DNA of 64,000 bases from Rickettsiales bacterium (lineage in GTDB: Bacteria; Pseudomonadota; Alphaproteobacteria; Rickettsiales; RI-342), in NCBI GenBank assembly GCA_044368015.1, contig JBIPLF010000002.1, positions 25,625 through 89,624 on the forward strand, given 5' to 3'. Of the stretch, positions 1 to 64,000 are shown piece after piece. The translations under genes were made by a program, and so were the position numbers. The notes under the pieces are model-generated. The model made no database searches. It had not been told where the DNA came from and saw nothing but the letters and a program-made list of their open reading frames with translations. Each line of letters starts with the position of its first letter. Within the stretch, counting starts at the first letter, position 1.

Positions 1-481
1 CGTCAAACCCTGCTTTTTCCAGCAAGGCAGCAAGGGCATCGCCTACTACCGCGCCCCGCGCATGGCCAACATGCATCGGGCCGGTGGGGTTGGCGGAGAC
101 ATATTCCACATTCACGGATTGATGGTTGCCGATAGTGCTTTCGCCGTACGCCACGCCCAGCCGCAGCACTTCCGGTAGTAATTGCTGCCAGAAAGCAGGG
201 GCAAAACGGAAATTGATAAAACCGGGACCGTCGATGCTGGCCTGTTCCATCTGTGGTAATTCCAGCACAGCGAGCAGCTTTTCCGCGAGCAATCGCGGCG
301 CCATGCCGGATGCTTTTCCCAGCACCATGGCGGCGTTGGTGGCCATCTGTCCGTGGGAGGAGTCACGCGGAAGCTCCACCGTCACCGCCTGAAGCGGGGC
401 GTTTCCGGGCACGATGCCTTGTGTTTGCAACGTGGCAACGGCCTTGAGAATATGCGATTCTACGGTTTCAAATAGGTTCAT
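1..481 (-). CDS. argS: arginine--tRNA ligase, N-terminal part (runs off the left edge)
   Basis: My own minus-strand translation from the ATG (complement of 479-481) gives [19 protein letters not shown]...[27 protein letters not shown]. The [12 protein letters not shown] class-I HIGH-region signature is typical of ArgRS. It is absent from the ORF track because it is open at the window edge. Confidence 0.85.
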
Positions 482-611
482 GGTGACTTACTTAACGTGT
501 TCACACGGCGCGCGCAACCATGCAACACATGCGGGGAGATGGGAGCAAGGTAAAGCGCTTCCTGCGATAAAGCGCTTCTCAATTGCATGATTCGCCGTTA
601 CAAGGTGGCCC

Positions 612-1001
612 ATGCAACGCGCTAACCGTCCTCTTTCGCCGCATCTGTCGATTTATCGGCCGCAGATCACGTCTTTTACGTCGATCATGCATCGTGCTAC
701 GGGGTTCTTCCTCGCGCTGGGCTGTTTGCTGCTGGTGTCCTGGCTGTGGGCGGCGGCTTATAACCATACCTGCTATGGCGGGATTGTTCGCGTGGCCACC
801 AGTTGGTACGGCCAATTGGTGTTGATCGGCTGGAGCTGGGCGTTCTTTTACCATCTGCTGAACGGGATTCGTCACCTCTTCTGGGATATCGGCAAGGGGT
901 TTGAAATCAAAACCGCTGAAAGATCGGGATGGCTGGCGGTGATTTCGTCGGTCGTGGTGACCGCTATCCTTTGGGGATACGTATGGGGGGTAGGATTATG
1001 A
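612..1001 (+). CDS. sdhC: succinate dehydrogenase cytochrome b556 subunit
   Basis: 129 aa. The N-terminus RPLSPHLSIYRPQITSFTSIMHRATG is the SdhC signature. It is a multi-pass hydrophobic protein directly upstream of sdhD-sdhA. Confidence 0.9.
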   Translation: MQRANRPLSPHLSIYRPQITSFTSIMHRATGFFLALGCLLLVSWLWAAAYNHTCYGGIVRVATSWYGQLVLIGWSWAFFYHLLNGIRHLFWDIGKGFEIKTAERSGWLAVISSVVVTAILWGYVWGVGL

Positions 1002-1408
1002 TGCCGCATGCCCATATTCGCCGCATGGGGTCTGCGCGTTCCGGTGTGGCCCATTGGTGGGCGCAGCGGGTGACGGCAATTGCCCTGATTCCGCTGAGTA
1101 TCTGGCTGCTTTCGGGTATTTTATGCCTGATGGGATCGGAGCGGGTGGCGCTGGTTGCCTGGCTGCATTCGCCCTTGCGGGCAGCGGCGCTGATCGCCCT
1201 GCTGATCGCCATTTTCTACCATGCCTATTTGGGGATTCAGGTGATTCTGGAAGATTATGTGCATCATGAAGGGCTGCGGCTGGCGCTCACCATTGGCGTG
1301 AAGTTTGTGTCGCTGGCCTGCGCGATTATTTGCATCCTCGCGGTGATTTCGCTGCATCTGGAGCCGCTGCCGGAGCTTTCGCCACTGACCATTACCGGAG
1401 TGGCGTAG
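998..1408 (+). CDS. sdhD: succinate dehydrogenase hydrophobic membrane anchor subunit
   Basis: The internal ATG at 998 overlaps the sdhC stop (ATGA). The product MMPHAHIRRMGSARSGVAHWWAQRVTAIALIPL is SdhD-like. It ends 1 nt before the sdhA start. Confidence 0.85.
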   Translation: MMPHAHIRRMGSARSGVAHWWAQRVTAIALIPLSIWLLSGILCLMGSERVALVAWLHSPLRAAALIALLIAIFYHAYLGIQVILEDYVHHEGLRLALTIGVKFVSLACAIICILAVISLHLEPLPELSPLTITGVA

Positions 1409-3202
1409 ATGACGACCGCTTATAAGATTGTCGATCACTTTGTGGATGTCGCCGTGGTGGGTGCCGGAGGGGCGGGCCTGCGTGCTACGCTCGGCATGGC
1501 AGCGGCGGGGCTTTCCACCGCCTGTATCACCAAGGTATTCCCCACGCGCAGCCACACGGTTGCGGCGCAGGGCGGGATTTCCGCCGCACTCGGCAATATG
1601 GGCGAGGATGACTGGCGCTGGCACATGTACGATACCGTGAAGGGATCGGACTGGCTGGGCGATCAGGATGCGATCGAATATATGTGCTCCAACGCCATGG
1701 ATGCGATTATCGAGCTGGAGCATTTCGGCGTGCCGTTTTCGCGCACGGCGGAGGGGAAAATCTACCAGCGTCCGTTCGGTGGCATGACCACCCAATATGG
1801 CGAGGGCAAGCCCGCGCAGCGTACCTGTGCGGCGGCGGACCGTACCGGCCACGCGATTCTCCACACGCTCTACACGCAGTGCCTAAAGCATAACGCGCAG
1901 TTTTTCATTGAGTATTTCGCGGTTGATCTCATCATGGCGGAGGATGGCTCCTGCCGTGGGGTGGTGGCGTGGAATCTGGAAGACGGCACCATGCACCGCT
2001 TCCACGCGCATCTGGTGGTGCTGGCCAGCGGCGGTTATGGACGCGCCTATTTCTCCTGCACCTCCGCGCATACCTGCACCGGCGATGGCAATGCGATGGT
2101 GCTGCGCGCAGGGTTGCCGCTTCAGGATATGGAGTTCGTGCAATTCCACCCCACCGGCATTTACGGCGCGGGCTGCCTGATCACCGAAGGCGTGCGTGGC
2201 GAGGGCGGGTATCTGGTCAATGCCGAGGGTGAGCGTTTCATGGAACGCTACGCGCCGAACGTGAAAGACCTCGCCTCCCGCGATGTGGTGAGCCGCGCCA
2301 TGACGGTGGAAGTGCGCGAGGGACGCGGTGTCGGCCAGCATAAAGACCATGTGTATTTGCATCTGGACCATCTGGACCCGAAAATCATTCATGAACGCCT
2401 TCCGGGCATTGCGGAAACGGCGCGGATTTTCGCCGGGGTGGATGTGACGAAGCAGCCAATCCCTGTGCAGCCGACCGTCCATTACAACATGGGGGGCGTG
2501 CCGACCAATTACCATGGCGAGGTGGTGACCCTCATGGATGGCAATCCGGACGCCGTGGTGCCGGGGTTGATGGCAATCGGCGAGGCCGCATGCGTTTCTG
2601 TGCATGGGGCGAACCGTCTGGGTTCCAATTCGCTGCTGGATCTGGTGGTGTTTGGCCGTGCGGCGGCGCTGCGGGCGAAGGAGATCGTGAAACCCGGCAC
2701 CGCGCACCGTCCGGTGACGCAGCATACGGGCGAGCAGGCGATTGCGCGATTCGATGCGCTCCGCCATAGCCGGGGCGAGGTGCAGACCTCGTTCCTGCGT
2801 GACCGGATGCAGCGCATCATGCAGGCCAATTGCGCCGTCTTCCGCGAGGAAGCCGTGCTGCGCGAAGGGATCGAGTTGATGGCAGGTGTGTTCGACCTGC
2901 TGCCGGGGCTAACGGTGAAGGATCGCGGCCTCATCTGGAACAGCGACCTGCTGGAAGCGCTGGAGCTGCAAAATCTGCTGCCGCAAGCGGTGGTCACCCT
3001 TCACAGCGCCTATAATCGCAAGGAAAGCCGCGGCGCCCATGCCCGCGAGGATTTCCCCGACCGCAACGACAAGGAATGGATGCAGCATTCCATCTCCTGG
3101 ATCGACGAGCGCGGCGGCGTGGCGATCGACTACCGCCCCGTGCATCTCTACACCCTCACCGACCGCGTGGCGGTGGTGCCGCCCAAAGCGCGGGTGTATT
3201 GA
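1409..3202 (+). CDS. sdhA: succinate dehydrogenase flavoprotein subunit
   Basis: 597 aa. It has the [14 protein letters not shown]-binding motif, the [10 protein letters not shown] covalent-FAD histidine region and the [18 protein letters not shown] motif. Confidence 0.97.
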
Positions 3203-3267
3203 GTTCGATGCGATGATTCGTACAGTGTGTAAGATCGAGCTAGCGGAGGTAGGGTATTGCTAAACAG

Positions 3268-3930
3268 CTAACGCCCCCCAAAGATCGCGCTTCCTACCCT
3301 GATATGGGTGGATCCAAACCGCGCCGCCTGCTCGAAATCGTCGCTCATGCCCATACTGCAATGGGGTAGTTCCAACCGATCGGCCTGTGCGCGCAGCCAG
3401 GCAAAATGTGGTGCAGGGATGGCGTCAAGCGGGGGAATACACATCAATCCTTCCACCGGCAGCCCTAAATCCTCCCGGCACCAACGCACAAATTCGGCGG
3501 TGTCTTTCGGCGCAATACCGGATTTTTGCGGTTCCTCCCCGGTATTGACCTGCACAAAAAGCCGGGTGGTGCGTCGCCCCGGTATCTCCCACAAATCCGC
3601 CAGCTTTTGTGCCAGTTCTGGTCGGTCGAGGCTATGCATCACCTCTGCATGTTCCAGTGCCAGTTCCGCTTTGTTGCGTTGCAGGGGACCAATCAAATGC
3701 ATCTCGATATCCGGAAACATTTCCCGTAGCGGCGACCATTTTTCGGCCATTTCCTGCACCCGGTTTTCGCCAAATGCACGATGCCCTGTCTGCAACAGAG
3801 GGAGAACCGCCTCTGCAGGGAAGGTTTTACTCACGGCAATGAGCGTGGTAGAGGGAGCGGCGAGCGGCGCATCCTTCCGGCTTGCGGCGAGCCGGTGCTG
3901 TACCTGTGCATAGCGGGAAATCATGTCCAT
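3268..3930 (-). CDS. yggS: YggS-family pyridoxal-phosphate homeostasis protein
   Basis: LIAVSKTFPAEAV (PLP lysine) and GENRVQE motifs are present. The ORF track extends to 4035, but I took the internal start MDMISRYAQV for a family-typical length of about 220 aa. Confidence 0.85.
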   Translation of the reverse strand: MDMISRYAQVQHRLAASRKDAPLAAPSTTLIAVSKTFPAEAVLPLLQTGHRAFGENRVQEMAEKWSPLREMFPDIEMHLIGPLQRNKAELALEHAEVMHSLDRPELAQKLADLWEIPGRRTTRLFVQVNTGEEPQKSGIAPKDTAEFVRWCREDLGLPVEGLMCIPPLDAIPAPHFAWLRAQADRLELPHCSMGMSDDFEQAARFGSTHIRVGSAIFGGR

Positions 3931-3997
3931 TTCGTCACTGACTCTCATGCGCTGTGTGGCCTGTAAGGGGCGGAGGGCTGTCCCACGCGTCGTGTGT

Positions 3998-4525
3998 ATG
4001 ACGGATCGCCGGGTGCTGCGCAACCCCGCACGCACTGTTGCCTGTTTGCCACGGGGGGCGCTGGTGATCCTGCGCGATTACGACCATCCGCAGCGCGAAT
4101 CCTATGCGCGCCTGTGGCGGAAGGAAACCCGCAAGCGTTGCGTGCTGTTGCTGGTCGCTGGTGATCCGGCATTGGCGCGTCGCGTGCAGGCTGATGGGGT
4201 GCATGTGCCGGAATATCAACTGGCAAAACTGAAACACTGGAAAACCTTGAATCCGCGTTGGTTTTTCTCGGCTTCTGCCCATTCGCTGCCCGCTTTGTTG
4301 CGTGCGCGTTATGCCGATGCTGTGCTCATTTCGCCCGTCTTCCCCACCGATTCGCACCCCAATGCAGGGGCGCTTGGCGTTATTCGCTTCCGTCATCTGG
4401 TCAGGCGGTCTAGCATTTCGGTGTGGGCGCTCGGGGGAATCTCGGCGCGTACGCTTCCCCGGTTACAGGGGGCAGGCATTGCCGGAATCGCTGGAATTCG
4501 GCTCTTTGATGCCACAGCCCTGTGA
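3998..4525 (+). CDS. thiamine-phosphate synthase family (ThiE/TenI-like) protein
   Basis: The TMP-TENI-like pattern is present: LLLVAGDPALARRVQADGVHV...SASAHS...ADAVLISPVFPT...VWALGGI. The start is uncertain, since the ORF is open from 3923. Confidence 0.65.
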   Translation: MTDRRVLRNPARTVACLPRGALVILRDYDHPQRESYARLWRKETRKRCVLLLVAGDPALARRVQADGVHVPEYQLAKLKHWKTLNPRWFFSASAHSLPALLRARYADAVLISPVFPTDSHPNAGALGVIRFRHLVRRSSISVWALGGISARTLPRLQGAGIAGIAGIRLFDATAL

Positions 4526-4698
4526 CTGTAAAACAACAGGCTTTTCCTTTGCTCTCCCTTTTTTGGGGAGAAAAAAATCGAAAGCGGTTGCGTTTCAGGG
4601 GGGGATATGTGTATCAACGGGGTGAAAGTTGCGTTCTATCTCTGCCGTTTGAGTGGGAAGGCGCGAATTTTCCGTAACCATAACTTAGGATGTAGATC

Positions 4699-5775
4699 AT
4701 GAAAAAACTCCTACTAGGCACGACGGCGCTGATCGGTGCTGCCGCTTTGTTCGGCGCCGATGCGTTCGCAGCCGCTCCCAAAGTCACTTTGGGCGGTTTC
4801 GTGGATTTCCAAGCAGGTGTCGTGGATGAAGACCTCGATGCCGGCAAAAGCGATTTCGACGCGCAAAACGATTCCGAACTGAAAGTGTCTGTGGACGGCA
4901 CTTCCGATCATGGCCTCGGCTACGGTGCCGTGGTTGAGCTGGAAGCCGATGTCGGACTCGATGCCGACGGTGAAGGCCTGAACGCCGATAAAACCTACCT
5001 GTACATGCAAGGCAACTGGGGTCGTACCGAAATGGGTGCGAACTGGGGTGTCGCAAAAACCATGAAAGTGGATGCTTCGACCTTCGCACGTGCCACGGGT
5101 GGCGTTGATGGTGACTGGTATGATTTCGTCACCGTTCCGGCTGCTGGTTTTGTTCAAACGCCAGACCTGCTTCTGGATATGACCGGTGCCACCGAAGATG
5201 CCACCAAAATCACCTATTACACCCCCCGCTTCTCCGGGATCCAACTGGGTGCCAGCTATATCCCCGATACGGGTGATACCGGCCAAGCTCCGTTCTCCGG
5301 TGACGTGAATCTGGGTGATGCCGAAAACGTGTTTGTGCTCGGTGCCAACTACCAAGGTCAGTGGAACAACTGGGGCGTGGCTCTCTCCGCGACCGGTGAA
5401 TTCGGTGAGTCCGAAAGCGCCGCTCTGGAAGACCTCTCCACCTATGCTCTCGGTGGTAGCGTGAATGTGGCCGGTTTCACCGTGGGCGGCTCCTGGGCCG
5501 ATCTGGGTGATAGCCTCAACGCCGCTAACACCGAAAGCGAGTTCTGGACTGCCGGTGCCACCTATGCGATGGGACCGTTCGGTGTGGGTCTGAGCTATCT
5601 GGATAGCGAATCCGGCACCTCCGAGTTCAACAATGTGGTGCTCGGTGCCGATTACCAACTGGCTGCCGGTCTCGTACCGTATGTCGAAGTGCATTTCTTC
5701 GAATACGATGCTGCCGGTGCCGCTCTCGACAATGACGGCACTGCCGTTCTGCTGGGAAGCCAACTGACCTTCTAG
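4699..5775 (+). CDS. outer-membrane porin
   Basis: Signal peptide MKKLLLGTTALIGAAALFGADAFA. The protein is Gly/Asp/Thr-rich with alternating beta-strand character and a C-terminal ...GSQLTF. An AGGA sits upstream of the ATG. Confidence 0.8.
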   Translation: MKKLLLGTTALIGAAALFGADAFAAAPKVTLGGFVDFQAGVVDEDLDAGKSDFDAQNDSELKVSVDGTSDHGLGYGAVVELEADVGLDADGEGLNADKTYLYMQGNWGRTEMGANWGVAKTMKVDASTFARATGGVDGDWYDFVTVPAAGFVQTPDLLLDMTGATEDATKITYYTPRFSGIQLGASYIPDTGDTGQAPFSGDVNLGDAENVFVLGANYQGQWNNWGVALSATGEFGESESAALEDLSTYALGGSVNVAGFTVGGSWADLGDSLNAANTESEFWTAGATYAMGPFGVGLSYLDSESGTSEFNNVVLGADYQLAAGLVPYVEVHFFEYDAAGAALDNDGTAVLLGSQLTF

Positions 5776-5798
5776 TTTGAAGGGATGTAGCAAAGAAG

Positions 5799-5829
5799 GG
5801 GCGTCGCGGTTGCGGCGCCCTTTTCTTTT
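5799..5829 (+). terminator. rho-independent terminator after the porin gene
   Basis: Stem gggcgtcgc / gcggcgccc (one G-U pair), loop ggtt, followed by ttttctttt. Confidence 0.65.
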
Positions 5830-6055
5830 GGGGTTGCAGGAAAGGGATTGTGCTGTTAGCAGTACCTTCGGTTTAACCGAAACAGGAGTTGTGTTATGTT
5901 CACCGTGTTGTTACAGGAGGTGTTTGGGTTCACCTTGCGTCCGGTGTGTCCTGGAGCGAACGCCCATTAGGGTAAATGTCGGGTGGGGTGGCGGTCGGTG
6001 TGCCGCCACGCATAAAAGACTGGTCTTTCCAGACGCTTCCATGGCATAAAACCCT

Positions 6056-7927
6056 ATGCCGCTTTCCAATCAGAACCGTAAGCGCATTGCGGTCCTTCAC
6101 GATACCGTGATGGCGCCGCTGGCCCTCATCGTGGCGCTGATGCTGCGATTAGGGGAGGCGTTTCATCCCCTCACCGCTTCCTATCTGCCGCTGGCGGTGT
6201 GGTTGTTTACGGTCTGCGCGCTCACCGCCTTTATCCGGATGCGTTTGTATCGCAGCATGTGGCGTTTCGCCTCGGCGGAGGATTTGCTGGCGATCACCAA
6301 AGCCGCGTCGCTGACGCTCGCAATCTTCGTGCCGCTGCTGTTCCTCCTCACCCGGCTCGAAGGGTTTCCGCGCTCGGCGATTGCGATTGCCTGGCTGCTG
6401 TTGATTCTCTTCCTCTCGGTGCCGCGCCTGCTCTATCGCTGGTGGCGCGATGGTGGCATTACTCGCTGGGCGGGGGAGTTTCATGATCGCCGCGTGCCGG
6501 TGTTGCTGGTGGGAGCCACGACGGAAGCCGAGATGTTTATCCGCGAAACGGCGCGCCGTGGCCGTAGCCACTACAAGGTGGTGGCGATTCTGGACGATGC
6601 GCCGGACCGCATTGGCCGCAGCCTGCACGGCGTGCCGGTCTATGGCCCCTTTACCCTGTTCGATACGGTGATGGCCAAGCTCGCCCGCAAGGGGTTGACG
6701 CCGCACAAGCTGGTGCTGGCCGATCTCTCCCTCACGGGGGAGGCGTTGCGCACCATGGTGGCGCATAGCGAGGCGCATGGGCTTTCGATTGGCCGTCTGC
6801 CGCGTCTGGAGGCGTTGCAGGAACAGTCCGAGCGCATTCCGCTACAGCCAATTCCGGTGGAGGATCTACTGGGGCGTCCGCAACGGATTTACCAACCGGA
6901 GAAGCTGGCCGCCTTCACCGCCGGGAAGCGGGTGCTGGTCACCGGTGCGGGCGGCAGTATCGGTAGCGAACTATGCCGCCAGATTGCAGGGTTTGCACCT
7001 GCGGAACTGGTATTGTTTGAGCTTTCGGAATACCATCTCTATCGCATCGATCAGGAAATGGCGGAGCGTTTCCCTCACCTCCCCCGCCGCGCCGTGCTGG
7101 GGGATGTGCGTGACGCCGCCTGTGTGCGGACTGCGTGCGATGCCGCGCATCCGCATATCATGTTCCATGCGGCGGCGATCAAGCATGTACCGCTGGCGGA
7201 GGAAAACCCGCTGGCAGCTATCAGCACCAATGTGCTGGGGACGCATCATGTCGCGCAGGCGGCGATCGCCTCCGGTGCGGAAGCCATGGTGCTGATTTCT
7301 ACCGACAAAGCCGTGCACCCCACCAATGTGATGGGCGCCACCAAGCGTGCCGCCGAACGGGTGGTGCAGCAGGCGGGGCTTTCCGGTTCGGCAACGCGCT
7401 TTCTCACCGTGCGGTTTGGCAATGTACTGGGGTCTACGGGGTCGGTGGTGCCGCTTTTTACCCGGCAGATTGCGGAAGGCGGGCCGGTGACCATCACCGA
7501 TCCGCAGATGACGCGTTATTTCATGACCATCCGAGAAGCGGTGACGCTGGTGCTCCATGCCGCCATGCTGGGGAGTGCCGAAAAGGAGAGCAGTGGTGCG
7601 CTGTTTGTGCTTGATATGGGCGCTCCGGTGCGGATAGAAGACCTGGCGCGTCAGATGATTCGTCTGGCGGGTTTGCAGCCGGAAACGGATATTGCGCTTT
7701 CCTATGTGGGGATGCGTCCCGGCGAAAAGCTGGAAGAGGAGCTATTCTACACCGAAGAAGCGCCCTCCCCGACCCTCCAGCCGGGAATTCTGCTCGCCAG
7801 CCAGCCACAGGTCGCGGCCAAAAACTGGGAAAAAGAGATCGAAGGACTCCGTAAGCTATGTCAGCAATCACGCCCGCACGAGGCCTTGCAATGGTTGAAG
7901 AAACACACACCGGAATATCGGACGTGA
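6056..7927 (+). CDS. membrane-anchored polysaccharide biosynthesis protein, CapD/PglF/WbpM-type NDP-sugar 4,6-dehydratase
   Basis: 623 aa. It has N-terminal transmembrane segments, then [18 protein letters not shown] (Rossmann fold) and [17 protein letters not shown] (SDR catalytic region). Confidence 0.85.
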
Positions 7928-9492
7928 TTCCGGTCCGTTTAGCGTTGCTCTCGGTATCCGATAAAACCGGCCTCACGGCGTTTGCGCGGGCGCTTTCCGG
8001 GGCAGGCGTGGCGTTGCTTTCCTCCGGCGGCACGGCCGCAGCGCTCAGCGCCGAGGGGCTGGCGGTGACGGATGTCTCCACCCATACCGGTGCACCCGAA
8101 ATGCTGGATGGTAGAGTGAAAACCCTGCATCCGCGTATTCATGGCGGCATTCTGGCGAAGCGCGACAATCCCGAACATCTGCACACGCTGGAGGCGCAGT
8201 CCATTCCGCCGATTGATCTGGTGGTGGTGAATCTCTACCCGTTTGAGGAAACTGTGGCGCGGGGAGCAAGCTTCGCCGAATGTGTGGAAAACATTGATAT
8301 TGGCGGCCCGGCGATGATCCGCGCTGCCGCCAAAAATCATAGCGGCGTGGTGGTGGTGGTGGATCCCGCCGATTACGCCCGCGTGGCAGAGGCGATTGCC
8401 TCGCAAGGCGGGGTTCCGGGGGCGCTTGCCCGCGAACTGGCGGCGAAAGCCTTTGCGCGCACGGCCAGTTACGACGCCGCGATTGCCCACTGGTTTACGG
8501 AATCGGAGCAGGATGGCTATCCGGAACATTTATCCGTTGCGGCCACCCTCAAACAACCCTTGCGGTATGGCGAAAATCCGCACCAGTCGGCGGCGCTGTA
8601 TGTGGCGTCCCCTGCCGTTCCCGGAGTGGCGACGGCCACGCAATTACAGGGCAAGGAGTTGAGCTACAACAACCTCAACGACACCAATGCCGCCTTTGAG
8701 CTGGTGAGCGAATTTGCAGAGCCTGCCGTGGTGCTGATCAAACACGCCAATCCGTGCGGGGTGGCGGTGGCGGCAACTCCGGTTGTAGCCTTCCGCAAGG
8801 CGCTCGTCTGCGATTCCGTGAGCGCCTATGGCGGGATTCTGGCGCTCAACCGCGTGTTGGACGAGGCGTTGGTGGCGGAAATCGGCTCGTTGTTTTTAGA
8901 GGTCATCATTGCGCCGGAAGTGACGGATGGGGCGCGGGATCTGCTGCAAAAGAAGCAGAATCTGCGGGTGATGGTCACGGGGGCGATGCCGGACCCGGCG
9001 CGGAAAAGCAGTCTCATCACCTCCATCGCGGGAGGGTTTCTGGTGCAGGACCGCGACGCAGGGCGGGTGCGCGAGGCCGATCTCCGCACCGTAACCAAAC
9101 GGGTTACGGATGCGGCGCAGCTCGCGGATCTGCTGTTTGCGTTCACCGTGTGCAAGCATGTGAAATCCAACGCGATTGTGCTTGCGGAAGGTGGCGCGAC
9201 GGTGGGCATCGGTGCAGGGCAGATGAGCCGCATCGACAGCACCCGCATTGCCGCATGGAAGCGGGCGGAGCGGGTTCAGGGGGCAGGATTCGGGATTCAG
9301 GATTCAGGGGGGCTGGTCCTCGCCTCCGACGCGTTCTTTCCTTTCCCCGATAATGTGGTGTCAGCGCGGGATGCAGGGGTGACGGCGATCATCCAGCCGG
9401 GTGGTTCCATCCGCGACGCCGAGGTGATTGCCGCCGCCGATGCAGCGGATATGGCGATGGTGTTTTGCGGGATGCGGCACTTCAGGCATTAG
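7924..9492 (+). CDS. purH: bifunctional AICAR transformylase / IMP cyclohydrolase
   Basis: [26 protein letters not shown] and a C-terminal ...GMRHFRH are present. I chose the GTG at 7924 (GTGA overlap with the upstream stop). The ORF is open from 7858, so the start is uncertain. Confidence 0.93.
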
Positions 9493-9569
9493 ACCTCTTT
9501 CCAAACACTACTGCGGCGGGCGATTTCTTCGCACGCTTGCCTCAACGCAGCGTGTTTTGAAAAGGGTCT
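9491..9569. terminator. long imperfect hairpin between convergent purH and the prepilin-type gene
   Basis: Outer arms agacctctttccaaacac / gtgttttgaaaagggtct match at 15 of 18 positions. An inner ctgcg...cgcag pairing is also present. Confidence 0.4.
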
Positions 9570-9581
9570 ATTAAAATCGGG

Positions 9582-10280
9582 CTATAATATGAAAAACAGG
9601 CTGCACGCAACACCCGTATAGGCCATGTTATACACAGCGGTCGCCGCAGAATTGGTGGTGGCGCAATTGGGCGCGAAGGCGTGATTGGTGGCTTTGATCA
9701 GACCGGAAACCGCCAGTCCGTCATCCATTTTCTGATCGAGGAGGGAGGCTTCTTCAACGGTAAGAGTGGGAGAATGAGAGTAAGTCGCAGGGCCATCTCC
9801 CCCCAGCAACAACCCCATATCCCCATCCGCATAGAAGTAAAAAATGGAGCTGTTATAGGTAGTCATGGCCATATACCCGGCGGAGGTGATGGAGCTTTGG
9901 GGGATATTGGTACCGATGACGGAATCATAGGTGCTTCCCGGCCCGGTCACGCCGGTAAACGTACCTTTGATCAACCCTGCCAGTTGCAAATGCCGCCAGA
10001 AGGCAAAATCTTCTGCACAACAAGGAATCCGCCCATCACCATTCCCGTTCACCGCGCCGGTCCAGAAGGTGGTGGCGTTGGAGAGATCACCCGGCAGCGT
10101 GCCGTATTTATCCTGAAACGTGGCAACGGCGGCGCGGTAGGCTTCCACGTCTGCGCCGATACGGTTGACCTGCATGGAGCGAATCATGCTGCGCCCCACC
10201 ATCACCCCGCCGAGGATCAGCCCGATGATCACGAGCACAATGGAGAGTTCGACGAGGGTGAAGCCGGGAGAGGCCGTCAT
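9582..10280 (-). CDS. prepilin-type N-terminal cleavage/methylation domain protein (orphan pilin/pseudopilin-like)
   Basis: The internal start gives MTASPG|FTLVELSIVLVIIGLILGG, a class-III signal with Gly-Phe and Glu+5. The C-terminal region has an ...LLDQKMDDG... motif. The upstream extension in the ORF track is only a translated repeat element. Confidence 0.75.
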   Translation of the reverse strand: MTASPGFTLVELSIVLVIIGLILGGVMVGRSMIRSMQVNRIGADVEAYRAAVATFQDKYGTLPGDLSNATTFWTGAVNGNGDGRIPCCAEDFAFWRHLQLAGLIKGTFTGVTGPGSTYDSVIGTNIPQSSITSAGYMAMTTYNSSIFYFYADGDMGLLLGGDGPATYSHSPTLTVEEASLLDQKMDDGLAVSGLIKATNHAFAPNCATTNSAATAVYNMAYTGVACSLFFIL

Positions 10281-10360
10281 TGCGAGGAGGCGACGCCGAC
10301 GAAGCAATCCATTCTTCTTTTCGCTGGATTGCCGCGCTCCCTTCGGTCGCTTGCAATGAC
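10276..10360. repeat. palindromic repeat, family B copy 1 (GTCATTGCGAG...CTTGCAATGAC)
   Basis: The termini are inverted repeats and the interior has gaagcaatcc / ggattgc pairing. It is related to 26565-26713. It contains the start codon of the prepilin-type gene. Confidence 0.7.
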
Positions 10361-10370
10361 GGATCCCCCC

Positions 10371-10468
10371 GTCATCCTGAGTCAGCGGCGAAGGATCTCG
10401 CCCTTTACGAAACACAGATAGGCTGGAGCAAGCGGGGAGATCCTTCGGGGTCACCCCCTCAGGATGAC
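10371..10468. repeat. palindromic repeat, family A copy 1 (GTCATCCTGAG..GAAGGATCTC...GAGATCCTTCGGGG..CCTCAGGATGAC)
   Basis: Direct read. The two halves are inverted repeats around a variable core of about 35 bp. It lies 10 bp from B1. Confidence 0.8.
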
Positions 10469-10533
10469 GGTGCTCGCCGCTACGCCCTACGGCTGGAGAA
10501 ACATTGCATGATACCCGTTCCTGTCAATCGCGT

Positions 10534-11160
10534 TTAGAACCGTAATTTAATGCCCGCCTGCATGTTGTGGACGTCGTTATCGATTTTGCCCACCGTGTAG
10601 GAGAGATCAGAGGTACCGAAATAGCGGTAGCCGAGGCTCCATTCGGTCATGGGGATGGTTTCGGGGCGGTAGCCAAGCCCGGCCATCGCCTGATAGGCCA
10701 GTGCGTCGTCTTCCTGATTCACACCGAGGCTTTCCAGATCGACGCTGGCAACCCCCAGACCTGCACCGACATACGGCACAAACATGCCCAGTTTTTCAAA
10801 GTCGTAATAGAGATTGGCCATATAGGCGGTGGAGTTCATCTCGCCCGTGCCTGCTGCGGCGACGCCACCGGTGGAGACGCTATCCACCGCGTTGGTGTAG
10901 TAGCCGATTTCCCCTTCCAGACGCAGGCCGCCAAGCACCGGGCTGGTAAAGGGTGGCAGGTAACCCAGCGCCATGCTGGCACCGTAACCGCTGTCGAACG
11001 CGACATCGGAGGAGGGCGTGCCGCTCACTTCTGCGTCGTTGCGCATGTTGAAGCCGCTGGAAAGCCCGACATACCAGCGAGGCCAGCGTTCTTCCGAGGC
11101 CTGCGCAAAAGAGCCGAGAAGGGCAGTGGATGCACAGACAGCCAACAAAACACGACGCAT
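10534..11160 (-). CDS. small outer-membrane beta-barrel protein (OmpA-like barrel / OMP_b-brl type)
   Basis: Signal peptide MRRVLLAVCASTALLGSFAQA, Gly/Tyr-rich alternating strands and C-terminal ...GIKLRF. Confidence 0.7.
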   Translation of the reverse strand: MRRVLLAVCASTALLGSFAQASEERWPRWYVGLSSGFNMRNDAEVSGTPSSDVAFDSGYGASMALGYLPPFTSPVLGGLRLEGEIGYYTNAVDSVSTGGVAAAGTGEMNSTAYMANLYYDFEKLGMFVPYVGAGLGVASVDLESLGVNQEDDALAYQAMAGLGYRPETIPMTEWSLGYRYFGTSDLSYTVGKIDNDVHNMQAGIKLRF

Positions 11161-11459
11161 AGAAACACTCCTTACCAATGACACTATCGACCAATTAGGG
11201 CTCAAACCCTTACAAACCACTAACAACAGCGCGAATTCTACCCCCCTACCCTCTCAAAAGCAAACGGAAATCGACTCGACAAGGGGGAAGGAGCATCGTA
11301 CAATCCTCCAATGGGTGCTTTTAGAAACTCGCTTTGGCAAAACAGCGCGCCGGGATGGATACCGAGTGAAACGAGCGTATTCTATATACGTGACGTTTTA
11401 CGAGGAGGCTCCAGCCCAAGTAGATGTGAAGCCAAAGTAGGGTTTATGAAAGCACCCTG

Positions 11460-12290
11460 ATGCGGTTTCGTTCCTCCACTCGTGCTCTGATGTTATCACC
11501 CCGCCAGATGGCGCAACGCTGGGGCAGCGTGATGGCGCTGGTGGTGGCGATGAGTGCTGCGGGTGTGGCTCTGCGCTATCCGGAGACGGCGAGCACCGTG
11601 CGAATGGCGATGCTAGATGTTGCCATGCCGGTGATGCGGCTGCTGCATAGCCCGGTGGAAACGGTTTCCGGGTGGTCGGAGCAGGTGCGGCTCTTTATAC
11701 ACACTGCCAGTGAAAATACGCGTTTGCGTGAGGAAAATGCCCGCTTACGCGGCTGGGTAGAGCGGGCGGGCAGGCTGGAACAGGAGCTGGCTGCGTATCG
11801 TGCATTGGTGCCGATGGCGACAGGGCCGCGCCCTGCCATGCTGATTACCCCGATTGTGGGGGATAGCTCGGTGAGTTTCACCCATCAGGCGTTGTTGCCA
11901 GTGGGGCAACGAGATCGGGTGACGCCCGGTGTCGTCGCCGTGGGGACTGGCGGTGTGGTGGGAATTGTTTCTGAATCCGGCTATCACAGCGCCCGCGTGC
12001 GGCTTCTCACCGATCCCGATTCCCGCGTGCCGGTGAGGATTGCCCGCAATGGCGCGCGCGCCATGCTGACCGGTGATGCGAGCGCCATGCCGCAACTGCG
12101 CTACCTGCCCCTGCATGTGCCGGTGCAGGCGGGCGATGCCGTGTTGACCTCCGGCGATGGGGGGATTGTCCCGCCCGGCTTACCGGTGGGGCATCTGGTG
12201 CAGGAGGGCGGGCGCTGGCGTGTGGTGCTCGCGGCTCCCTGGGCGACGCAGCATCGGGTGCGGCTGTTGCTTCCCTCTATACCACAATGA
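11460..12290 (+). CDS. mreC: rod shape-determining protein MreC
   Basis: 276 aa. It has an N-terminal anchor, the coiled-coil LREENARLRGWVERAGRLEQELAAYR and C-terminal beta domains (VVAVGTGGVVGIV...). It is followed by mreD and mrdA. Confidence 0.85.
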   Translation: MRFRSSTRALMLSPRQMAQRWGSVMALVVAMSAAGVALRYPETASTVRMAMLDVAMPVMRLLHSPVETVSGWSEQVRLFIHTASENTRLREENARLRGWVERAGRLEQELAAYRALVPMATGPRPAMLITPIVGDSSVSFTHQALLPVGQRDRVTPGVVAVGTGGVVGIVSESGYHSARVRLLTDPDSRVPVRIARNGARAMLTGDASAMPQLRYLPLHVPVQAGDAVLTSGDGGIVPPGLPVGHLVQEGGRWRVVLAAPWATQHRVRLLLPSIPQ

Positions 12291-12796
12291 TCCTCTCCCG
12301 GCATTCGTCCTTTCAGATATGGCACGCCATCTGGCCGGTGTCTGTGCTGATGCTGGTGGCGCTTGTGGAGGTTACCGCCGGGCGGTTGTGGCTGAATCCT
12401 CCTGCCTTTCCCTATCTGCATTGGAGTTTGCTCTATGCGGGGATGCTCTCGGTGCCGGTGGCGTTCCCGATTCCCGCTCTGCTGGCCATCGGCCTGCTGG
12501 ATGATGCCTTGCGGGGGACGCCACCGGGGTTCCATGCCGTGCTGTATCTGGCGCTCTCGCTTGTGTTGCAACGGGTGCGGGGGATGGTGCTCGCCAGAGG
12601 GTTTCTGGCCGCGTGGGGGATGTTTGCGCTATGCGTTTACCCGTTGATGGGCTGCGTCAGCGCCCTCCCTTTCTGGCAGATGGGGTTGCCGGGGCTGGTC
12701 TATGGCCGTCTGCTGCCGGAATGGCTGCTGATGGCGGGGGTGTATCCGCTGGCGCATGGTGCGGTGTCGCGCTTTCTGCAGGGAACGCGTTTCTGA
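12287..12796 (+). CDS. mreD: rod shape-determining protein MreD
   Basis: 169-aa polytopic membrane protein. It overlaps the mreC stop by 4 nt and the mrdA start. Confidence 0.75.
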   Translation: MILSRHSSFQIWHAIWPVSVLMLVALVEVTAGRLWLNPPAFPYLHWSLLYAGMLSVPVAFPIPALLAIGLLDDALRGTPPGFHAVLYLALSLVLQRVRGMVLARGFLAAWGMFALCVYPLMGCVSALPFWQMGLPGLVYGRLLPEWLLMAGVYPLAHGAVSRFLQGTRF

Positions 12797-14574
12797 TGCG
12801 CCCCGCCCTGCTGGCACGCAAATCCTTCTCACGCCGTGCCTTCGTGGTGGGGGGAGCGCAGTTGCTCACCGCTGTGGTGTTATCGGCGCGCCTGTTCCAG
12901 TTGCAATTGCGGGAGGGCGGCAATTACCGCACGCTGGCCGAGCAAAACCGGTTGCAGATGTTGTTCCTCTCCCCTCCCAGAGGCAGGATGCTGGATCGGA
13001 ACGATCAGGTGATCGCCGAAAACCGGTCGCAATATCTGCTGTGCCTGAATCGGTTTCTGGAGCGTGAGGCGCAGCAGGCCATGCCTGCCCTGTACCGGTT
13101 GCTGCCGGGCCGAACCGCCGAGATTGAGAAGGGGCTGACCCATCGCAAGCGGAGTCAGGATGCCGCGTTGCTGGTCCTGGCCGAACATCTCACCTGGGAG
13201 GAGGTGGCGCGGTTGGAAGGGAACCACACGCAGCTTCCGGGCCTGCAGGTGGTGGAGGGCTTTACGCGCTACTACCCGTTTGCGGATACCCTGTCGCATG
13301 TGACTGGGTATGTGGGTAAGGCCTCGGAGGAGGAAGCCCGCGACCATCTGATCTACCGGCGATTGCCGGATTTGATGATCGGCAAGGCGGGGGTGGAGAA
13401 ATCGCAGCAGCGTCAGCTATTGGGTGTGGCGGGGGTGAAGCAACTGGAGGTCAATGCCAGAGGCGCCACCGTGCGGGAACTTACCACCCGCCCGCCGGTG
13501 ACGGGTGATACGCTGCATCTGGCGCTGGATGCGCGGATTCAGCACGCGTTGGCGGCGAGCCTTCAAGGGCAGAGCGGCAGTATCGTGGCGCTGGATGTGC
13601 GTACAGGAGAGGTGCTGGTGGCGCTCACCACGCCGGGGTTTGATCCCAACCTGTTCAGCCGGGGGATTCCGCATTCGGTGTGGAAGGCGTTGAATGCCGA
13701 TCCGCTGCATCCACTGGTGCAGAAGGCGGTTTCCGGGCAGTATCCGCCCGGTTCCACCTTCAAAATGGCGGTGGCGCTTGCCGGGTTGGAGGCGGGGGTG
13801 GTGACGCCCGATAGCCGTGTGCATTGCCCCGGGCAGTTCTTTTTGGGCAACCACCGGTTCCGCTGCTGGAAACATAGCGGGCATGGTGTGGTATCCCTCA
13901 CGCAGGCGCTCGCGCAATCCTGCGATGTGTATTTTTACCATCTGGGGCTGAAGCTGGGCATCGACCCCATCGCCCGCATGGCGCGCCGTTTGGGACTGGA
14001 TGCCAAAACCGGTATGGAGCTGCCGGGAGAAAAATCGGGGCTGATCCCTGATACGCACTGGAAACAGGCGCAGGGCGGGCGCTGGAGTGCTGGCGCCACG
14101 GTGAATGCATCCATCGGGCAGGGCTATGTGCTCACTACCCCTGCGCAGCTTGCGGTGATGGCGGCGCGCCTCGCCACCGGACGCGCCGTGACCCCGACCC
14201 TGTTTCGCCGCGAATCGCCGGTGGTGTTCCCCTCATTAGGGCTGGAGCCGGAGCATCTCCACGCCGTGCAGGAGGGGATGGCGGCGGTGGTGAATCACCC
14301 TCGCGGCACCGCCTTTGCCAGGCGGATTGAAGACCCATCCCACGCGTTTGCGGGGAAAACCGGCACTTCGCAGGTGCGGCGGCTGGTGCATTACGCGAAC
14401 CCCGACCTCATCCCGTGGGATCACCGCGACCATGCGCTGTTTGTGGGTTATGCGCCGCTTCTCAACCCGCAATTTGCCGTTTCGGTGCTGGTGGAGCATG
14501 GCGGCAGCGGATCGCACACCGCCGCCCCCCTTGCGCGTCAGGCGTTGCTGGCGTTACAAGAGCGGTATGGGTAG
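12796..14574 (+). CDS. mrdA: penicillin-binding protein 2 (elongasome transpeptidase)
   Basis: The start ATG overlaps the mreD stop (TGATG). The PPGSTFK (SxxK), SCDVYF and GKTGTSQV (KTG) motifs are present. Confidence 0.92.
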   Translation: MRPALLARKSFSRRAFVVGGAQLLTAVVLSARLFQLQLREGGNYRTLAEQNRLQMLFLSPPRGRMLDRNDQVIAENRSQYLLCLNRFLEREAQQAMPALYRLLPGRTAEIEKGLTHRKRSQDAALLVLAEHLTWEEVARLEGNHTQLPGLQVVEGFTRYYPFADTLSHVTGYVGKASEEEARDHLIYRRLPDLMIGKAGVEKSQQRQLLGVAGVKQLEVNARGATVRELTTRPPVTGDTLHLALDARIQHALAASLQGQSGSIVALDVRTGEVLVALTTPGFDPNLFSRGIPHSVWKALNADPLHPLVQKAVSGQYPPGSTFKMAVALAGLEAGVVTPDSRVHCPGQFFLGNHRFRCWKHSGHGVVSLTQALAQSCDVYFYHLGLKLGIDPIARMARRLGLDAKTGMELPGEKSGLIPDTHWKQAQGGRWSAGATVNASIGQGYVLTTPAQLAVMAARLATGRAVTPTLFRRESPVVFPSLGLEPEHLHAVQEGMAAVVNHPRGTAFARRIEDPSHAFAGKTGTSQVRRLVHYANPDLIPWDHRDHALFVGYAPLLNPQFAVSVLVEHGGSGSHTAAPLARQALLALQERYG

Positions 14575-14589
14575 CAGTTCTGGGTGGAC

Positions 14590-14689
14590 GTCATCCTGAG
14601 GGGATTTATTCCCGAAGGATCTCGCAGCCAGCGAAATGCTGATAGGTTTGCGCAAGCGGGGAGATCCTTCGCCTACGGCTCAGGATGAC
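14590..14689. repeat. palindromic repeat, family A copy 2
   Basis: gtcatcctgag...gaaggatctc...gagatccttcg...ctcaggatgac. It begins 16 nt after the mrdA stop. Confidence 0.8.
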
Positions 14690-14730
14690 GCTCCTCCTAT
14701 CAAGGGAGGGTGAGGAAAAAAGGGGAGGGT

Positions 14731-16566
14731 ATGGAATTACACTGGTCTGTCATTCTCGTTTCCTACCACACCGGTCCGGCGCTGTGGTTTTCGCTGGCCT
14801 CGGTGCTGGGGCAGGCGGAGTTGCTGGAGGTTGTGATTGTCGATAACGGCAATCCGCTCTGGGTGCGGGAGCGTTTGCAGCGGCTCGCGGCGCGGGATGC
14901 CCGCGTGACGCTGCTTTCCGGACATGGGAATGTGGGGTTCGCGAGCGCCTGCAATCTGGGAGCCGCGCAAGCCAAGGGCGCGTTTTTGCTCCTCCTCAAT
15001 CCCGACTGCGTGCTGCCGGAAGGGGCACTCACCCGTACGCGGGAGGCACTGGAATCCCATCCCAATGCGTGGCTTGCGGGATGTCATCTGGTGGGCACCG
15101 ATGGCAGCGAGCAGATCGGCGGGCGGCGGCATGTGCTCACCCCGTGGAAGGCGCTGGTGGAAGGATTGAAGCTCTACCGTCTGGCGCCGCGTCACCCTTA
15201 TTTTGCGCGGCTGAACCTGCATGAAACCCTGCCGCTTCAGGATGCCGGTTCTGTTCCCGCGATTTCCGGCGCTTATATGGCGATGCCGCGGGCGCGGTAT
15301 GCGGCGTTGCATGGCATGGATGAGCGATATTTCCTGCATGTGGAGGATCTGGATTTCTGCTACCGTGTGCGCGCATCCGGTGGGGATATTCTGTACCTGC
15401 CCGCCGTGCGGGTGATCCATTGCCGCAGCACCAGTAATGCGGCCTCCTGGCGGGTAGAGTGGCATAAGGCGCGTGGCTTTATGCGCTATTTCCATACCCA
15501 TTTTGCCAGCACCTATCCGAGAGGGTTTTTGTGGTTGCTGGATGGGGCAGCACTGGCAAGGGCGGCGGTCCGGGTGCTGGGGGGGCTGTTCCCCACGCAT
15601 GCGCCTTCCCCTTCGGCGCGGGAGGTGCGGCGGAGCCTGCTGCTTGCGACCGCGCCCTATCTGCCGGAACCGGTTGCGGAAACTCCTCGCCGCGTGCTGC
15701 TGACCGGTGCGACGGGGCAGGTGGGCCTCTGCATTCTGCGCCGATTGCTGAAGGCCGGGCATCAGGTGACCGCCTTGCAGCACCGGGCGAAGATTGCGCT
15801 TGCCGCACCGCATCTGGATTGGCGGCAGGGCGGGTTGGATGCTCCCCTGCCCCTCTCCGGGCTGAGGCTTGATACCTATATCCAAACGGCGGCGATCTGG
15901 CTGCTGCCGCAGCAGATTCCGTCGTTGGCGGCAGCGGGGGTGCGGCGGCTCATCTGTTTCAGCTCTACCTCGGTGCAGGGGAAGGCGGGGTCCACGCATC
16001 CGGAGGAGCGCGAGCTGGTGCGCAAGTTCCAACAGGCAGAGGCAGAGGTGGCACGGCTCTGCGAGGCGCATGGCATCCGGTGGACGATTTTCCGTCCCAC
16101 GCTGATTTACGGGGTGGGGCTGGACAAAAACATCTGCGCCATTGCCCGGTTTATGCGGCGGTTGCGGATGTTTCCGCTCTCCTCTCCGGCGACGGGGTTG
16201 CGCCAGCCGGTCCATGCGGATGATCTGGCAGCTGCCGTGTTGCTGGCATTGGAGCATCCGCAGGCATGCAGCCGTATTTTTGAACTGAGCGGTGGGGAGA
16301 GCCTGCCCTATGACGCCATGGTGAAGCGAGTAGCAGAGAGCCTTCCCTTCCGGGTGCGGATTGTCAAGACCCGGCTGTTGCCGTTGGTGATGGATGCATT
16401 GTCACGTCTCACCGGTCGGGTGGAACTCAACGGTGAAATTGCGCGGCGGATGAATCAGGATCTGGTCTTTCCGCATGACGCGGCGCGGGAGGCGTTTGGG
16501 TATCATCCAAGGCGTTTCCTTGACCCTAACTGGCCGGAACTCACGGGGATGGCGAGTGGGGAGTGA
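14731..16566 (+). CDS. fusion protein: family-2 glycosyltransferase (N-terminal) plus NAD-dependent epimerase/dehydratase-like SDR (C-terminal)
   Basis: The ATG at 14731 is preceded by GGGGAGGG. The N-terminal half reads SVILVSYHTGP...VIVDNGN...NPDCVL...EDLDFCYR (GT2). The C-terminal half reads VLLTGATGQVGLCILRRLLKAGHQV (Rossmann fold). Confidence 0.8.
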   Translation: MELHWSVILVSYHTGPALWFSLASVLGQAELLEVVIVDNGNPLWVRERLQRLAARDARVTLLSGHGNVGFASACNLGAAQAKGAFLLLLNPDCVLPEGALTRTREALESHPNAWLAGCHLVGTDGSEQIGGRRHVLTPWKALVEGLKLYRLAPRHPYFARLNLHETLPLQDAGSVPAISGAYMAMPRARYAALHGMDERYFLHVEDLDFCYRVRASGGDILYLPAVRVIHCRSTSNAASWRVEWHKARGFMRYFHTHFASTYPRGFLWLLDGAALARAAVRVLGGLFPTHAPSPSAREVRRSLLLATAPYLPEPVAETPRRVLLTGATGQVGLCILRRLLKAGHQVTALQHRAKIALAAPHLDWRQGGLDAPLPLSGLRLDTYIQTAAIWLLPQQIPSLAAAGVRRLICFSSTSVQGKAGSTHPEERELVRKFQQAEAEVARLCEAHGIRWTIFRPTLIYGVGLDKNICAIARFMRRLRMFPLSSPATGLRQPVHADDLAAAVLLALEHPQACSRIFELSGGESLPYDAMVKRVAESLPFRVRIVKTRLLPLVMDALSRLTGRVELNGEIARRMNQDLVFPHDAAREAFGYHPRRFLDPNWPELTGMASGE

Positions 16567-16905
16567 GGGTGCTATATGATCCCTAGTCTTGCTAAATCAA
16601 CTGAGATATCAATAACCCTGAGATCGAGAGCATCACGGGGATCTTTTCCGCTTGCGATTAACTTGTCATGAAAATCTAAGGACTCTCTCACAGCTCTGGT
16701 TCCCGTTTGAAAATCTAAACCGGCTCCATTTGCTGCGGCACGAGTGCTATCCGCAACCTGTTGGCGCAGTGGATTTTCGGGGGGTGGGGGGATTGATCGT
16801 TATGCATGAGGAGAGCTTTCTGCCGAATATGAACACAGGGTGCATCTTCCTATGTCCATGTTACAGAAGAATGGCATACTGGTGATCGTTTAATGACATC
16901 TGTTC

Positions 16906-18276
16906 TCATCCCACAAGATGCTTTGTACCGAGATTAATATCCATCTGCCCCTGCATAAAGGCGGTGACCTCGGCATCGCAGCGGATATCGGTGGGTGTTA
17001 CCGGCTGTTTGAGCGCAATCCCGGAGAGGGATTTGCAGCGCGAAAGCGCGACATAAAGCTGCCCCGCCGCAAACGCCCCACTGCCCAGGTCGATAATCAC
17101 CCGCTCCAGCGTTTTACCCTGGCTTTTGTGAATGGTGATCGCCCAGGCAAGCATCAGGGGAAGCTGGGTGTAGGTGCCGAGTGTTTTTTCAACGATCTTT
17201 TCCTCTTCCTCGCTGAATGCATAGCCAATGGTTTTCCATTTTTCCGGCTCTACCTCGTGGGTGATCTCCCCCACACGCACGGAAACACGCTCGCGGGTGA
17301 GGGATTGCACCATGCCGATGGTGCCATTGACCCAGCGCCCTTCGGGGTCGTTCTTCACAAACATCACCTGCGCGCCCGGTTTCAGTTGCAGCGTTTCCGG
17401 AGCGGGCAGCCGGGCATCCTTCAGGCCGAACTCACCACTCAGCGTACCTTCGTAACACTGCGCCGTGTCGGGTAACTGCGCCAGTTTAGTGTTATTGATG
17501 CTTTCGGCCAGCGCATTGGTGGTGGTGAGCATCAGCGTGCCGGGTGCGGCGGTGGCCTTTGGGCTTAGCCGTGCATTGAGAGTACTAAGCGCCTGCGCAT
17601 CGCAGGTTCCGGCGCGGATCGCATTGAGGATACCGATAAACACGGCGTCATTCTGACGGTGCACCGTTTCAAACTGAAGGGTGGTGAATTGTGCCTCACT
17701 ATAGGCTTTGGCGCTGAAAAAGAAGGGCGACGGGTAATATTGGGCGAAAAACGCCCGTTCATCGTTGGAAACCACCGGCGGCAACTGGAATAAATCGCCA
17801 ATCACGCACAGTTGCACGCCGCCAAAGGGAATATCCTTGCGTCGCGCCAGCCGCAAGGTGCGGTCGATCCCGTCGAACAGATCGGCGCGCACCATGGAAA
17901 TCTCGTCGATCACCAGCAGTTCCAGCTCTTTCAGCACGCGACTGCGATTGGGTTTGAGTGTATCGAGATCCACAAAACCGGGCTTGATGCGGAAAAAGGA
18001 ATGGATGGTCTGTCCGGAAACATTCAGCGCCGCCACCCCGGTGGGGGCGACCACCGCCATGTTTTTCTGCGTCTGGGTGCGGAAATACTGTAAAAAGGTC
18101 GATTTGCCCGTTCCCGCCTTGCCGGTGAGGAAAAGATGCTGCTGCGTTCCTTCCAGCAGATCAAAGGCGCGCTGAAATTCCGGCGTGACCAGCGGTGGTT
18201 CAGCGGCAGAAACGGCAGTGGCAAGCGCGTGCATCATGCCGTCACCGTATCGGGGGAGCGGGCGGAAAGCAACCAC
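16906..18276 (-). CDS. Pif1/RecD-family (SF1B) DNA helicase
   Basis: Walker A LTGKAGTGKST and Walker B LLVIDEISMV are present. GGVQLCVIGDLFQLPPV and the C-terminal AITIHKSQGKTLERV...LYVALSRC are typical of Pif1-like helicases. The start may instead be the internal MMHALATAV. Confidence 0.85.
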   Translation of the reverse strand: MVAFRPLPRYGDGMMHALATAVSAAEPPLVTPEFQRAFDLLEGTQQHLFLTGKAGTGKSTFLQYFRTQTQKNMAVVAPTGVAALNVSGQTIHSFFRIKPGFVDLDTLKPNRSRVLKELELLVIDEISMVRADLFDGIDRTLRLARRKDIPFGGVQLCVIGDLFQLPPVVSNDERAFFAQYYPSPFFFSAKAYSEAQFTTLQFETVHRQNDAVFIGILNAIRAGTCDAQALSTLNARLSPKATAAPGTLMLTTTNALAESINNTKLAQLPDTAQCYEGTLSGEFGLKDARLPAPETLQLKPGAQVMFVKNDPEGRWVNGTIGMVQSLTRERVSVRVGEITHEVEPEKWKTIGYAFSEEEEKIVEKTLGTYTQLPLMLAWAITIHKSQGKTLERVIIDLGSGAFAAGQLYVALSRCKSLSGIALKQPVTPTDIRCDAEVTAFMQGQMDINLGTKHLVG

Positions 18277-18327
18277 GCCATCGAGCGAAGTGCTTTCTTA
18301 TGGGGATCAGCCCTCCCCTCCTTACTA

Positions 18328-18479
18328 CCCCTCCCTGAATGGAAGGGGTCGGAATCGTTCACGATTCCGGGGGAGGGTGATGTTTCTGTACGTCACCCCC
18401 TCCCGGCCTCGCGTTAGCGATTTGCAGGACATCCGTTCTGCTCACGCCGCTCGCCGACCTCCCCTATCAAGGGGAGGTG
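18328..18479. repeat. about 150-bp repeat, family C copy 1
   Basis: cccctccctgaatggaaggggtcggaatcgttcacgattccgggggagggtga...ctcgccgacctcccctatcaaggggaggtg. A near-identical blockwise match lies at 60389-60529. It contains nested hairpins. Confidence 0.8.
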
Positions 18480-18503
18480 GAAGCACAGAGCAGCGAACGA
18501 ACC

Positions 18504-19529
18504 CTACGCGGCGGCGGGGTGCGACTGCTCAACCGGGGTGGCATGCGCCGTAAGTCCGGCCTTTTCGCGGATGGTGCGTTCAATTTCGGCGGCGATGGTG
18601 GGATTATCCCGCAGGAATTGCTTGGCATTTTCCTTTCCCTGCCCCACTTTTTGTCCCTGATAGGCATACCAGGAGCCGGATTTCTCCACCACGCCGTAAT
18701 GGTCGCCAAGGTCGATCAACTCGCCCTCGCGGGAGATGCCCTCGCCATACATGATCTCAAATTCGGCATGGCGGAAGGGAGGCGCCACTTTGTTTTTCAC
18801 CACCTTCACCGTGGTTTCATTGCCGACCGATTCCTCTTTATCCTTGATGGATTTGCCGCGGCGGATGTCGAGCCGCACCGAAGCGTAGAATTTCAGCGCA
18901 TTACCGCCGGTGGTGGTTTCCGGGCTGCCAAACATCACGCCGATTTTCATGCGGATCTGGTTGATGAAAATAATCGTCGTGCGCGAACGGGAGACGGACC
19001 CGGTGAGTTTGCGTAGCGCTTGACTCATCAACCGCGCTTGCAGCCCCACATGGGAATCGCCCATTTCGCCTTCAATTTCCGCTTTGGGAACGAGTGCGGC
19101 GACGCTATCCACCACAATCACATCCACCGCGCCGGAGCGCACGAGTGTATCGACAATCTCCAGCGCCTGCTCGCCTGTATCTGGTTGGGACACGATGAGG
19201 TCGTCCAGATTCACGCCCAGCTTGGCGGCGTAGATGGGGTCAAGCGCATGTTCGGCGTCGATAAAGGCACAGGTGCCGCCCAGTTTTTGTGCCTCGGAAA
19301 GCACATGCAGCGTGAGGGTGGTTTTGCCCGAGCTTTCCGGCCCGTAAATTTCGATGATCCGGCCCCGTGGCAGCCCGCCAACCCCAAGCGCAATATCCAG
19401 CCCCAGCGATCCGGTGGGGATGGAGTCCACCGCAATCGGCTCCTGCTTGCCCATCAGCATGATCGAACCCTTGCCAAAGGATTTTTCGATCTGGCTGAGT
19501 GCCGATTCCAACGCTTTTTTCTTGTCCAT
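18504..19529 (-). CDS. recA: recombinase RecA
   Basis: 341 aa with [13 protein letters not shown] (Walker A), IVVDSVAAL and [37 protein letters not shown]. Confidence 0.98.
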
Positions 19530-19630
19530 GGGGGCCCCTCTTGGCTGTGTCGGATTTTTACAAAATCTTCATCACATTGTCATAAGATAAGGCTACCATC
19601 GGCGCAAGCGCAAACACAAAGGATAGACAT

Positions 19631-19951
19631 ATGGGAGACACTCTACCGCAAGACCAGATTGATGCCTATGCAACCCAGCTAGTTCGCATGGGGCTACAAG
19701 ATAAATGCGACACCTCTAATCCCGCTGAGGCGCTTTTTGGAGCAGAAATGGCTCAGGTAAAAACTGATATGGCCAACTTCACACAAAGCGGAATCCTCGA
19801 CGAGAAGACACGTGCATCATTTGAGGGAGCGCTTGCAGTCATTCAAACGGAAATGAACTCTGCGGGTCAGATATGCGAAGCAGCAGAGGTGCTTTCCCAA
19901 AACGTTGGCACACACCAAAAGCCAGCCGGTATTGAAACCGGGCCGCGTTAA
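19631..19951 (+). CDS. hypothetical protein (106 aa, low-GC)
   Basis: The ORF has AGGA 8 nt upstream and a plausible helical, acidic composition. I recognise no motif. Confidence 0.4.
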   Translation: MGDTLPQDQIDAYATQLVRMGLQDKCDTSNPAEALFGAEMAQVKTDMANFTQSGILDEKTRASFEGALAVIQTEMNSAGQICEAAEVLSQNVGTHQKPAGIETGPR

Positions 19952-19996
19952 GAACTCCTCGTTTCCTTTCCTCAAAAGGCATGGTAGGAAGCTGCC

Positions 19997-21346
19997 ATGC
20001 CTTTTGTTCGTCTGCTGATCGGATGCTATAGCCTGTTCTGGGGGGGGGCTGCGCTTGCCGCCTCGCCCCTCTACCATCAATACACCCTCGCCAATGGGCT
20101 GGAGGTGGTGGTGATTGAAAACCACACCGTTCCGGCGGTGAGCCATATGCTGTGGTACAAGGTCGGCGCGGCGGATGATCCTTACGGCACCTCCGGCATT
20201 GCCCATTTTCTGGAACATCTGATGTTCAAGGGCACGGAGACGCATCCCGGCAAGCAGTTTTCTTACACCGTGGCCAAATTGGGAGGGGAGGAAAACGCCT
20301 TCACCAGTTACGACTACACCGCTTACTTCCAGAATATCGCCACCGAACATCTGCCGCAGATGATGGCGATGGAGTCCGACCGGATGCGCGGGCTGATCCT
20401 CTCCGAGCGTGATATTCTGGACGAACGCAACGTGATTCTGGAAGAACGCAGCCAGCGGATCGATACCAACCCCGACGCTCTGCTGGGTGAGCAGATCCGT
20501 GCGAGCCTCTACCTCAACCACCCTTACGGGCGCCCGAATATCGGCTGGCGGCAGGAGATGGAAACCTTAAGCCGTGCCGATGCCCTCACCTTCTACCAGC
20601 GCTATTACCATCCCGGAAACGCCGTGCTGGTGGTAGCAGGCGATACCACCCCGGAAAAAGTGCTGCCGCTGGCGGAATTTTATTACGGCAAGATTCAAGC
20701 GGGACCGGTGGTGGAGCGGCATCGCCCGCCGGAGCCTCCGCAAACGGCGGCGCGTCGGCTGACCATGCACCATCCGGCGGCGACGCGCCCTCTATGGATG
20801 CGGTTTTACCACGCGCCAAGCCATGTAACGGAGGCCGCCCTTCCGGTGAAGAAACAGCGCGCCTATGCCCTGATGCTGCTTGCCCATCTGCTGGGGGGGA
20901 GTGACGCCAGCCTGCTGCACCAAACGCTGGTGCTAGATCAGAAAAAAGCCCTCTCTGTGGCGGTGAGCTATGATCCCCTCCGTATGGGGCCGGGATGGTT
21001 CGCCGTGACCGCCATCCCCACGCCGGGTGTGACGCCGGAAGCGCTGGAAACCGCGATAGATGGGGTGCTGGCGGGTATTCCCACCCACCGCTTCACCCGT
21101 GAGGAGCTGAAACGCACGCAAACGCTGTTTCTGGCGGAATCCATCTATGCAAGAGACAGTTTGCAAGGCTTGGGCATGGTGGTTGGTGAGCTTCGCACTG
21201 CGGGGCTACCGCTTTCCTATCTGGATGCCTGGGAGGCGCGCATCCGCGACGTAACCACCGACGATATGCAAAAAGCAGCCGCTTCGGTACTGATTCCGGA
21301 GGTATCGGTGACAGGACTGATGTTGCCTGAAGGGAGTGCGAAGTGA
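19997..21346 (+). CDS. M16-family zinc peptidase (active subunit)
   Basis: It has a signal peptide. The inverted zincin motif HFLEHLMFKG (HxxEH) is followed by a downstream E (EENAFTSYD). Confidence 0.9.
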   Translation: MPFVRLLIGCYSLFWGGAALAASPLYHQYTLANGLEVVVIENHTVPAVSHMLWYKVGAADDPYGTSGIAHFLEHLMFKGTETHPGKQFSYTVAKLGGEENAFTSYDYTAYFQNIATEHLPQMMAMESDRMRGLILSERDILDERNVILEERSQRIDTNPDALLGEQIRASLYLNHPYGRPNIGWRQEMETLSRADALTFYQRYYHPGNAVLVVAGDTTPEKVLPLAEFYYGKIQAGPVVERHRPPEPPQTAARRLTMHHPAATRPLWMRFYHAPSHVTEAALPVKKQRAYALMLLAHLLGGSDASLLHQTLVLDQKKALSVAVSYDPLRMGPGWFAVTAIPTPGVTPEALETAIDGVLAGIPTHRFTREELKRTQTLFLAESIYARDSLQGLGMVVGELRTAGLPLSYLDAWEARIRDVTTDDMQKAAASVLIPEVSVTGLMLPEGSAK

Positions 21347-21384
21347 TGCGTTGCTGGTGGGTAGTGATGAAGGACCGTCTCTCC

Positions 21385-21482
21385 GTCATGCTGAGCAGAG
21401 CGAAGCATCTCGCCGCTTGCAAGAAGTATCAGTGCTTCGCCAAGCAGGGAGATCCTTCAGGGGCAAGCCCCCTCAGGATGAC
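21385..21482. repeat. palindromic repeat, family A copy 3 (GTCATGCTGAG variant)
   Basis: gtcatgctgagc...gaagcatctc...gagatccttcagggg...cctcaggatgac. The right terminus contains the ATG at 21478. Confidence 0.8.
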
Positions 21483-22767
21483 GCTCACCACTCTGGCCCT
21501 TTGTCTCCTCACCCTCCCCGCCCATGCGATCGAGATTCAGGACGTCCCTACCCCGTCCGGCGTTCCGCTCTGGCTGGTGGAAAACCATCAATTGCCGGTG
21601 ATTACCGTCAAATTCGCCTTTCGTGGGGCGGGGTATGCGACCGACACGCCCGACACACAGGGCCGCGCCGCCCTCCTCTCCCGGATGCTGACCGAAGGCG
21701 CGGGCGAGTATGACGGCCCTGCCTTCCAGAAAGCACTGGAGGAAAAGGCGATTGGCATCAGCTACAGCGCGGGTCTCGACCACTTCACCGGTACGGTGCA
21801 GATGCTGCGCGACGAGCGCGAAGATGCCTCACGCTTTGTAGCGCTGGTCCACGCCAAGCCGCGGATAGAGCAAGCCAGCCTCGCCCGTGTGGTACGCGAA
21901 TTTCAGATGGCGTTACAACAGGCCGAGCAACAGCCGGATGAACGCGCCAGCCGCCTGTGGTGGGAGCAGGCCTTTGCGGGGCACCCTTACGCGAATCCGT
22001 TGCTTGGCACAGCCGAAACCCTGCCCCGTATGACGCAGGGAGATGTGCGCGCCCAACTGGCGTCCCTCTCGCGTGACCGGCTGATTGTCACCATGGTGGG
22101 GGACGTTTCGCCGCAGGAAGCCGCCGATTGGGTGGAAAACGCCTTTGCCGCGCTCCCGCACACCTCCACGCTGCCTGCTATTTCGGCGGCCAGCATGGCC
22201 AAGGGTGCGACCGAACATGCCTCCCTCCCCGCCTCTCCGCAAACAGCGATTTCCTTCGGGCTGCCGGGACTGCCGCGCTCCGATCCCGATTACTACGCCG
22301 CCTACTTGCTCAACCATATATTGGGGGGGGGCACCTTCACTTCGCGGCTGGTGCAGGAAATCCGCGAGGAACGAGGCCTTGCCTATACGGTGGCCACCAA
22401 CCTCATCCCCATGGCGCAAAGTGCCGTGTGGCTGGGCTATGCGGGCGTGAGCAACGCGAATGTCCCGCAAACCATCCAGCTCATTCGCAGCACCCTGAAG
22501 GCAGTGCATGATAATGGCGTCACCGCGCAGGAACTGGCAGACGCCAAAACCCATGTGATCGGCGCGCTACCCCTGCAAATGGATAGTACCGCAGGACTCG
22601 CCGGTTTTATGCTTTCCATGCAGCTTTTAGGCCTGCCCCGCGACTATATTACCCAGCGTGACACCTTGTTTGGTGGTGTGACGCTGGAACAGGTCAACCG
22701 GGTGGCCAAACGCCAATTGAACCCAGACCAGTTACTGATTACTTTTGCCGGAGGAGGCGCATCATGA
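21478..22767 (+). CDS. M16-family peptidase (non-catalytic-type subunit, no HxxEH)
   Basis: The internal start gives the signal peptide MTLTTLALCLLTLPAHA. The sequence shows an M16 inactive-domain pattern and is paired with the upstream active M16. The N-terminal extension in the ORF track is translated repeat. Confidence 0.85.
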   Translation: MTLTTLALCLLTLPAHAIEIQDVPTPSGVPLWLVENHQLPVITVKFAFRGAGYATDTPDTQGRAALLSRMLTEGAGEYDGPAFQKALEEKAIGISYSAGLDHFTGTVQMLRDEREDASRFVALVHAKPRIEQASLARVVREFQMALQQAEQQPDERASRLWWEQAFAGHPYANPLLGTAETLPRMTQGDVRAQLASLSRDRLIVTMVGDVSPQEAADWVENAFAALPHTSTLPAISAASMAKGATEHASLPASPQTAISFGLPGLPRSDPDYYAAYLLNHILGGGTFTSRLVQEIREERGLAYTVATNLIPMAQSAVWLGYAGVSNANVPQTIQLIRSTLKAVHDNGVTAQELADAKTHVIGALPLQMDSTAGLAGFMLSMQLLGLPRDYITQRDTLFGGVTLEQVNRVAKRQLNPDQLLITFAGGGAS

Positions 22768-24059
22768 CCTATCCCTTTACCCATAATACCGAGGGGTGTT
22801 TTACCGGGCAGCAGACGGTGGCGCGGGACGACTTCCACCGCAACAGCAAGGCGGCTTACGCGGCACTCCCCGATGTCATTCGGATGCGCAACAGCGGTGA
22901 ACTACCCCTTCTCAAGCTCCCCTCGCGGGAGGATGACATCCCGCAGATTGAACACACGGCGGCCGGCATTCGCACCCGCTTCAAGCGTCTGGTGGTGGTG
23001 GGGACTGGCGGGTCGAGCCTCGGTGGCATGGCGCTCACCGCATTGCGCGGGCCGTATGCCGCCTATAAAGGCGCCTTCCCTATCCATTTTCTGGAGAACC
23101 CGGACCCGCACAGCATCGCACAATTTCTGGCACATGTGCCGCTTGCCGATACGGCGTTTTTGATTGTCAGCAAATCCGGCAATACGATGGAAATCCTCTC
23201 CATCACCAGTGCGATCTTTCAGGCGCTTACCGCCGCGCATGGCGTGGAAGCGCTTGCCAAACACTGCACGGTCATTACCGAGCCGGGCGATAATCCGCTT
23301 CGTACGCTGGCCGCAAAACATAGCATCCCCACCCTGGAGCATGATCCAAAGGTGGGAGGGCGTTTTTCCGTGCTCTCGCTGGTGGGGTTGATTCCGGCCG
23401 CCGTGGCGGGACTGAGCGTTCGCGCTATCCGCGAAGGGGCGGCTCAAGTGATGGATACACTCGCCACGCCCGATCACTGCCCGGCTGCCGACGGCGCGGC
23501 GCTCCACGCTACCTGGATTCAGCATTTTATCCGCACCACGGTGCTGATGCCCTATGCCGACCGCATGGCAGAGTTCGGCCTGTGGTATCGCCAGCTCTGG
23601 GCGGAAAGCATTGGCAAGAATGGCGAAGGCTCCACCCCCATCCGCGCCATGGGTACGGTGGATCAGCACAGCCAATTGCAACTGTATCTGGACGGTCCCC
23701 GCGACAAAAGCTTCACCTTCATTGGGTTGGATACGCGCAACAGCGGGCCGGTGATTGATCCGCGCTGGTGCGACGATAGCCGCCTTGCCTATCTACAGGG
23801 CCATACGGTGGGCAGTGTGCTGCAAGCCGAGTTTGAGGCGGTGGTGGATACCTTCATGGCCAAGGATATGCCGTTGCGGGTGATGCTGCTTCCCACGCTC
23901 GACGAGCGGGTGATGGGCGCGCTGATGATGCATTGCATGCTGGAAACCATCCTCACCGCCAAGCTGATCCGGGTGAATGCGTTTGACCAGCCTGCGGTGG
24001 AAGAAGGCAAAATCCGTGCGATTGAGAAATTGCGCGCCGGGCAGAAAGAAGCGGCGTAA
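22764..24059 (+). CDS. pgi: glucose-6-phosphate isomerase (short form)
   Basis: VVVGTGGSSLGG, FLIVSKSGNTMEILS and GRFSVLSLVGLIPAA are SIS/PGI motifs. It overlaps the upstream stop by 4 nt. Confidence 0.88.
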   Translation: MTYPFTHNTEGCFTGQQTVARDDFHRNSKAAYAALPDVIRMRNSGELPLLKLPSREDDIPQIEHTAAGIRTRFKRLVVVGTGGSSLGGMALTALRGPYAAYKGAFPIHFLENPDPHSIAQFLAHVPLADTAFLIVSKSGNTMEILSITSAIFQALTAAHGVEALAKHCTVITEPGDNPLRTLAAKHSIPTLEHDPKVGGRFSVLSLVGLIPAAVAGLSVRAIREGAAQVMDTLATPDHCPAADGAALHATWIQHFIRTTVLMPYADRMAEFGLWYRQLWAESIGKNGEGSTPIRAMGTVDQHSQLQLYLDGPRDKSFTFIGLDTRNSGPVIDPRWCDDSRLAYLQGHTVGSVLQAEFEAVVDTFMAKDMPLRVMLLPTLDERVMGALMMHCMLETILTAKLIRVNAFDQPAVEEGKIRAIEKLRAGQKEAA

Positions 24060-24095
24060 AAAAAAAGAGGAGGGGGAACCAACTTCCCCTCCTCT
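24058..24095 (-). terminator. rho-independent terminator for the minus-strand CMD-family gene
   Basis: Read on the minus strand: agaggaggggaa-gttgg-ttccccctcctct followed by a T run of nine. That U-tract overlaps the pgi TAA stop on the other strand. Confidence 0.7.
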
Positions 24096-24120
24096 CCCTC
24101 AAGCCTCAAGCCTCAAGCGC

Positions 24121-24669
24121 TTAGGCGGCTTTCGCAATTTCCTGCGTGCTGATACGCGGAAAGTCGACCTCAGTACCCGCCACATGGTTGAAATAGTTAG
24201 TGAAGATGTTGAAGCTGGTGACGGTCAGGATTTCCGCAATCTCACCATCATTATAGCCTGCATCGCGTACCGCTTTCACATCGCTATCCGACAGATTGCC
24301 ACGCAGATCGACAATCTTGCGTGCGAAGGTGAGAGCGGCCTGTGTTTTCGTATCCGAAGAGCGGGCCGCCAGGTTTTGAGACATTTCGCCGTCGGCCAGA
24401 TTTTGTCCTTTACCGATCGCCGTATGCGCAGAAGCACAATAATCGCAACGGTTGGCACCGGCGACAGCGAGCGCAATTTGCTCACGCAGGGCAGCGGAGA
24501 TGGAGGTGCTCGCCAGCGCGGCGGAACCGCTCCAATAGAAGTTCAAAACGGCAGGAGACTGGGCAAAGGTTTTAAACACATTCGGCACGCTGCCGAGCTT
24601 CTGCTGCACTTGTGTCAGAATGGTTTGCGATTCCGAGTTGGGATTCGCGTTGGGCTGGATGCGAGGCAT
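24121..24669 (-). CDS. carboxymuconolactone decarboxylase / AhpD-like family protein
   Basis: The AhpD-core motif ANRCDYCASAH (CxxC) is present. The internal start is MPRIQPNANP. Confidence 0.8.
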   Translation of the reverse strand: MPRIQPNANPNSESQTILTQVQQKLGSVPNVFKTFAQSPAVLNFYWSGSAALASTSISAALREQIALAVAGANRCDYCASAHTAIGKGQNLADGEMSQNLAARSSDTKTQAALTFARKIVDLRGNLSDSDVKAVRDAGYNDGEIAEILTVTSFNIFTNYFNHVAGTEVDFPRISTQEIAKAA

Positions 24670-24784
24670 AGACAACTCCATTCGTTTGGGGGTTTGCAAA
24701 CGGTAAACGCACAAGTCTACCGGACCGGACGGTAAGCGCATTCCGAGATGGGGTCAAGACACGATGCCGCAACGCAGCAATGGG

Positions 24785-25882
24785 TCAGACGTTAAAGCGG
24801 AAATGGCACACATCCCCATCCTGCACGCGGTATTCCTTGCCTTCCAGCCGGAGTTTGCCCGCGTCTTTGGCACCTGATTCTCCCTTGCCCGCCACGTAAT
24901 CGGGATAGGCAATCACCTCGGCACGGATGAATCCGCGCTGAAAATCGGTGTGGATGGCCCCGGCGGCTTCGGGAGCGGTGGCGCCGCGATGCACCGTCCA
25001 GGCGCGTGCTTCCTTGGGGCCGACCGTGAAGAAGGTGAGGAGATCCAGCAAGCCATAGCCGCTGCGGATGACGCGGGAAAGACCGGTTTCGTTTAAGCCA
25101 AGACTCTCCAGAAATTCCTGTTTTTCGGCTTCGGTTTCAAGGGCTGCAATCTCCGACTCGATCCGTGCCGAAACTACCACGCTCACCGCTCCTTGCGATG
25201 CCGCCCATTCCGCTGCTTTGGCGGAGAGTGCGTTGCCGGTCGCGGCGGATGCCTCTTCCACGTTGCAGATTACCATCTGCGGCTTGGAGGTGAGGAGTTG
25301 CAGATGTTTGGCCGCTGCCTGTTCGCTTTCGGCAATCGCCACGCTGCGGGCGGGTTTGCCTTCCGCGAGCGCGGCCAGCACCCGCTCCATCAGTGGCACG
25401 AGCGCGGCGGCTTCTTTGTCGCTTTTGGCCTTTTTGACCAGTGCGGGCAGGCGTTTTTCCACCCCTTCCAGATCGGCAAGAATCAGCTCCATCTGGATGA
25501 TTTCCGCATCACGTAAGGGGTCGATACTGCCTTCCACATGGGTGATGTCACCATCTTCAAAGCAGCGCAGCACCATGGCGATGGCGTCTACCTCGCGGAT
25601 ATGGGAGAGAAACTGGTTGCCCAGCCCCTCCCCTTTGCTGGCACCGCGCACCAGACCGGCGATATCCACAAACTCCAGCGAGGTGGGGAGGATGGTCGCC
25701 GATCCGGCAATGGCGGCGAGCGTATCCAGTCGCGGGTCCGGCACCATCACACGCCCGACATTCGGCTCGATGGTGCAGAACGGATAATTGGCCGCTTCCG
25801 CTGCCGCCGTGGCGCAGAGCGCATTAAACAGGGTCGATTTGCCGACATTGGGCATCCCGACAATACCGCAATTAAATCCCAT
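24785..25882 (-). CDS. ychF: redox-regulated ATPase YchF
   Basis: MGFNCGIVGMPNVGKSTLFNAL (G1), DIAGLVRGASKGEGLGNQFL and C-terminal DGDVCHFRFNV. Confidence 0.95.
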   Translation of the reverse strand: MGFNCGIVGMPNVGKSTLFNALCATAAAEAANYPFCTIEPNVGRVMVPDPRLDTLAAIAGSATILPTSLEFVDIAGLVRGASKGEGLGNQFLSHIREVDAIAMVLRCFEDGDITHVEGSIDPLRDAEIIQMELILADLEGVEKRLPALVKKAKSDKEAAALVPLMERVLAALAEGKPARSVAIAESEQAAAKHLQLLTSKPQMVICNVEEASAATGNALSAKAAEWAASQGAVSVVVSARIESEIAALETEAEKQEFLESLGLNETGLSRVIRSGYGLLDLLTFFTVGPKEARAWTVHRGATAPEAAGAIHTDFQRGFIRAEVIAYPDYVAGKGESGAKDAGKLRLEGKEYRVQDGDVCHFRFNV

Positions 25883-26501
25883 TCGAGGAGGCTTTCTGTA
25901 TAGGAGGAGCATCGTTTTCGGGCAAACCCACCGCTTCAGCCATACGGGTCATAAAGAGCGGTGCATCGCCAGAAAACAGCAGGGGAATATAGTCGCTGAT
26001 TGCCCGCCAAATGAGGGGAAGCAACGGTTTTTCCTGCGTATTAAAATCGGAAAGCACGTAAGGCGTCACGTCGCTCGCATGTCCCGGATGGCCAATGCCA
26101 ATCCGCACCCGCCAATAGAGGTTGCCGAGTTGCTGGTCGATGCTTTTAAGCCCGTTATGCCCGCCACTGCCGCCATTGAGCTTGGCTTTTACCTTGGCGA
26201 AGCTGAGGTCCAGCTCGTCATGCAGGACAATCACCGATTGGGTGGGGAGTTTGTAAAACCGCGCCAGTTCGGCTACCGATCCGCCGGAATTATTCATGAA
26301 GGTCATAGGTTTGAGCGCATAAACACGCCGCCCCTCAATGGTGCCTTCCCGCACTTCGCCGCGAAACTGGGTTTTGGTGGGAGAAAAGCCGTAATCATCG
26401 GCCACGGTATCGAGCGCCAGAAACCCGGCATTGTGCCGGTTGCCGCGATAAGCGGGGCCGGGATTGCCAAGACCTACCAGTAACAGAGGCTCTGCGGACA
26501 T
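25872..26501 (-). CDS. pth: peptidyl-tRNA hydrolase
   Basis: LLVGLGNPGPAYRGNRHNAGF and GGHNGLKSI are present. Confidence 0.93.
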   Translation of the reverse strand: MSAEPLLLVGLGNPGPAYRGNRHNAGFLALDTVADDYGFSPTKTQFRGEVREGTIEGRRVYALKPMTFMNNSGGSVAELARFYKLPTQSVIVLHDELDLSFAKVKAKLNGGSGGHNGLKSIDQQLGNLYWRVRIGIGHPGHASDVTPYVLSDFNTQEKPLLPLIWRAISDYIPLLFSGDAPLFMTRMAEAVGLPENDAPPIQKASSNGI

Positions 26502-26564
26502 TCCCTACCCCTTTTATCGTCTGTCCTATGCCGAATGACACCGAGTCGCGATCTGGACTTTCCA

Positions 26565-26713
26565 CCGATGCTCGCAGCGTCATTGCTAGCGAGCAACGCG
26601 AGCGCGGCAATCCAGAAAACGGATGCGTTGCTGGATTGCTCTCGCCGCGCTAGCGCCGGCGCAGCGGGTCGTCGTTGCACTACTGGCAATGACGGGCACT
26701 GCAAGCATCGGCA
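26565..26713. repeat. palindromic repeat, family B copy 2 (extended hairpin)
   Basis: The core is gtcattgctagcgagc...ggcaatcc...ggattgc...ggcaatgac. It is flanked by the outer inverted repeat ccgatgctcgcag / ctgcaagcatcgg. It fills the rplY-pth spacer. Confidence 0.7.
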
Positions 26714-26729
26714 TACCGCAGGCGTTAAA

Positions 26730-27332
26730 CTAAGCCGCCGCTCCTTCAGCCGCCGTATCGTCCGCTTTACCACGGCCTACGATGGTGGCGATGGTGAAGT
26801 CACGATCATGAATCACCGGACGCACCCCTTCAGGCAGGGGGATGTGGCGAATATGCACGCTCTCACCGATATTGCAGGTAGTGAGGTCATATTCCAATGC
26901 ATTTGGAATGCGATTGGACGGGCAGATGAGTTCCACTTCGTGGCGCACCACGTTCAGCGCACCACCGCGTTTGAGACCAATGCTTTTGTCCTTGCCGTGG
27001 AAGATCACCGGCACCCAGACTTTCACCGGACGGCCTTCTTCAATCCGCAGAAAATCCACATGCTCCGGACGATCGGTCACGGGATGGTTTTGCACAGATT
27101 TTGGCAGCGCTTTTTGTTTTTTGCCATCGATGGTCAGTTCCACCACGCGGGCGAAAAAACGCCCTTTGCGCATGGCGAGCTGCACATCTTTCTCGATCAT
27201 ATCGAGCTTCACCGGCTCGTCCGCACCACCGTAAAGGATGGCAGGGATACGGCCTTCGCGACGCAGGGTGCGTGCCGGACCTTTTCCGGTGGCTTCCCGC
27301 GTGCGGGCTTCAAGTGTGATAACGTCCGACAT
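26730..27332 (-). CDS. rplY: 50S ribosomal protein L25 / general stress protein Ctc
   Basis: 200 aa. The sequence LEARTREATGKGPARTLRREGRIPAILYGG is typical of L25/Ctc. Confidence 0.93.
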   Translation of the reverse strand: MSDVITLEARTREATGKGPARTLRREGRIPAILYGGADEPVKLDMIEKDVQLAMRKGRFFARVVELTIDGKKQKALPKSVQNHPVTDRPEHVDFLRIEEGRPVKVWVPVIFHGKDKSIGLKRGGALNVVRHEVELICPSNRIPNALEYDLTTCNIGESVHIRHIPLPEGVRPVIHDRDFTIATIVGRGKADDTAAEGAAA

Positions 27333-27355
27333 ACTACTCTCCTCGTGAGGTCTTT

Positions 27356-28291
27356 TTAATCAAACAAACTGGAAACGGATCGCTCCTCACTGATGCGACG
27401 AATCGCTTCAGCAAGCAGTGGGGCCACCGTCACCACCCGGATATTCGGGGTCCCCTTTACCGCATCTGATGGACAAATGCTATCGGTAATTACTAATGAT
27501 TTCAGCAGCGAGCTGCGGATGCGCTCCAGCGCCTGACCAGAGAGCACGCCATGGGTCACATAGGCGGAAACAGACGCCGCTCCACGATCCATCAGGGCTT
27601 GCGCGGCATTGCACAGGGTTCCGGCCGTATCCACGATGTCATCCACCAGAATGCAGTCGCGCCCTTTAACATCGCCGATGATGTTCATCACCTCGGATTC
27701 GCCCGGCTGCATACGACGCTTATCGACAATCGCCAGATCCGCATCAATCCGTTTTGCCAGTGCCCGTGCCCGCACTACGCCGCCGACATCGGGCGAGACA
27801 ATCATCACGCGTTCCAGATCGGGGAATTGCTCGCGAATATCAGATACCAATGCCGGTGCGGCATAGAGGTGATCCACCGGAATATCAAAAAAACCCTGAA
27901 TTTGCGCGGCGTGGAGATCAATCGTCAGCACGCGGCTGGCGCCTGCGGTGGTGATGAGGTTCGCCACCAGCTTTGCCGTAATCGGCGTGCGCGGACCGGG
28001 CTTGCGATCCTGCCTCGCATAGCCGAAATAGGGGATGACCGTGGTGATGCGCTTGGCCGATGCGCGACGCAGCGCGTCCAGCGACACCAGCATTTCCATC
28101 ATATGGTCATTGGCAGGAAAGGAGGTGGACTGGATGACAAACACATCCTCGCCACGCACATTTTCCTGAATCTCTACAAACACTTCCTGATCTGAAAAAC
28201 GGCGCACCACGGCGTCAGTCAGCGGCACGCTCAGGTAAGCGGCAATGGCTTCCGCCAGTGGTCGGTTGCTATTACAGCTAAGCAGCTTCAT
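27356..28291 (-). CDS. prs: ribose-phosphate pyrophosphokinase
   Basis: 311 aa with GYARQDRK and the PRPP-binding loop [14 protein letters not shown]. Confidence 0.97.
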
Positions 28292-28425
28292 GGTATGGTC
28301 TTGACCCCGTGATCAAATGAAGGGCGCGCACACTAGCAATATCCGCCCGCCCTGTAAAGCGAAACCGCGTGCAATCGGCTGATTTTCTATTGTAATTTAC
28401 GGAGTGCCGCCTATAGTCCCGCGCC

Positions 28426-30408
28426 ATGAGCGATTTATTTACAGCCCCCTCCCCTGCGACCCTGCCGGAACAAAGCTACACCGCGGCCGATATCGAGGTG
28501 CTGGAAGGGCTGGAGCCGGTACGTCGGCGTCCGGGCATGTATATTGGCGGCACGGACGAGGCCGCCATGCAGCATCTGGTGCATGAGGTGCTGGACAACG
28601 CCATGGACGAAGCCGTGGCGGGCCATGCTTCGCGTATTGAGCTGTTCCTCCATGCCGACCAAAGCGTGACGATCCGCGATAATGGGCGTGGCATCCCCAC
28701 CGATCCACATCCGAAATATCCGGATAAGTCGGCGTTGGAGGTGATTCTCACCACGCTGCATTCCGGTGGTAAATTCTCCGGGAAGCTCTACCAGACCTCC
28801 GGCGGGCTGCACGGGGTGGGGATTTCCGTCGTCAATGCGTTATCAGAATCGCTGGTGGTTGAGGTGGTGCGCAATAAACTCGCCTGGCGTCAGGCTTACT
28901 CACGGGGTGAGCCGGTGACCCCGCTGGAGTCTCTGGGCGCCAATGTGAGCCGTCGCGGTACCAGCGTTACCTTCCGGCCCGATACCGAGATTTTCGGCGC
29001 ACGCGCCCGGTTTCGCCCCGTAGCGCTGTGGAAGCTGGCCAAAACCAAAGCCTATCTGCATCCCGGCGTCACCATTCGCTGGCAGTGCGACGTAGAACTC
29101 GCCACCGATGGCGTACCGGAAAAGGATGAATTCTGTTTCGCAGGCGGCATGCGCGACTATCTGCGTGAACTGATGCAGGAAGCGCCGACCATTCTGCCGG
29201 AAGGTTTTTCTGGCGAGGTTCCCTTGCAGGAAGCGGGGAGCAAAATCGCCTGGGCGCTCACCTGGCTGCAATGGGATGAGGGAACCACCGCGTCCTTCTG
29301 CAACACCATTCCCACGCCGCTTGGCGGTGTGCATGAGGCGGGGCTTAAAAACGTCCTGCTCAAAGGTTTGCGCGCTTACGGGGAGCTGAAAGCCGTCAAA
29401 CGTGCCGGGCAGTTGCAGGCGGAAGATGTCTTTCGTACCTTATGTTGCGCCGTTTCTATTTTCCTGCGTGACCCGCAATTTCAGGGGCAAACGAAGGAAA
29501 AGCTGGTCAATCAGGATGTCAGCCGTCAGGTGGAGGCTGCTATCCGCGACCATTTTGATCACTGGCTGAGCGGGCATCCGGAGCAAGCCGATCAACTCCT
29601 CACCCATGTGCTGAGTGCGATGGATGAGCGACTCAAGCGCCGTAAAGATACCGATATTGCCCGCAAAAACCCCACGCAACGGCTGCGCCTTCCCGGTAAA
29701 TTGGCCGATTGCACGCGGGAATCCTCACTCGGCACCGAGCTGTTTCTGGTGGAAGGCGATTCCGCAGGTGGTTCCGCCAAACAAGCGCGTGACCGTGATA
29801 CGCAGGCGGTATTGCCGCTGCGGGGAAAAATCCTCAATGTCGCCAGCGCCACTAAGGATAAAATTTCTCAGAATCAGGAATTGTCCGATCTGGTGCAGGC
29901 GCTCGGTTGTGGGCTTGGTAAGCATTTCAAACTGGAAGATGTCCGTTATGAACGCATCATCATCATGACCGATGCCGATGTGGATGGAGCGCATATTGCC
30001 TCCCTCCTCATGACCTTCTTTTATCAGGAATTGCGGCCGCTTATCATGGCGCGGCGCTTGTTTCTCGCCCAGCCACCGCTCTATCGCGTGGTGCATCAGG
30101 GTGAAACCCGTTATTTGAGCGATGATGCCGAGAAAGAGAAATATGTGGCATCCCTCTCTCCGCGCCATAAACCGGAAATCTCACGATTTAAGGGGCTGGG
30201 AGAAATGACCGCACCCCAACTCAAGGAAACCACCATGAAGCCCGGTGTTCGCCGCTTGTGGCAGGTGGAGCTGCTCACCGAGGATAGCCTCAGCACCCAT
30301 GAGCAGGTGGATGCGTTAATGGGCAAAAACCCCCAACTTCGTTATCAATTTATTCAGGAGCGCAGCGCCCTGTTTGGCGATCAGCTTGCCGCTACGGTGG
30401 ATGTATAG
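28426..30408 (+). CDS. parE: DNA topoisomerase IV subunit B
   Basis: 660 aa, which is ParE-sized and lacks the long GyrB insert. Motifs: LEGLEPVRRRPGMYIGGTD, EVLDNAMDE, the LVEGDSAGGSAKQARDR Toprim region and IMTDADVDGAHI. Confidence 0.9.
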   Translation: MSDLFTAPSPATLPEQSYTAADIEVLEGLEPVRRRPGMYIGGTDEAAMQHLVHEVLDNAMDEAVAGHASRIELFLHADQSVTIRDNGRGIPTDPHPKYPDKSALEVILTTLHSGGKFSGKLYQTSGGLHGVGISVVNALSESLVVEVVRNKLAWRQAYSRGEPVTPLESLGANVSRRGTSVTFRPDTEIFGARARFRPVALWKLAKTKAYLHPGVTIRWQCDVELATDGVPEKDEFCFAGGMRDYLRELMQEAPTILPEGFSGEVPLQEAGSKIAWALTWLQWDEGTTASFCNTIPTPLGGVHEAGLKNVLLKGLRAYGELKAVKRAGQLQAEDVFRTLCCAVSIFLRDPQFQGQTKEKLVNQDVSRQVEAAIRDHFDHWLSGHPEQADQLLTHVLSAMDERLKRRKDTDIARKNPTQRLRLPGKLADCTRESSLGTELFLVEGDSAGGSAKQARDRDTQAVLPLRGKILNVASATKDKISQNQELSDLVQALGCGLGKHFKLEDVRYERIIIMTDADVDGAHIASLLMTFFYQELRPLIMARRLFLAQPPLYRVVHQGETRYLSDDAEKEKYVASLSPRHKPEISRFKGLGEMTAPQLKETTMKPGVRRLWQVELLTEDSLSTHEQVDALMGKNPQLRYQFIQERSALFGDQLAATVDV

Positions 30409-30413
30409 GAGAG

Positions 30414-30429
30414 TGTTTCACGTGGAATT
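30414..30429. promoter_or_regulatory. parS-like site (degenerate)
   Basis: TGTTTCACGTGGAATT matches the parS consensus TGTTTCACGTGAAACA at 13 of 16 positions. The left half-site and CACGTG core are perfect. It lies between parE and mnmG. Confidence 0.45.
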
Positions 30430-30432
30430 GCC

Positions 30433-30474
30433 CCTATAGTGTTTTCGCTTTATTTTCGCACGAGGAGTGCGAAG
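30433..30474. repeat. 42-bp repeat, family D copy 1
   Basis: cctatagtgttttcgctttattttcgcacgaggagtgcgaag, with the hairpin ttcgcac-gagga-gtgcgaa. Its counterpart is at 60295-60336. Confidence 0.65.
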
Positions 30475-30545
30475 TGAAAAAAATTCCAGCGTAGGCTTTC
30501 TACGTGAATTTTATGAATCTGATGCAGGACGAAGTACGAGAATAA

Positions 30546-32411
30546 ATGGAAAATACTATAGATTACGATGTGATTGTGATTGGCGGCGGTCATGCCGGCT
30601 GCGAAGCCGCCGCAGCCTCTGCCCGTCTTGGCGCACGCACCCTCCTCATCACCCAACGCAAGGATCACATTGGGGAGATGTCCTGCAACCCTGCAATTGG
30701 CGGCATCGCCAAGGGCACGTTGGTCAAAGAAATCGACGCGCTGGACGGCGTGATGGGCCGCGCCATCGACCGGTCAGGAATTCATTACCGCATGCTCAAT
30801 CGCAGCAAAGGCCCCGCTGTGTGGGGGCCGCGTGCGCAGGCCGACCGCAAACTCTACAAACAAGCCGTGCAATCCATCCTTGGCGAATACGACGCGTTGA
30901 GCATTCTGGAAGGTGCGGTGGAGGATTTTACCCTTCAAGCGGGCCGCATCGCCGGAGTGGTGTTGTCCGACGGCTCCCGCATATCTGCGCAGACGGTGGT
31001 GTTGACCACAGGTACGTTTTTGGGAGGGGTGATTCATATTGGCCAGCAGCAAACACCGGCAGGCCGTTTTGGCGAAGCCCCCTCGCTGGGGTTAAGCCGT
31101 ACCTTGCGTGGGTTGGAGTTCGCCGTAGGACGACTCAAAACCGGCACCCCCGCCCGCATCCATAAGGATTCTATCCGGTGGGACGGGCTGGAACCACAGC
31201 CGGGCGATAATCCTCCCACGCCTTTCTCCACACTCACCACGCAAATCACGGTGCCGCAAATCGCCTGCTATATTACCTATACGCAGGAACAAACGCACGA
31301 TATTATCCGGCAGAACATCCATCAAAGCGCCATGTATTCCGGCAATATCACCGGCGTTGGGCCGCGTTACTGCCCCTCGATCGAAGATAAAGTCTCCCGC
31401 TTTGCCGATAAAACGCGGCATCAGATTTTTTTGGAACCGGAGGGGCTGGATTCCGATCTCGTCTATCCGAACGGGATTTCCACCTCCCTCCCCGCCGATG
31501 TGCAGGAGGCATTTATTCACTCTATCCCCGGCCTAGAGGATGCGCAGATCGTGCGTCCCGGTTATGCGGTGGAGTATGATTATGTAGACCCGCGTGAGTT
31601 GCGGGCGACGCTCGAAACCAAAAAAATTCAGGGACTGTTTTTTGCTGGGCAGATCAACGGCACCACCGGATATGAAGAAGCCGGAGCGCAAGGTATTTTG
31701 GCGGGAATCAACGCCGCACGTCAGGTGAAAGGGCTGGGACCCGTCACGGTTTCCCGTGCACAAGGCTATATTGGTGTGTTGGTGGATGACCTCATCACCC
31801 ATGGCACGCAGGAGCCATACCGCATGTTCACCTCGCGCTCCGAATACCGGCTGAGCCTGCGTGCTGATAATGCAGATCGGCGACTCACCCCCTCAGGGCG
31901 CGATTGGGGAGTCGTGGGAGAGATGCGATGGACCGCTTTTGACCTCAAACAATCGGCGCTTCACCAAGCAAAAGAAGCATTAGAGCAGCATTCCTTTACC
32001 CCGAACCAATTGCAGGCCGTAGGGATTACCGTAAATGGCGATGGCAAGCGCCGGAACGGCATGGAATTGCTGGCGTTGCATCCATCGGCAGCTCAGATAG
32101 AAGTGCTTGCACAGGCATTGCATCCACTGGAAGCAGAATGGCGTGATACGCTCGTCAGCGACGCCCTCTATGCCGGGTATTTGCGTCAGCAAACGCAGGA
32201 AATTGCCCTGCTGGCGAATGAGGAGCAATGCCAGATCCCTCTGGACCTGAATTATGCGGAGGTTCCTTCCTTGTCACGAGAGCTGCAATTAAAATTGGGG
32301 CAAACGCGCCCACATTCGCTGGCAATGGCGCGTCGTATTCCGGGCATGACGCCGGCGGCGATCACGGCACTCGCGGTTCATCTCTCGCGTAAATCGACAC
32401 AGGCGGCATAA
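30546..32411 (+). CDS. mnmG: tRNA uridine-5-carboxymethylaminomethyl modification enzyme MnmG (GidA)
   Basis: 621 aa with [27 protein letters not shown] and [11 protein letters not shown]. Confidence 0.97.
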
Positions 32412-32416
32412 GCAAG

Positions 32417-33040
32417 GTGAACACGTCTCCTTTATCCTTGCCGGTTGGAGAGCCATTTGTCAGCGATATCGAACGCTATGTCACGCTGCTCACGCGCTGG
32501 CAGTGTTATACACAATTGATCAGTACCGCCAGCGAAGCTGAGCTGTGGCAACGCCATGTGCTGGATGCCGCCCAGCTAGAGGCGCTGATCCCTGCCTCTG
32601 CGGATGGCCTCTGGGATGTTGGGTCCGGTGCCGGACTTCCGGGGATGATACTCGCCATATTACGGCGTGACATGCGTATCACCCTAATTGAAAAACAACA
32701 TAAGCGCGCGGTGTTTCTGGAACGTGTAGTCGAACAATTGGGGCTTCGCCATGTGACCGTTCATGCCGGAGCGGTCGAGGCCCTGCCTTCCCCTGCGGCA
32801 GAGGTGGTCACGGCGCGTGCCGTGGCTCCCTTGCCACGTTTATTGCATATGCTTTCTGCAAAATTGAAACCTGATACGCTTTGCATCTTTCCTTTGGGGC
32901 AAAACTTCGATACAGAACTAACAGAAGCGGTGAAGCGATATCGTTTCACGTGGAACCTTCATGCAAGCCATGTGGATCCACATTCCCGCATTCTGGTGTT
33001 GACGGAGTTTCATGATCCCCATGCCACGCAAGCGCGCTAA
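32417..33040 (+). CDS. rsmG: 16S rRNA (guanine527-N7)-methyltransferase RsmG (GidB)
   Basis: GTG start. DVGSGAGLPGMILAI is the SAM motif. It sits between mnmG and parA. Confidence 0.9.
   Translation: MNTSPLSLPVGEPFVSDIERYVTLLTRWQCYTQLISTASEAELWQRHVLDAAQLEALIPASADGLWDVGSGAGLPGMILAILRRDMRITLIEKQHKRAVFLERVVEQLGLRHVTVHAGAVEALPSPAAEVVTARAVAPLPRLLHMLSAKLKPDTLCIFPLGQNFDTELTEAVKRYRFTWNLHASHVDPHSRILVLTEFHDPHATQAR
32942..32957. promoter_or_regulatory. parS-like site inside the 3' end of rsmG
   Basis: The core GTTTCACGTGGAAC differs from the palindromic parS core GTTTCACGTGAAAC at one position. It lies about 60-70 nt upstream of the parA start. Confidence 0.6.
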
Positions 33041-33821
33041 CGTCTTTGCCATTGTCAACCAGAAGGGCGGGGTGGGAAAAACCACCACGGCCGTAAATCT
33101 GGCCACGGCCCTTGCTGCCACCGGAAAGCGTGTGCTGGTGGTGGATTTGGACCCTCAGGGAAATGCCAGCACCGGGCTAGGCATTGACAGGAAACGCCGC
33201 AGCTATACCTCCTATGATGTGTTGATCGGTCGGAATAGCTTTCACGATGCCACCGTTGCGCACAGCGTTCCGCATTTATATGTGGTGCCCGCAACGGTTG
33301 ACCTCTCCGGCGCAGAGCTGGAGCTGGTGTCAATCCCAGGCCGGGAGTGCGTGTTGCGTGATGCGATGGAGCCCATTGTTCATAGCTATGATTTTATCTT
33401 TATTGATTGCCCCCCCTCGCTGGGATTACTGACCCTGAACGCCATGGTTGCTGCCAATCGTATTTTGGTGCCTTTACAATGCGAGTTTTATGCTCTGGAA
33501 GGCTTGAGCCACTTGATTAAAACCATTGATCTGGTCAAGAAACGGCTTAACCCTTCGCTTGAAATCGCCGGTGTGGTGCTGACCATGTATGATCGACGCA
33601 ATCGCTTGACCTCGCAGATCGAGCGTGATGTCCGTGCCTATTTTGGTAGTCGGGTATATCATACCGTTGTGCCACGCAATGTACGGGTATCGGAAGCCCC
33701 CTCGCATGGATTGCCCGCACTGTTATACGACTTGCAATGTACAGGTTCGCAAGCCTACGCGCTTTTGGCGCGGGAGGTGTTGCGTGCTACAGAATCAGAA
33801 CCAGAGGAGGTTGCCGCATGA
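33012..33821 (+). CDS. parA: chromosome partitioning ATPase ParA (Soj)
   Basis: FAIVNQKGGVGKTTTAVNLA is the deviant Walker A. VLVVDLDPQGNAS and FIDCPPSLG are also present. The start may be the ATG at 33021. Confidence 0.95.
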   Translation: MIPMPRKRANVFAIVNQKGGVGKTTTAVNLATALAATGKRVLVVDLDPQGNASTGLGIDRKRRSYTSYDVLIGRNSFHDATVAHSVPHLYVVPATVDLSGAELELVSIPGRECVLRDAMEPIVHSYDFIFIDCPPSLGLLTLNAMVAANRILVPLQCEFYALEGLSHLIKTIDLVKKRLNPSLEIAGVVLTMYDRRNRLTSQIERDVRAYFGSRVYHTVVPRNVRVSEAPSHGLPALLYDLQCTGSQAYALLAREVLRATESEPEEVAA

Positions 33822-34699
33822 GTGATGTCGCCTTAAAACGAGGCCTTGGGAGGGGGATTTCTGCCCTGCTGGAGGACGAGAATTTTGCGTTTGGTGGAGA
33901 GCAGGCCGAGCAAAAAACCGGTTCCATGCAGCAGGAGATGCCGATCGCGCATTTGCGTCCCGGGCGCAACCAGCCGCGCCACCATTTTGATGAGGTCGCG
34001 TTGCGTGAGCTATCGGATTCCATCCGCGAGCATGGGGTTATGCAGCCACTATTGGTGCGTCCCAGTCAGGAGGAAGGGCTGTATGAAATTCTGGCCGGAG
34101 AGCGGCGTTGGCGTGCCGCGCAACTGGCCGGGCTGATGGCGGTGCCGGTGTTGGTGCGTGCCGCCACCGAACAGAATGCGCTGGAATGCGCGATCATTGA
34201 GAATGTGCAGCGTCAGGATTTGTCCCCGCTGGAGGAGGCGGAAGGGTATCAACGCCTGATTGAAGAGTTTGATTACACCTACGAAAAAGTGGGTGTGCGT
34301 GTGGGGAAAAGCAAGTCGCACGTCACCAATCTGGTGCGGCTGCTGGCCTTGCCGGAAGAGGTAAAGGTCATGCTGCGCGATGGGTTGCTCACTATGGGCC
34401 ATGCGCGGGCACTGATTACCACCGCCAACCCAACGGCTCTGGCGCAGGAGATTGTGCGGAAAGGGCTGAATGTGCGTCAGGCGGAACTGCTTGCGAAAAA
34501 CGGCCTTCTGGTAGCCTCAGAGAAGGTGGCGGCTCACCCTCAGGCCCAAACGGAATTTGCCGCGCTGGAAGAAGCGCTGAGCCGGAATATCGGGTTGAAG
34601 GTCCGCATCAAGGCCAAGGGAAACCGGGGCAATATCGTGATTGCCTATAGCGATATGCAGCAGTTAGACGATGTGTTGCGCAAATTGGGGGGAGTCTAA
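33818..34699 (+). CDS. parB: chromosome partitioning protein ParB (Spo0J)
   Basis: The ATG overlaps the parA stop (ATGA). KRGLGRGISALL, NQPRHHFDE, EILAGERRWRAAQLAG and the HTH region are present. Confidence 0.95.
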   Translation: MSDVALKRGLGRGISALLEDENFAFGGEQAEQKTGSMQQEMPIAHLRPGRNQPRHHFDEVALRELSDSIREHGVMQPLLVRPSQEEGLYEILAGERRWRAAQLAGLMAVPVLVRAATEQNALECAIIENVQRQDLSPLEEAEGYQRLIEEFDYTYEKVGVRVGKSKSHVTNLVRLLALPEEVKVMLRDGLLTMGHARALITTANPTALAQEIVRKGLNVRQAELLAKNGLLVASEKVAAHPQAQTEFAALEEALSRNIGLKVRIKAKGNRGNIVIAYSDMQQLDDVLRKLGGV

Positions 34700-34702
34700 A
34701 CC

Positions 34703-35485
34703 ATGCCGGATACAGGGTATGTGCTTGCCGGAAAAACCTACCGCTCGCGATTGCTGGTCGGCACCGGAAAATACAAGGATTTTGCGCAAACCGCCGCGGC
34801 GATAGAGGCCTCCGGTGCCGAGATTGTGACCGTCGCCGTGCGCCGAGTGAATGTGACGGACGCCAAGGCCCCGAAATTACAGGAGTTTCTGGATCCCAAA
34901 CGCTACACCTATCTTCCGAATACCGCCGGTTGTTATACGGCGGAGGATGCCGTGCGCACGCTGCGCTTAGCCCGCGAGGCAGGAGGGTGGAATCTGGTGA
35001 AGCTGGAAGTGCTGGGCGATACCAAAACCCTCTATCCCGACATGGTAGAAACCATCAAAGCCGCGGAGATTCTGTTGAAAGACGGGTTTGAGGTCATGGC
35101 TTACACTACCGATGATCCCATTCTGGCGCGCAGGCTGGAGGAAGTGGGGTGTTGCGCGATTATGCCGCTTGCGGCCCCTATTGGCTCTGGGCTTGGCATC
35201 CAGAACCCATTGAATATCCGGTTTATTGTAGAACAGGCGAAGGTGCCGGTGCTGGTGGATGCGGGGGTGGGTACGGCTTCCGATGCCGCGATGGCAATGG
35301 AGTTGGGATGCGACGCCGTGCTGATGAACACGGCGATTGCCGAAGCACGCGATCCCGTCGCCATGGCTCATGCGATGCGGTTAGGGGTGGAGGCCGGGCG
35401 GATGGCCTACCTCGCCGGACGGATGCCCAAACGGCAGTATGGGGTTCCATCCTCACCGATTGAAGGACTGGCGGCCTCTGCCTGA
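34703..35485 (+). CDS. thiG: thiazole synthase
   Basis: 260 aa with [22 protein letters not shown] and [15 protein letters not shown]. Confidence 0.95.
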
Positions 35486-35571
35486 TATGGGCGTCAAGGT
35501 ATGCGGTAAAAATAGCACGATCACCTTCATAAAAATGCAAAAGAATGCGCGTAGCGTAAACAGATAGGCTT

Positions 35572-35589
35572 GGTTGTGATGCCACAACC
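35572..35589. promoter_or_regulatory. perfect 7-bp inverted repeat upstream of the giant gene (possible operator)
   Basis: GGTTGTG-ATGC-CACAACC ends 20 nt before the ATG at 35610. No function can be assigned from sequence alone. Confidence 0.3.
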
Positions 35590-35609
35590 TGTTTACCTGC
35601 ACGGTATCT

Positions 35610-38600
35610 ATGCGCGCCCTTGTCGTCTTCCTGCTGGTTTGGTGTGCCCTTGTTGGGGGGGCGGGCCGTTTGTATGCACAAGGTGTTGATCCTGGGAATG
35701 GAGGGCCACCTGCAGATCAATGTAAGGCACAATGCAAGGGAGAATATGTGTGTCCGGTTGCTTGTGCCAACAGGTCGGGTGAAGGCAGCGCGACTGGTTA
35801 TCAGGGGTGTGGATCTGCTTGGCATTCTGCTCTGGGGTACGCCTACTATCCAGGAAATCTTCGTTTGGGGTCATTCCACCCCGGTCTTGATATTTCGAGC
35901 ACCTGTCCGGAAGAAAAATGCGACACGGTGAAAGACCCTATTACAGGTGCTGAAACAAAGGTAAACTGCCGTACAGTTCCCAACCTTGGTGCCATGATGG
36001 CGCAGGCAACCCACGGTGGAAAGGTTGTTTTTAAGCAATTTCACGGAGTTCCATACTACGGCATGGTCATTATTGCCCATAAAGATGCAAGCAATGGCCA
36101 AACCTGTTTTACGCGCTACATGCACTTGAATGCAAGTACCCTTAACTCAGAATTTGCTGTCGGTAGCATCATCGAAAAGGGAACTTTTCTTGGTAATATT
36201 CAGATTAACGTACAGGGTAGTGGTCTAACGGGTCCGCATTTGCATATGGATATGTGTTGCGGGAATAGCTGTCCCTTGGGCCGAGTTGATGTCACCGGGG
36301 TGGAGGCTCCCTCTCCGACCGATCCGTTGCACCAGAATCCCCTGTCCTCTGCGGCTGTGTCTCACACCCCCGGTTATTTCGGAGAGCCGCTTCGGGATGA
36401 AAAAGGAAATATTGTCTATCTAGATGAAAATGGAAGCCGTACTACCAAGGAGCTTGGAAAACCAGTGTACGGTTTCCCCAGTATGGCATTCGCACAGTCG
36501 AAAGGTTTTCAGGATGTTGGCGCGCTGATCAGCGGTCAGTGTTTGTGTGATCTGCGTCAATGCAAAGATAATCATAATGATGAAATCTGCACCGCCAAAG
36601 GATTTACCGAAGAGGTGCCGGAGTTCATGGCTGACCTCACCGAAGAAATTTGCCATGCTGATCTGGCTCCGGGTGGGTATTATGGCATGAGGGCGGGGGT
36701 GGGCAACTCTGAGCCGCCAGATGGGTTGGACAGGCCGCAGCATGCCACCAGTTGGTTGCTGGGACGGGACCGGATTGATCGCAGTAAACCCTATCCCGCG
36801 AATCTGGATGATAGTCAGGGGCATGGCTATTTTATTGGCCGGAACGTGCCTGGGGTGCTGCCGCCTATCCATATTGGTCGCAAGGCCTGTACCAAGCCCG
36901 TGTACCCCTATTATCGGAAGAGCACCATTCACCGCAAAGTGGAGCCGGGTAATGGCCAGTTCGACAAGTTTAATTATTATTTTTCAACCTGTTATGATTT
37001 GAAAAAGAAACTTGCTGAAGCGGATGATGAACGGGAGCGGCGCATTCAGTTGCACGAGACCTTGTTCAAGCGTTGCCTCAAAAATGCCGGATCGAATAGT
37101 GCGGCTGAGAAGGCGTGCCATGACTATGCAGAAAAGACGGGTGATACGCCGGGCGAAGGATATATCGGCACCCTTCCTGAATTGAAGCGCCAAAGGCTGC
37201 TTGACCGCCAAAAACTCGATCAGTGTCTTCAGGGCCTGAATATTGACGATGACTATCACGACGAGATGATTCGATCGCTGTGTATCAATACGCCCCCCGC
37301 CCCCGGGATGACTCCCAAACAGTATTACGAAGCGCTGATCAAGTGTGTGGACAAGCATATTGAGGATAATGAGAGCGAGCCGATTCTCAAGACCGCCAAC
37401 CCCTGCCGTGGCACTAGCCAATGGTATTGTCAGGAACTCTATATTCACGACAAGGCCGAGAACCCGAAGAATCGCCCCAGTGTGGAGCGTATTTATAATC
37501 CGGAGAACCCCTGGTACCCTCGCAATGAGGTGGTGGGGTATGAGTCAGCTTGCGGAAAGCCTGCCGCCTGTGGTGAGTTTTCAAGCCCGTTATGCGGCAA
37601 ATATAAAGATTGCGGTTCGTTTGGCAGTGCCCCGATTCTGGCAGACAGGAAGGGAGCGTTTGATAGTTGCGTTTCTACCTATGCGCAGTATGGCATTGGA
37701 AAAGAGGCCTGTTGCCCGATCCTGTGGGAGTATTTTGTTCCGGAGAATGTGCTGGAGATTCGCCAAACCAGCTATGTGCCACATCCTGAAGGAGGAGCGT
37801 GCCCGTCGATTAGCAATCTGGACGCTTCCTGCCCCCCAACCGAGAACTACACATGGGATGTCTTTAAGGAAGTGGAGTCTTGTGTCATCCCGGATTACGG
37901 CAAGGAAACCTCCTTTGCACTCAAGGGCATGAAAGATTCTCAGGGTAAGACCACCGGAAAATCGGAGCCTTTCCCGCAATGGTGGGATTTTGGAACGCCG
38001 CATTGCCGTGGATGGAATGATACCATCACCGGGGTGGGAACTCCGCTGGAAAATTGTGCGATTGGCGGCTGGAACGAACTCAAGCTCTATCAGGCGCGTT
38101 GCTATGCCGTGCAGGGGGTGCGTTGCGTTTGCGATTATGAGAAAACCTTCAAGATCGGATCGGCAGAAGAATATGTGCTCCGGCGCGCAGGAGCCTGGAT
38201 TGAGCATGGTCAGGAAAAAACCTTGGATACCGCGAACAGCAGGTATGGGCGTCAGGCTTTCTGGAACTGGGGGCTTGGCTGGCGCGGCTATGTGTCGGAT
38301 CGCCGTCCCGGCAAACGATTCCCCAATTTATATAGCAATCTGGACCCTGACCGCCTGTATTCTCTCGCGAATCCCGATCCCGATCTGACTCCCGGGGCCG
38401 GGGTGGTGATGGTGGGGCTGGATAATGCTATGCCGGGCGATATTCTGGTCTGGGATGCCGAGGTGCTGGTACCGGATGTGATGCCCGTACCCGCCGATTG
38501 CCCTGATCCGAGCACCGGGGCCTATATAAAACGCCTGCCGCATGTCGCCTATGTGGAAAAAGCAGAAACTGTGGCGACTTGTGCGGCCGGTGGATCCGGG

Positions 38601-40238
38601 TGTGGCGCTCCGAGCTGGATTACGGTAGCGGAGATGAATTTCGGCAAGGTGCCGGATACCTGCGGAAACACGTCTCGCTGGGGTATTGAGACCCGACGCA
38701 CCCTTCGTCAGCCAGGCGCATCCTGGGATACATGGTATGCTTTACATCAGGCAACCGTTCCGGCGGATTTAAAGCCCGGTGGTCTTGGAGACACCGGTTT
38801 CTCCTGTGGTGATTCCAATCTGCGCTATTGCAAGGAAGATCTATGGGCTAAAGTAAAAGTGTATCGCCCCACGCTGGATATCCGGCGTCCACCGGATGTC
38901 ACTGGCGGTGCGCTGGCGCTTGATGCGATGGTTGAAAAAACACAGCGTCAGGTTCGGAAAGTCTCAGAAGAGGCACAATATCAGCGCATGCTGGGCTACG
39001 ACCCGCCGCTTCTCTGGCGACCAGGGCCTACGGATATGACTCTGGGGGGAAATATCCATGTGGCTTGTTTGTCCAATGTGGACGTCCCAGAGGGTAAATC
39101 CCTGAACCCAGGGGTGGTCGATTTACGCGATAAGAAAGCTGTACCGGTTGGGTTTGTCTTTGATGGGTTGCATGAAGAACCCGTCCGTCCACCACAAAGC
39201 AGTGGTGGGGTTGTGCCTCCTCCTGGAAGTGGGGGAAATGGCGGCAATGGCGGCAACGGTGGTAATGGCGGCAACGGTGGTGGCCCTGGGCAATGTAAGG
39301 TGCCTGAATGGCCTGTGCCGCCTCCGCCGCCTGGAGGAGAAGTGCCCCCTCCCACCCCGGAGCCTGCCGCATGTAGCTATCGTTTTTCCAGCACGGGTGA
39401 TACCTTCTACAGTATCGGTGACCTGCTTTCCGGAAAAGGGCCTAAAGAGGTTCCGGTTCCTGCCCAGTGTGGAACGCCTGGGCTTGGTATCCGCTGCTCT
39501 ACACCTCCCAATCCGTTTTTGGATTCGCCTCTTTGTTTTGTGCCGATCTGTACCGTGGACAATCCAACGGAGGGGTGCTGCAAGGACCCTGTAACCAGCG
39601 TGTTTAAGGGGCCGTGCTGCCAGACACTGGATGCGCGCTGCGATGGCACGGGCAGCAGGCGGATCGACTTGCCGACAGGCGACTCCATGCGCGCCAATGA
39701 CATCAATGATCCGCTCTATCGCAATGGGGGGTATAGTCGTGACTATGTGGTGGATGCGCTTACCAATTATTTCGGTTTCCTGAATCCGACCAATAATTCT
39801 GCCTCTCATAATCCGGGAGGAAAATGGCGTAGCGATATGCTGCTCCTCAATGAGATTGACTGGTTGCGTGGCTATCAATCCAGCTTTAGCTGGCTATCAG
39901 AGTCGTTTGCCGACCGTAGCGGCACCCTCCATCCTGAAGGACGTACCATCTGGCGCATGGACCAGCCTCGTCCGATGTCTGAGCTGGCGAGCGCGTTGAT
40001 ACCAAAGAAAACGATCGCCATGTTTGTGTCGGATCTTTTCCCGACGGGTGTATCGGGTATTGTTACCGGTGTTCAGGGGAATTGTGTCAACATGATCATC
40101 AGCAATTACCGCTACAACCAATGCCAGCGGTACGGCCCCTATAACTGCTACCAGATTTATGGTACGTTCGGGAAACCCTGTCAGGTGAATTGTGTTCCCC
40201 TGAGTAGCATCGCGCTGATGTGGAACCCCACCTTCTGA
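35610..40238 (+). CDS. giant secreted cysteine-rich multidomain protein with an M23 metallopeptidase domain, a CHAP/NlpC-P60-like segment and large uncharacterised regions
   Basis: It is one uninterrupted 1,542-codon ORF with few antisense ORFs, consistent with lower GC. Sec signal: MRALVVFLLVWCALVGGAGRLYA|QG. M23 motifs: H90-PGL-D94, YMH172L, GPH210-L-H212-MD. CHAP/NlpC-like strands: PGDILVWD(943-950), LPH978VAYVE, ITVAEMNFG(1004-1012). Linker: GGNGGNGGNGGNGGNGGG plus a Pro-rich run (aa 1208-1250). LysM-like motif: YRFSSTGDTFYSIGDLL. I counted about 65 Cys by hand. Confidence 0.85.
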   Translation: MRALVVFLLVWCALVGGAGRLYAQGVDPGNGGPPADQCKAQCKGEYVCPVACANRSGEGSATGYQGCGSAWHSALGYAYYPGNLRLGSFHPGLDISSTCPEEKCDTVKDPITGAETKVNCRTVPNLGAMMAQATHGGKVVFKQFHGVPYYGMVIIAHKDASNGQTCFTRYMHLNASTLNSEFAVGSIIEKGTFLGNIQINVQGSGLTGPHLHMDMCCGNSCPLGRVDVTGVEAPSPTDPLHQNPLSSAAVSHTPGYFGEPLRDEKGNIVYLDENGSRTTKELGKPVYGFPSMAFAQSKGFQDVGALISGQCLCDLRQCKDNHNDEICTAKGFTEEVPEFMADLTEEICHADLAPGGYYGMRAGVGNSEPPDGLDRPQHATSWLLGRDRIDRSKPYPANLDDSQGHGYFIGRNVPGVLPPIHIGRKACTKPVYPYYRKSTIHRKVEPGNGQFDKFNYYFSTCYDLKKKLAEADDERERRIQLHETLFKRCLKNAGSNSAAEKACHDYAEKTGDTPGEGYIGTLPELKRQRLLDRQKLDQCLQGLNIDDDYHDEMIRSLCINTPPAPGMTPKQYYEALIKCVDKHIEDNESEPILKTANPCRGTSQWYCQELYIHDKAENPKNRPSVERIYNPENPWYPRNEVVGYESACGKPAACGEFSSPLCGKYKDCGSFGSAPILADRKGAFDSCVSTYAQYGIGKEACCPILWEYFVPENVLEIRQTSYVPHPEGGACPSISNLDASCPPTENYTWDVFKEVESCVIPDYGKETSFALKGMKDSQGKTTGKSEPFPQWWDFGTPHCRGWNDTITGVGTPLENCAIGGWNELKLYQARCYAVQGVRCVCDYEKTFKIGSAEEYVLRRAGAWIEHGQEKTLDTANSRYGRQAFWNWGLGWRGYVSDRRPGKRFPNLYSNLDPDRLYSLANPDPDLTPGAGVVMVGLDNAMPGDILVWDAEVLVPDVMPVPADCPDPSTGAYIKRLPHVAYVEKAETVATCAAGGSGCGAPSWITVAEMNFGKVPDTCGNTSRWGIETRRTLRQPGASWDTWYALHQATVPADLKPGGLGDTGFSCGDSNLRYCKEDLWAKVKVYRPTLDIRRPPDVTGGALALDAMVEKTQRQVRKVSEEAQYQRMLGYDPPLLWRPGPTDMTLGGNIHVACLSNVDVPEGKSLNPGVVDLRDKKAVPVGFVFDGLHEEPVRPPQSSGGVVPPPGSGGNGGNGGNGGNGGNGGGPGQCKVPEWPVPPPPPGGEVPPPTPEPAACSYRFSSTGDTFYSIGDLLSGKGPKEVPVPAQCGTPGLGIRCSTPPNPFLDSPLCFVPICTVDNPTEGCCKDPVTSVFKGPCCQTLDARCDGTGSRRIDLPTGDSMRANDINDPLYRNGGYSRDYVVDALTNYFGFLNPTNNSASHNPGGKWRSDMLLLNEIDWLRGYQSSFSWLSESFADRSGTLHPEGRTIWRMDQPRPMSELASALIPKKTIAMFVSDLFPTGVSGIVTGVQGNCVNMIISNYRYNQCQRYGPYNCYQIYGTFGKPCQVNCVPLSSIALMWNPTF
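39228..39284 (+). repeat. in-frame 9-bp tandem repeat encoding (GGN)5-6
   Basis: ggaaatggc ggcaatggc ggcaacggt ggtaatggc ggcaacggt ggtggc, inside the giant ORF. Confidence 0.8.
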
Positions 40239-40239
40239 T

Positions 40240-40506
40240 ATGGACATGGCGAAGCATCCGCTGACCCGTTTGCGGAATCTTGGCCCGCGCATGGCGGAGT
40301 CACTGGTGGCAATTGGTGTGGAAGACGAAGCCAGCTTGCGGGCGCTTGGCCCGGTGGAAACCTACCTACGATTACGGCTGGCGTTTCCGCACCTCGCCAA
40401 CCGCATGGCGCTGTATGCGCTTTATGGCGCACTCACCGATCAGAATTGCATGCGCCTGCCACAGGAAACGAAGGAGTGGCTGGAAGCGCAAATTCAGGAT
40501 AGGTAG
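40240..40506 (+). CDS. TfoX C-terminal-domain-only protein
   Basis: 88 aa. LRNLGPRMAESLVAIGVEDEASLRALGPVETYLRLR...ALYALYGAL matches the helix-hairpin-helix-like TfoX_C pattern. It starts 2 nt after the giant-gene stop and ends 7 nt before mutL. Confidence 0.7.
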   Translation: MDMAKHPLTRLRNLGPRMAESLVAIGVEDEASLRALGPVETYLRLRLAFPHLANRMALYALYGALTDQNCMRLPQETKEWLEAQIQDR

Positions 40507-40513
40507 TGTGGTC

Positions 40514-42304
40514 ATGCCTTCCATTCTCCGCCTCCTGCCACCCGTCATGGTCAACCGCATTGCGGCGGGGGAGGTGATTGAACGCCCGGCCTCTGCCGTG
40601 AAGGAGCTAGTGGAAAACGCGATTGATGCCGGGGCCACTCAGGTGGCGATTCTGCTGGAAGGCGGCGGGGTTGAACGGCTTCAGGTCACCGATAATGGAC
40701 GCGGGATGACGCACGAGGAACTGGCACTTGCCATTCAGCGGCATGCGACCTCCAAATTACCGGACGATGATCTGCTCAATATCCGTTATTTAGGGTTTCG
40801 CGGCGAGGCACTGCCTTCCATCGGTGCGGTGAGTCGGATGCGTATCCTCTCCCGCCATGCCTCCGAACCCCACGGTTGGGAACTCAGCATTGCAGGCGGG
40901 GAGGTTGGCGAGCCGATTCCCGCAGCCCTCACCGAGGGCACGGTGGTGGAGGTGCGCGATCTGTTTTTTGCCACTCCGGCGCGGTTGAAATTCCTCAAAA
41001 GTGCCCGTGCGGAAACCATGGGGATTCTGGACATGGTGCGGCGGCTGGCCATGGCGCATCCGGAAGTGGGGTTTACCCTCACCAGCGACGGGCGCAAGAG
41101 CTTCCGCGCCGATCCGGTGCACGGCGAAACCGCCCGTCATACAAGGCTGGCAAACGTGATGGGCCGGGAATTTGGTGCCAATTGCGTGGCCGTGAGTGCC
41201 GTGCGGGACGCGGTGCAGCTGACCGGATTTGCCAGTGTGCCGACCTTCCACCGGGCGACGTCATCGGAGCAATATCTGTTCGTGAATGGCAGGCCCGTGC
41301 GCGATAAATTGCTGCTGGGAGCGGTGAAAGGTGCCTATCAGGATTTCGTCGGCCATGGGCGGCATCCGGTGCTGGCGCTGTTTGTGGATCTGCCGCCGGA
41401 GCTGGTGGATGTGAATGTCCACCCCACCAAGGCAGAGGTGCGCTTCCGCGATCCGGTGATGATCCGCGGCATGCTGGTTTCGGGACTCCGCCACGCACTG
41501 CATGAGGCCGGGCATCAGGCATCCACCACGGTGGCGACCGCCGCGCTGCACCGGTTTGCGCCTGCGGGCGGCACGCCCACCCAAAGTGCCATGCCGCTGG
41601 CGGCGTTCCGCCCCCCTCCTCCCGCGACGTCTTTTGCGGCGCTGGCCTTTCAGGCCGATCAGCCAATGGAAATGGCGGAACATAGTGAGGCCCCCACAAC
41701 CGAAACGGCCCCGCCACCGGAATCCCTGCCGTTGGGGCAGGCGAGGGCGCAACTCCGCACCACCTATATTGTGGCAGAAACGGCAGAGGGAATGGTGGTG
41801 GTGGATCAGCATGCCGCGCATGAACGGCTGGTCTATGAGGCCATGAAAACGCAAATGGAGGCGCGAGGCATTGCCCGGCAACCCCTGCTGGTGCCGGAAG
41901 TGGTGGAATTAGGCGAGGACGCCGCTCTGCTGCTGGAGCAGGCGGAAGTGCTTGCCGCATTAGGGCTGGGGATCGAAGCCTTCGGACCCGGTGCGGTGCT
42001 GGTGCGGGAAATCCCCGCCCTGCTACAGGGACGGCTTGACATCGCCACCCTTTTGCGCGATCTGGCGGAGGAAATCGCCGAATATGGTGAAGGGCTGGCG
42101 CTGAAAGAAGCAATAGGGCATCTGTGCGGCACCATGGCCTGCCATGCCAGCGTGCGGGCGGGGCGCAAGCTCTCGCTGGAGGAAATGAACGCGCTGCTCC
42201 GTCAGATGGAAGCCACCCCGCATTCCGGCCAGTGTAACCACGGGCGTCCTACCTATGTGCGCCTGCGCTGGCAGGATGTGGAAGCCCTTTTTGGACGGCG
42301 ATAG
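40514..42304 (+). CDS. mutL: DNA mismatch repair endonuclease MutL
   Basis: The internal ATG at 40514 gives MPSILRLLPPVMVNRIAAGEVIERPASAVKELVENAIDAG (GHKL ATPase). The C-terminal DQHAAHERLVYE and CNHGRPT motifs are present. The upstream part of the tracked ORF overlaps tfoX_C and is not coding. Confidence 0.95.
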   Translation: MPSILRLLPPVMVNRIAAGEVIERPASAVKELVENAIDAGATQVAILLEGGGVERLQVTDNGRGMTHEELALAIQRHATSKLPDDDLLNIRYLGFRGEALPSIGAVSRMRILSRHASEPHGWELSIAGGEVGEPIPAALTEGTVVEVRDLFFATPARLKFLKSARAETMGILDMVRRLAMAHPEVGFTLTSDGRKSFRADPVHGETARHTRLANVMGREFGANCVAVSAVRDAVQLTGFASVPTFHRATSSEQYLFVNGRPVRDKLLLGAVKGAYQDFVGHGRHPVLALFVDLPPELVDVNVHPTKAEVRFRDPVMIRGMLVSGLRHALHEAGHQASTTVATAALHRFAPAGGTPTQSAMPLAAFRPPPPATSFAALAFQADQPMEMAEHSEAPTTETAPPPESLPLGQARAQLRTTYIVAETAEGMVVVDQHAAHERLVYEAMKTQMEARGIARQPLLVPEVVELGEDAALLLEQAEVLAALGLGIEAFGPGAVLVREIPALLQGRLDIATLLRDLAEEIAEYGEGLALKEAIGHLCGTMACHASVRAGRKLSLEEMNALLRQMEATPHSGQCNHGRPTYVRLRWQDVEALFGRR

Positions 42305-42343
42305 CCAATCTGTTCTCTGAACCCCGAACCCTGAACCCTGTTT

Positions 42344-43369
42344 ATGGCCTTTTTCATCAGCGACAACACCTCCGGCATCAGTCCGGAAATTCCCACCGCC
42401 TTAGCCGCAGCAAGCGAGGGGCATGCCCCCTCCTATGGCAGTGACCCCTGGAGCGAGCGGCTCACGGCGCGGTTCCGGGAAGTCTTTAACCATCCCACGC
42501 TGCTGGCGTTTCCGGTATTTAACGGCTCGGCCGCTAATTGCGTGGGGCTTGCAAGCCTCATGCGCCCCTTTGAGGCGGTGATCGCCCACACCCACGCGCA
42601 TATTGAGCAGGATGAATGCGGCATGCCGGAATTCTTCACCGGCGGCAAAATCATCACCGTGGCAGGGGAGGGGGGCAAGCTGACTCCGGCAGGGGTAGAG
42701 GCGGCGGTGACGCAAGCCCTCTCACACGGGGTGCATCACCCGCGCCCACGGGTGCTGAGCCTGACGCAAGCGACCGAATGCGGCACGCTGTACCGCCCGG
42801 AGGAAATCCGTGCCCTGGCAGAAGTGGCCACCCGGCATCAGCTGCACCTGCAGATGGACGGAGCGCGGTTTGCCAATGCGGTGGCGAGTCTGGGATGCAC
42901 TCCGGCGGCAATCAGTTGGAAAGCGGGTGTGGATGTCCTCTCCTTCGGCGGCACCAAAAACGGTGCGATGCTGGCCGAAGCGGTGATTTTCTTCCGCCCG
43001 GAACTCGCCGCCGATATGGGGTATATCCGCAAACGCGCAGGCCAATTGGCCTCCAAACAGCGCTTCATCGCCGTCCAACTATTAGCACTGCTGGAAAATG
43101 ACCTGTGGCTGCGCAATGCGCGTCATGCCAACGTCATGGCAAAACGGCTGGCGGTAGGGCTGTCTCCACAGATGGAACTTCTGTTTCCGGTAGAGACCAA
43201 CAGCCTGTTTGTGCGGATGCCGGAAGTACTCGCCCAATCTTTGTGGGACAAGGGCCACGGTTTTTACGACTGGAAAACGTTAGGAGCGGATGTGTACCGT
43301 CTGGTGACCGGGTTTTCGACGACCGAAGCGGAGGTGGACGGGTTTTCGCGGGATATGCAGGGGGCGTAG
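42344..43369 (+). CDS. ltaE: low-specificity L-threonine aldolase (beta-eliminating lyase family)
   Basis: 341 aa with SDNTSGISPE, NGSAANCVGL and SFGGTKNGAM (PLP lysine). Confidence 0.85.
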   Translation: MAFFISDNTSGISPEIPTALAAASEGHAPSYGSDPWSERLTARFREVFNHPTLLAFPVFNGSAANCVGLASLMRPFEAVIAHTHAHIEQDECGMPEFFTGGKIITVAGEGGKLTPAGVEAAVTQALSHGVHHPRPRVLSLTQATECGTLYRPEEIRALAEVATRHQLHLQMDGARFANAVASLGCTPAAISWKAGVDVLSFGGTKNGAMLAEAVIFFRPELAADMGYIRKRAGQLASKQRFIAVQLLALLENDLWLRNARHANVMAKRLAVGLSPQMELLFPVETNSLFVRMPEVLAQSLWDKGHGFYDWKTLGADVYRLVTGFSTTEAEVDGFSRDMQGA

Positions 43370-43377
43370 CAACACTC

Positions 43378-43471
43378 GTCATCCTGAGCATCGCGAAGGA
43401 TCTCCCCGCGTGCATAACCTCCGTGTCTCGTAAACAGAGAGATCCTTCGGGGGTAAACCCCTCAGGATGAC
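43378..43471. repeat. palindromic repeat, family A copy 4
   Basis: gtcatcctgagc..gaaggatctc...gagatccttcggggg...ctcaggatgac. It fills the gap between convergent ltaE and fdx almost exactly. Confidence 0.8.
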
Positions 43472-43475
43472 GACG

Positions 43476-43802
43476 CTAATCCCGCCCCTCCGGCGCGAGC
43501 ATCACCACCAGCCCCTCCACCTCTGGCGAGAGGAGAATCTGGCAGGAAAGCCGTGAGTTGTCCTCCACCGCAAAGGCTTCATCCAGCATGTTGGTTTCCT
43601 CGCGGTCGGGGGGGATCAGCCTTTCCACCCACTCCTCAGCCACATAGACATGGCAGGTGGCGCAGGCGCAGGAACCCCCGCATTCGGCCTTGATCGGCAA
43701 ACCAGAATCGCGGATCACTTCCATCAGCCGCCAGCCCTCCGGGCCTTCGAGTGGGTGGGAGATGCCTTCGCGGTCGATCACGGTAAGGGAGATGATGTCC
43801 AT
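43476..43802 (-). CDS. 2Fe-2S ferredoxin (adrenodoxin/putidaredoxin type)
   Basis: 108 aa. The cluster ligands are in ECGGSCACATCHV (CX5CX2C), with a distal C in SRLSCQI. Confidence 0.9.
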   Translation of the reverse strand: MDIISLTVIDREGISHPLEGPEGWRLMEVIRDSGLPIKAECGGSCACATCHVYVAEEWVERLIPPDREETNMLDEAFAVEDNSRLSCQILLSPEVEGLVVMLAPEGRD

Positions 43803-43996
43803 CTATAGTCGCTTCACTTTAATGTTTTCCAGTGGCTGCAAATGATTGCTCCGGCTAAAAACCATCCCCCGGATGGTTTTTTATACGCCTATGCTCTGCG
43901 CTTCCGGCTTTCATGTATGTTGAATACACTGGAACTTCCGGTTCTCAAAAACAACACATTTTCGCTCACCGGAAAACGTAAAGTGAAACGACCACC

Positions 43997-44191
43997 TTAT
44001 TCTTCGTTTGGAATACCGGCTTGTTTATAAATAGCCCGCAAGGTGCCTGTTGCCTTAACCGTTTTAGGCACGGTAAAATGCTGGTCTGTGAGGGGGCTGT
44101 ACCAGATTTCGTGCGAACCCTTCGCCTCGCGCACAAATTCGCAGCCTGCCTCATGCAATCGCCTGACCAGCGCTCGGTACTCTGACCCCAC
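43997..44191 (-). CDS. hicA: type II toxin HicA family (mRNA interferase)
   Basis: 64 aa. The pattern LVRRLHEAGCEFVREAKGSHEIW....FTVPKT..ATGTLRAIYKQAGI is HicA/YcfA-like. Confidence 0.8.
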   Translation of the reverse strand: MGSEYRALVRRLHEAGCEFVREAKGSHEIWYSPLTDQHFTVPKTVKATGTLRAIYKQAGIPNEE

Positions 44192-44194
44192 GGG

Positions 44195-44467
44195 TTACTG
44201 ATACAACAGCCGAAACACGCGTTGCCCTTCCGCAACCACCTGATTCAGCTCCATCAATTCCTGCGTGATATCGGGCAGCAGTGCACATAATTCATCTTCG
44301 CTTGCGCATTCCAGCACCAACCCCGGAATATCCTCGCTGGTGGCGGTCAGCACCCCGCTTGCATCTTTGGAGACCAGCACATCGAAGACGGTGGATGCCT
44401 CCCCCCCTGCGAAAGCCATCGGCATGGGAAGGCGCTGATACCGTTCAAAATGGTGATCCGTATGCAT
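44195..44467 (-). CDS. DUF1902-type (HicB-like) antitoxin candidate
   Basis: It ends 3 nt before the hicA start. FDVLVSKDASGVLTATSEDIPGLVLECASEDELCALLPDITQELMELN fits the DUF1902 pattern. The true start may be the internal M15 or M17. Confidence 0.65.
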   Translation of the reverse strand: MHTDHHFERYQRLPMPMAFAGGEASTVFDVLVSKDASGVLTATSEDIPGLVLECASEDELCALLPDITQELMELNQVVAEGQRVFRLLYQ

Positions 44468-44504
44468 TCTGGCAGTATAGTGGAGCGGGAGGATCGGCTC
44501 AAGC

Positions 44505-45374
44505 CTATTTCTGCCACAGCATCACGCGGAGAATCCCGGCGAGATCAGGATGCAGGGTAGGGGCATCGAACCCGGCCTCGGTCGCAATGTGCGCAATCGC
44601 CTGTTCCTGACCCATCCCGATTTCAACCGCGAGCACGCCACCACTCCGCAGCCGGGCATAGGCGTGCGGGATCAGGATACGGTAATCATCCAGCCCATCG
44701 GGACCCGCAAACAGCGCGGTTTCCGGCTCGTGATGCACGACGTCTAGCGCGAGGGTGGCACGGTCTGCCTCCGCAATATAGGGCGGGTTGCTGATGATGA
44801 CATCAAACGGGCCGGAAACCGCCTCCGCCCAGCTTCCCTGCACCAGATGCGCCCGTTCGGTAAGCCCCAATGCCTCGCGGTTCTGCACGGCGTAGGCGAG
44901 CGCCTGCGGAGAGGCATCCACCCCCACGCCTTGCGCGTCCGGCCATTCGGTGAGGAGCGAAAAGAGCAAACACCCGCTCCCCACCCCTAAATCGAGGAGG
45001 CGAGGAGAGAGGCCAAGCACCTCCCGAAGCGGCAGCACGGCTTCCACCAGCGTTTCCGAATCGGGACGCGGAATCAGGCAGCCCGGCCCCACGGCAAACC
45101 GGTGTTTCCAGAAATCGCGGGTGCCGAGGATATAGGCCATTGGTTCCTGCGCCATACGCCGGGCGAGAAGGGCTTCCACCCGGTGCATTTCTGCTTCGGT
45201 GAGGGGAGCGTCGCGCAGCAGCAGCGCCTCCCGTGTGCACCCCAGCGCATGGGCGAGCAGCAACCGCGCATCGAGCGCCGCCGTTTCAATGCCCGCAGAG
45301 GCAAGGCGGGTGCGGGCAGAGTGGAGGGAAAGAGTGGTATTGTACATTGACAGATGAAAGGGCAGATTATACAC
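44505..45374 (-). CDS. prmC: peptide chain release factor N5-glutamine methyltransferase
   Basis: LDLGVGSGCL is the SAM motif and IISNPPYI is the catalytic NPPY motif. The start may be the internal M10. Confidence 0.9.
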   Translation of the reverse strand: MYNLPFHLSMYNTTLSLHSARTRLASAGIETAALDARLLLAHALGCTREALLLRDAPLTEAEMHRVEALLARRMAQEPMAYILGTRDFWKHRFAVGPGCLIPRPDSETLVEAVLPLREVLGLSPRLLDLGVGSGCLLFSLLTEWPDAQGVGVDASPQALAYAVQNREALGLTERAHLVQGSWAEAVSGPFDVIISNPPYIAEADRATLALDVVHHEPETALFAGPDGLDDYRILIPHAYARLRSGGVLAVEIGMGQEQAIAHIATEAGFDAPTLHPDLAGILRVMLWQK

Positions 45375-45465
45375 TCACCCGTCAAGGACCATCTGAGTAG
45401 ATGATGGGGGAAAGGCATAGTAAGTCAAGAGGCTTGGTTTGAGTCGCGGATGACGCCCCTTCTGC

Positions 45466-45711
45466 TTGGTGCGGTGGCGAGATGTATATTCAAAACAGCA
45501 AAGAGTCTATATGATTTCCAACGAAAAAGAAGGTGGCGGCAGTGACGTAGTTGACGGAGATCGCACGCAGAGTCTTCCGATAGAGGGGGATGACCAGATA
45601 GAGGGGGATGACCAGAGAGAGAGTGGTTGGAGACAATCGAAGAAAGATTCGGAAGCCCGCATTATGGAGTTGGTCCCAGAAGTCCGACATTTTGGGAGTG
45701 GGCCGAGATGA
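45466..45711 (+). CDS. hypothetical small acidic protein (weak call)
   Basis: The ORF lies in a low-GC spacer. The internal ATG gives MISNEKEGGGSDVVDGDRTQSLPIEGDDQIEGDDQRE... and it contains an 18-bp tandem duplication. I recognise no motif. Confidence 0.25.
   Translation: MVRWRDVYSKQQRVYMISNEKEGGGSDVVDGDRTQSLPIEGDDQIEGDDQRESGWRQSKKDSEARIMELVPEVRHFGSGPR
45580..45615. repeat. 18-bp perfect tandem duplication
   Basis: atagagggggatgaccag occurs twice in tandem. Confidence 0.85.
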
Positions 45712-45784
45712 AACTCCGCAATCACAGGGGGGTATAGTCTGAGTGTCCTTATGGGTATGGTGAGGGGAAACAGTGCAATCACGC

Positions 45785-46201
45785 TTATGTTATACGTTTG
45801 GCATCCATAATATCACGCAATATCCCGATTAAATCTGGACGAATATCTCGGCGAGTTCCGCTCATGTCCAGTGCCCATCCCTGCGTTAGCTCGGCCTCAC
45901 CTACCCACGCAGTATTGGGTTTTGGTGTCCCTCCTACTTCTTCTGTATATGTATGGATAGGTGTGTATTTACCAGAATCATGATAGCGTGGAAAATTAAT
46001 ACAGCCCATTGCAGTGAGCGGACCTACCAGCACCGCACCTGCTTCCTCAGCAAGTTCACGTATCGCTGCGTGTTCAGCCGTTTCACCAGATTCTATACCC
46101 CCTCTTGGCATACCAAGTAAGGGGCCACCTTCAGCCACCAGAAGTATTTTTGTGCCGGTTTCATCAAAACCAATGCCCCCTGCTCTTTTTCTCTCAGTCA
46201 T
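45785..46201 (-). CDS. NUDIX hydrolase (139 aa)
   Basis: The internal start MTERKRAGG overlaps the hisD stop by 8 nt. The full Nudix box is GGIESGETAEHAAIRELAEEAGA (Gx5Ex7REUxEExGU). GC is visibly lower than in hisD. Confidence 0.8.
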   Translation of the reverse strand: MTERKRAGGIGFDETGTKILLVAEGGPLLGMPRGGIESGETAEHAAIRELAEEAGAVLVGPLTAMGCINFPRYHDSGKYTPIHTYTEEVGGTPKPNTAWVGEAELTQGWALDMSGTRRDIRPDLIGILRDIMDAKRIT

Positions 46202-47504
46202 CAAGAATCCCCACACTCCTTGAAAAAGGTTTTGTTGTGTTCCGCACATCCAGCGCCAGTGCGTGCGCGGTGAGGCCCTCGGCGCGGGCGAGTGCGGCGG
46301 CGGGGGATTCAAGTCCCGTCGGTGCATGCGCCTCAATCCACGAGCTGCGGATGAGGAAGTCATAGACCGACAGCCCGGAGGAAAACCGCGCTGTGCCGGA
46401 AGTGGGGAGTACATGGCTCGGCCCTGCGAGGTAATCCCCCAAGGGTTCGGTCGCGTAAGCGCCGATAAACACCGCCCCGGCATGCCGGATGCGGGTGGCA
46501 ACCTCTGTAGCATCCGGAATCAGCAATTCCAGATGCTCCGGCGCAATGCGGTCGATCAAGGGAATCGCTTCCTCGAAATCCGGGACCAGCAGCACCGCCC
46601 CGTGGCGTTGCAGGCTCTCGCGGGCGATGGCGGCGCGGGCAAGCGTGGTGAGGTGCGTGGCAATCGCCGCCTCCACCCGGTCGGCAAACTCCGCACTGTC
46701 GGTGATGAGGATACTTTGCGCGTCCGCATCGTGCTCCGCCTGCGAAAGGAGATCCGCCGCCACCCATGCCGGGTTTTGCGTGCTGTCTGCCACCACCAGA
46801 ATCTCGGAAGGACCGGCGATCATGTCAATCCCCACCGTGCCGAAGACCTGCCGCTTGGCTTCCGCCACATAGGCATTGCCGGGGCCGACGATCTTCGCCA
46901 CCCGCGCCACCGACTCTGTCCCATAGGCGAGTGCCGCCACCGCTTGCGCCCCACCGAGGGGGTAAATCTCACTCACCCCGGCGATCCGCGCCGCCACCAG
47001 CACGGCCGGGTTGCGGATACCGTCCGGCATCGGCACCACCATCGCCAGCCGTGTGACACCGGCGGTTTTCGCCACCACGGCATTCATCAGGACCGAACTG
47101 GGGTAGGCCGCCTTGCCGCCGGGTACATACAACCCCGCGCTTGCAAGCGGCTTCCACTGCCAGCCGAGCGTGACGCCTGCGCTATCCGTATAGCGGTGAT
47201 CCTGCGGCATCTGACGCGACGCGTAATCGGCAATGCGCTCCGCTGCAATATGGAGGGCTTTTTCGACTTCCGGTTCCACCTTCGCCGCTGCGATTTCGGA
47301 TGCGGGCAGGGGGAGGAGGTCCGGCGTGAGGGTAAAACGGTCAAACGCTTCCGTATAGTCCATCAGCGCGGCGTCGCCCCGCTCCCGCACATCGGCGAGG
47401 ATGGTACTCACAGGCGTACGCACATCCACGGCCGCTTCCCGCGCCGCAAGCAGGGCGGTGAGCTGCGACGCAAACGCGGCGTCACGAGTGGAAAACCGCC
47501 TCAT
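46194..47504 (-). CDS. hisD: histidinol dehydrogenase
   Basis: 436 aa with GLYVPGGKAAYPSSVLM, QAEHD and the IGDYLAGPSHVLPT zinc/His region. Confidence 0.97.
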   Translation of the reverse strand: MRRFSTRDAAFASQLTALLAAREAAVDVRTPVSTILADVRERGDAALMDYTEAFDRFTLTPDLLPLPASEIAAAKVEPEVEKALHIAAERIADYASRQMPQDHRYTDSAGVTLGWQWKPLASAGLYVPGGKAAYPSSVLMNAVVAKTAGVTRLAMVVPMPDGIRNPAVLVAARIAGVSEIYPLGGAQAVAALAYGTESVARVAKIVGPGNAYVAEAKRQVFGTVGIDMIAGPSEILVVADSTQNPAWVAADLLSQAEHDADAQSILITDSAEFADRVEAAIATHLTTLARAAIARESLQRHGAVLLVPDFEEAIPLIDRIAPEHLELLIPDATEVATRIRHAGAVFIGAYATEPLGDYLAGPSHVLPTSGTARFSSGLSVYDFLIRSSWIEAHAPTGLESPAAALARAEGLTAHALALDVRNTTKPFSRSVGILDD

Positions 47505-48142
47505 GGCGCAAACCGCTCCACCCAGGGGCCGATTTCGCTGCCACGGGTTTTCATCGCCGTGCGGTTGACGATCAGCCGCGACGAAACAGGCGCGATTTCC
47601 TGCATCTCCACCAGCCCGTTTTCCCTAAGGGTACGGCCAGTGCTGACCAGATCCACAATATAAGGGGAAATACCGAGCAAGGGAGCCAATTCCATCGCGC
47701 CATTGAGCTTGATGCATTCGGTTTGGATGCCCAGTCCCGCAAAATACCGCCTGGCGATGTTGGGGTATTTGGTGGCCACCCGCACATGGCTCCAGCGCGA
47801 GGTATCGGTGGCCTCGGCAATCGCTTGAGGAGCAGCCAGCGACACCCGGCAATGGCCGATATTCAAATCCACCGGTGCGTAGAGTTCGGGCGAATCAAAT
47901 TCCAGCAGCACGTCGCCGCCGCAAATGCCCAGATGCGCACCGCCAAACGAGACGAAGGTCGCCACATCGAAACTCCGCACCTGCACGAGGCTGATCTGCG
48001 GATCGGTGGTGGCAAATTGCATCTTCCGCGTGTCTTCGCGGTAGAATTCCGGTTCCGGTGTCAGGCCAGCGCGCGCGAAGACAGGAGCCAGTTCTGCCAG
48101 AATCCGCCCCTTGGGAACGGCGATAATGAGAGGCTCGATCAT
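47501..48142 (-). CDS. hisG: ATP phosphoribosyltransferase, short (HisZ-dependent) form
   Basis: The internal start gives MIEPLIIAVPKGRILAEL..., 213 aa. DLVSTGRTLRENGL is present. The long N-terminal extension in the ORF track overlaps exoD and is not credible. Confidence 0.92.
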   Translation of the reverse strand: MIEPLIIAVPKGRILAELAPVFARAGLTPEPEFYREDTRKMQFATTDPQISLVQVRSFDVATFVSFGGAHLGICGGDVLLEFDSPELYAPVDLNIGHCRVSLAAPQAIAEATDTSRWSHVRVATKYPNIARRYFAGLGIQTECIKLNGAMELAPLLGISPYIVDLVSTGRTLRENGLVEMQEIAPVSSRLIVNRTAMKTRGSEIGPWVERFAP

Positions 48143-48150
48143 GCAGTGCC

Positions 48151-48804
48151 TTATGCAAAAATACCGCTGAACAATGCCATTACCGCGACCTTCCCCAGGA
48201 TCGCAACCAGAATCGCAATGGCGACGCCACAAAGTCCGATCAACATACCAAACAAAATAATCAGCCCGTCGCGGCCAATCAGCCCCAGCGACATCACCAG
48301 CACCCCAACGCCCGGCACAAAATTGGAGAGTGGCAGCGGTAGCAGAATCGGGATGCAGAACAGCGCCGCCATACTGCCGATAAACCGCTCTGCCCGCGCA
48401 TCGCTGAGCATCCGCAGACGCGGACGCAGCAACCGCTCGATCATCCGCAAATAGGGCGAGGCTTTTTCGATCATCACCGCCAGCGATGCCCGCGGGATCG
48501 CCTTGTTGCGTAGCCAGGCAGGCAGCCACAAATGGCGATGCCCAAGCGCCATCTGCGCAGCAAGAAAGGAGAGCGGCAAGCCTAAAATGGTAGGAAGCAG
48601 CGGCGGTAGCGGCGCGGGGATCGAGCAGGGCAGGGCCAAAATCAGCATCAGCAGCCCAAACCCGCGCTCATGCAGGGCTTCCAGCAGGTCGCCCATGGGG
48701 ATCATATCCGCCTGATGGTGGTGCATCACCCCTTCAAGCACATGCGACGCCGTATGCTGGTCGTAGGTATCGTCATGATGGGGGGGCAGACTGGAAATAA
48801 CCAA
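48151..48804 (-). CDS. ExoD-family exopolysaccharide synthesis membrane protein
   Basis: The ExoD-like start is MGDLLEALHERGFGLLMLILALPCSIP... Four to five transmembrane segments follow. Confidence 0.75.
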   Translation of the reverse strand: MVISSLPPHHDDTYDQHTASHVLEGVMHHHQADMIPMGDLLEALHERGFGLLMLILALPCSIPAPLPPLLPTILGLPLSFLAAQMALGHRHLWLPAWLRNKAIPRASLAVMIEKASPYLRMIERLLRPRLRMLSDARAERFIGSMAALFCIPILLPLPLSNFVPGVGVLVMSLGLIGRDGLIILFGMLIGLCGVAIAILVAILGKVAVMALFSGIFA

Positions 48805-49000
48805 CTCCTGATGAAGGCATCACCCTAACATGCGGTGTTTAAGGAAATCTTACAAGTGCGGAGAAACAGTATGGAGTGTTTTCGCGTCTCGCCTCTCCCG
48901 TCTACGAGTGTTTTGAACACCCCCTCCCTATCCCTCTCCCGCAACGCGGGGGAGGTTGGAGGCAGTGCCTCCAAGGGAGGGGGCACTTGGAATGCAAGGA

Positions 49001-50056
49001 TTACCAACTGAGCACACTCAGCGGAGGCCGCAACCCCGTTTGGTCACTCCACCACAGATAGCCCGCAATCCCCAATGCCAGCCACAGCATGGCAGAGGCC
49101 ACCAGCAGCTTCACCGCCTGCCGCAGATGGTGATCGGCCGCTTTCGTCACCCCCTGACCGTAGATCCGGGTGCGGAACCGTTGCCCTGCTACCACCGTTT
49201 CACCGCCAAAGGCCATGCCCGCCGCATTACTGGCCACCACTCCCGGCAGTTGAAGCGGATGGGAGAGGCTCGCAAGCCCTGCCGAAAACGCCTTGCCGGA
49301 ATGTCCTCCCGGCGTGATGATGGATACCAGAAACAACCAGAATCCATGCATCACCGCAAAAGGCAGGTACAGGCCGCCATACCCCACATGCACCCATTGG
49401 GCAAAGATCAGCCAGCGCGGGAAGGGGTGTCCCCAGGCGCGGTACAGAGCGGCAAACCCTACCCATACGGAAAGCCATACCCAGCCACCCAGCAGATAGA
49501 CGCAAGGCCAGGCGATCCATTGCTCCATCTGTTGACGCGACAGCCCCGCCACCGCCGCCCGGTGAATGGCGGGCGCATCCAGCAACCCCATATCCTGTGC
49601 GGAAAGCTGCGCGCCATATTCACGGAACCGTTGCAGGCTGACATCCTTCGCGTCGTCGCGCATGCTGGTGGCGACATCAAGGCTAGGCCGCACATGCAAC
49701 AGCAGCGCCAGCAGTGTTGTTTCCAGCACCCAGGCAGAAGGCAGATGCGGCAACAGCAGCGCTACCATCTGCCCGGCCATCACCGCGCCCCATAGCAGGA
49801 ATGCCGTGACGATCGTGCCGCGCACCCAACGATCGGCTTTCGGGCGACGCTCGCGGTTGAGTTTGACGTCCAGCCGGGTGAGAAACGCACGAATCTCCTC
49901 CCGCCAGCGGAAGAAGGGCAGCATCCGCAGGCTGGGTTCCGAGCAGAGCGCCAGATGGACGCTCATCGCCGCCAGCACCACAAAACTGCGCAGGTGGAGT
50001 GTCTCGATGGGGGGGAGTAGCGCCGCAATGACAGGAGGAAGCGAGGCGGTAATCAT
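49001..50056 (-). CDS. CobD/CbiB-family membrane protein
   Basis: 351-aa polytopic protein. FLTRLDVKLNRERRPKADRWVRG resembles the CobD/CbiB loop after the first transmembrane block. No other cob genes lie nearby. Confidence 0.6.
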   Translation of the reverse strand: MITASLPPVIAALLPPIETLHLRSFVVLAAMSVHLALCSEPSLRMLPFFRWREEIRAFLTRLDVKLNRERRPKADRWVRGTIVTAFLLWGAVMAGQMVALLLPHLPSAWVLETTLLALLLHVRPSLDVATSMRDDAKDVSLQRFREYGAQLSAQDMGLLDAPAIHRAAVAGLSRQQMEQWIAWPCVYLLGGWVWLSVWVGFAALYRAWGHPFPRWLIFAQWVHVGYGGLYLPFAVMHGFWLFLVSIITPGGHSGKAFSAGLASLSHPLQLPGVVASNAAGMAFGGETVVAGQRFRTRIYGQGVTKAADHHLRQAVKLLVASAMLWLALGIAGYLWWSDQTGLRPPLSVLSW

Positions 50057-50071
50057 GGCTTCCCTTCTTCC

Positions 50072-51082
50072 TTAGGTTCGGATGCCCGCCACCAGCATCG
50101 CCTGCGCGGTGAGGGTCTGCGGCGAGGCAAGGCTGCTTTTACAGTGTTTCTCCAGCGTAAACAGCATGGAAAGGCACTGCGAGAGCCGCTCCACCGTCCA
50201 GTAGGAGAGTTCCTGACGCACCTGCGGCTTTTGCTTGAAGAACAGGGGAGGGCGCGCCTGTTCAATCGCCTGATCAAGGCTGGCCCCCGCCTCCATCGCC
50301 CCGCGTAAATGCTGGAGCAGCAGGGCACGGCGCAGCAGCACGCGAATGATCATGATCGGCTGCGTGCCCTCCTGAAACAGCCGCGTCAGCGCATGGTCCA
50401 GCTGCGAGGGCAACCCGCCAAACATGCCATGCAGGCAATCATCGAGCGAGGTGGCCGACACATCCCCCACCACTGCTTGCACATCCTCCAGCGTGATTTC
50501 CTTCGCTTCGCCCATATAGGTCAGCAGCTTTTCCAGCTCTTTGCGCGTCACGGCGCGGTCCATCCCCACATGCTCGGAAAGATAGGTGAGCGCATCGGGC
50601 TGTGCGCGTTTGCCCGCCTCACTCAGCATCCCCTGCACCAGCCGGGTGAGCACCTGCCCTTCATCGGCGTAACAGCCGATCGCCGCCGCCTGCGGATGGG
50701 TTTCGCACAACACCCGCAGCTTGGATTTCGGCGGCAGGCTTTCCGCCGTCAGCAGCAGCACGTTTCCGCTTTGCACGCCGAGTAAACCTGTCAGCGTGGG
50801 CACCAGCTTCTCGCCCGCATGGCGGACACGGATCACCCGCACATCGCCGAACAGACTGCTGGCCGCCCATTCATCCGCCAGCCGGGCGGGATCGTCGGCA
50901 ATTTCCTTCGCCGTGAAATCCAGCACTTCCAGCTTATCGGCCGGTAATCCGGTGAGGCTGCCCGCAAAACGCTGGGTGTATTCCTCGGTCATGCCTTCGT
51001 CATTGCCGAAGGCCAGCAGTACTCGCACCCCCTTGGCGGGGGATTTCACGAAGGATTCAGCCTGCGCGGGGGCGATTTTCAT
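50072..51082 (-). CDS. holA: DNA polymerase III delta subunit
   Basis: 336 aa. The N-terminus ...VLLAFGNDEGMTEEY and its position in the conserved leuS-lptE-holA cluster support the call. Confidence 0.85.
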   Translation of the reverse strand: MKIAPAQAESFVKSPAKGVRVLLAFGNDEGMTEEYTQRFAGSLTGLPADKLEVLDFTAKEIADDPARLADEWAASSLFGDVRVIRVRHAGEKLVPTLTGLLGVQSGNVLLLTAESLPPKSKLRVLCETHPQAAAIGCYADEGQVLTRLVQGMLSEAGKRAQPDALTYLSEHVGMDRAVTRKELEKLLTYMGEAKEITLEDVQAVVGDVSATSLDDCLHGMFGGLPSQLDHALTRLFQEGTQPIMIIRVLLRRALLLQHLRGAMEAGASLDQAIEQARPPLFFKQKPQVRQELSYWTVERLSQCLSMLFTLEKHCKSSLASPQTLTAQAMLVAGIRT

Positions 51083-51711
51083 GGCAACTCCGCCAGTTTA
51101 ATGGCCAACCGCTGCACCGTATCATTCGCGGCTTGCTCCACTGCGCGACGGCTGGCATCGCGCTCGGCGATAAAGGACGCAAAATCGGCATCCAGCACGT
51201 TATAGCCGCTGTAACTGCGCACTACGTCGCGCATCACTTCCTTGCCATTGCTATCTTTTAGGACCAGTGTCACCAGCATCACGGTATCGTAGCGGGAAAT
51301 GCGCCCGTCTTTCCGCACCACCACCGGCTGAAGTTGTTTTTCAATCGCCGGTTCCAGCCGGTAGAGCGGCTTACCAGCACGTGGCGGCAGGGCATCGGTG
51401 AGGGCAATGGCGAAGAGCTGCCCCAGCCGCCCCGGAGGCTGCACCACCTCGATGTGCGTGAGGCTTGCGCGTTGTTCAGCCGACGGCGTGGCATAGAGCG
51501 GGTGGAAACCGCAGGCGGGGAGGGTGAGGAGGGTGCAGAGGAGAAGAATCCTAGAGTTTTGGAATATTGGAATTGTAGAACTGCGGAACTGTAGAACCTT
51601 GGAATTGTAGAATTCTGGAATTGCAGAACGGTAACGGACGCAGAATCCGCGCCCTTTCTTCCATACCCCAATATTCCAAAACTCCACCATTCCAGTATTC
51701 CAGTATTCCAA
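51079..51711 (-). CDS. lptE: LPS-assembly lipoprotein LptE (start codon unresolved)
   Basis: The lipobox LLLCTLLTLPA|CGFHPLYA and an LptE-like body are present, in the position between leuS and holA. The only canonical in-frame starts lie 50-65 codons upstream inside the AT-rich repeat array. Confidence 0.7.
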   Translation of the reverse strand: MEYWNTGMVEFWNIGVWKKGRGFCVRYRSAIPEFYNSKVLQFRSSTIPIFQNSRILLLCTLLTLPACGFHPLYATPSAEQRASLTHIEVVQPPGRLGQLFAIALTDALPPRAGKPLYRLEPAIEKQLQPVVVRKDGRISRYDTVMLVTLVLKDSNGKEVMRDVVRSYSGYNVLDADFASFIAERDASRRAVEQAANDTVQRLAIKLAELP

Positions 51712-51746
51712 GGTTCTACAGTTCTAAAATTCCACAATTCTAACCC
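51553..51746. repeat. AT-rich mosaic of GGAAT/ATTCC-based short repeats
   Basis: Four tandem 16-bp units lie at 51568-51631: ggaattgtagaactgc, ggaactgtagaacctt, ggaattgtagaattct, ggaattgcagaacggt. attccagt occurs twice downstream. Inverted copies pair 51585-51604 with 51706-51725 and 51554-51570 with 51669-51685. Confidence 0.85.
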
Positions 51747-54317
51747 TCATGCCGCCACCACATTGACAATCTTATTTGGCACCACAATCACCTTGCGGAT
51801 GGTTTTCCCCTCCACCTGCTGCTGCACGGAAGGGAGCGCCAATGCCTGCGATTCCAGTGCCTGTTGTCCGGCATCGCGGGGGGCATCGAGTGTCGCCCGC
51901 AGCTTGCCATTCACCTGCACGGCGATCGTCACCGTCTCCTCCACCAGAAAGCGCGGATCGGCGACCGGCCAAGCCCGTTCGCAGAGGAGGTCCTGATGCC
52001 CCATGCTGTGCCACAACGCTTCGGTGATATGCGGGATCATCGGTTGCGCCAGATGCAGAAACACCGAAATCCCCTCGCCCAGCAAAGCGTGCTGCACGGG
52101 ATCGGCAGGCGATAGCCGCATCAGCGCATTGGTCAGTTCCCGCAACCGCGCCACCGCCCGGTTGAAGCGGAATCCGGCGATGTCATCCGTCACAAAAGCG
52201 ATGGTTTTGTGGATCAGCACCCGCACGGCTTCCAGTTCCGGAGAGAGCGTTTCCGGTAGTGCGGCGGTTTGCGTACCCGCCGCGCACCAATCCCCCACCC
52301 ATTGCCAGATGCGGTTGAGGTAGCGCCATGCCCCGTCAATCCCGGCATCTGACCATTCGAGATCCCGCTCCGGCGGGCTGTCGGACAGCATAAAGAGCCG
52401 CGCCGTATCCGCCCCAAACTCGTTTAGAATCCCTTCCGGATCCACCGTGTTGCGTTTGGATTTGCTCATTTTTTCCGAGCGCCCGGCGGTCACCACCTCG
52501 CCCGTCTCGGCATGGGTGAGCGCGCCGTCCTTCCGCACCACTTCGGTCGGGTAGAGCCATTTGCCGCCGCTATCGCGGTAGGTTTCGTGGCACACCATCC
52601 CTTGCGTCACGAGCTGCTTGAAGGGTTCATCCGGCACGGGATAGCCGCACACCTTCAGCGCCCGCATGAAAAACCGCGAATAGAGCAGGTGCAGAATCGC
52701 ATGTTCGATCCCGCCGATATAGGTATCGACCGGCAGCCAGCGTTTGGCGCTCTCAGCATGTAGCGGATCGGCATGATGCGCGGTGGCGAAGCGCGCAAAA
52801 TACCAGGAAGATTCCATGAACGTATCGAACGTATCCGTCTCCCGACGTGCCGGAGCGTTGCACTTCGGGCAGGAGGTGTGTTTCCAGCTTGGGTGATGAT
52901 CCAACGGGTTACCAGAAACCGATAAATCCACATCCTCCGGCAGGGTGACGGGGAGTTGATCCTTCGGCACCGGCACGACGCCGCACGCCTCGCAATGGAT
53001 GACGGGAATCGGGCATCCCCAATAGCGTTGACGGGAAACCCCCCAATCACGCAACCGGAATTGCACGGTGCGTTTGCCCAGGCCTTTTGCTTCCAGATGG
53101 TCGATGATGGTTTTTTTTGCTTCCGCGACACTCAACCCATTGAGGAAATCCGAATGCACCAGCACGCCGTCATCGGTGTAGGGGGTGTTCGTTGCCGTGA
53201 AATCCGGCTGGTCTTTGGGGGCCACCACGGTGAGAATGGGGAGCTGGTATTTCAGGGCAAATTCCATGTCACGCTCATCATGAGCGGGGCAGCCAAACAA
53301 CGCGCCGGTGCCATATTCCATCAGCACGAAATTGGCGACATAGAGCGGGAATGTTTTCCCCGGAATCAGCGGATGCACCAGCCGAAACCCCGTATCAAAC
53401 CCGCGTTTTTCGGCTTTCTCCAGTGCTTCCTCACTGGTGCCGATGCGGTTGCATTCGGCGATGAAGGCCGCCAGTTCCGGGTTGGTTTCCGCCAATGCCT
53501 TCGCCAGCGGATGACCGGGGGAAATCGCCCCAAACGACGCGCCAAACATCGTATCGGGTCGGGTGGTGAAGATTTCGAGCTTCTCGCTACGCCCCGCGAC
53601 CTCAAACCACACCCGTGCCCCTTCCGAGCGGCCAATCCAGTTGGATTGCATCAGCCGCACCCGTTCCGGCCAGTCGGGCAGATGATCCAGCGCGTCCAAA
53701 AGTTCTTGCGCGAAGTCACCAATGCGGAAAAACCATTGTTTGAGGAGTTTGCGCTCCACCAATGCGCCGGAACGCCAGCCGCGCCCCTCAATCACCTGCT
53801 CGTTGGCGAGCACGGTCTGGTCGATCGGATCCCAGTTCACCACCGATTCCTTGCGGTAGACCAGCCCCTTCTCCCACATCTCCAGAAAGAAACGTTGCTC
53901 ATGCTGGTAGTAGTCGGGTGCGCAGGTGGCCAGTTCCCGCGACCAGTCATAGGAAAAACCAATCCGTTGCAACTGCCCACGCATATGGTCGATATTGGCG
54001 TAGGTCCAGCTTGCCGGATGGGTGTTGCGCTCCTTCGCGGCGTTTTCTGCCGGGAGGCCGAACGCATCCCACCCCATCGGGTGCAGCACCTCGAACCCCT
54101 GCGCCCGCTTGGTGCGGGCGACGACATCGCCCAGCGTGTAGTTACGCATATGCCCCATATGGATGCGCCCGGAAGGGTAGGGGAACATCTCCAGCACATA
54201 GTAGCGCGGCTTGTCGCTGGTATCGGAAGCGCGGAAGCTCCCGCGCTCCTCCCAGCGTGCCTGCCAGTGGGCTTCAATGGAAACGGGGTCGTAGGTCACC
54301 ATACTTGTCCTATTCAT
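51747..54317 (-). CDS. leuS: leucine--tRNA ligase
   Basis: 856 aa with [15 protein letters not shown] (HIGH region) and KMSKSKRN (KMSKS). Confidence 0.98.
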
Positions 54318-54366
54318 AATCGCTTGCTAGTAACGATGTATCCTAATTATCGCGCTGCATCAATCC

Positions 54367-55113
54367 TTGGGGGGAACGTCTGTGCAAAAAACCCGTTTGG
54401 TACGGATAGGCATTGCGATACTCTGGGGCTTTGCTACGCCAGCCCTTGCCACCCGCAATGTGTCGAGTCCCGTTGTGAATCCCGGCGAGTGGAAAGCCGA
54501 ATGGCGCGCCGGACTGGAGTTTGATGGCGACAGCGCCGCCCGCGACCATCGCTTCGGCCAAACCAGTCTGGTGGAATATGGGGTGAATGACGGGTACGCG
54601 GTGCGGCTTATCACCCGCTGGTCGAAACCCGAGCATGACGCCAATGACTGGCGCGACATCGGCATTGAGAACCGTTTTCAGTTGTTTGAGAAAGATACCG
54701 ACGGCTGGGACGGCGCGCTGCGACTCTCCTACATCCATGCCGATAATCCCGGCACGGCGGACGAGTGGGGGCTGGATGCGCTGGGGGAGTGGGGCTTCCA
54801 TGGCTGGAAGCTGCGTAGCAATCTGTTGTTTGGGCAGGTGGTGGGCGCCGATGCCTCCGGCGGCGTCACCTTCGATACCTCTTGGCAGGCGACGCATCCG
54901 ATAAACGAGCAGTGGGACGCAGGGCTGGAAGGCTTCCACGATATCGGTGAGCTTCGCGCACCCGGCTCCTTCCGCGAGCAATCCCATTCGATCGGCCCGG
55001 TGGTGAGTTATAAGCTCAGCAAGAGGGTGAATCTGGAGGGCGGCTATCAGCAAGGCATCAGCGAGGATGCCAGCGACGGGCTACTCAAGTTTTTTGTGAA
55101 GGCAACGTTTTAG
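54367..55113 (+). CDS. hypothetical outer-membrane beta-barrel protein
   Basis: Signal-like N-terminus RIGIAILWGFATPALA, alternating aromatic/Gly strands and a C-terminal FFVKATF. The competing antisense ORF (54343-55053) is rich in Arg, Pro, Gly and Ala, typical of antisense ORFs in high-GC DNA. Confidence 0.55.
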   Translation: MGGTSVQKTRLVRIGIAILWGFATPALATRNVSSPVVNPGEWKAEWRAGLEFDGDSAARDHRFGQTSLVEYGVNDGYAVRLITRWSKPEHDANDWRDIGIENRFQLFEKDTDGWDGALRLSYIHADNPGTADEWGLDALGEWGFHGWKLRSNLLFGQVVGADASGGVTFDTSWQATHPINEQWDAGLEGFHDIGELRAPGSFREQSHSIGPVVSYKLSKRVNLEGGYQQGISEDASDGLLKFFVKATF

Positions 55114-55122
55114 GGCGTACCC

Positions 55123-55632
55123 CTATTGGGTAATAACCTGTATCCCCGTTAGGCTCGGTGGAAGCTGTTCGAACCCCACATCATCGGGGATCCGTTCCAC
55201 CGTGTACTCATTGCCACTCTGAAGGCCAACATAATGAAAATGATCTTGGTCTAGGTTGATAATATGGTAAAAATCCTGGATAGGGGTTGTGAAGGGAGTC
55301 ATCTTCCCCGTCTGTTCGCCTGAATGTCGCTGTGCTTCGGTGGCGTAGAGTGTGTCTTTGGCGAGCCACACACCATTTTCTTCCCAAGCCTCAACCCGGT
55401 GCCCTTGCGTGTCGACAACCAGAAACTGGACGTGATATGAACCATCCGCCGCACGGCGCATGATCCATTGCCGTGTGTTTCCTTCCTCTGTGCGCTGCGC
55501 GCCGTACCAGCTACCAACCAGTTCCGGGCGTATGCGTGGTTCATCCCTCGTCACCGCGTCGGGTTGGTGGACACAACCAGACACTGCGAAGGAACACCAG
55601 ACTAGAAGGCTGCTTAGGATTATCCAACGCAT
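55123..55632 (-). CDS. hypothetical lipoprotein
   Basis: Signal plus lipobox MRWIILSSLLVWCSFAVSG|C. 169 aa. Confidence 0.6.
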   Translation of the reverse strand: MRWIILSSLLVWCSFAVSGCVHQPDAVTRDEPRIRPELVGSWYGAQRTEEGNTRQWIMRRAADGSYHVQFLVVDTQGHRVEAWEENGVWLAKDTLYATEAQRHSGEQTGKMTPFTTPIQDFYHIINLDQDHFHYVGLQSGNEYTVERIPDDVGFEQLPPSLTGIQVITQ

Positions 55633-55643
55633 TGTTCGTTCCC

Positions 55644-56093
55644 CTACATATCTGTTTCTGTTGTCAGCAACTCCAGCATCGCGTCGAGCGCCAGCACATA
55701 GCCATGGCTGCCGAGTCCGCAGATCACCCCATCCGCCGCTTTGGACACATAGGAATGGTGGCGGAAGGGTTCGCGGTTGAAGATATTGGAAAGATGCACC
55801 TCAATTACCGGCAATCCGGCGGAAAGCAGCGCGTCGAGCAGCGCAATGGAGGTATGGGTATAGGCCCCGGCATTGAGGATAATCCCGGAAAAATTATCGC
55901 GGGCCTCCTGAATCCAGGTGACCAGTTCCCCCTCCAGATTGGATTGGCGGAAATCAATCGCCAGTCCAAGCCGGTCGGCGGCGATTTCGCATTTACTTTT
56001 CACGTCATCCAGCGTTTCATGGCCGTAAATCTCCGGCTCACGCGTGCCAAGCATGTTGAGATTCGGGCCATTGAGGATCAGAATAAAATGCAT
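55644..56093 (-). CDS. aroQ: type II 3-dehydroquinate dehydratase
   Basis: 149 aa with ILILNGPNLNMLGTREPEIYG and HLSNIFNREPFRHHS. Confidence 0.95.
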   Translation of the reverse strand: MHFILILNGPNLNMLGTREPEIYGHETLDDVKSKCEIAADRLGLAIDFRQSNLEGELVTWIQEARDNFSGIILNAGAYTHTSIALLDALLSAGLPVIEVHLSNIFNREPFRHHSYVSKAADGVICGLGSHGYVLALDAMLELLTTETDM

Positions 56094-56315
56094 TCCCTAC
56101 CTGTAGCACAGATTTGCATTCAGTTAAACGGTGAAGCCTACTGCATGCCGCTTTCGGCTCCCACCATCACCACGCTGCTCACCGAGCTGGAGCTGCTGCA
56201 CCACAAGCTGGCGGTAGAGTGGAATGGCGAGATCATCCCCCGCTCCTGCTTTGACACCACGCAGCTATCGGAAGGTGACCGGCTGGAGATCGTCCATTTT
56301 GTAGGGGGGGGGTGA
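56088..56315 (+). CDS. thiS: sulfur-carrier protein ThiS
   Basis: This is the C-terminal 75 codons of a longer tracked ORF: ...ICIQLNGEAYCM...VEWNGEIIPRSCFDTTQLSEGDRLEIVHFVGGG, with the C-terminal GG. The start is uncertain; the first ATG is at 56088. Confidence 0.8.
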   Translation: MHSLPVAQICIQLNGEAYCMPLSAPTITTLLTELELLHHKLAVEWNGEIIPRSCFDTTQLSEGDRLEIVHFVGGG

Positions 56316-56319
56316 GGGT

Positions 56320-56415
56320 GTCATGCTGAGCGTAGCGAAGCATCTCTCCATTTACGCAAACCTATCCGCGTTTTGCAAATGGGGAGATCCTTCGGGGTAA
56401 ACCCCTCAGGATGAC
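56320..56415. repeat. palindromic repeat, family A copy 5 (GTCATGCTGAG variant)
   Basis: gtcatgctgagcgtagcgaagcatctc...gagatccttcggggtaaacccctcaggatgac. It starts 5 nt after the thiS stop, between convergent genes. Confidence 0.8.
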
Positions 56416-56442
56416 GTTCCCAGACGGGCAGTAACGTCTCCT

Positions 56443-56988
56443 CTACTCCCCCGGTGAGGAGATGTGCAGCACATCGTAGGTTTGCACGCAGTCCGACGCG
56501 AGTGATGCGGGTGGCGCGTCCTCCCACACCCGGTAGCGCACCCATTCCCAACGGTCGGGGTCCAGCCCAATCGCCGCGAAATGCAATCCCGGCTCTTCCG
56601 CGCAGAGGCGTTTTTGCCGCGCCAGTTCCTCTGCTGCCCGTTCGTTTAAGGGGCCTGGCCCTACCGGATCGGCCTCCCGCGTAGCGATGCGCCCGGTGGT
56701 GGCTCGGCCCGTATCCAGAGCCAGCACGTTCCATTGCCGCACGCGGGGACGGTGGAAACTTTCGGTTACCCCTTTGAACAGGTCATTGAGCAGAAACGCC
56801 TGCGCCGCACTGGCGCTTTTCCAAATGTAGAACGGCGCGTATAACTGATCGGTCGCGGAAAACAAAAACGCCTTATGCAGCATACCCGGCAGGGCATCGA
56901 ACAATTCCTTGCGTGCCTGCACCCGCTCACGCGCATTCTCGCGGGTGAATTCCGGTGGTACGGCAATGGAATATTGCATGGCTAACAT
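56443..56988 (-). CDS. DUF4865-like hypothetical protein
   Basis: 181 aa. The N-terminus MLAMQYSIAVPPEF...LPGMLHKAFLF matches my memory of the DUF4865 family pattern (M.AMQY..LP.DY...). I could not verify this. Confidence 0.6.
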   Translation of the reverse strand: MLAMQYSIAVPPEFTRENARERVQARKELFDALPGMLHKAFLFSATDQLYAPFYIWKSASAAQAFLLNDLFKGVTESFHRPRVRQWNVLALDTGRATTGRIATREADPVGPGPLNERAAEELARQKRLCAEEPGLHFAAIGLDPDRWEWVRYRVWEDAPPASLASDCVQTYDVLHISSPGE

Positions 56989-57097
56989 CGAGAGAGTTGC
57001 TAGCCTAAAAGGGGAGGCAAAAGCAAGAGGTGAGGGCGTTTTGTGTCATTAAACGGTCATTTTTCTGTGTCATGGTACGGCAATCTGGGAGGAGCTT

Positions 57098-57424
57098 ATG
57101 CGTGTGAAGGTGCGTTTGGGGGTGGTGTGTGTGATGCTTGCCTCGGTAGTGGCGTCTGGTGCCATGGCCCATGGCGGGCGGGATGCGAATGGATGGCGCG
57201 ACCGCTACGAAGACCGTGGCGTGCGGGTGTGGGTGGACCCGTATCGCGCTCATGACCGGGATCGCCATCGGCGGCACCGCGATCGTGATCGCGACCGCGA
57301 AGATTGCGACCGGGACCGGGAACGTCCCCGCGAACGGATCGTTTATGATGAGCGCGGGCGGGTGTTGCGCGAAGTGCTGCCCGGTCGGTTTATGGCGGAG
57401 GTCGGCACGGGTAGCTGGCGTTAG
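57098..57424 (+). CDS. small secreted Arg/Asp-repeat protein
   Basis: A strong SD (GGGAGGAG) lies 5 nt upstream. Signal peptide MRVKVRLGVVCVMLASVVASGAMA. The core is DRDRHRRHRDRDRDREDCDRDRERPRER. Confidence 0.55.
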   Translation: MRVKVRLGVVCVMLASVVASGAMAHGGRDANGWRDRYEDRGVRVWVDPYRAHDRDRHRRHRDRDRDREDCDRDRERPRERIVYDERGRVLREVLPGRFMAEVGTGSWR

Positions 57425-57451
57425 GCGTCGTTTGCCGCTATAGCGGAAGGT

Positions 57452-58798
57452 ATGGAAACCCTCTCCCTTCCCGTCACCGATGCCGTGCTCACGGTCAGCG
57501 AACTGTCCTTTCGTTTGAAATCCGCCGTTGAAACGCAATTCGCGCAGGTGCAGGTGCGGGGCGAAGTCTCCGGATTGATGCGCGCTTCCTCCGGTCATGT
57601 TTATTGCGCGATCAAGGACGCCAATGCGGTGCTGGATGGCGTGTGCTGGCGGGGCAATGCGTCGCGCTTGCGGGCACCGTTTGAGAATGGCGTGGAGGTG
57701 ATTGCGCGGGGTAAGCTCTCCACCTATCCGGGGCGATCCAAATACCAGTTGATTATCGAATCGGCGGAACCGGCGGGCGTCGGCGCGCTGATGGCGTTGC
57801 TGGAGAAGCGCCGCAAGGCGTTGCAGGCGGAAGGGTTATTTGATCCCGCGCGCAAAAGGCCGCTACCGCTGTTGCCACAGGTGATTGGCATTGTCACCTC
57901 GCCCACTGGCGCGGTGATTCGCGACATCCTGCACCGGCTTGCGGATCGCTTCCCCCGGCATGTGCTGCTCTGGCCGGTGATGGTGCAGGGGGAGGGGGCC
58001 GCCGCTCAGATTGCCGCTGCGATTGAAGGGTTCAACGCCCTGCCGGAAGGCGGCGCGATTCCCCGTCCCGATGTGCTGATTGTGGCACGCGGGGGCGGTT
58101 CCATTGAGGATTTATGGGCATTTAATGAGGAGATCGTGGTGCGGGCGGCGGCGAACTCCCGCATTCCGCTGATTTCTGCTGTGGGCCACGAAACCGACAC
58201 CACCCTGGTTGATTTTGCGTCCGACCTGCGGGCCCCCACCCCCACCGCCGCTGCCGAGATGGTGGTGCCGGTGCGCGAGGACATGCTCTATACGGTGCAC
58301 CAGCATCAGCACCGGATGCGGCAGGCAATGCTGCGGGCGATCCAGATGCGCCGCGAACGGGTGGAGGGGCTGTCGCGGGGGCTTCCCAAGCCGCAGCAAT
58401 TGCTGGCGCTCGCTTGGCAACGCAGCGATGAATGGGGAAGCCGTATCCAGCGGGCCATGCAGTGGCGGCTCTCCCAGCAGCGCGAGCGGTTGGCCGGTTT
58501 TGCGCCCTCTCTGCAACCGCAGCGGATGGAGCGGAACCTGTTGCTGCAACGCGAGCGGCTGGACGCGCACGCACTCCGCTTACAACAAGCGGCGCAGCGG
58601 GGGGGTGCGCAAGCCACGCTACGCCTTTCCCAGACCGGAGCGTTGCTGGAAAGTTACCATTACACCAAAGTGTTGCAGCGTGGGTTTGCGCTGGTCAAAC
58701 ACCCGGATGGAGGCGTGATTCCCTCCCGGCAGGCCTTCCTTGCTTCCCCGAATGCGGTGCTGGAGTTCGCCGATGGGGAGGTTGTCATTAAAGCGTAA
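57452..58798 (+). CDS. xseA: exodeoxyribonuclease VII large subunit
   Basis: 448 aa with an OB-fold N-terminus (VRGEVSG...SGHVYCAIKD). IGIVTSPTGAVIRDILH and SAVGHETDTTL are present, followed by a long helical tail. Confidence 0.93.
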   Translation: METLSLPVTDAVLTVSELSFRLKSAVETQFAQVQVRGEVSGLMRASSGHVYCAIKDANAVLDGVCWRGNASRLRAPFENGVEVIARGKLSTYPGRSKYQLIIESAEPAGVGALMALLEKRRKALQAEGLFDPARKRPLPLLPQVIGIVTSPTGAVIRDILHRLADRFPRHVLLWPVMVQGEGAAAQIAAAIEGFNALPEGGAIPRPDVLIVARGGGSIEDLWAFNEEIVVRAAANSRIPLISAVGHETDTTLVDFASDLRAPTPTAAAEMVVPVREDMLYTVHQHQHRMRQAMLRAIQMRRERVEGLSRGLPKPQQLLALAWQRSDEWGSRIQRAMQWRLSQQRERLAGFAPSLQPQRMERNLLLQRERLDAHALRLQQAAQRGGAQATLRLSQTGALLESYHYTKVLQRGFALVKHPDGGVIPSRQAFLASPNAVLEFADGEVVIKA

Positions 58799-58848
58799 CA
58801 TTGCGACTGCTATGCTGAGACCTATACAGAGCGGGGAGGCATCCGGTT

Positions 58849-60281
58849 ATGTACAGCATTATCGGCGGAGGGTTAGGCGGGCTTGTCACCGCCTATGAAT
58901 TGGCGAAAGAGGGCGTTCCTTGCGCGTTATACGAGGCCAAGGCGCAATGCGGCGGGCGCATCCTCACCGATACGCGCTATACCAAAAACGGCCAGTTCGT
59001 CGAAAAAGGGGGCGAATTTATTGATAGCGAGGAGGTGCATCCCGCCATGCATCGCCTGGTACAGGAATTGGGCGTGGAGCTGGAGGACATCAAAACCGGG
59101 CGCGGTGAAGATGAATATTTTGTGCAGGGCGTTGCCCATTCGGCGGAAGAGGTCACGGCGACCTTGCGCCCCTTGATGCAACGCCTGCAGATGGATCTGG
59201 AGCAGGCGCAGGCCGATCCCGCCTTCCGTCTGCACTCGATCAACTCTCCATTGCGGCCTATGTGGAGGCACGCGCACAGGAAGTGGGGCTGAACCCCGCC
59301 TATGCGACGCTGCTCTGCAATGCCTATAAGGGTGAGAACGGCTTGGCAGCAGAAGATCAGTCTGCACTTAATCTCTTGTATCAGATGGCGCCTAACCCTG
59401 ACCAGACCTTTCATATGTTGGGCGAGAGCGACGAGCGCTACCGTGCCAAGGGGGGCAATGGGGCGATCATTACAGCACTCATGCAAGCCTTGCAGCCTTT
59501 TGTGGAGAGCGGATTGGTCCAGATTCACAACGGCTATGCCTTGCAGCATGTGGAGCCGATGGGAGAGGGGTATCAGCTCGATTTTACCAATGGCACCAGC
59601 GTGCAGGCGGAGGCCGTCAATTTTGCCATTCCCTTTTCGGTGTTGCGTGGCATCGATGGCATTGATTCTATTGGGATGTCGGAGGAGAAGATTGCCGATA
59701 TTCAAGGCCTTGGCTACGGGTTGCACACCAAGCTTTCCTTTAAGATCAAGGATCTTTCCTGGAAGACAGATCAGGAGGTGGCATTTGGGCCGCTCAACGG
59801 CACCATGTATAGCACGGAATCCTATCTTCAGAACTTCTGGGTGTCGCATTGGGATCCGGAAGCGCAGGAAGGCGTGTTGACGTTCTTAATCGGCGCGCCG
59901 GAATCACTGGAATCGGGGCTGGCAGCCAAGTGCCGTGCGTCCTTTGCGCAACTGGTGGGGCGGTCGGAGGAGGCGCTGTTTGCCGAAATGCAACCGATCA
60001 GCGCACAGCGATGGCATAGCGATGGCCATGCGAAGGGGAGTTACTGTTGTCCGAAGCCCGGCCAGTTTACCACCTTTCTGATGCAGGCGATGTCGCCGGA
60101 ATGCGGGGGGGCGATCAGCTTCACCGGCGAGCATACCGGAGGCGAAGGCTACGGATTTGCCAATGCGGCAGTGGAATCCGGATACCGTGAGGCAGAGCGG
60201 GTGGTGGCGCGGCTTGCCACACGCCATGTTGCGGATGTGGCGGGATTAACGGCAATTCAGACAGAACAACGGGTGCGTTAG
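58849..60281 (+). pseudogene. flavin-containing amine oxidase, interrupted by a frameshift near 59225-59240
   Basis: ORF1 (58849-59292) reads MYSIIGGGLGGLVTAYELAKEG...EAKAQCGGR (a GxGxxG dinucleotide fold). Its natural continuation ...ALDQLSIAAYVEARAQEVGLNP... is in the -1 frame and runs to 60281 (...FTGEHTGGEGYGFANAAVESG). Confidence 0.7.
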
Positions 60282-60294
60282 GCGCCGTTCCGAT

Positions 60295-60336
60295 CCTATA
60301 GCGTTTTCGCTTTTTTCTCGGACGAGGCGTGCGAGG
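60295..60336. repeat. 42-bp repeat, family D copy 2
   Basis: cctatagcgttttcgcttttttctcggacgaggcgtgcgagg resembles 30433-30474. Confidence 0.65.
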
Positions 60337-60388
60337 CGATGTGTAGTCAACCTATAACGTCTTCTAATGATTGTCAGACTCTTCTTCA

Positions 60389-60529
60389 CCCCTCCCTGAA
60401 TGGGAGGGGTCGGAATCGTGCACGATTCCGGGGGAGGGTGATTCTTTACGTCACCCCCTCCCGGTCTCGCTGGCGATTCGCCATACTGGCTCACGCTGCT
60501 CGCCGACCTCCCCCATCAAGGGGGAGGTG
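60389..60529. repeat. about 150-bp repeat, family C copy 2
   Basis: cccctccctgaatgggaggggtcggaatcgtgcacgattccgggggagggtga...ctcgccgacctcccccatcaagggggaggtg. It matches 18328-18479 block by block. Confidence 0.8.
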
Positions 60530-60654
60530 TAAACACACAAACCGTCTGATAAAAATAGGAAATGCTATACATGAGACGAAGCACAACGCAGTCTGAGGAA
60601 GAATGGGAAATGCTATAGCTCGACTTTTGCCTCCCATTCAGGCATGAAGGGTGA

Positions 60655-62352
60655 ATGCTCGCACTTTTGCTGAATCCCGGAATGGTGCTGATATTGGCGG
60701 GGCTGGTGATGCCGTTTTTGCCGCGCCTGTTTGGTGCGCCGCTGTTGTTGCTGGTCCCATTGCTAACCCTATGGCAGATCGCCCAGTTTGGGGCCGGGTT
60801 TGCGCTCCAGAATGGCTGGTACGGCACCACGCTGCTGCCGGTAGATTTAGGCCCGTTTTCGAGGATCTTTTCGGTAGCCTTCTGTCTGGTCGCCTGGGGG
60901 GGCGGGCTGTTTGGCTGGCATCGCCACCGCACAGACGAGCTGGGGATCGGGTTTGCCTATGCCGGGGCTGCCGTGATGCTGGTGACGGTGGGCGACTGGC
61001 TGCATTTCGTGATTGCCTGGGAACTGATGGCCCTTGCTGCTTACGGGTTGATCCGGCAGGGAGGGACGGAAGCCTCGAGCGGCGCGGCGCGGCGCTATTT
61101 ACTGCTGCATCTGGTGGGAGGCGTGCTGCTGGTACTGGGGGCGATCGGCTGGGTGCAAAGCGGCAACACCCTGCTGCTGACGACGATAGATATGGCATCG
61201 CTCAGCGGGGCGGAGCGTTTCTATGCCGCGCTGATTCTGGCGAGCCTGTTGCTGCATGTGGCCGCCCCTCCCTTCTCGGCCTGGGTGGCGGATGCCTATC
61301 CGGAAAGCTCGCCTTCGGGGATGGTGTTTCTGTCGGCGCTCACCACCAAGGCGGCGGTGTTTGCGTTGATGCGCCTGTTTCCGGGAACAGAATTGCTGCT
61401 GTGGCTGGGGCTGTTCATGATCGCCTACGGGATTGTGTATGCGCTGCTGGAAAATGATCTGCGGCGGATTCTCGCCTATAGTATTGTGAATCAGGTGGGT
61501 TTCATGCTGGTGGGGATCGGGATCGGTTCCGAGCTGGCGTTGCTGGGGGTGGCGGCCCATGCCTTCTGCCATATCCTGTATAAAAGCCTGCTGGTGATGT
61601 CGGCAGGCGCGGTGTGGGAGGCAACGAATGAGCGCCGCTGCACGCATCTGGGGGGGCTGTATCGCTCCATGCCCTGGACAACGGCCGCCGCACTGGTGGG
61701 GGGGCTGGCGATTTCCGCCTTTCCGCTCACTGCCGGGTTTATCAGCAAATCCCTGATTGTGGAATCGGCGCATCAGGAGGGGATGCGATGGGTGTTCTGG
61801 GGGCTGATGGCGGGTTCGGCAGGGGTGTGCTTGCATGCCGGTGTAAAATTCCCGTGGTTTGTGTTTTTCCAGCGCGATAGCGGCTTGCGGCCTGCCGACC
61901 CGCCCTGGACGGCGCGGCTGGCGATGCTCGGTTTCGCGATGCTGGCGCTGGTGCCGGGATGGTTTCCTCACCTGTTTTATCATGCGCTATTGCCGGTGAT
62001 GCCGTTCTATCAGCCCTATACGGTGCCGCATGTGTTGGACCAGCTCTTGCTGCTGCTGGCGTCGGGGCTGATGTTCTTCCTGCTGCTGCCCTGGCTGAAG
62101 CGGACCGATACGCGCACCCGCGATATGGATGGCTGGTATCGCGGCGGCATCGTGCGGATGCTTGTCGCGATGGCGGAAGCCTGTCTGCGGGCGGTGGCCG
62201 TCACTGAGCGGGGCGTGCGGCGTAGCGGCGAGGCGGTTTGGTCGCATGCGGTTCCCCGGCTCTTACGCAGCATGGAGTGGCGTCCCGCATTGCTGATAGG
62301 CGCGCTCTCCTGTTTGTGGGTGCTGCTATTCTGGCACGAAATCAAACGTTAA
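60655..62352 (+). CDS. proton-conducting membrane transporter subunit (NuoL/M/N - MrpD/MnhD family), solitary
   Basis: 565 aa with about 14 or more transmembrane segments. Family-typical blocks include FVIAWELMALAAY, LLHVAAPPFSAWVADAYPESSPSG and ILAYSIVNQVGFM. No partner subunits lie adjacent. Confidence 0.8.
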   Translation: MLALLLNPGMVLILAGLVMPFLPRLFGAPLLLLVPLLTLWQIAQFGAGFALQNGWYGTTLLPVDLGPFSRIFSVAFCLVAWGGGLFGWHRHRTDELGIGFAYAGAAVMLVTVGDWLHFVIAWELMALAAYGLIRQGGTEASSGAARRYLLLHLVGGVLLVLGAIGWVQSGNTLLLTTIDMASLSGAERFYAALILASLLLHVAAPPFSAWVADAYPESSPSGMVFLSALTTKAAVFALMRLFPGTELLLWLGLFMIAYGIVYALLENDLRRILAYSIVNQVGFMLVGIGIGSELALLGVAAHAFCHILYKSLLVMSAGAVWEATNERRCTHLGGLYRSMPWTTAAALVGGLAISAFPLTAGFISKSLIVESAHQEGMRWVFWGLMAGSAGVCLHAGVKFPWFVFFQRDSGLRPADPPWTARLAMLGFAMLALVPGWFPHLFYHALLPVMPFYQPYTVPHVLDQLLLLLASGLMFFLLLPWLKRTDTRTRDMDGWYRGGIVRMLVAMAEACLRAVAVTERGVRRSGEAVWSHAVPRLLRSMEWRPALLIGALSCLWVLLFWHEIKR

Positions 62353-62421
62353 GTATCGTTACTCCCGCGGTTTTTGGCATAATTCGGTTTACTTTGTCCT
62401 TCCCCCTGCGTAAGAACAAGG

Positions 62422-63138
62422 ATGGATTGTTGTGGTCTGTTAAGGGAGAGCGTTCGCGTGCAAGATGCCGCTATGCCATTGCGGGAACAGATGGTGCACA
62501 GTCAGCTGCTGACCAATAAGCTGCTGGATGTGCGTCTGGTGCGTGCCTTCACCCGGATGCCGCGGGAGAAGTTCGTTCCCGCTGGTTTTCGGGCCACAGC
62601 CTATGCCGATCGCGCCATTCCGCTGGCAGAGCTGATGGGTAAGGGCAGCGATTGCAACCGGGTGATGCTGGAGCCGATGGTGCTTGCCCGCCTGTTGCAG
62701 GCCGCTGAGATTGTAGATGGCGACCGGGTGCTGGTGATTGGGTGTGGCAGTGGTTATGCTCCGGCGATTGTGCGGCAGGTCACGCGGTTTGTGTTTGCGG
62801 TGGAGGATAACGAGATTCTGGCCTCACGTGCGACCTCTGCCTGGCGGGCGCTTGGGATTCACGATATCGACATGTATATTGGTGCGCTGGAAGCGGGTTG
62901 CGAAAATGAACAGCCGTTTGACGCCATCTGCGTCTGTGGCGGTGTGGACGAGATTCCGGAGGCGCTGTTCCTGCAATTGCGCGAGATGGGCCGTCTGGTT
63001 GCGGTGCAACTGGAAGAGGGTGTGGGACGCTGTGTGGTGTATCGCAAACATCGCGGGCAGGTGTCGCGGTGGGTCGTGTGCGATGCAACGGCGCGTCTGC
63101 TGCCTGGGTTTGAACGTAAAGAGACTTTTATCTGGTAA
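62422..63138 (+). CDS. pcm: protein-L-isoaspartate O-methyltransferase family protein
   Basis: FTRMPREKFVP, the VLVIGCGSGYAPAIV SAM motif and adjacency to tolC support the call. The start is possibly the internal ATG at 62473. Confidence 0.85.
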   Translation: MDCCGLLRESVRVQDAAMPLREQMVHSQLLTNKLLDVRLVRAFTRMPREKFVPAGFRATAYADRAIPLAELMGKGSDCNRVMLEPMVLARLLQAAEIVDGDRVLVIGCGSGYAPAIVRQVTRFVFAVEDNEILASRATSAWRALGIHDIDMYIGALEAGCENEQPFDAICVCGGVDEIPEALFLQLREMGRLVAVQLEEGVGRCVVYRKHRGQVSRWVVCDATARLLPGFERKETFIW

Positions 63139-63148
63139 CGAGGGTAAC

Positions 63149-64000
63149 ATGAAGAAAACACATCTGTTTTATGCCACAACGGCGCTGTCTGCCCTGGTGG
63201 CGGGCGCATCGCTGGCAAAAGAGGCGGCCCCTAAAGACGCGGCGCATCACGCGACTGCGAAGGCATCTTCGGCCAAGACCGACAAGATGGCGCCTGTTGA
63301 AAAGGCAGCGCTGCCGGATGCCCCCAAGGTGATGGCGTCGGAAAAAGCGGCGGTGGCATCTCAGGGCATGTCCCTGCTCAAGGTGCTGAAAGATGTGTAT
63401 GAAGCAAACCCGACCATTCTGGCCGAGCGTCAGTCGTTGGCCGTTGCCGATGAAGAGGTCGCTCAGGCTTTGGCAGAATGGCGACCCACGGTGCAGGGCA
63501 CCTATCAGCGTGGCCGTACCCGCTCTGAAGTGGGGGCTGCCGGACGCAATTACGCCAATACCGATTCGCGCCAGATCAGCATCTCCCAGCCGGTGTTCAA
63601 CGGTGGCGGTACCATCGCCCGTACCAATGCCGCGAAAAAACGCGTGATGGCACAACGCAGTCGCTTGCGCACGGTGGAGCAGGATACGATGCTGCAAACC
63701 GTGGTAGCCTATGCCGATGTGGTGCGCGATCAGCTGGTGTTTGATCTGAGCACCAAAAATGAAAACGTGCTGAAAGAGCAGCTCACTGCCTCCCAGCAAC
63801 GGTTCGATGTGGGTGAGGTGACCAAGACCGATGTGGCACAGAGCGAGGCGCGTCTGGCGCGGGCCAAGGCCGATCTGGTGAAGGCGACCAGCGATCTGGA
63901 ATCCTCCAAGGCCGAATTTGAGCGTCTGGTGGGCTACGCGCCGAAGGATGTAAAGGATGGGTATCCGGTTCCCACGGTTGAAAATGATCTGAAGAAACTC
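63149..64000 (+). CDS. tolC: TolC-family outer-membrane channel (runs off the right edge)
   Basis: My own translation gives MKKTHLFYATTALSALVAGASLA...LLKVLKDVYEANPTILAERQSLAVADEEV...QRFDVGEVTKTDVAQSEARLARAKADL, which is typical TolC repeat-1 sequence. It is open at the window edge, so it is absent from the ORF track. Confidence 0.85.
   Translation, partial: MKKTHLFYATTALSALVAGASLAKEAAPKDAAHHATAKASSAKTDKMAPVEKAALPDAPKVMASEKAAVASQGMSLLKVLKDVYEANPTILAERQSLAVADEEVAQALAEWRPTVQGTYQRGRTRSEVGAAGRNYANTDSRQISISQPVFNGGGTIARTNAAKKRVMAQRSRLRTVEQDTMLQTVVAYADVVRDQLVFDLSTKNENVLKEQLTASQQRFDVGEVTKTDVAQSEARLARAKADLVKATSDLESSKAEFERLVGYAPKDVKDGYPVPTVENDLKKL

What the first reader, a model, noticed from the sequence alone, without database searches (positions are those of the whole stretch)
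51553..51746. AT-rich array of 16-bp tandem units and inverted GGAAT/ATTCC modules inserted between leuS and lptE
In a locus where leuS and lptE normally abut, there is a block of about 195 bp that is very different from the GC-rich surroundings. It has four tandem 16-bp units: GGAATTGTAGAACTGC, GGAACTGTAGAACCTT, GGAATTGTAGAATTCT and GGAATTGCAGAACGGT (51568-51631). ATTCCAGT occurs twice. Two inverted module pairs are arranged A-B...A'-B' (51554-70 with 51669-85; 51585-604 with 51706-25). That arrangement is not a simple hairpin; it could form a pseudoknot-like or cruciform alternative. A regular 16-bp phasing of a GGAAnTG(T/C)AGAA motif looks like an array of protein-binding sites (iteron-like) or a short satellite. 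Both minus-strand frames stay open through it, giving peptides such as EYWNTG/EFWNIG/IPEFYNS.
Basis: seen in the sequence. Interest (0 to 1): 0.6.

Follow-up and report, generated by a model that had tools for sequence, protein, structure and literature searches.

The report
Octamer-array repeat splitting leuS from lptE
The odd AT-rich block between leuS and lptE is one copy of a widespread small repeat that I could not find described: two facing arrays of an 8-base TGGAAT-type unit, which here cut lptE off from its original start codon.

Summary
About 10 RGAAY-NNN octamers lie at 51553-51632. A 40-nt GC-richer centre follows, with a small hairpin at 51636-51654. About 10 octamers in the opposite orientation lie at 51673-51748.

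The block sits exactly on the leuS-stop/lptE-start overlap (ATGA, 51750-51747). Four relatives have leuS and lptE abutting or overlapping, one with the identical ATGA. The block separates lptE from its ATG after 4-5 codons.

It belongs to a widespread interspersed repeat. A pattern scan saturated at 120 metagenome loci, and cultured Mesorhizobium and Sandaracinomonas carry the same architecture. Shared traits are T-GGAAT-R-N units, TGGG/CCCA inner borders, AT-richness, and location in short gaps between co-directional or convergent genes. Several contigs hold more than one copy, and close relatives differ in presence. A profile of those arms hits the window only here (E=6e-8).

The two arms of one element are no more complementary than arms of unrelated copies. 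Arm lengths and phase are independent. There is no strand bias in folding and no target duplication. So the hairpin is a by-product of oriented motif arrays. This points to a protein reading the octamer core, not a selected RNA fold.

Rfam and the literature searches returned nothing. The closest known kinds are cyanobacterial STRR hairpins, REPINs and MITEs.

The parts
51747..51750 (-). ATGA: the leuS stop codon (TGA, 51749-51747) overlapping the ancestral lptE start codon (ATG, 51750-51748)
   Evidence: An identical GGCGGCATGA overlap is used as the lptE start in relative L131.
51724..51746 (-). Orphaned first codons of the ancestral lptE (R V R I V E F) ending at an in-frame TAG (51726-51724). 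This stretch is at the same time the outermost octamers of the array.
   Evidence: Translation.
51673..51748 (+). Right arm: about 10 octamers nnn-RTTCY. Read on the minus strand it is the 5' arm of the mRNA: ..CTTGGAATACTGGAATACTGGAATGGTGGAGTTTTGGAATATTGGGGTA. This arm is typical of the family.
   Evidence: The family arm profile hits 51665-51717 on the minus strand with E=6e-8 and 1e-6.
51633..51672 (.). Centre, 40 nt, GC-richer than the arms. It holds a small hairpin at 51636-51654 (minus-strand RNA GGGCGCGGAUUCUGCGUCC, 8 pairs). Two of the pairs are G.U in the sense RNA and would be A.C on the other strand.
   Evidence: Fold; sequence. No terminator-like or promoter-like site was found by the scan.
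51553..51632 (+).
   Evidence: The family arm profile hits 51555-51621 on the plus strand with E=2e-3 and 3e-3.
51688..51690 (-). ATG inside the element, used as the lptE start by the public annotation (203-aa product). An in-frame TTG at 51711-51709 lies upstream of it.
   Evidence: Whether this start is used is not known.
51079..51552 (-). lptE body: R I L L L C T L L T L P A C (lipobox), then the LptE domain. The stop overlaps the start of the next gene, a holA-like ORF of 336 aa at 50072-51082.
   Evidence: Pfam LptE E=2.8e-5, above the curated cut-off. 33% identity to L131 LptE from the lipobox onward.
51750..54317 (-). leuS (856-aa ORF). Its C-terminus, ..NKIVNVVAA, matches that of L131.

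Best explanation
The block is one copy of a non-coding, multi-copy interspersed repeat. Its two arms are facing (convergent) arrays of an 8-bp unit with a conserved core (family consensus T-GGAAT-R-N; here GGAAT/AGAAC variants), around a variable centre.

**What happened at this locus.**
- Shown: in this uncultured alphaproteobacterium the block occupies the leuS-stop/lptE-start overlap, 4-5 codons into lptE. It separates the LptE lipoprotein signal peptide and body from the ancestral ATG and from translational coupling to leuS.
- Inferred: the operon is still read through. lptE is now started from a codon inside or just after the element. Candidates are the in-frame ATG at 51690, which gives a 45-residue N-terminal extension, or a non-canonical start nearer the hydrophobic segment.

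**What the family looks like.**
- Shown: the arms behave as independent arrays of an oriented short motif, not as a selected hairpin. Copies are dispersed, present or absent among close relatives, and carry no target-site duplications.
- Inferred: the conserved octamer core is the recognition site of a protein. The most likely candidate is the enzyme that copies the element, possibly acting on single-stranded DNA as for REP/RAYT or IS200/IS605-like systems. A host DNA-binding factor is the alternative.
- Inferred: the hairpin that the transcript can form is a side effect. It may still act as an mRNA processing or stability site.
For: **Anatomy.**

**Junction.**
- The ATGA overlap is followed by M R V R I V E F stop; the body resumes at S R I L L L C T L L T L P A C.
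- Four relatives have leuS and lptE abutting or overlapping and LptE of 171-181 aa. L131 has the identical overlap.
- LptE homology begins at the lipobox.

**Family.**
- A genome scan found the same forward-array/centre/inverted-array layout in Mesorhizobium (L123) and Sandaracinomonas (L127) isolates, and related arrays in MAGs of other phyla.
- A metagenome scan saturated at 120 loci.
- These loci share features the search pattern did not impose: T before the core in 87%, a purine after it in 90%, a TGGG inner border, and 117 of 120 AT-richer than their locus.
- A profile of 237 such arms hits the window only at the finding: E=6e-8 and 1e-6 on the minus strand, 2e-3 and 3e-3 on the plus strand.

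**Dispersal.**
- Second full or decayed copies lie on the same contigs: L166, L205, L255, L254, L249 and others. Spacers and centres are shared between copies.
- The queA-tgt spacer is empty in L276/L277, holds a remnant in L279, and is full in L201, at 89-94% Tgt identity.

**Context.** 42 elements lie between co-directional genes, 14 between convergent genes and 1 between divergent genes. Some lie inside operons, such as ilvB-ilvN in L166.

**Independent arms.**
- Within-element complementarity is 0.817, against 0.811 for arms of different elements. Spacer positions are at chance.
- Unit numbers of the two arms are uncorrelated (rho -0.05). Phase across the centre is uniform.
- There is no sense/antisense folding bias (p=0.49).
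- There is no target-site duplication signal.
Against: - Only one copy lies in the 64-kb window, and the host genome could not be scanned. Multi-copy status in this organism is therefore unproven.
- No close relative of the host exists in the collections (best LeuS identity 64%). The empty site is inferred from distant relatives only.
- The left arm is an atypical variant with weak profile scores.
- Homology between the phylum-specific versions is not established, because the search pattern itself fixed the core.
- No protein partner or autonomous element was found.
- The 8-bp periodicity extends weakly 2-3 units into the lptE coding sequence. This would also fit local growth of the array.
- Which start codon lptE now uses is unknown.
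Confidence: 0.72

Rival explanations
1. It is a functional array of protein-binding sites placed here for the host: an iteron, centromere-like or operator array that controls replication, segregation or leuS-lptE-holA expression.
For: - The 6-nt core is conserved at a strict 8-nt phase with free spacers and no compensatory pairing.
- Octamer arrays in facing orientation occur next to a primase-like gene in GC-rich viral contigs, where an origin role is plausible.
- From my own knowledge, not tested here: MetJ met-boxes (8 bp), ParG boxes (8-bp spacing) and omega heptads are bound as tandem arrays.
Against: - The element is multi-copy and scattered in unrelated operon spacers, in either orientation.
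- It is nearly absent from divergent (promoter) regions: 1 of 57.
- No replication, partition or regulator gene is linked here or in the family.
- The element is gained and lost between close relatives.
- The two arms are not phase-locked.
Confidence: 0.1
2. It arose on the spot. A short native palindrome-like seed (..AGAATTCTT..) expanded by replication slippage and template switching into two facing micro-satellite arrays, without any mobile element.
For: - The weak 8-bp periodicity continues into the flanking lptE codons.
- Unit numbers differ between orthologous copies (L166 against L213) and between the two arms.
- There are no target duplications.
- A related genome has a different heptamer array in the very spacer that holds the element in L201.
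Against: - The same core, T/purine context and TGGG border recur in more than 120 unrelated loci.
- Copies at different loci of one contig share spacer dinucleotides and the centre. This needs copying, not independent growth.
- One sub-family has fixed non-repetitive ends of 85 and 24 nt.
Confidence: 0.1
3. It is a selected RNA structure in the leuS-lptE-holA mRNA: a stabiliser, an RNase III or RNase E processing site, an attenuator, or a device that uncouples translation.
For: - The predicted fold is very stable (-90 kcal/mol, z -8.2).
- The central hairpin has two G.U pairs that work only in the sense RNA.
- Cyanobacterial STRR hairpins between co-transcribed genes have been proposed to stabilise transcripts or couple translation (PMC2670836).
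Against: - There is no compensatory variation. Arm complementarity equals that of unrelated arms.
- There is no sense-strand folding advantage in 42 co-directional contexts.
- The asymmetric sub-family inserts in both orientations, 10 same against 8 opposite.
- Rfam has no family covering it.
- No terminator-like site was found.
Confidence: 0.06
4. It is either a genuine coding N-terminal extension or domain of LptE, or an assembly artefact.
For: - The frame from ATG 51690 is open into lptE, and the public annotation calls a 203-aa protein.
- The source is a metagenome contig.
Against: - Relatives have no such extension.
- The Pfam LptE match starts at residue 80.
- All six frames are nearly stop-free because of the repeat composition.
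- The sequence is periodic at 8 nt, which is not a multiple of 3.
- The same architecture occurs in more than 100 independent assemblies, including cultured isolates. This rules out a local artefact.
Confidence: 0.02

Closest known systems
Cyanobacterial STRR (short tandemly repeated repetitive) sequences
   Same: Both are short tandem units of sub-10 bp in intergenic spacers, including between co-transcribed genes (hupS-hupL). Both can form hairpins when arrays face each other. Both are multi-copy, and their function is unknown (PMC2670836).
   Different: STRR units are 7 bp, with other sequences, and are described in filamentous cyanobacteria. Here the unit is 8 bp with a TGGAAT/RGAAY core. 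The carriers seen are Alphaproteobacteria, Bacteroidota and Desulfobacterales. The facing-array-plus-centre layout is the rule.
REP/REPIN elements mobilised by RAYT transposases (GTAG- or CGTC-tagged palindromes; PMC3733652, PMC3116915)
   Same: Both are small, non-coding and multi-copy. Both sit just downstream of genes or inside operons, lack target duplications, and form inverted doublets that fold as long hairpins. The host window itself carries 5 CGTC-tagged REP doublets.
   Different: The arms here are not GC-rich palindromes with a GTAG or CGTC tag. They are AT-rich tandem octamers, and no RAYT link was shown. The Desulfobacterales sub-family has a conserved CGTC in its left end and a GCGAAGC mini-hairpin in its right end. 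This is only a hint.
Bacterial MITEs (Correia, ERIC, RUP, Nezha and others) and eukaryotic Foldback or Ac/Ds-type elements with repeat-built ends
   Same: Both are non-autonomous, about 100-300 bp, with inverted arms, located between genes and variably present. Foldback and Ac/Ds ends are built of short tandem or subterminal repeats that bind the transposase (my own knowledge).
   Different: No target-site duplication was found. No related transposase-bearing parent was found. The arms vary independently in unit number.
Tandem short-unit protein-binding arrays: MetJ met-boxes, ParG and omega centromere/operator arrays, phage P4 octamer iterons
   Same: Both show a fixed short phase (7-8 bp), oriented units in direct and facing arrangement, and conserved cores with free spacers. 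All of this comparison is from my own knowledge.
   Different: Those arrays are single-locus and linked to their cognate gene or origin. This family is dispersed through chromosomes with no linked gene.

Membership tests
   About 10 + 10 units and a 40-nt centre. The window sequence satisfies the pattern used.
These features were not imposed by the search pattern. | tested here: met
   In the minus-strand 5' arm, T precedes 5 of 5 inner units, a purine follows 4 of 5, and the border is TGGGGTA. The profile hit has E=6e-8 and lies only at this place in 64 kb. The other arm is a variant (E about 2e-3).
   GC is 0.41-0.45 against about 0.62 around it. The element lies between co-directional leuS and lptE. 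In the family, 117 of 120 are AT-richer and 56 of 57 lie in non-divergent contexts.
   There is one copy in the 64-kb window. The host genome is not in the searchable genome set: the scan did not return this locus, and the sample file was too large.
Classical MITE (cut-and-paste, DDE transposase) | Target-site duplication flanking the element | tested here: not met
   In the family, the longest shared flank word averages 4.01 against 4.02 in controls. At the window there is only an imperfect 6/9 direct repeat, GTTAGAATT / TCTAGGATT, which overlaps array units.
Classical MITE (cut-and-paste, DDE transposase) | Terminal inverted repeats shared with a transposase-encoding parent element | not tested
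   No parent element was seen in the loci held.
REP / REPIN (RAYT-associated) | A 20-40 nt GC-rich imperfect palindrome carrying a GTAG or CGTC tag | tested here: not met
   The arms are AT-rich tandem octamers without the tag. True CGTC-tagged REPs occur elsewhere in the window.
Iterons or centromere-like arrays | Tandem oriented repeats next to the cognate initiator or partition gene or origin | tested here: not met
   The neighbours are leuS, lptE and a holA-like gene. Family members sit in unrelated operon spacers.
Iterons or centromere-like arrays | Specific binding of a protein to the repeat unit | not testable with these tools
   This needs EMSA or pull-down. The sequence statistics (conserved core, free spacers, no pairing constraint) are compatible with binding.
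Cyanobacterial STRR | Heptanucleotide tandem unit | tested here: not met
   The unit is 8 nt.
Intrinsic terminator | A GC-rich stem-loop followed by a U tract on the transcribed strand | tested here: not met
   No terminator-like site at 51300-52000 on either strand. After the central hairpin the sense RNA reads GUUACCGUUCUG.
Any Rfam family | A covariance-model match | tested here: not met
   Only chance-level hits at E of 2.5 or more on the region. Nothing at gathering score in the window or on the elements in 14 related loci.
LptE N-terminal domain (coding) | Conserved at protein level in relatives | tested here: not met
   Relatives start 17-30 residues before the lipobox Cys. The Pfam match covers residues 80-195 only. 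A word-based search found no homologue of the extension.

The most novel reading that the evidence does not exclude
Facing arrays of the TGGAAT-type octamer may define a previously uncatalogued class of bacterial mobile or interspersed DNA. In this reading, each arm is a stack of binding sites for a dedicated, still unidentified protein, which could be a single-strand HUH-type enzyme or a new DNA-binding factor.

The roughly 230-nt Desulfobacterales form would be the full non-autonomous unit. It has a fixed 85-nt left end containing a CGTC and a 24-nt right end with a GCGAAGC mini-hairpin.

That would make it a bacterial counterpart of repeat-ended eukaryotic transposons such as Foldback and Ac/Ds. 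It would be able to land inside translationally coupled gene junctions such as leuS/lptE.
Probability: 0.3. Interest if true: 0.7.

Novelty: new variant of a known kind. Interest (0 to 1): 0.55.

Why it matters
**For this genome.** The element explains an annotation oddity: a 203-aa 'LptE' with a nonsense N-terminus. It also shows a normally essential outer-membrane assembly gene cut from its start codon and from translational coupling, yet apparently kept.

**More generally.** It exposes a large family of small repeats that is abundant in sediment and soil metagenomes and is also found in cultured Mesorhizobium and Sandaracinomonas. Rfam did not cover it, and my literature searches did not find it.

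Its statistics are a conserved oriented core, independent arms and no pairing constraint. These make a concrete, testable prediction: a protein reads the octamer. Finding that protein would identify how the family spreads.

The family also matters for gene callers, which read through these elements and produce spurious extensions. It matters too for anyone using hairpin energy alone as evidence of a structured RNA.

Tried and rejected
- **Rfam.** The region at E up to 10, the whole window, and 14 related loci returned nothing relevant.
- **Fully degenerate octamer pattern on viral contigs.** It returned generic octamer micro-satellites and was too unspecific.
- **Exact-protein look-up of the 856-aa LeuS ORF.** Not on record. 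The public call is 851 aa.
- **LptE homologue search.** It found only the protein itself, so close-relative junction comparison was impossible. I used LeuS relatives at 64% identity instead.
- **BLAST of the element and of the Mesorhizobium copy against plasmids.** No match, though the low-complexity filter may contribute. BLAST of the viral array region against phages also gave no match.
- **Literature.** Six searches, including literal repeat strings, returned no description. STRR was retrieved as the nearest analogue. The intrastrand-triplex repeat paper (PMC4666352) concerns a different G/C-rich motif.
- **Promoter and terminator scan.** Nothing found.
- **Target-site duplication test.** Negative.
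- **Sub-family end profiles against the window.** The left-end and right-end profiles of the Desulfobacterales sub-family gave no hit. The window copy is a 'core-only' form.
- **Left-end 16-mer scan of viral contigs.** Only chance matches.
- **Pfam on ORFs near the viral GGAAC arrays.** Empty. PHROGs gave a primase-like neighbour.
- **Readings considered and rejected.**
  - CsrA-type GGA sponge RNA: the GGA arrays would be masked by the opposite arm, and CsrA is, to my knowledge, uncommon in Alphaproteobacteria and Bacteroidota.
  - Chi-like arrays: Chi sequences are lineage-specific.
  - sigma-54 or ECF promoter arrays: the spacing is wrong, and the family avoids divergent regions.
Full report
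**1. What is in the sequence**

Between 51553 and 51748 the GC content drops from about 0.62 to 0.41-0.45.

It also reports period 8 and period 32 for the same stretch, and period-8/16 arrays on the other side (51673-51742, with ATTCCAGT x2.8 at 51689-51710).

Written out in 8-mers, the layout is simple:
- about ten RGAAY-nnn units at 51553-51632;
- a 40-nt centre;
- about ten units of the reverse complement (RTTCY) at 51673-51748.

The motif GGAAYTGYAGAAY, with one mismatch allowed, occurs six times, all of them here, against 0.45 expected. A scan for phased RGAA runs finds no other site in the 64 kb.

They are just two of the many registers that an 8-nt periodic pair of arrays can adopt. The best pairing is nested (51567-51621 with 51689-51743, 82%). 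The whole block is predicted to fold as one long bulged hairpin: RNA -90.1 kcal/mol, z -8.2; DNA z -6.5. All six reading frames are nearly free of stops, so the open frames carry no information.

**2. Where it sits**

leuS is the 856-aa ORF at 51747-54317 on the minus strand. Its stop, TGA at 51749-51747, overlaps an ATG at 51750-51748. From that ATG the frame reads M R V R I V E F and stops at a TAG (51726-51724).

In the same frame, 195 nt further on, the sequence reads ..N S R I L L L C T L L T L P A C G F H P L Y... This is a lipoprotein signal peptide and lipobox, followed by an LptE domain. Pfam gives E=2.8e-5, above the curated cut-off, matching residues 80-195 of the annotated protein.

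The four nearest available relatives have only 64% LeuS identity, because the host is an isolated alphaproteobacterial lineage from a metagenome. All four have leuS and lptE abutting or overlapping, with LptE of 171-181 aa.
- One of them, L131, has the same LeuS C-terminus (NKIVNVVAA), the same GGCGGCATGA overlap, and an LptE beginning MKARAIWGIILLPLWLVGCGF.
- BLASTP aligns the window's LptE to it from the lipobox onward at 33% identity.

The ATG at 51750 is therefore the ancestral lptE start. The ancestral N-terminus was close to M-R-V/A-R-I-L-L-L-C-T-L-L-T-L-P-A-C. The block is extra DNA, 189-195 bp and a multiple of three, lying 4-5 codons into the gene.

The public annotation starts lptE at the ATG inside the block (51690), giving 203 aa. 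Which start is really used cannot be told from sequence. The flanks show only an imperfect direct repeat (GTTAGAATT / TCTAGGATT, 6 of 9), which is itself array-like.

**3. It is a member of a large family**

A genome scan with a strict two-and-a-half-unit pattern gave ten hits in very different taxa.
- Several showed the same forward-array / centre / inverted-array layout. The clearest were the isolates Mesorhizobium sp. M8A (L123) and Sandaracinomonas limnophila (L127).
- The Mesorhizobium copy sits between convergent genes around a GC hairpin with a T-run.

A pattern requiring three phased units on each side, 40-70 nt apart, gave 21 viral contigs. With GGAAT ends it hit the 120-locus ceiling in metagenomes.

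Those 120 loci form a coherent family with properties the pattern did not dictate:
- T precedes the core in 87% of units, and a purine follows in about 90%;
- the next position is free;
- the arrays end inward with TGGG(T), mirrored by (A)CCCA;
- median length is 102 nt (range 82-272);
- 117 of 120 are AT-richer than their contig.

A profile built from 237 such arms hits the window only at the finding: minus strand 51665-51717 with E=6e-8 and 1e-6, plus strand 51555-51621 with E=2e-3 and 3e-3. The minus-strand 5' arm..CTTGGAATACTGGAATACTGGAATGGTGGAGTTTTGGAATATTGGGGTA, is a textbook member. The other arm, with alternating GGAATTGY and AGAAC units, is a variant closer to the Mesorhizobium type.

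**4. How the family behaves**

*Location.* Elements lie in short spacers. The median distance is 36 nt to the upstream ORF and 59 nt to the downstream one. Of 57 with clean contexts, 42 lie between co-directional genes, 14 between convergent genes, and 1 between divergent genes. Some are clearly inside operons. In L166, one copy lies before ilvB and one between ilvB and ilvN. In L205, copies follow two P-II paralogues.

*Copy number.* Thirteen further full or decayed copies turned up in the roughly 0.7 Mb of flanking sequence held. Copies on one contig share spacer dinucleotides and the centre, so they arose by copying.

*A sub-family with fixed ends.* About 27 of the 120 loci have fixed, non-repetitive ends, beyond which the flanks are unrelated.
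- The left end is about 85 nt: TAAYTAAACGTCTCGGAATTTCTACAAT..TTGAAAT..
- The right end is 24 nt: AATTG, then a hairpin with a GCGAAGC loop whose stem covaries (GGGGC/GCCCC, TTAGGC/GCCTAA), then CTAACTT.
- Its host is a Desulfobacterales bacterium.
- It inserts in either orientation relative to the neighbouring genes, 10 against 8.
- The window copy lacks these ends.

*Gain and loss.* At one site, queA-tgt, relatives with 86-94% identical Tgt differ:
- an empty 15-nt spacer in L276 and L277;
- a 30-nt remnant of the left end in L279;
- a different heptamer array in L278;
- the full element in L201.

*Target duplications.* None are detectable.

**5. Hairpin or motif array?**

The two arms of one element are 81.7% complementary in the best register. 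The left arm of one element against the right arm of a random other element scores 81.1%. The free spacer positions pair at chance level.

The numbers of units in the two arms are uncorrelated (rho -0.05). The phase between arms across the centre is uniform. Among 42 elements between co-directional genes, the sense strand folds no better than the antisense (p=0.49).

So nothing beyond the shared oriented core maintains the hairpin. What is conserved is a 6-nt word at a strict 8-nt spacing, in two independently varying stacks that face each other. That is the signature of sites read by a protein. It is not the signature of a selected RNA or DNA stem.

A stem of 6-bp blocks separated by 2x2 mismatches will nonetheless form in any transcript.

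**6. Most likely mechanism**

*Shown:*
- The block is a copy of this family.
- It lies on the former leuS/lptE overlap.
- It orphans the first codons of lptE.

*Inferred:*
- The element was copied in. The alternative, local growth, is less likely because family copies share spacers and centres.
- Copying would be by an enzyme that recognises the octamer stacks. The absence of target duplications, the either-orientation insertion, the preference for gene ends, and the stable GCGAAGC mini-hairpin in the sub-family's right end make a single-strand, REP/RAYT- or IS200/IS605-like route the best guess. No enzyme was identified.
- The operon is still transcribed through the element. No terminator-like site was found, and family members sit inside other operons.
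- lptE is translated from a new start within or just after the element.
- The transcript hairpin may act as a processing or stability site. This is a side effect, not the reason for conservation.

**7. Comparison with known kinds**

- **Cyanobacterial STRR sequences** are the nearest described thing. They are 7-bp tandem units between genes, including inside operons. They can form hairpins and their function is unknown (PMC2670836). The present family differs in unit length, sequence, hosts and its regular facing-array layout.
- **REP/REPIN elements** share the niche, the lack of target duplications and the doublet hairpin. However, they are GC-rich tagged palindromes (PMC3733652). The window has five genuine CGTC-tagged REP doublets of its own, which look quite different.
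- **Classical MITEs** fail on target duplication.
- **Iteron or centromere arrays** share the anatomy of the units but not the genomic behaviour.
- Rfam has no model for the element, and six literature searches found no description.

I therefore file it as a new variant of a known kind, namely small interspersed intergenic repeats.

Two caveats apply. First, the cross-phylum versions may be analogous rather than homologous, because my patterns fixed the core. Second, 'not found' in the searchable literature is not proof of novelty.

**8. Verdict**

- The insertion reading is supported.
- The iteron reading is partly supported in spirit: oriented protein-site-like units. It is not supported in function.
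- Interest is moderate. The local event is a tolerated hit on an essential-gene junction. The family behind it is large, apparently unnamed, and offers a clear experimental handle.

Noticed in passing
window 10370-10469, 14583-14693, 21385-21489, 43378-43472, 56320-56416: Five copies of a palindromic doublet of about 100 nt, e.g. GTCATGCTGAGCGTAGCGAAGCATCTC ... GAGATCCTTCGGGGTAAACCCCTCAGGATGACG. These are CGTC-tagged REP/REPIN-like elements, a second and different interspersed repeat family in the same host. Their GAGCGNAGCGAAG stretch resembles the right end of the Desulfobacterales sub-family (GTGAGCGAAGCGAAC).
   Followed up: partly
window 18327-18474 and 60388-60523: A two-copy repeat of about 150 nt at 83-96% identity across its three aligned blocks, rich in CCCCTCCC/GGGGGAGGG self-complementary stretches. 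It has no Rfam match at gathering score.
   Followed up: no
L135-L141, L143-L149, L152, L154, L155 (viral contigs of about 35-39 kb, GC 0.60-0.68): A conserved site: (TGGAACNN)x3, then a centre of about 40 nt with CGCGCGCG and TATAGGGA, then (NNGTTCCA)x3, plus single GGAAC sites further out. In L136 it lies about 0.7 kb beyond the end of a 656-aa primase-like gene (PHROG DNA primase, E=9e-31). It is probably a replication origin with octamer iterons.
   Followed up: partly
L004, L023, L033, L039, L059, L063, L071, L078, L084, L085, L108, L110, L111 and others (GC-rich viral contigs): A recurrent array TCGCGCCT(GGAACAGG)x6, followed by TGAAGCGATCGGCGACGCCGATCTG, shared by many GC-rich viral contigs. 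Its role is unknown.
   Followed up: no
L184, L210, L217, L224, L232, L243, L255 and others (about 27 of 120 metagenome loci): A Desulfobacterales sub-family in which the octamer arrays are embedded in an asymmetric unit of about 230 nt. It has a conserved 85-nt left end containing a CGTC and a 24-nt right end with a covarying hairpin closed on a GCGAAGC loop. L255 carries two copies in opposite orientation 4 kb apart.
   Followed up: partly
L278 1432-1500 (queA-tgt spacer): A different short tandem array, (YTAAAAC)n, occupies the same spacer that holds the TGGAAT element in L201. This suggests such operon spacers are hot spots for short-unit arrays.
   Followed up: no
L122 about 4420-4500 and L124 about 6610-6710 (Candidatus Ribeiella danica, GC 0.70): A dispersed element with a shared flank (AGCCTTCCAGAAAAGCGTG..GGTTGTCGCCAGTTGGTTCTG), followed by GTTCT/GGAAC octamers in the opposite, diverging arrangement.
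   Followed up: no
window 51079-51690 (public annotation of lptE): The public gene call (203 aa) starts at an ATG inside the repeat. Its first 45 residues or so (MVEFWNIGVWKKGRGFCVRYRSAIPEFYNS...) are repeat-encoded and have no homologue. This is probably a mis-annotated start.
   Followed up: yes
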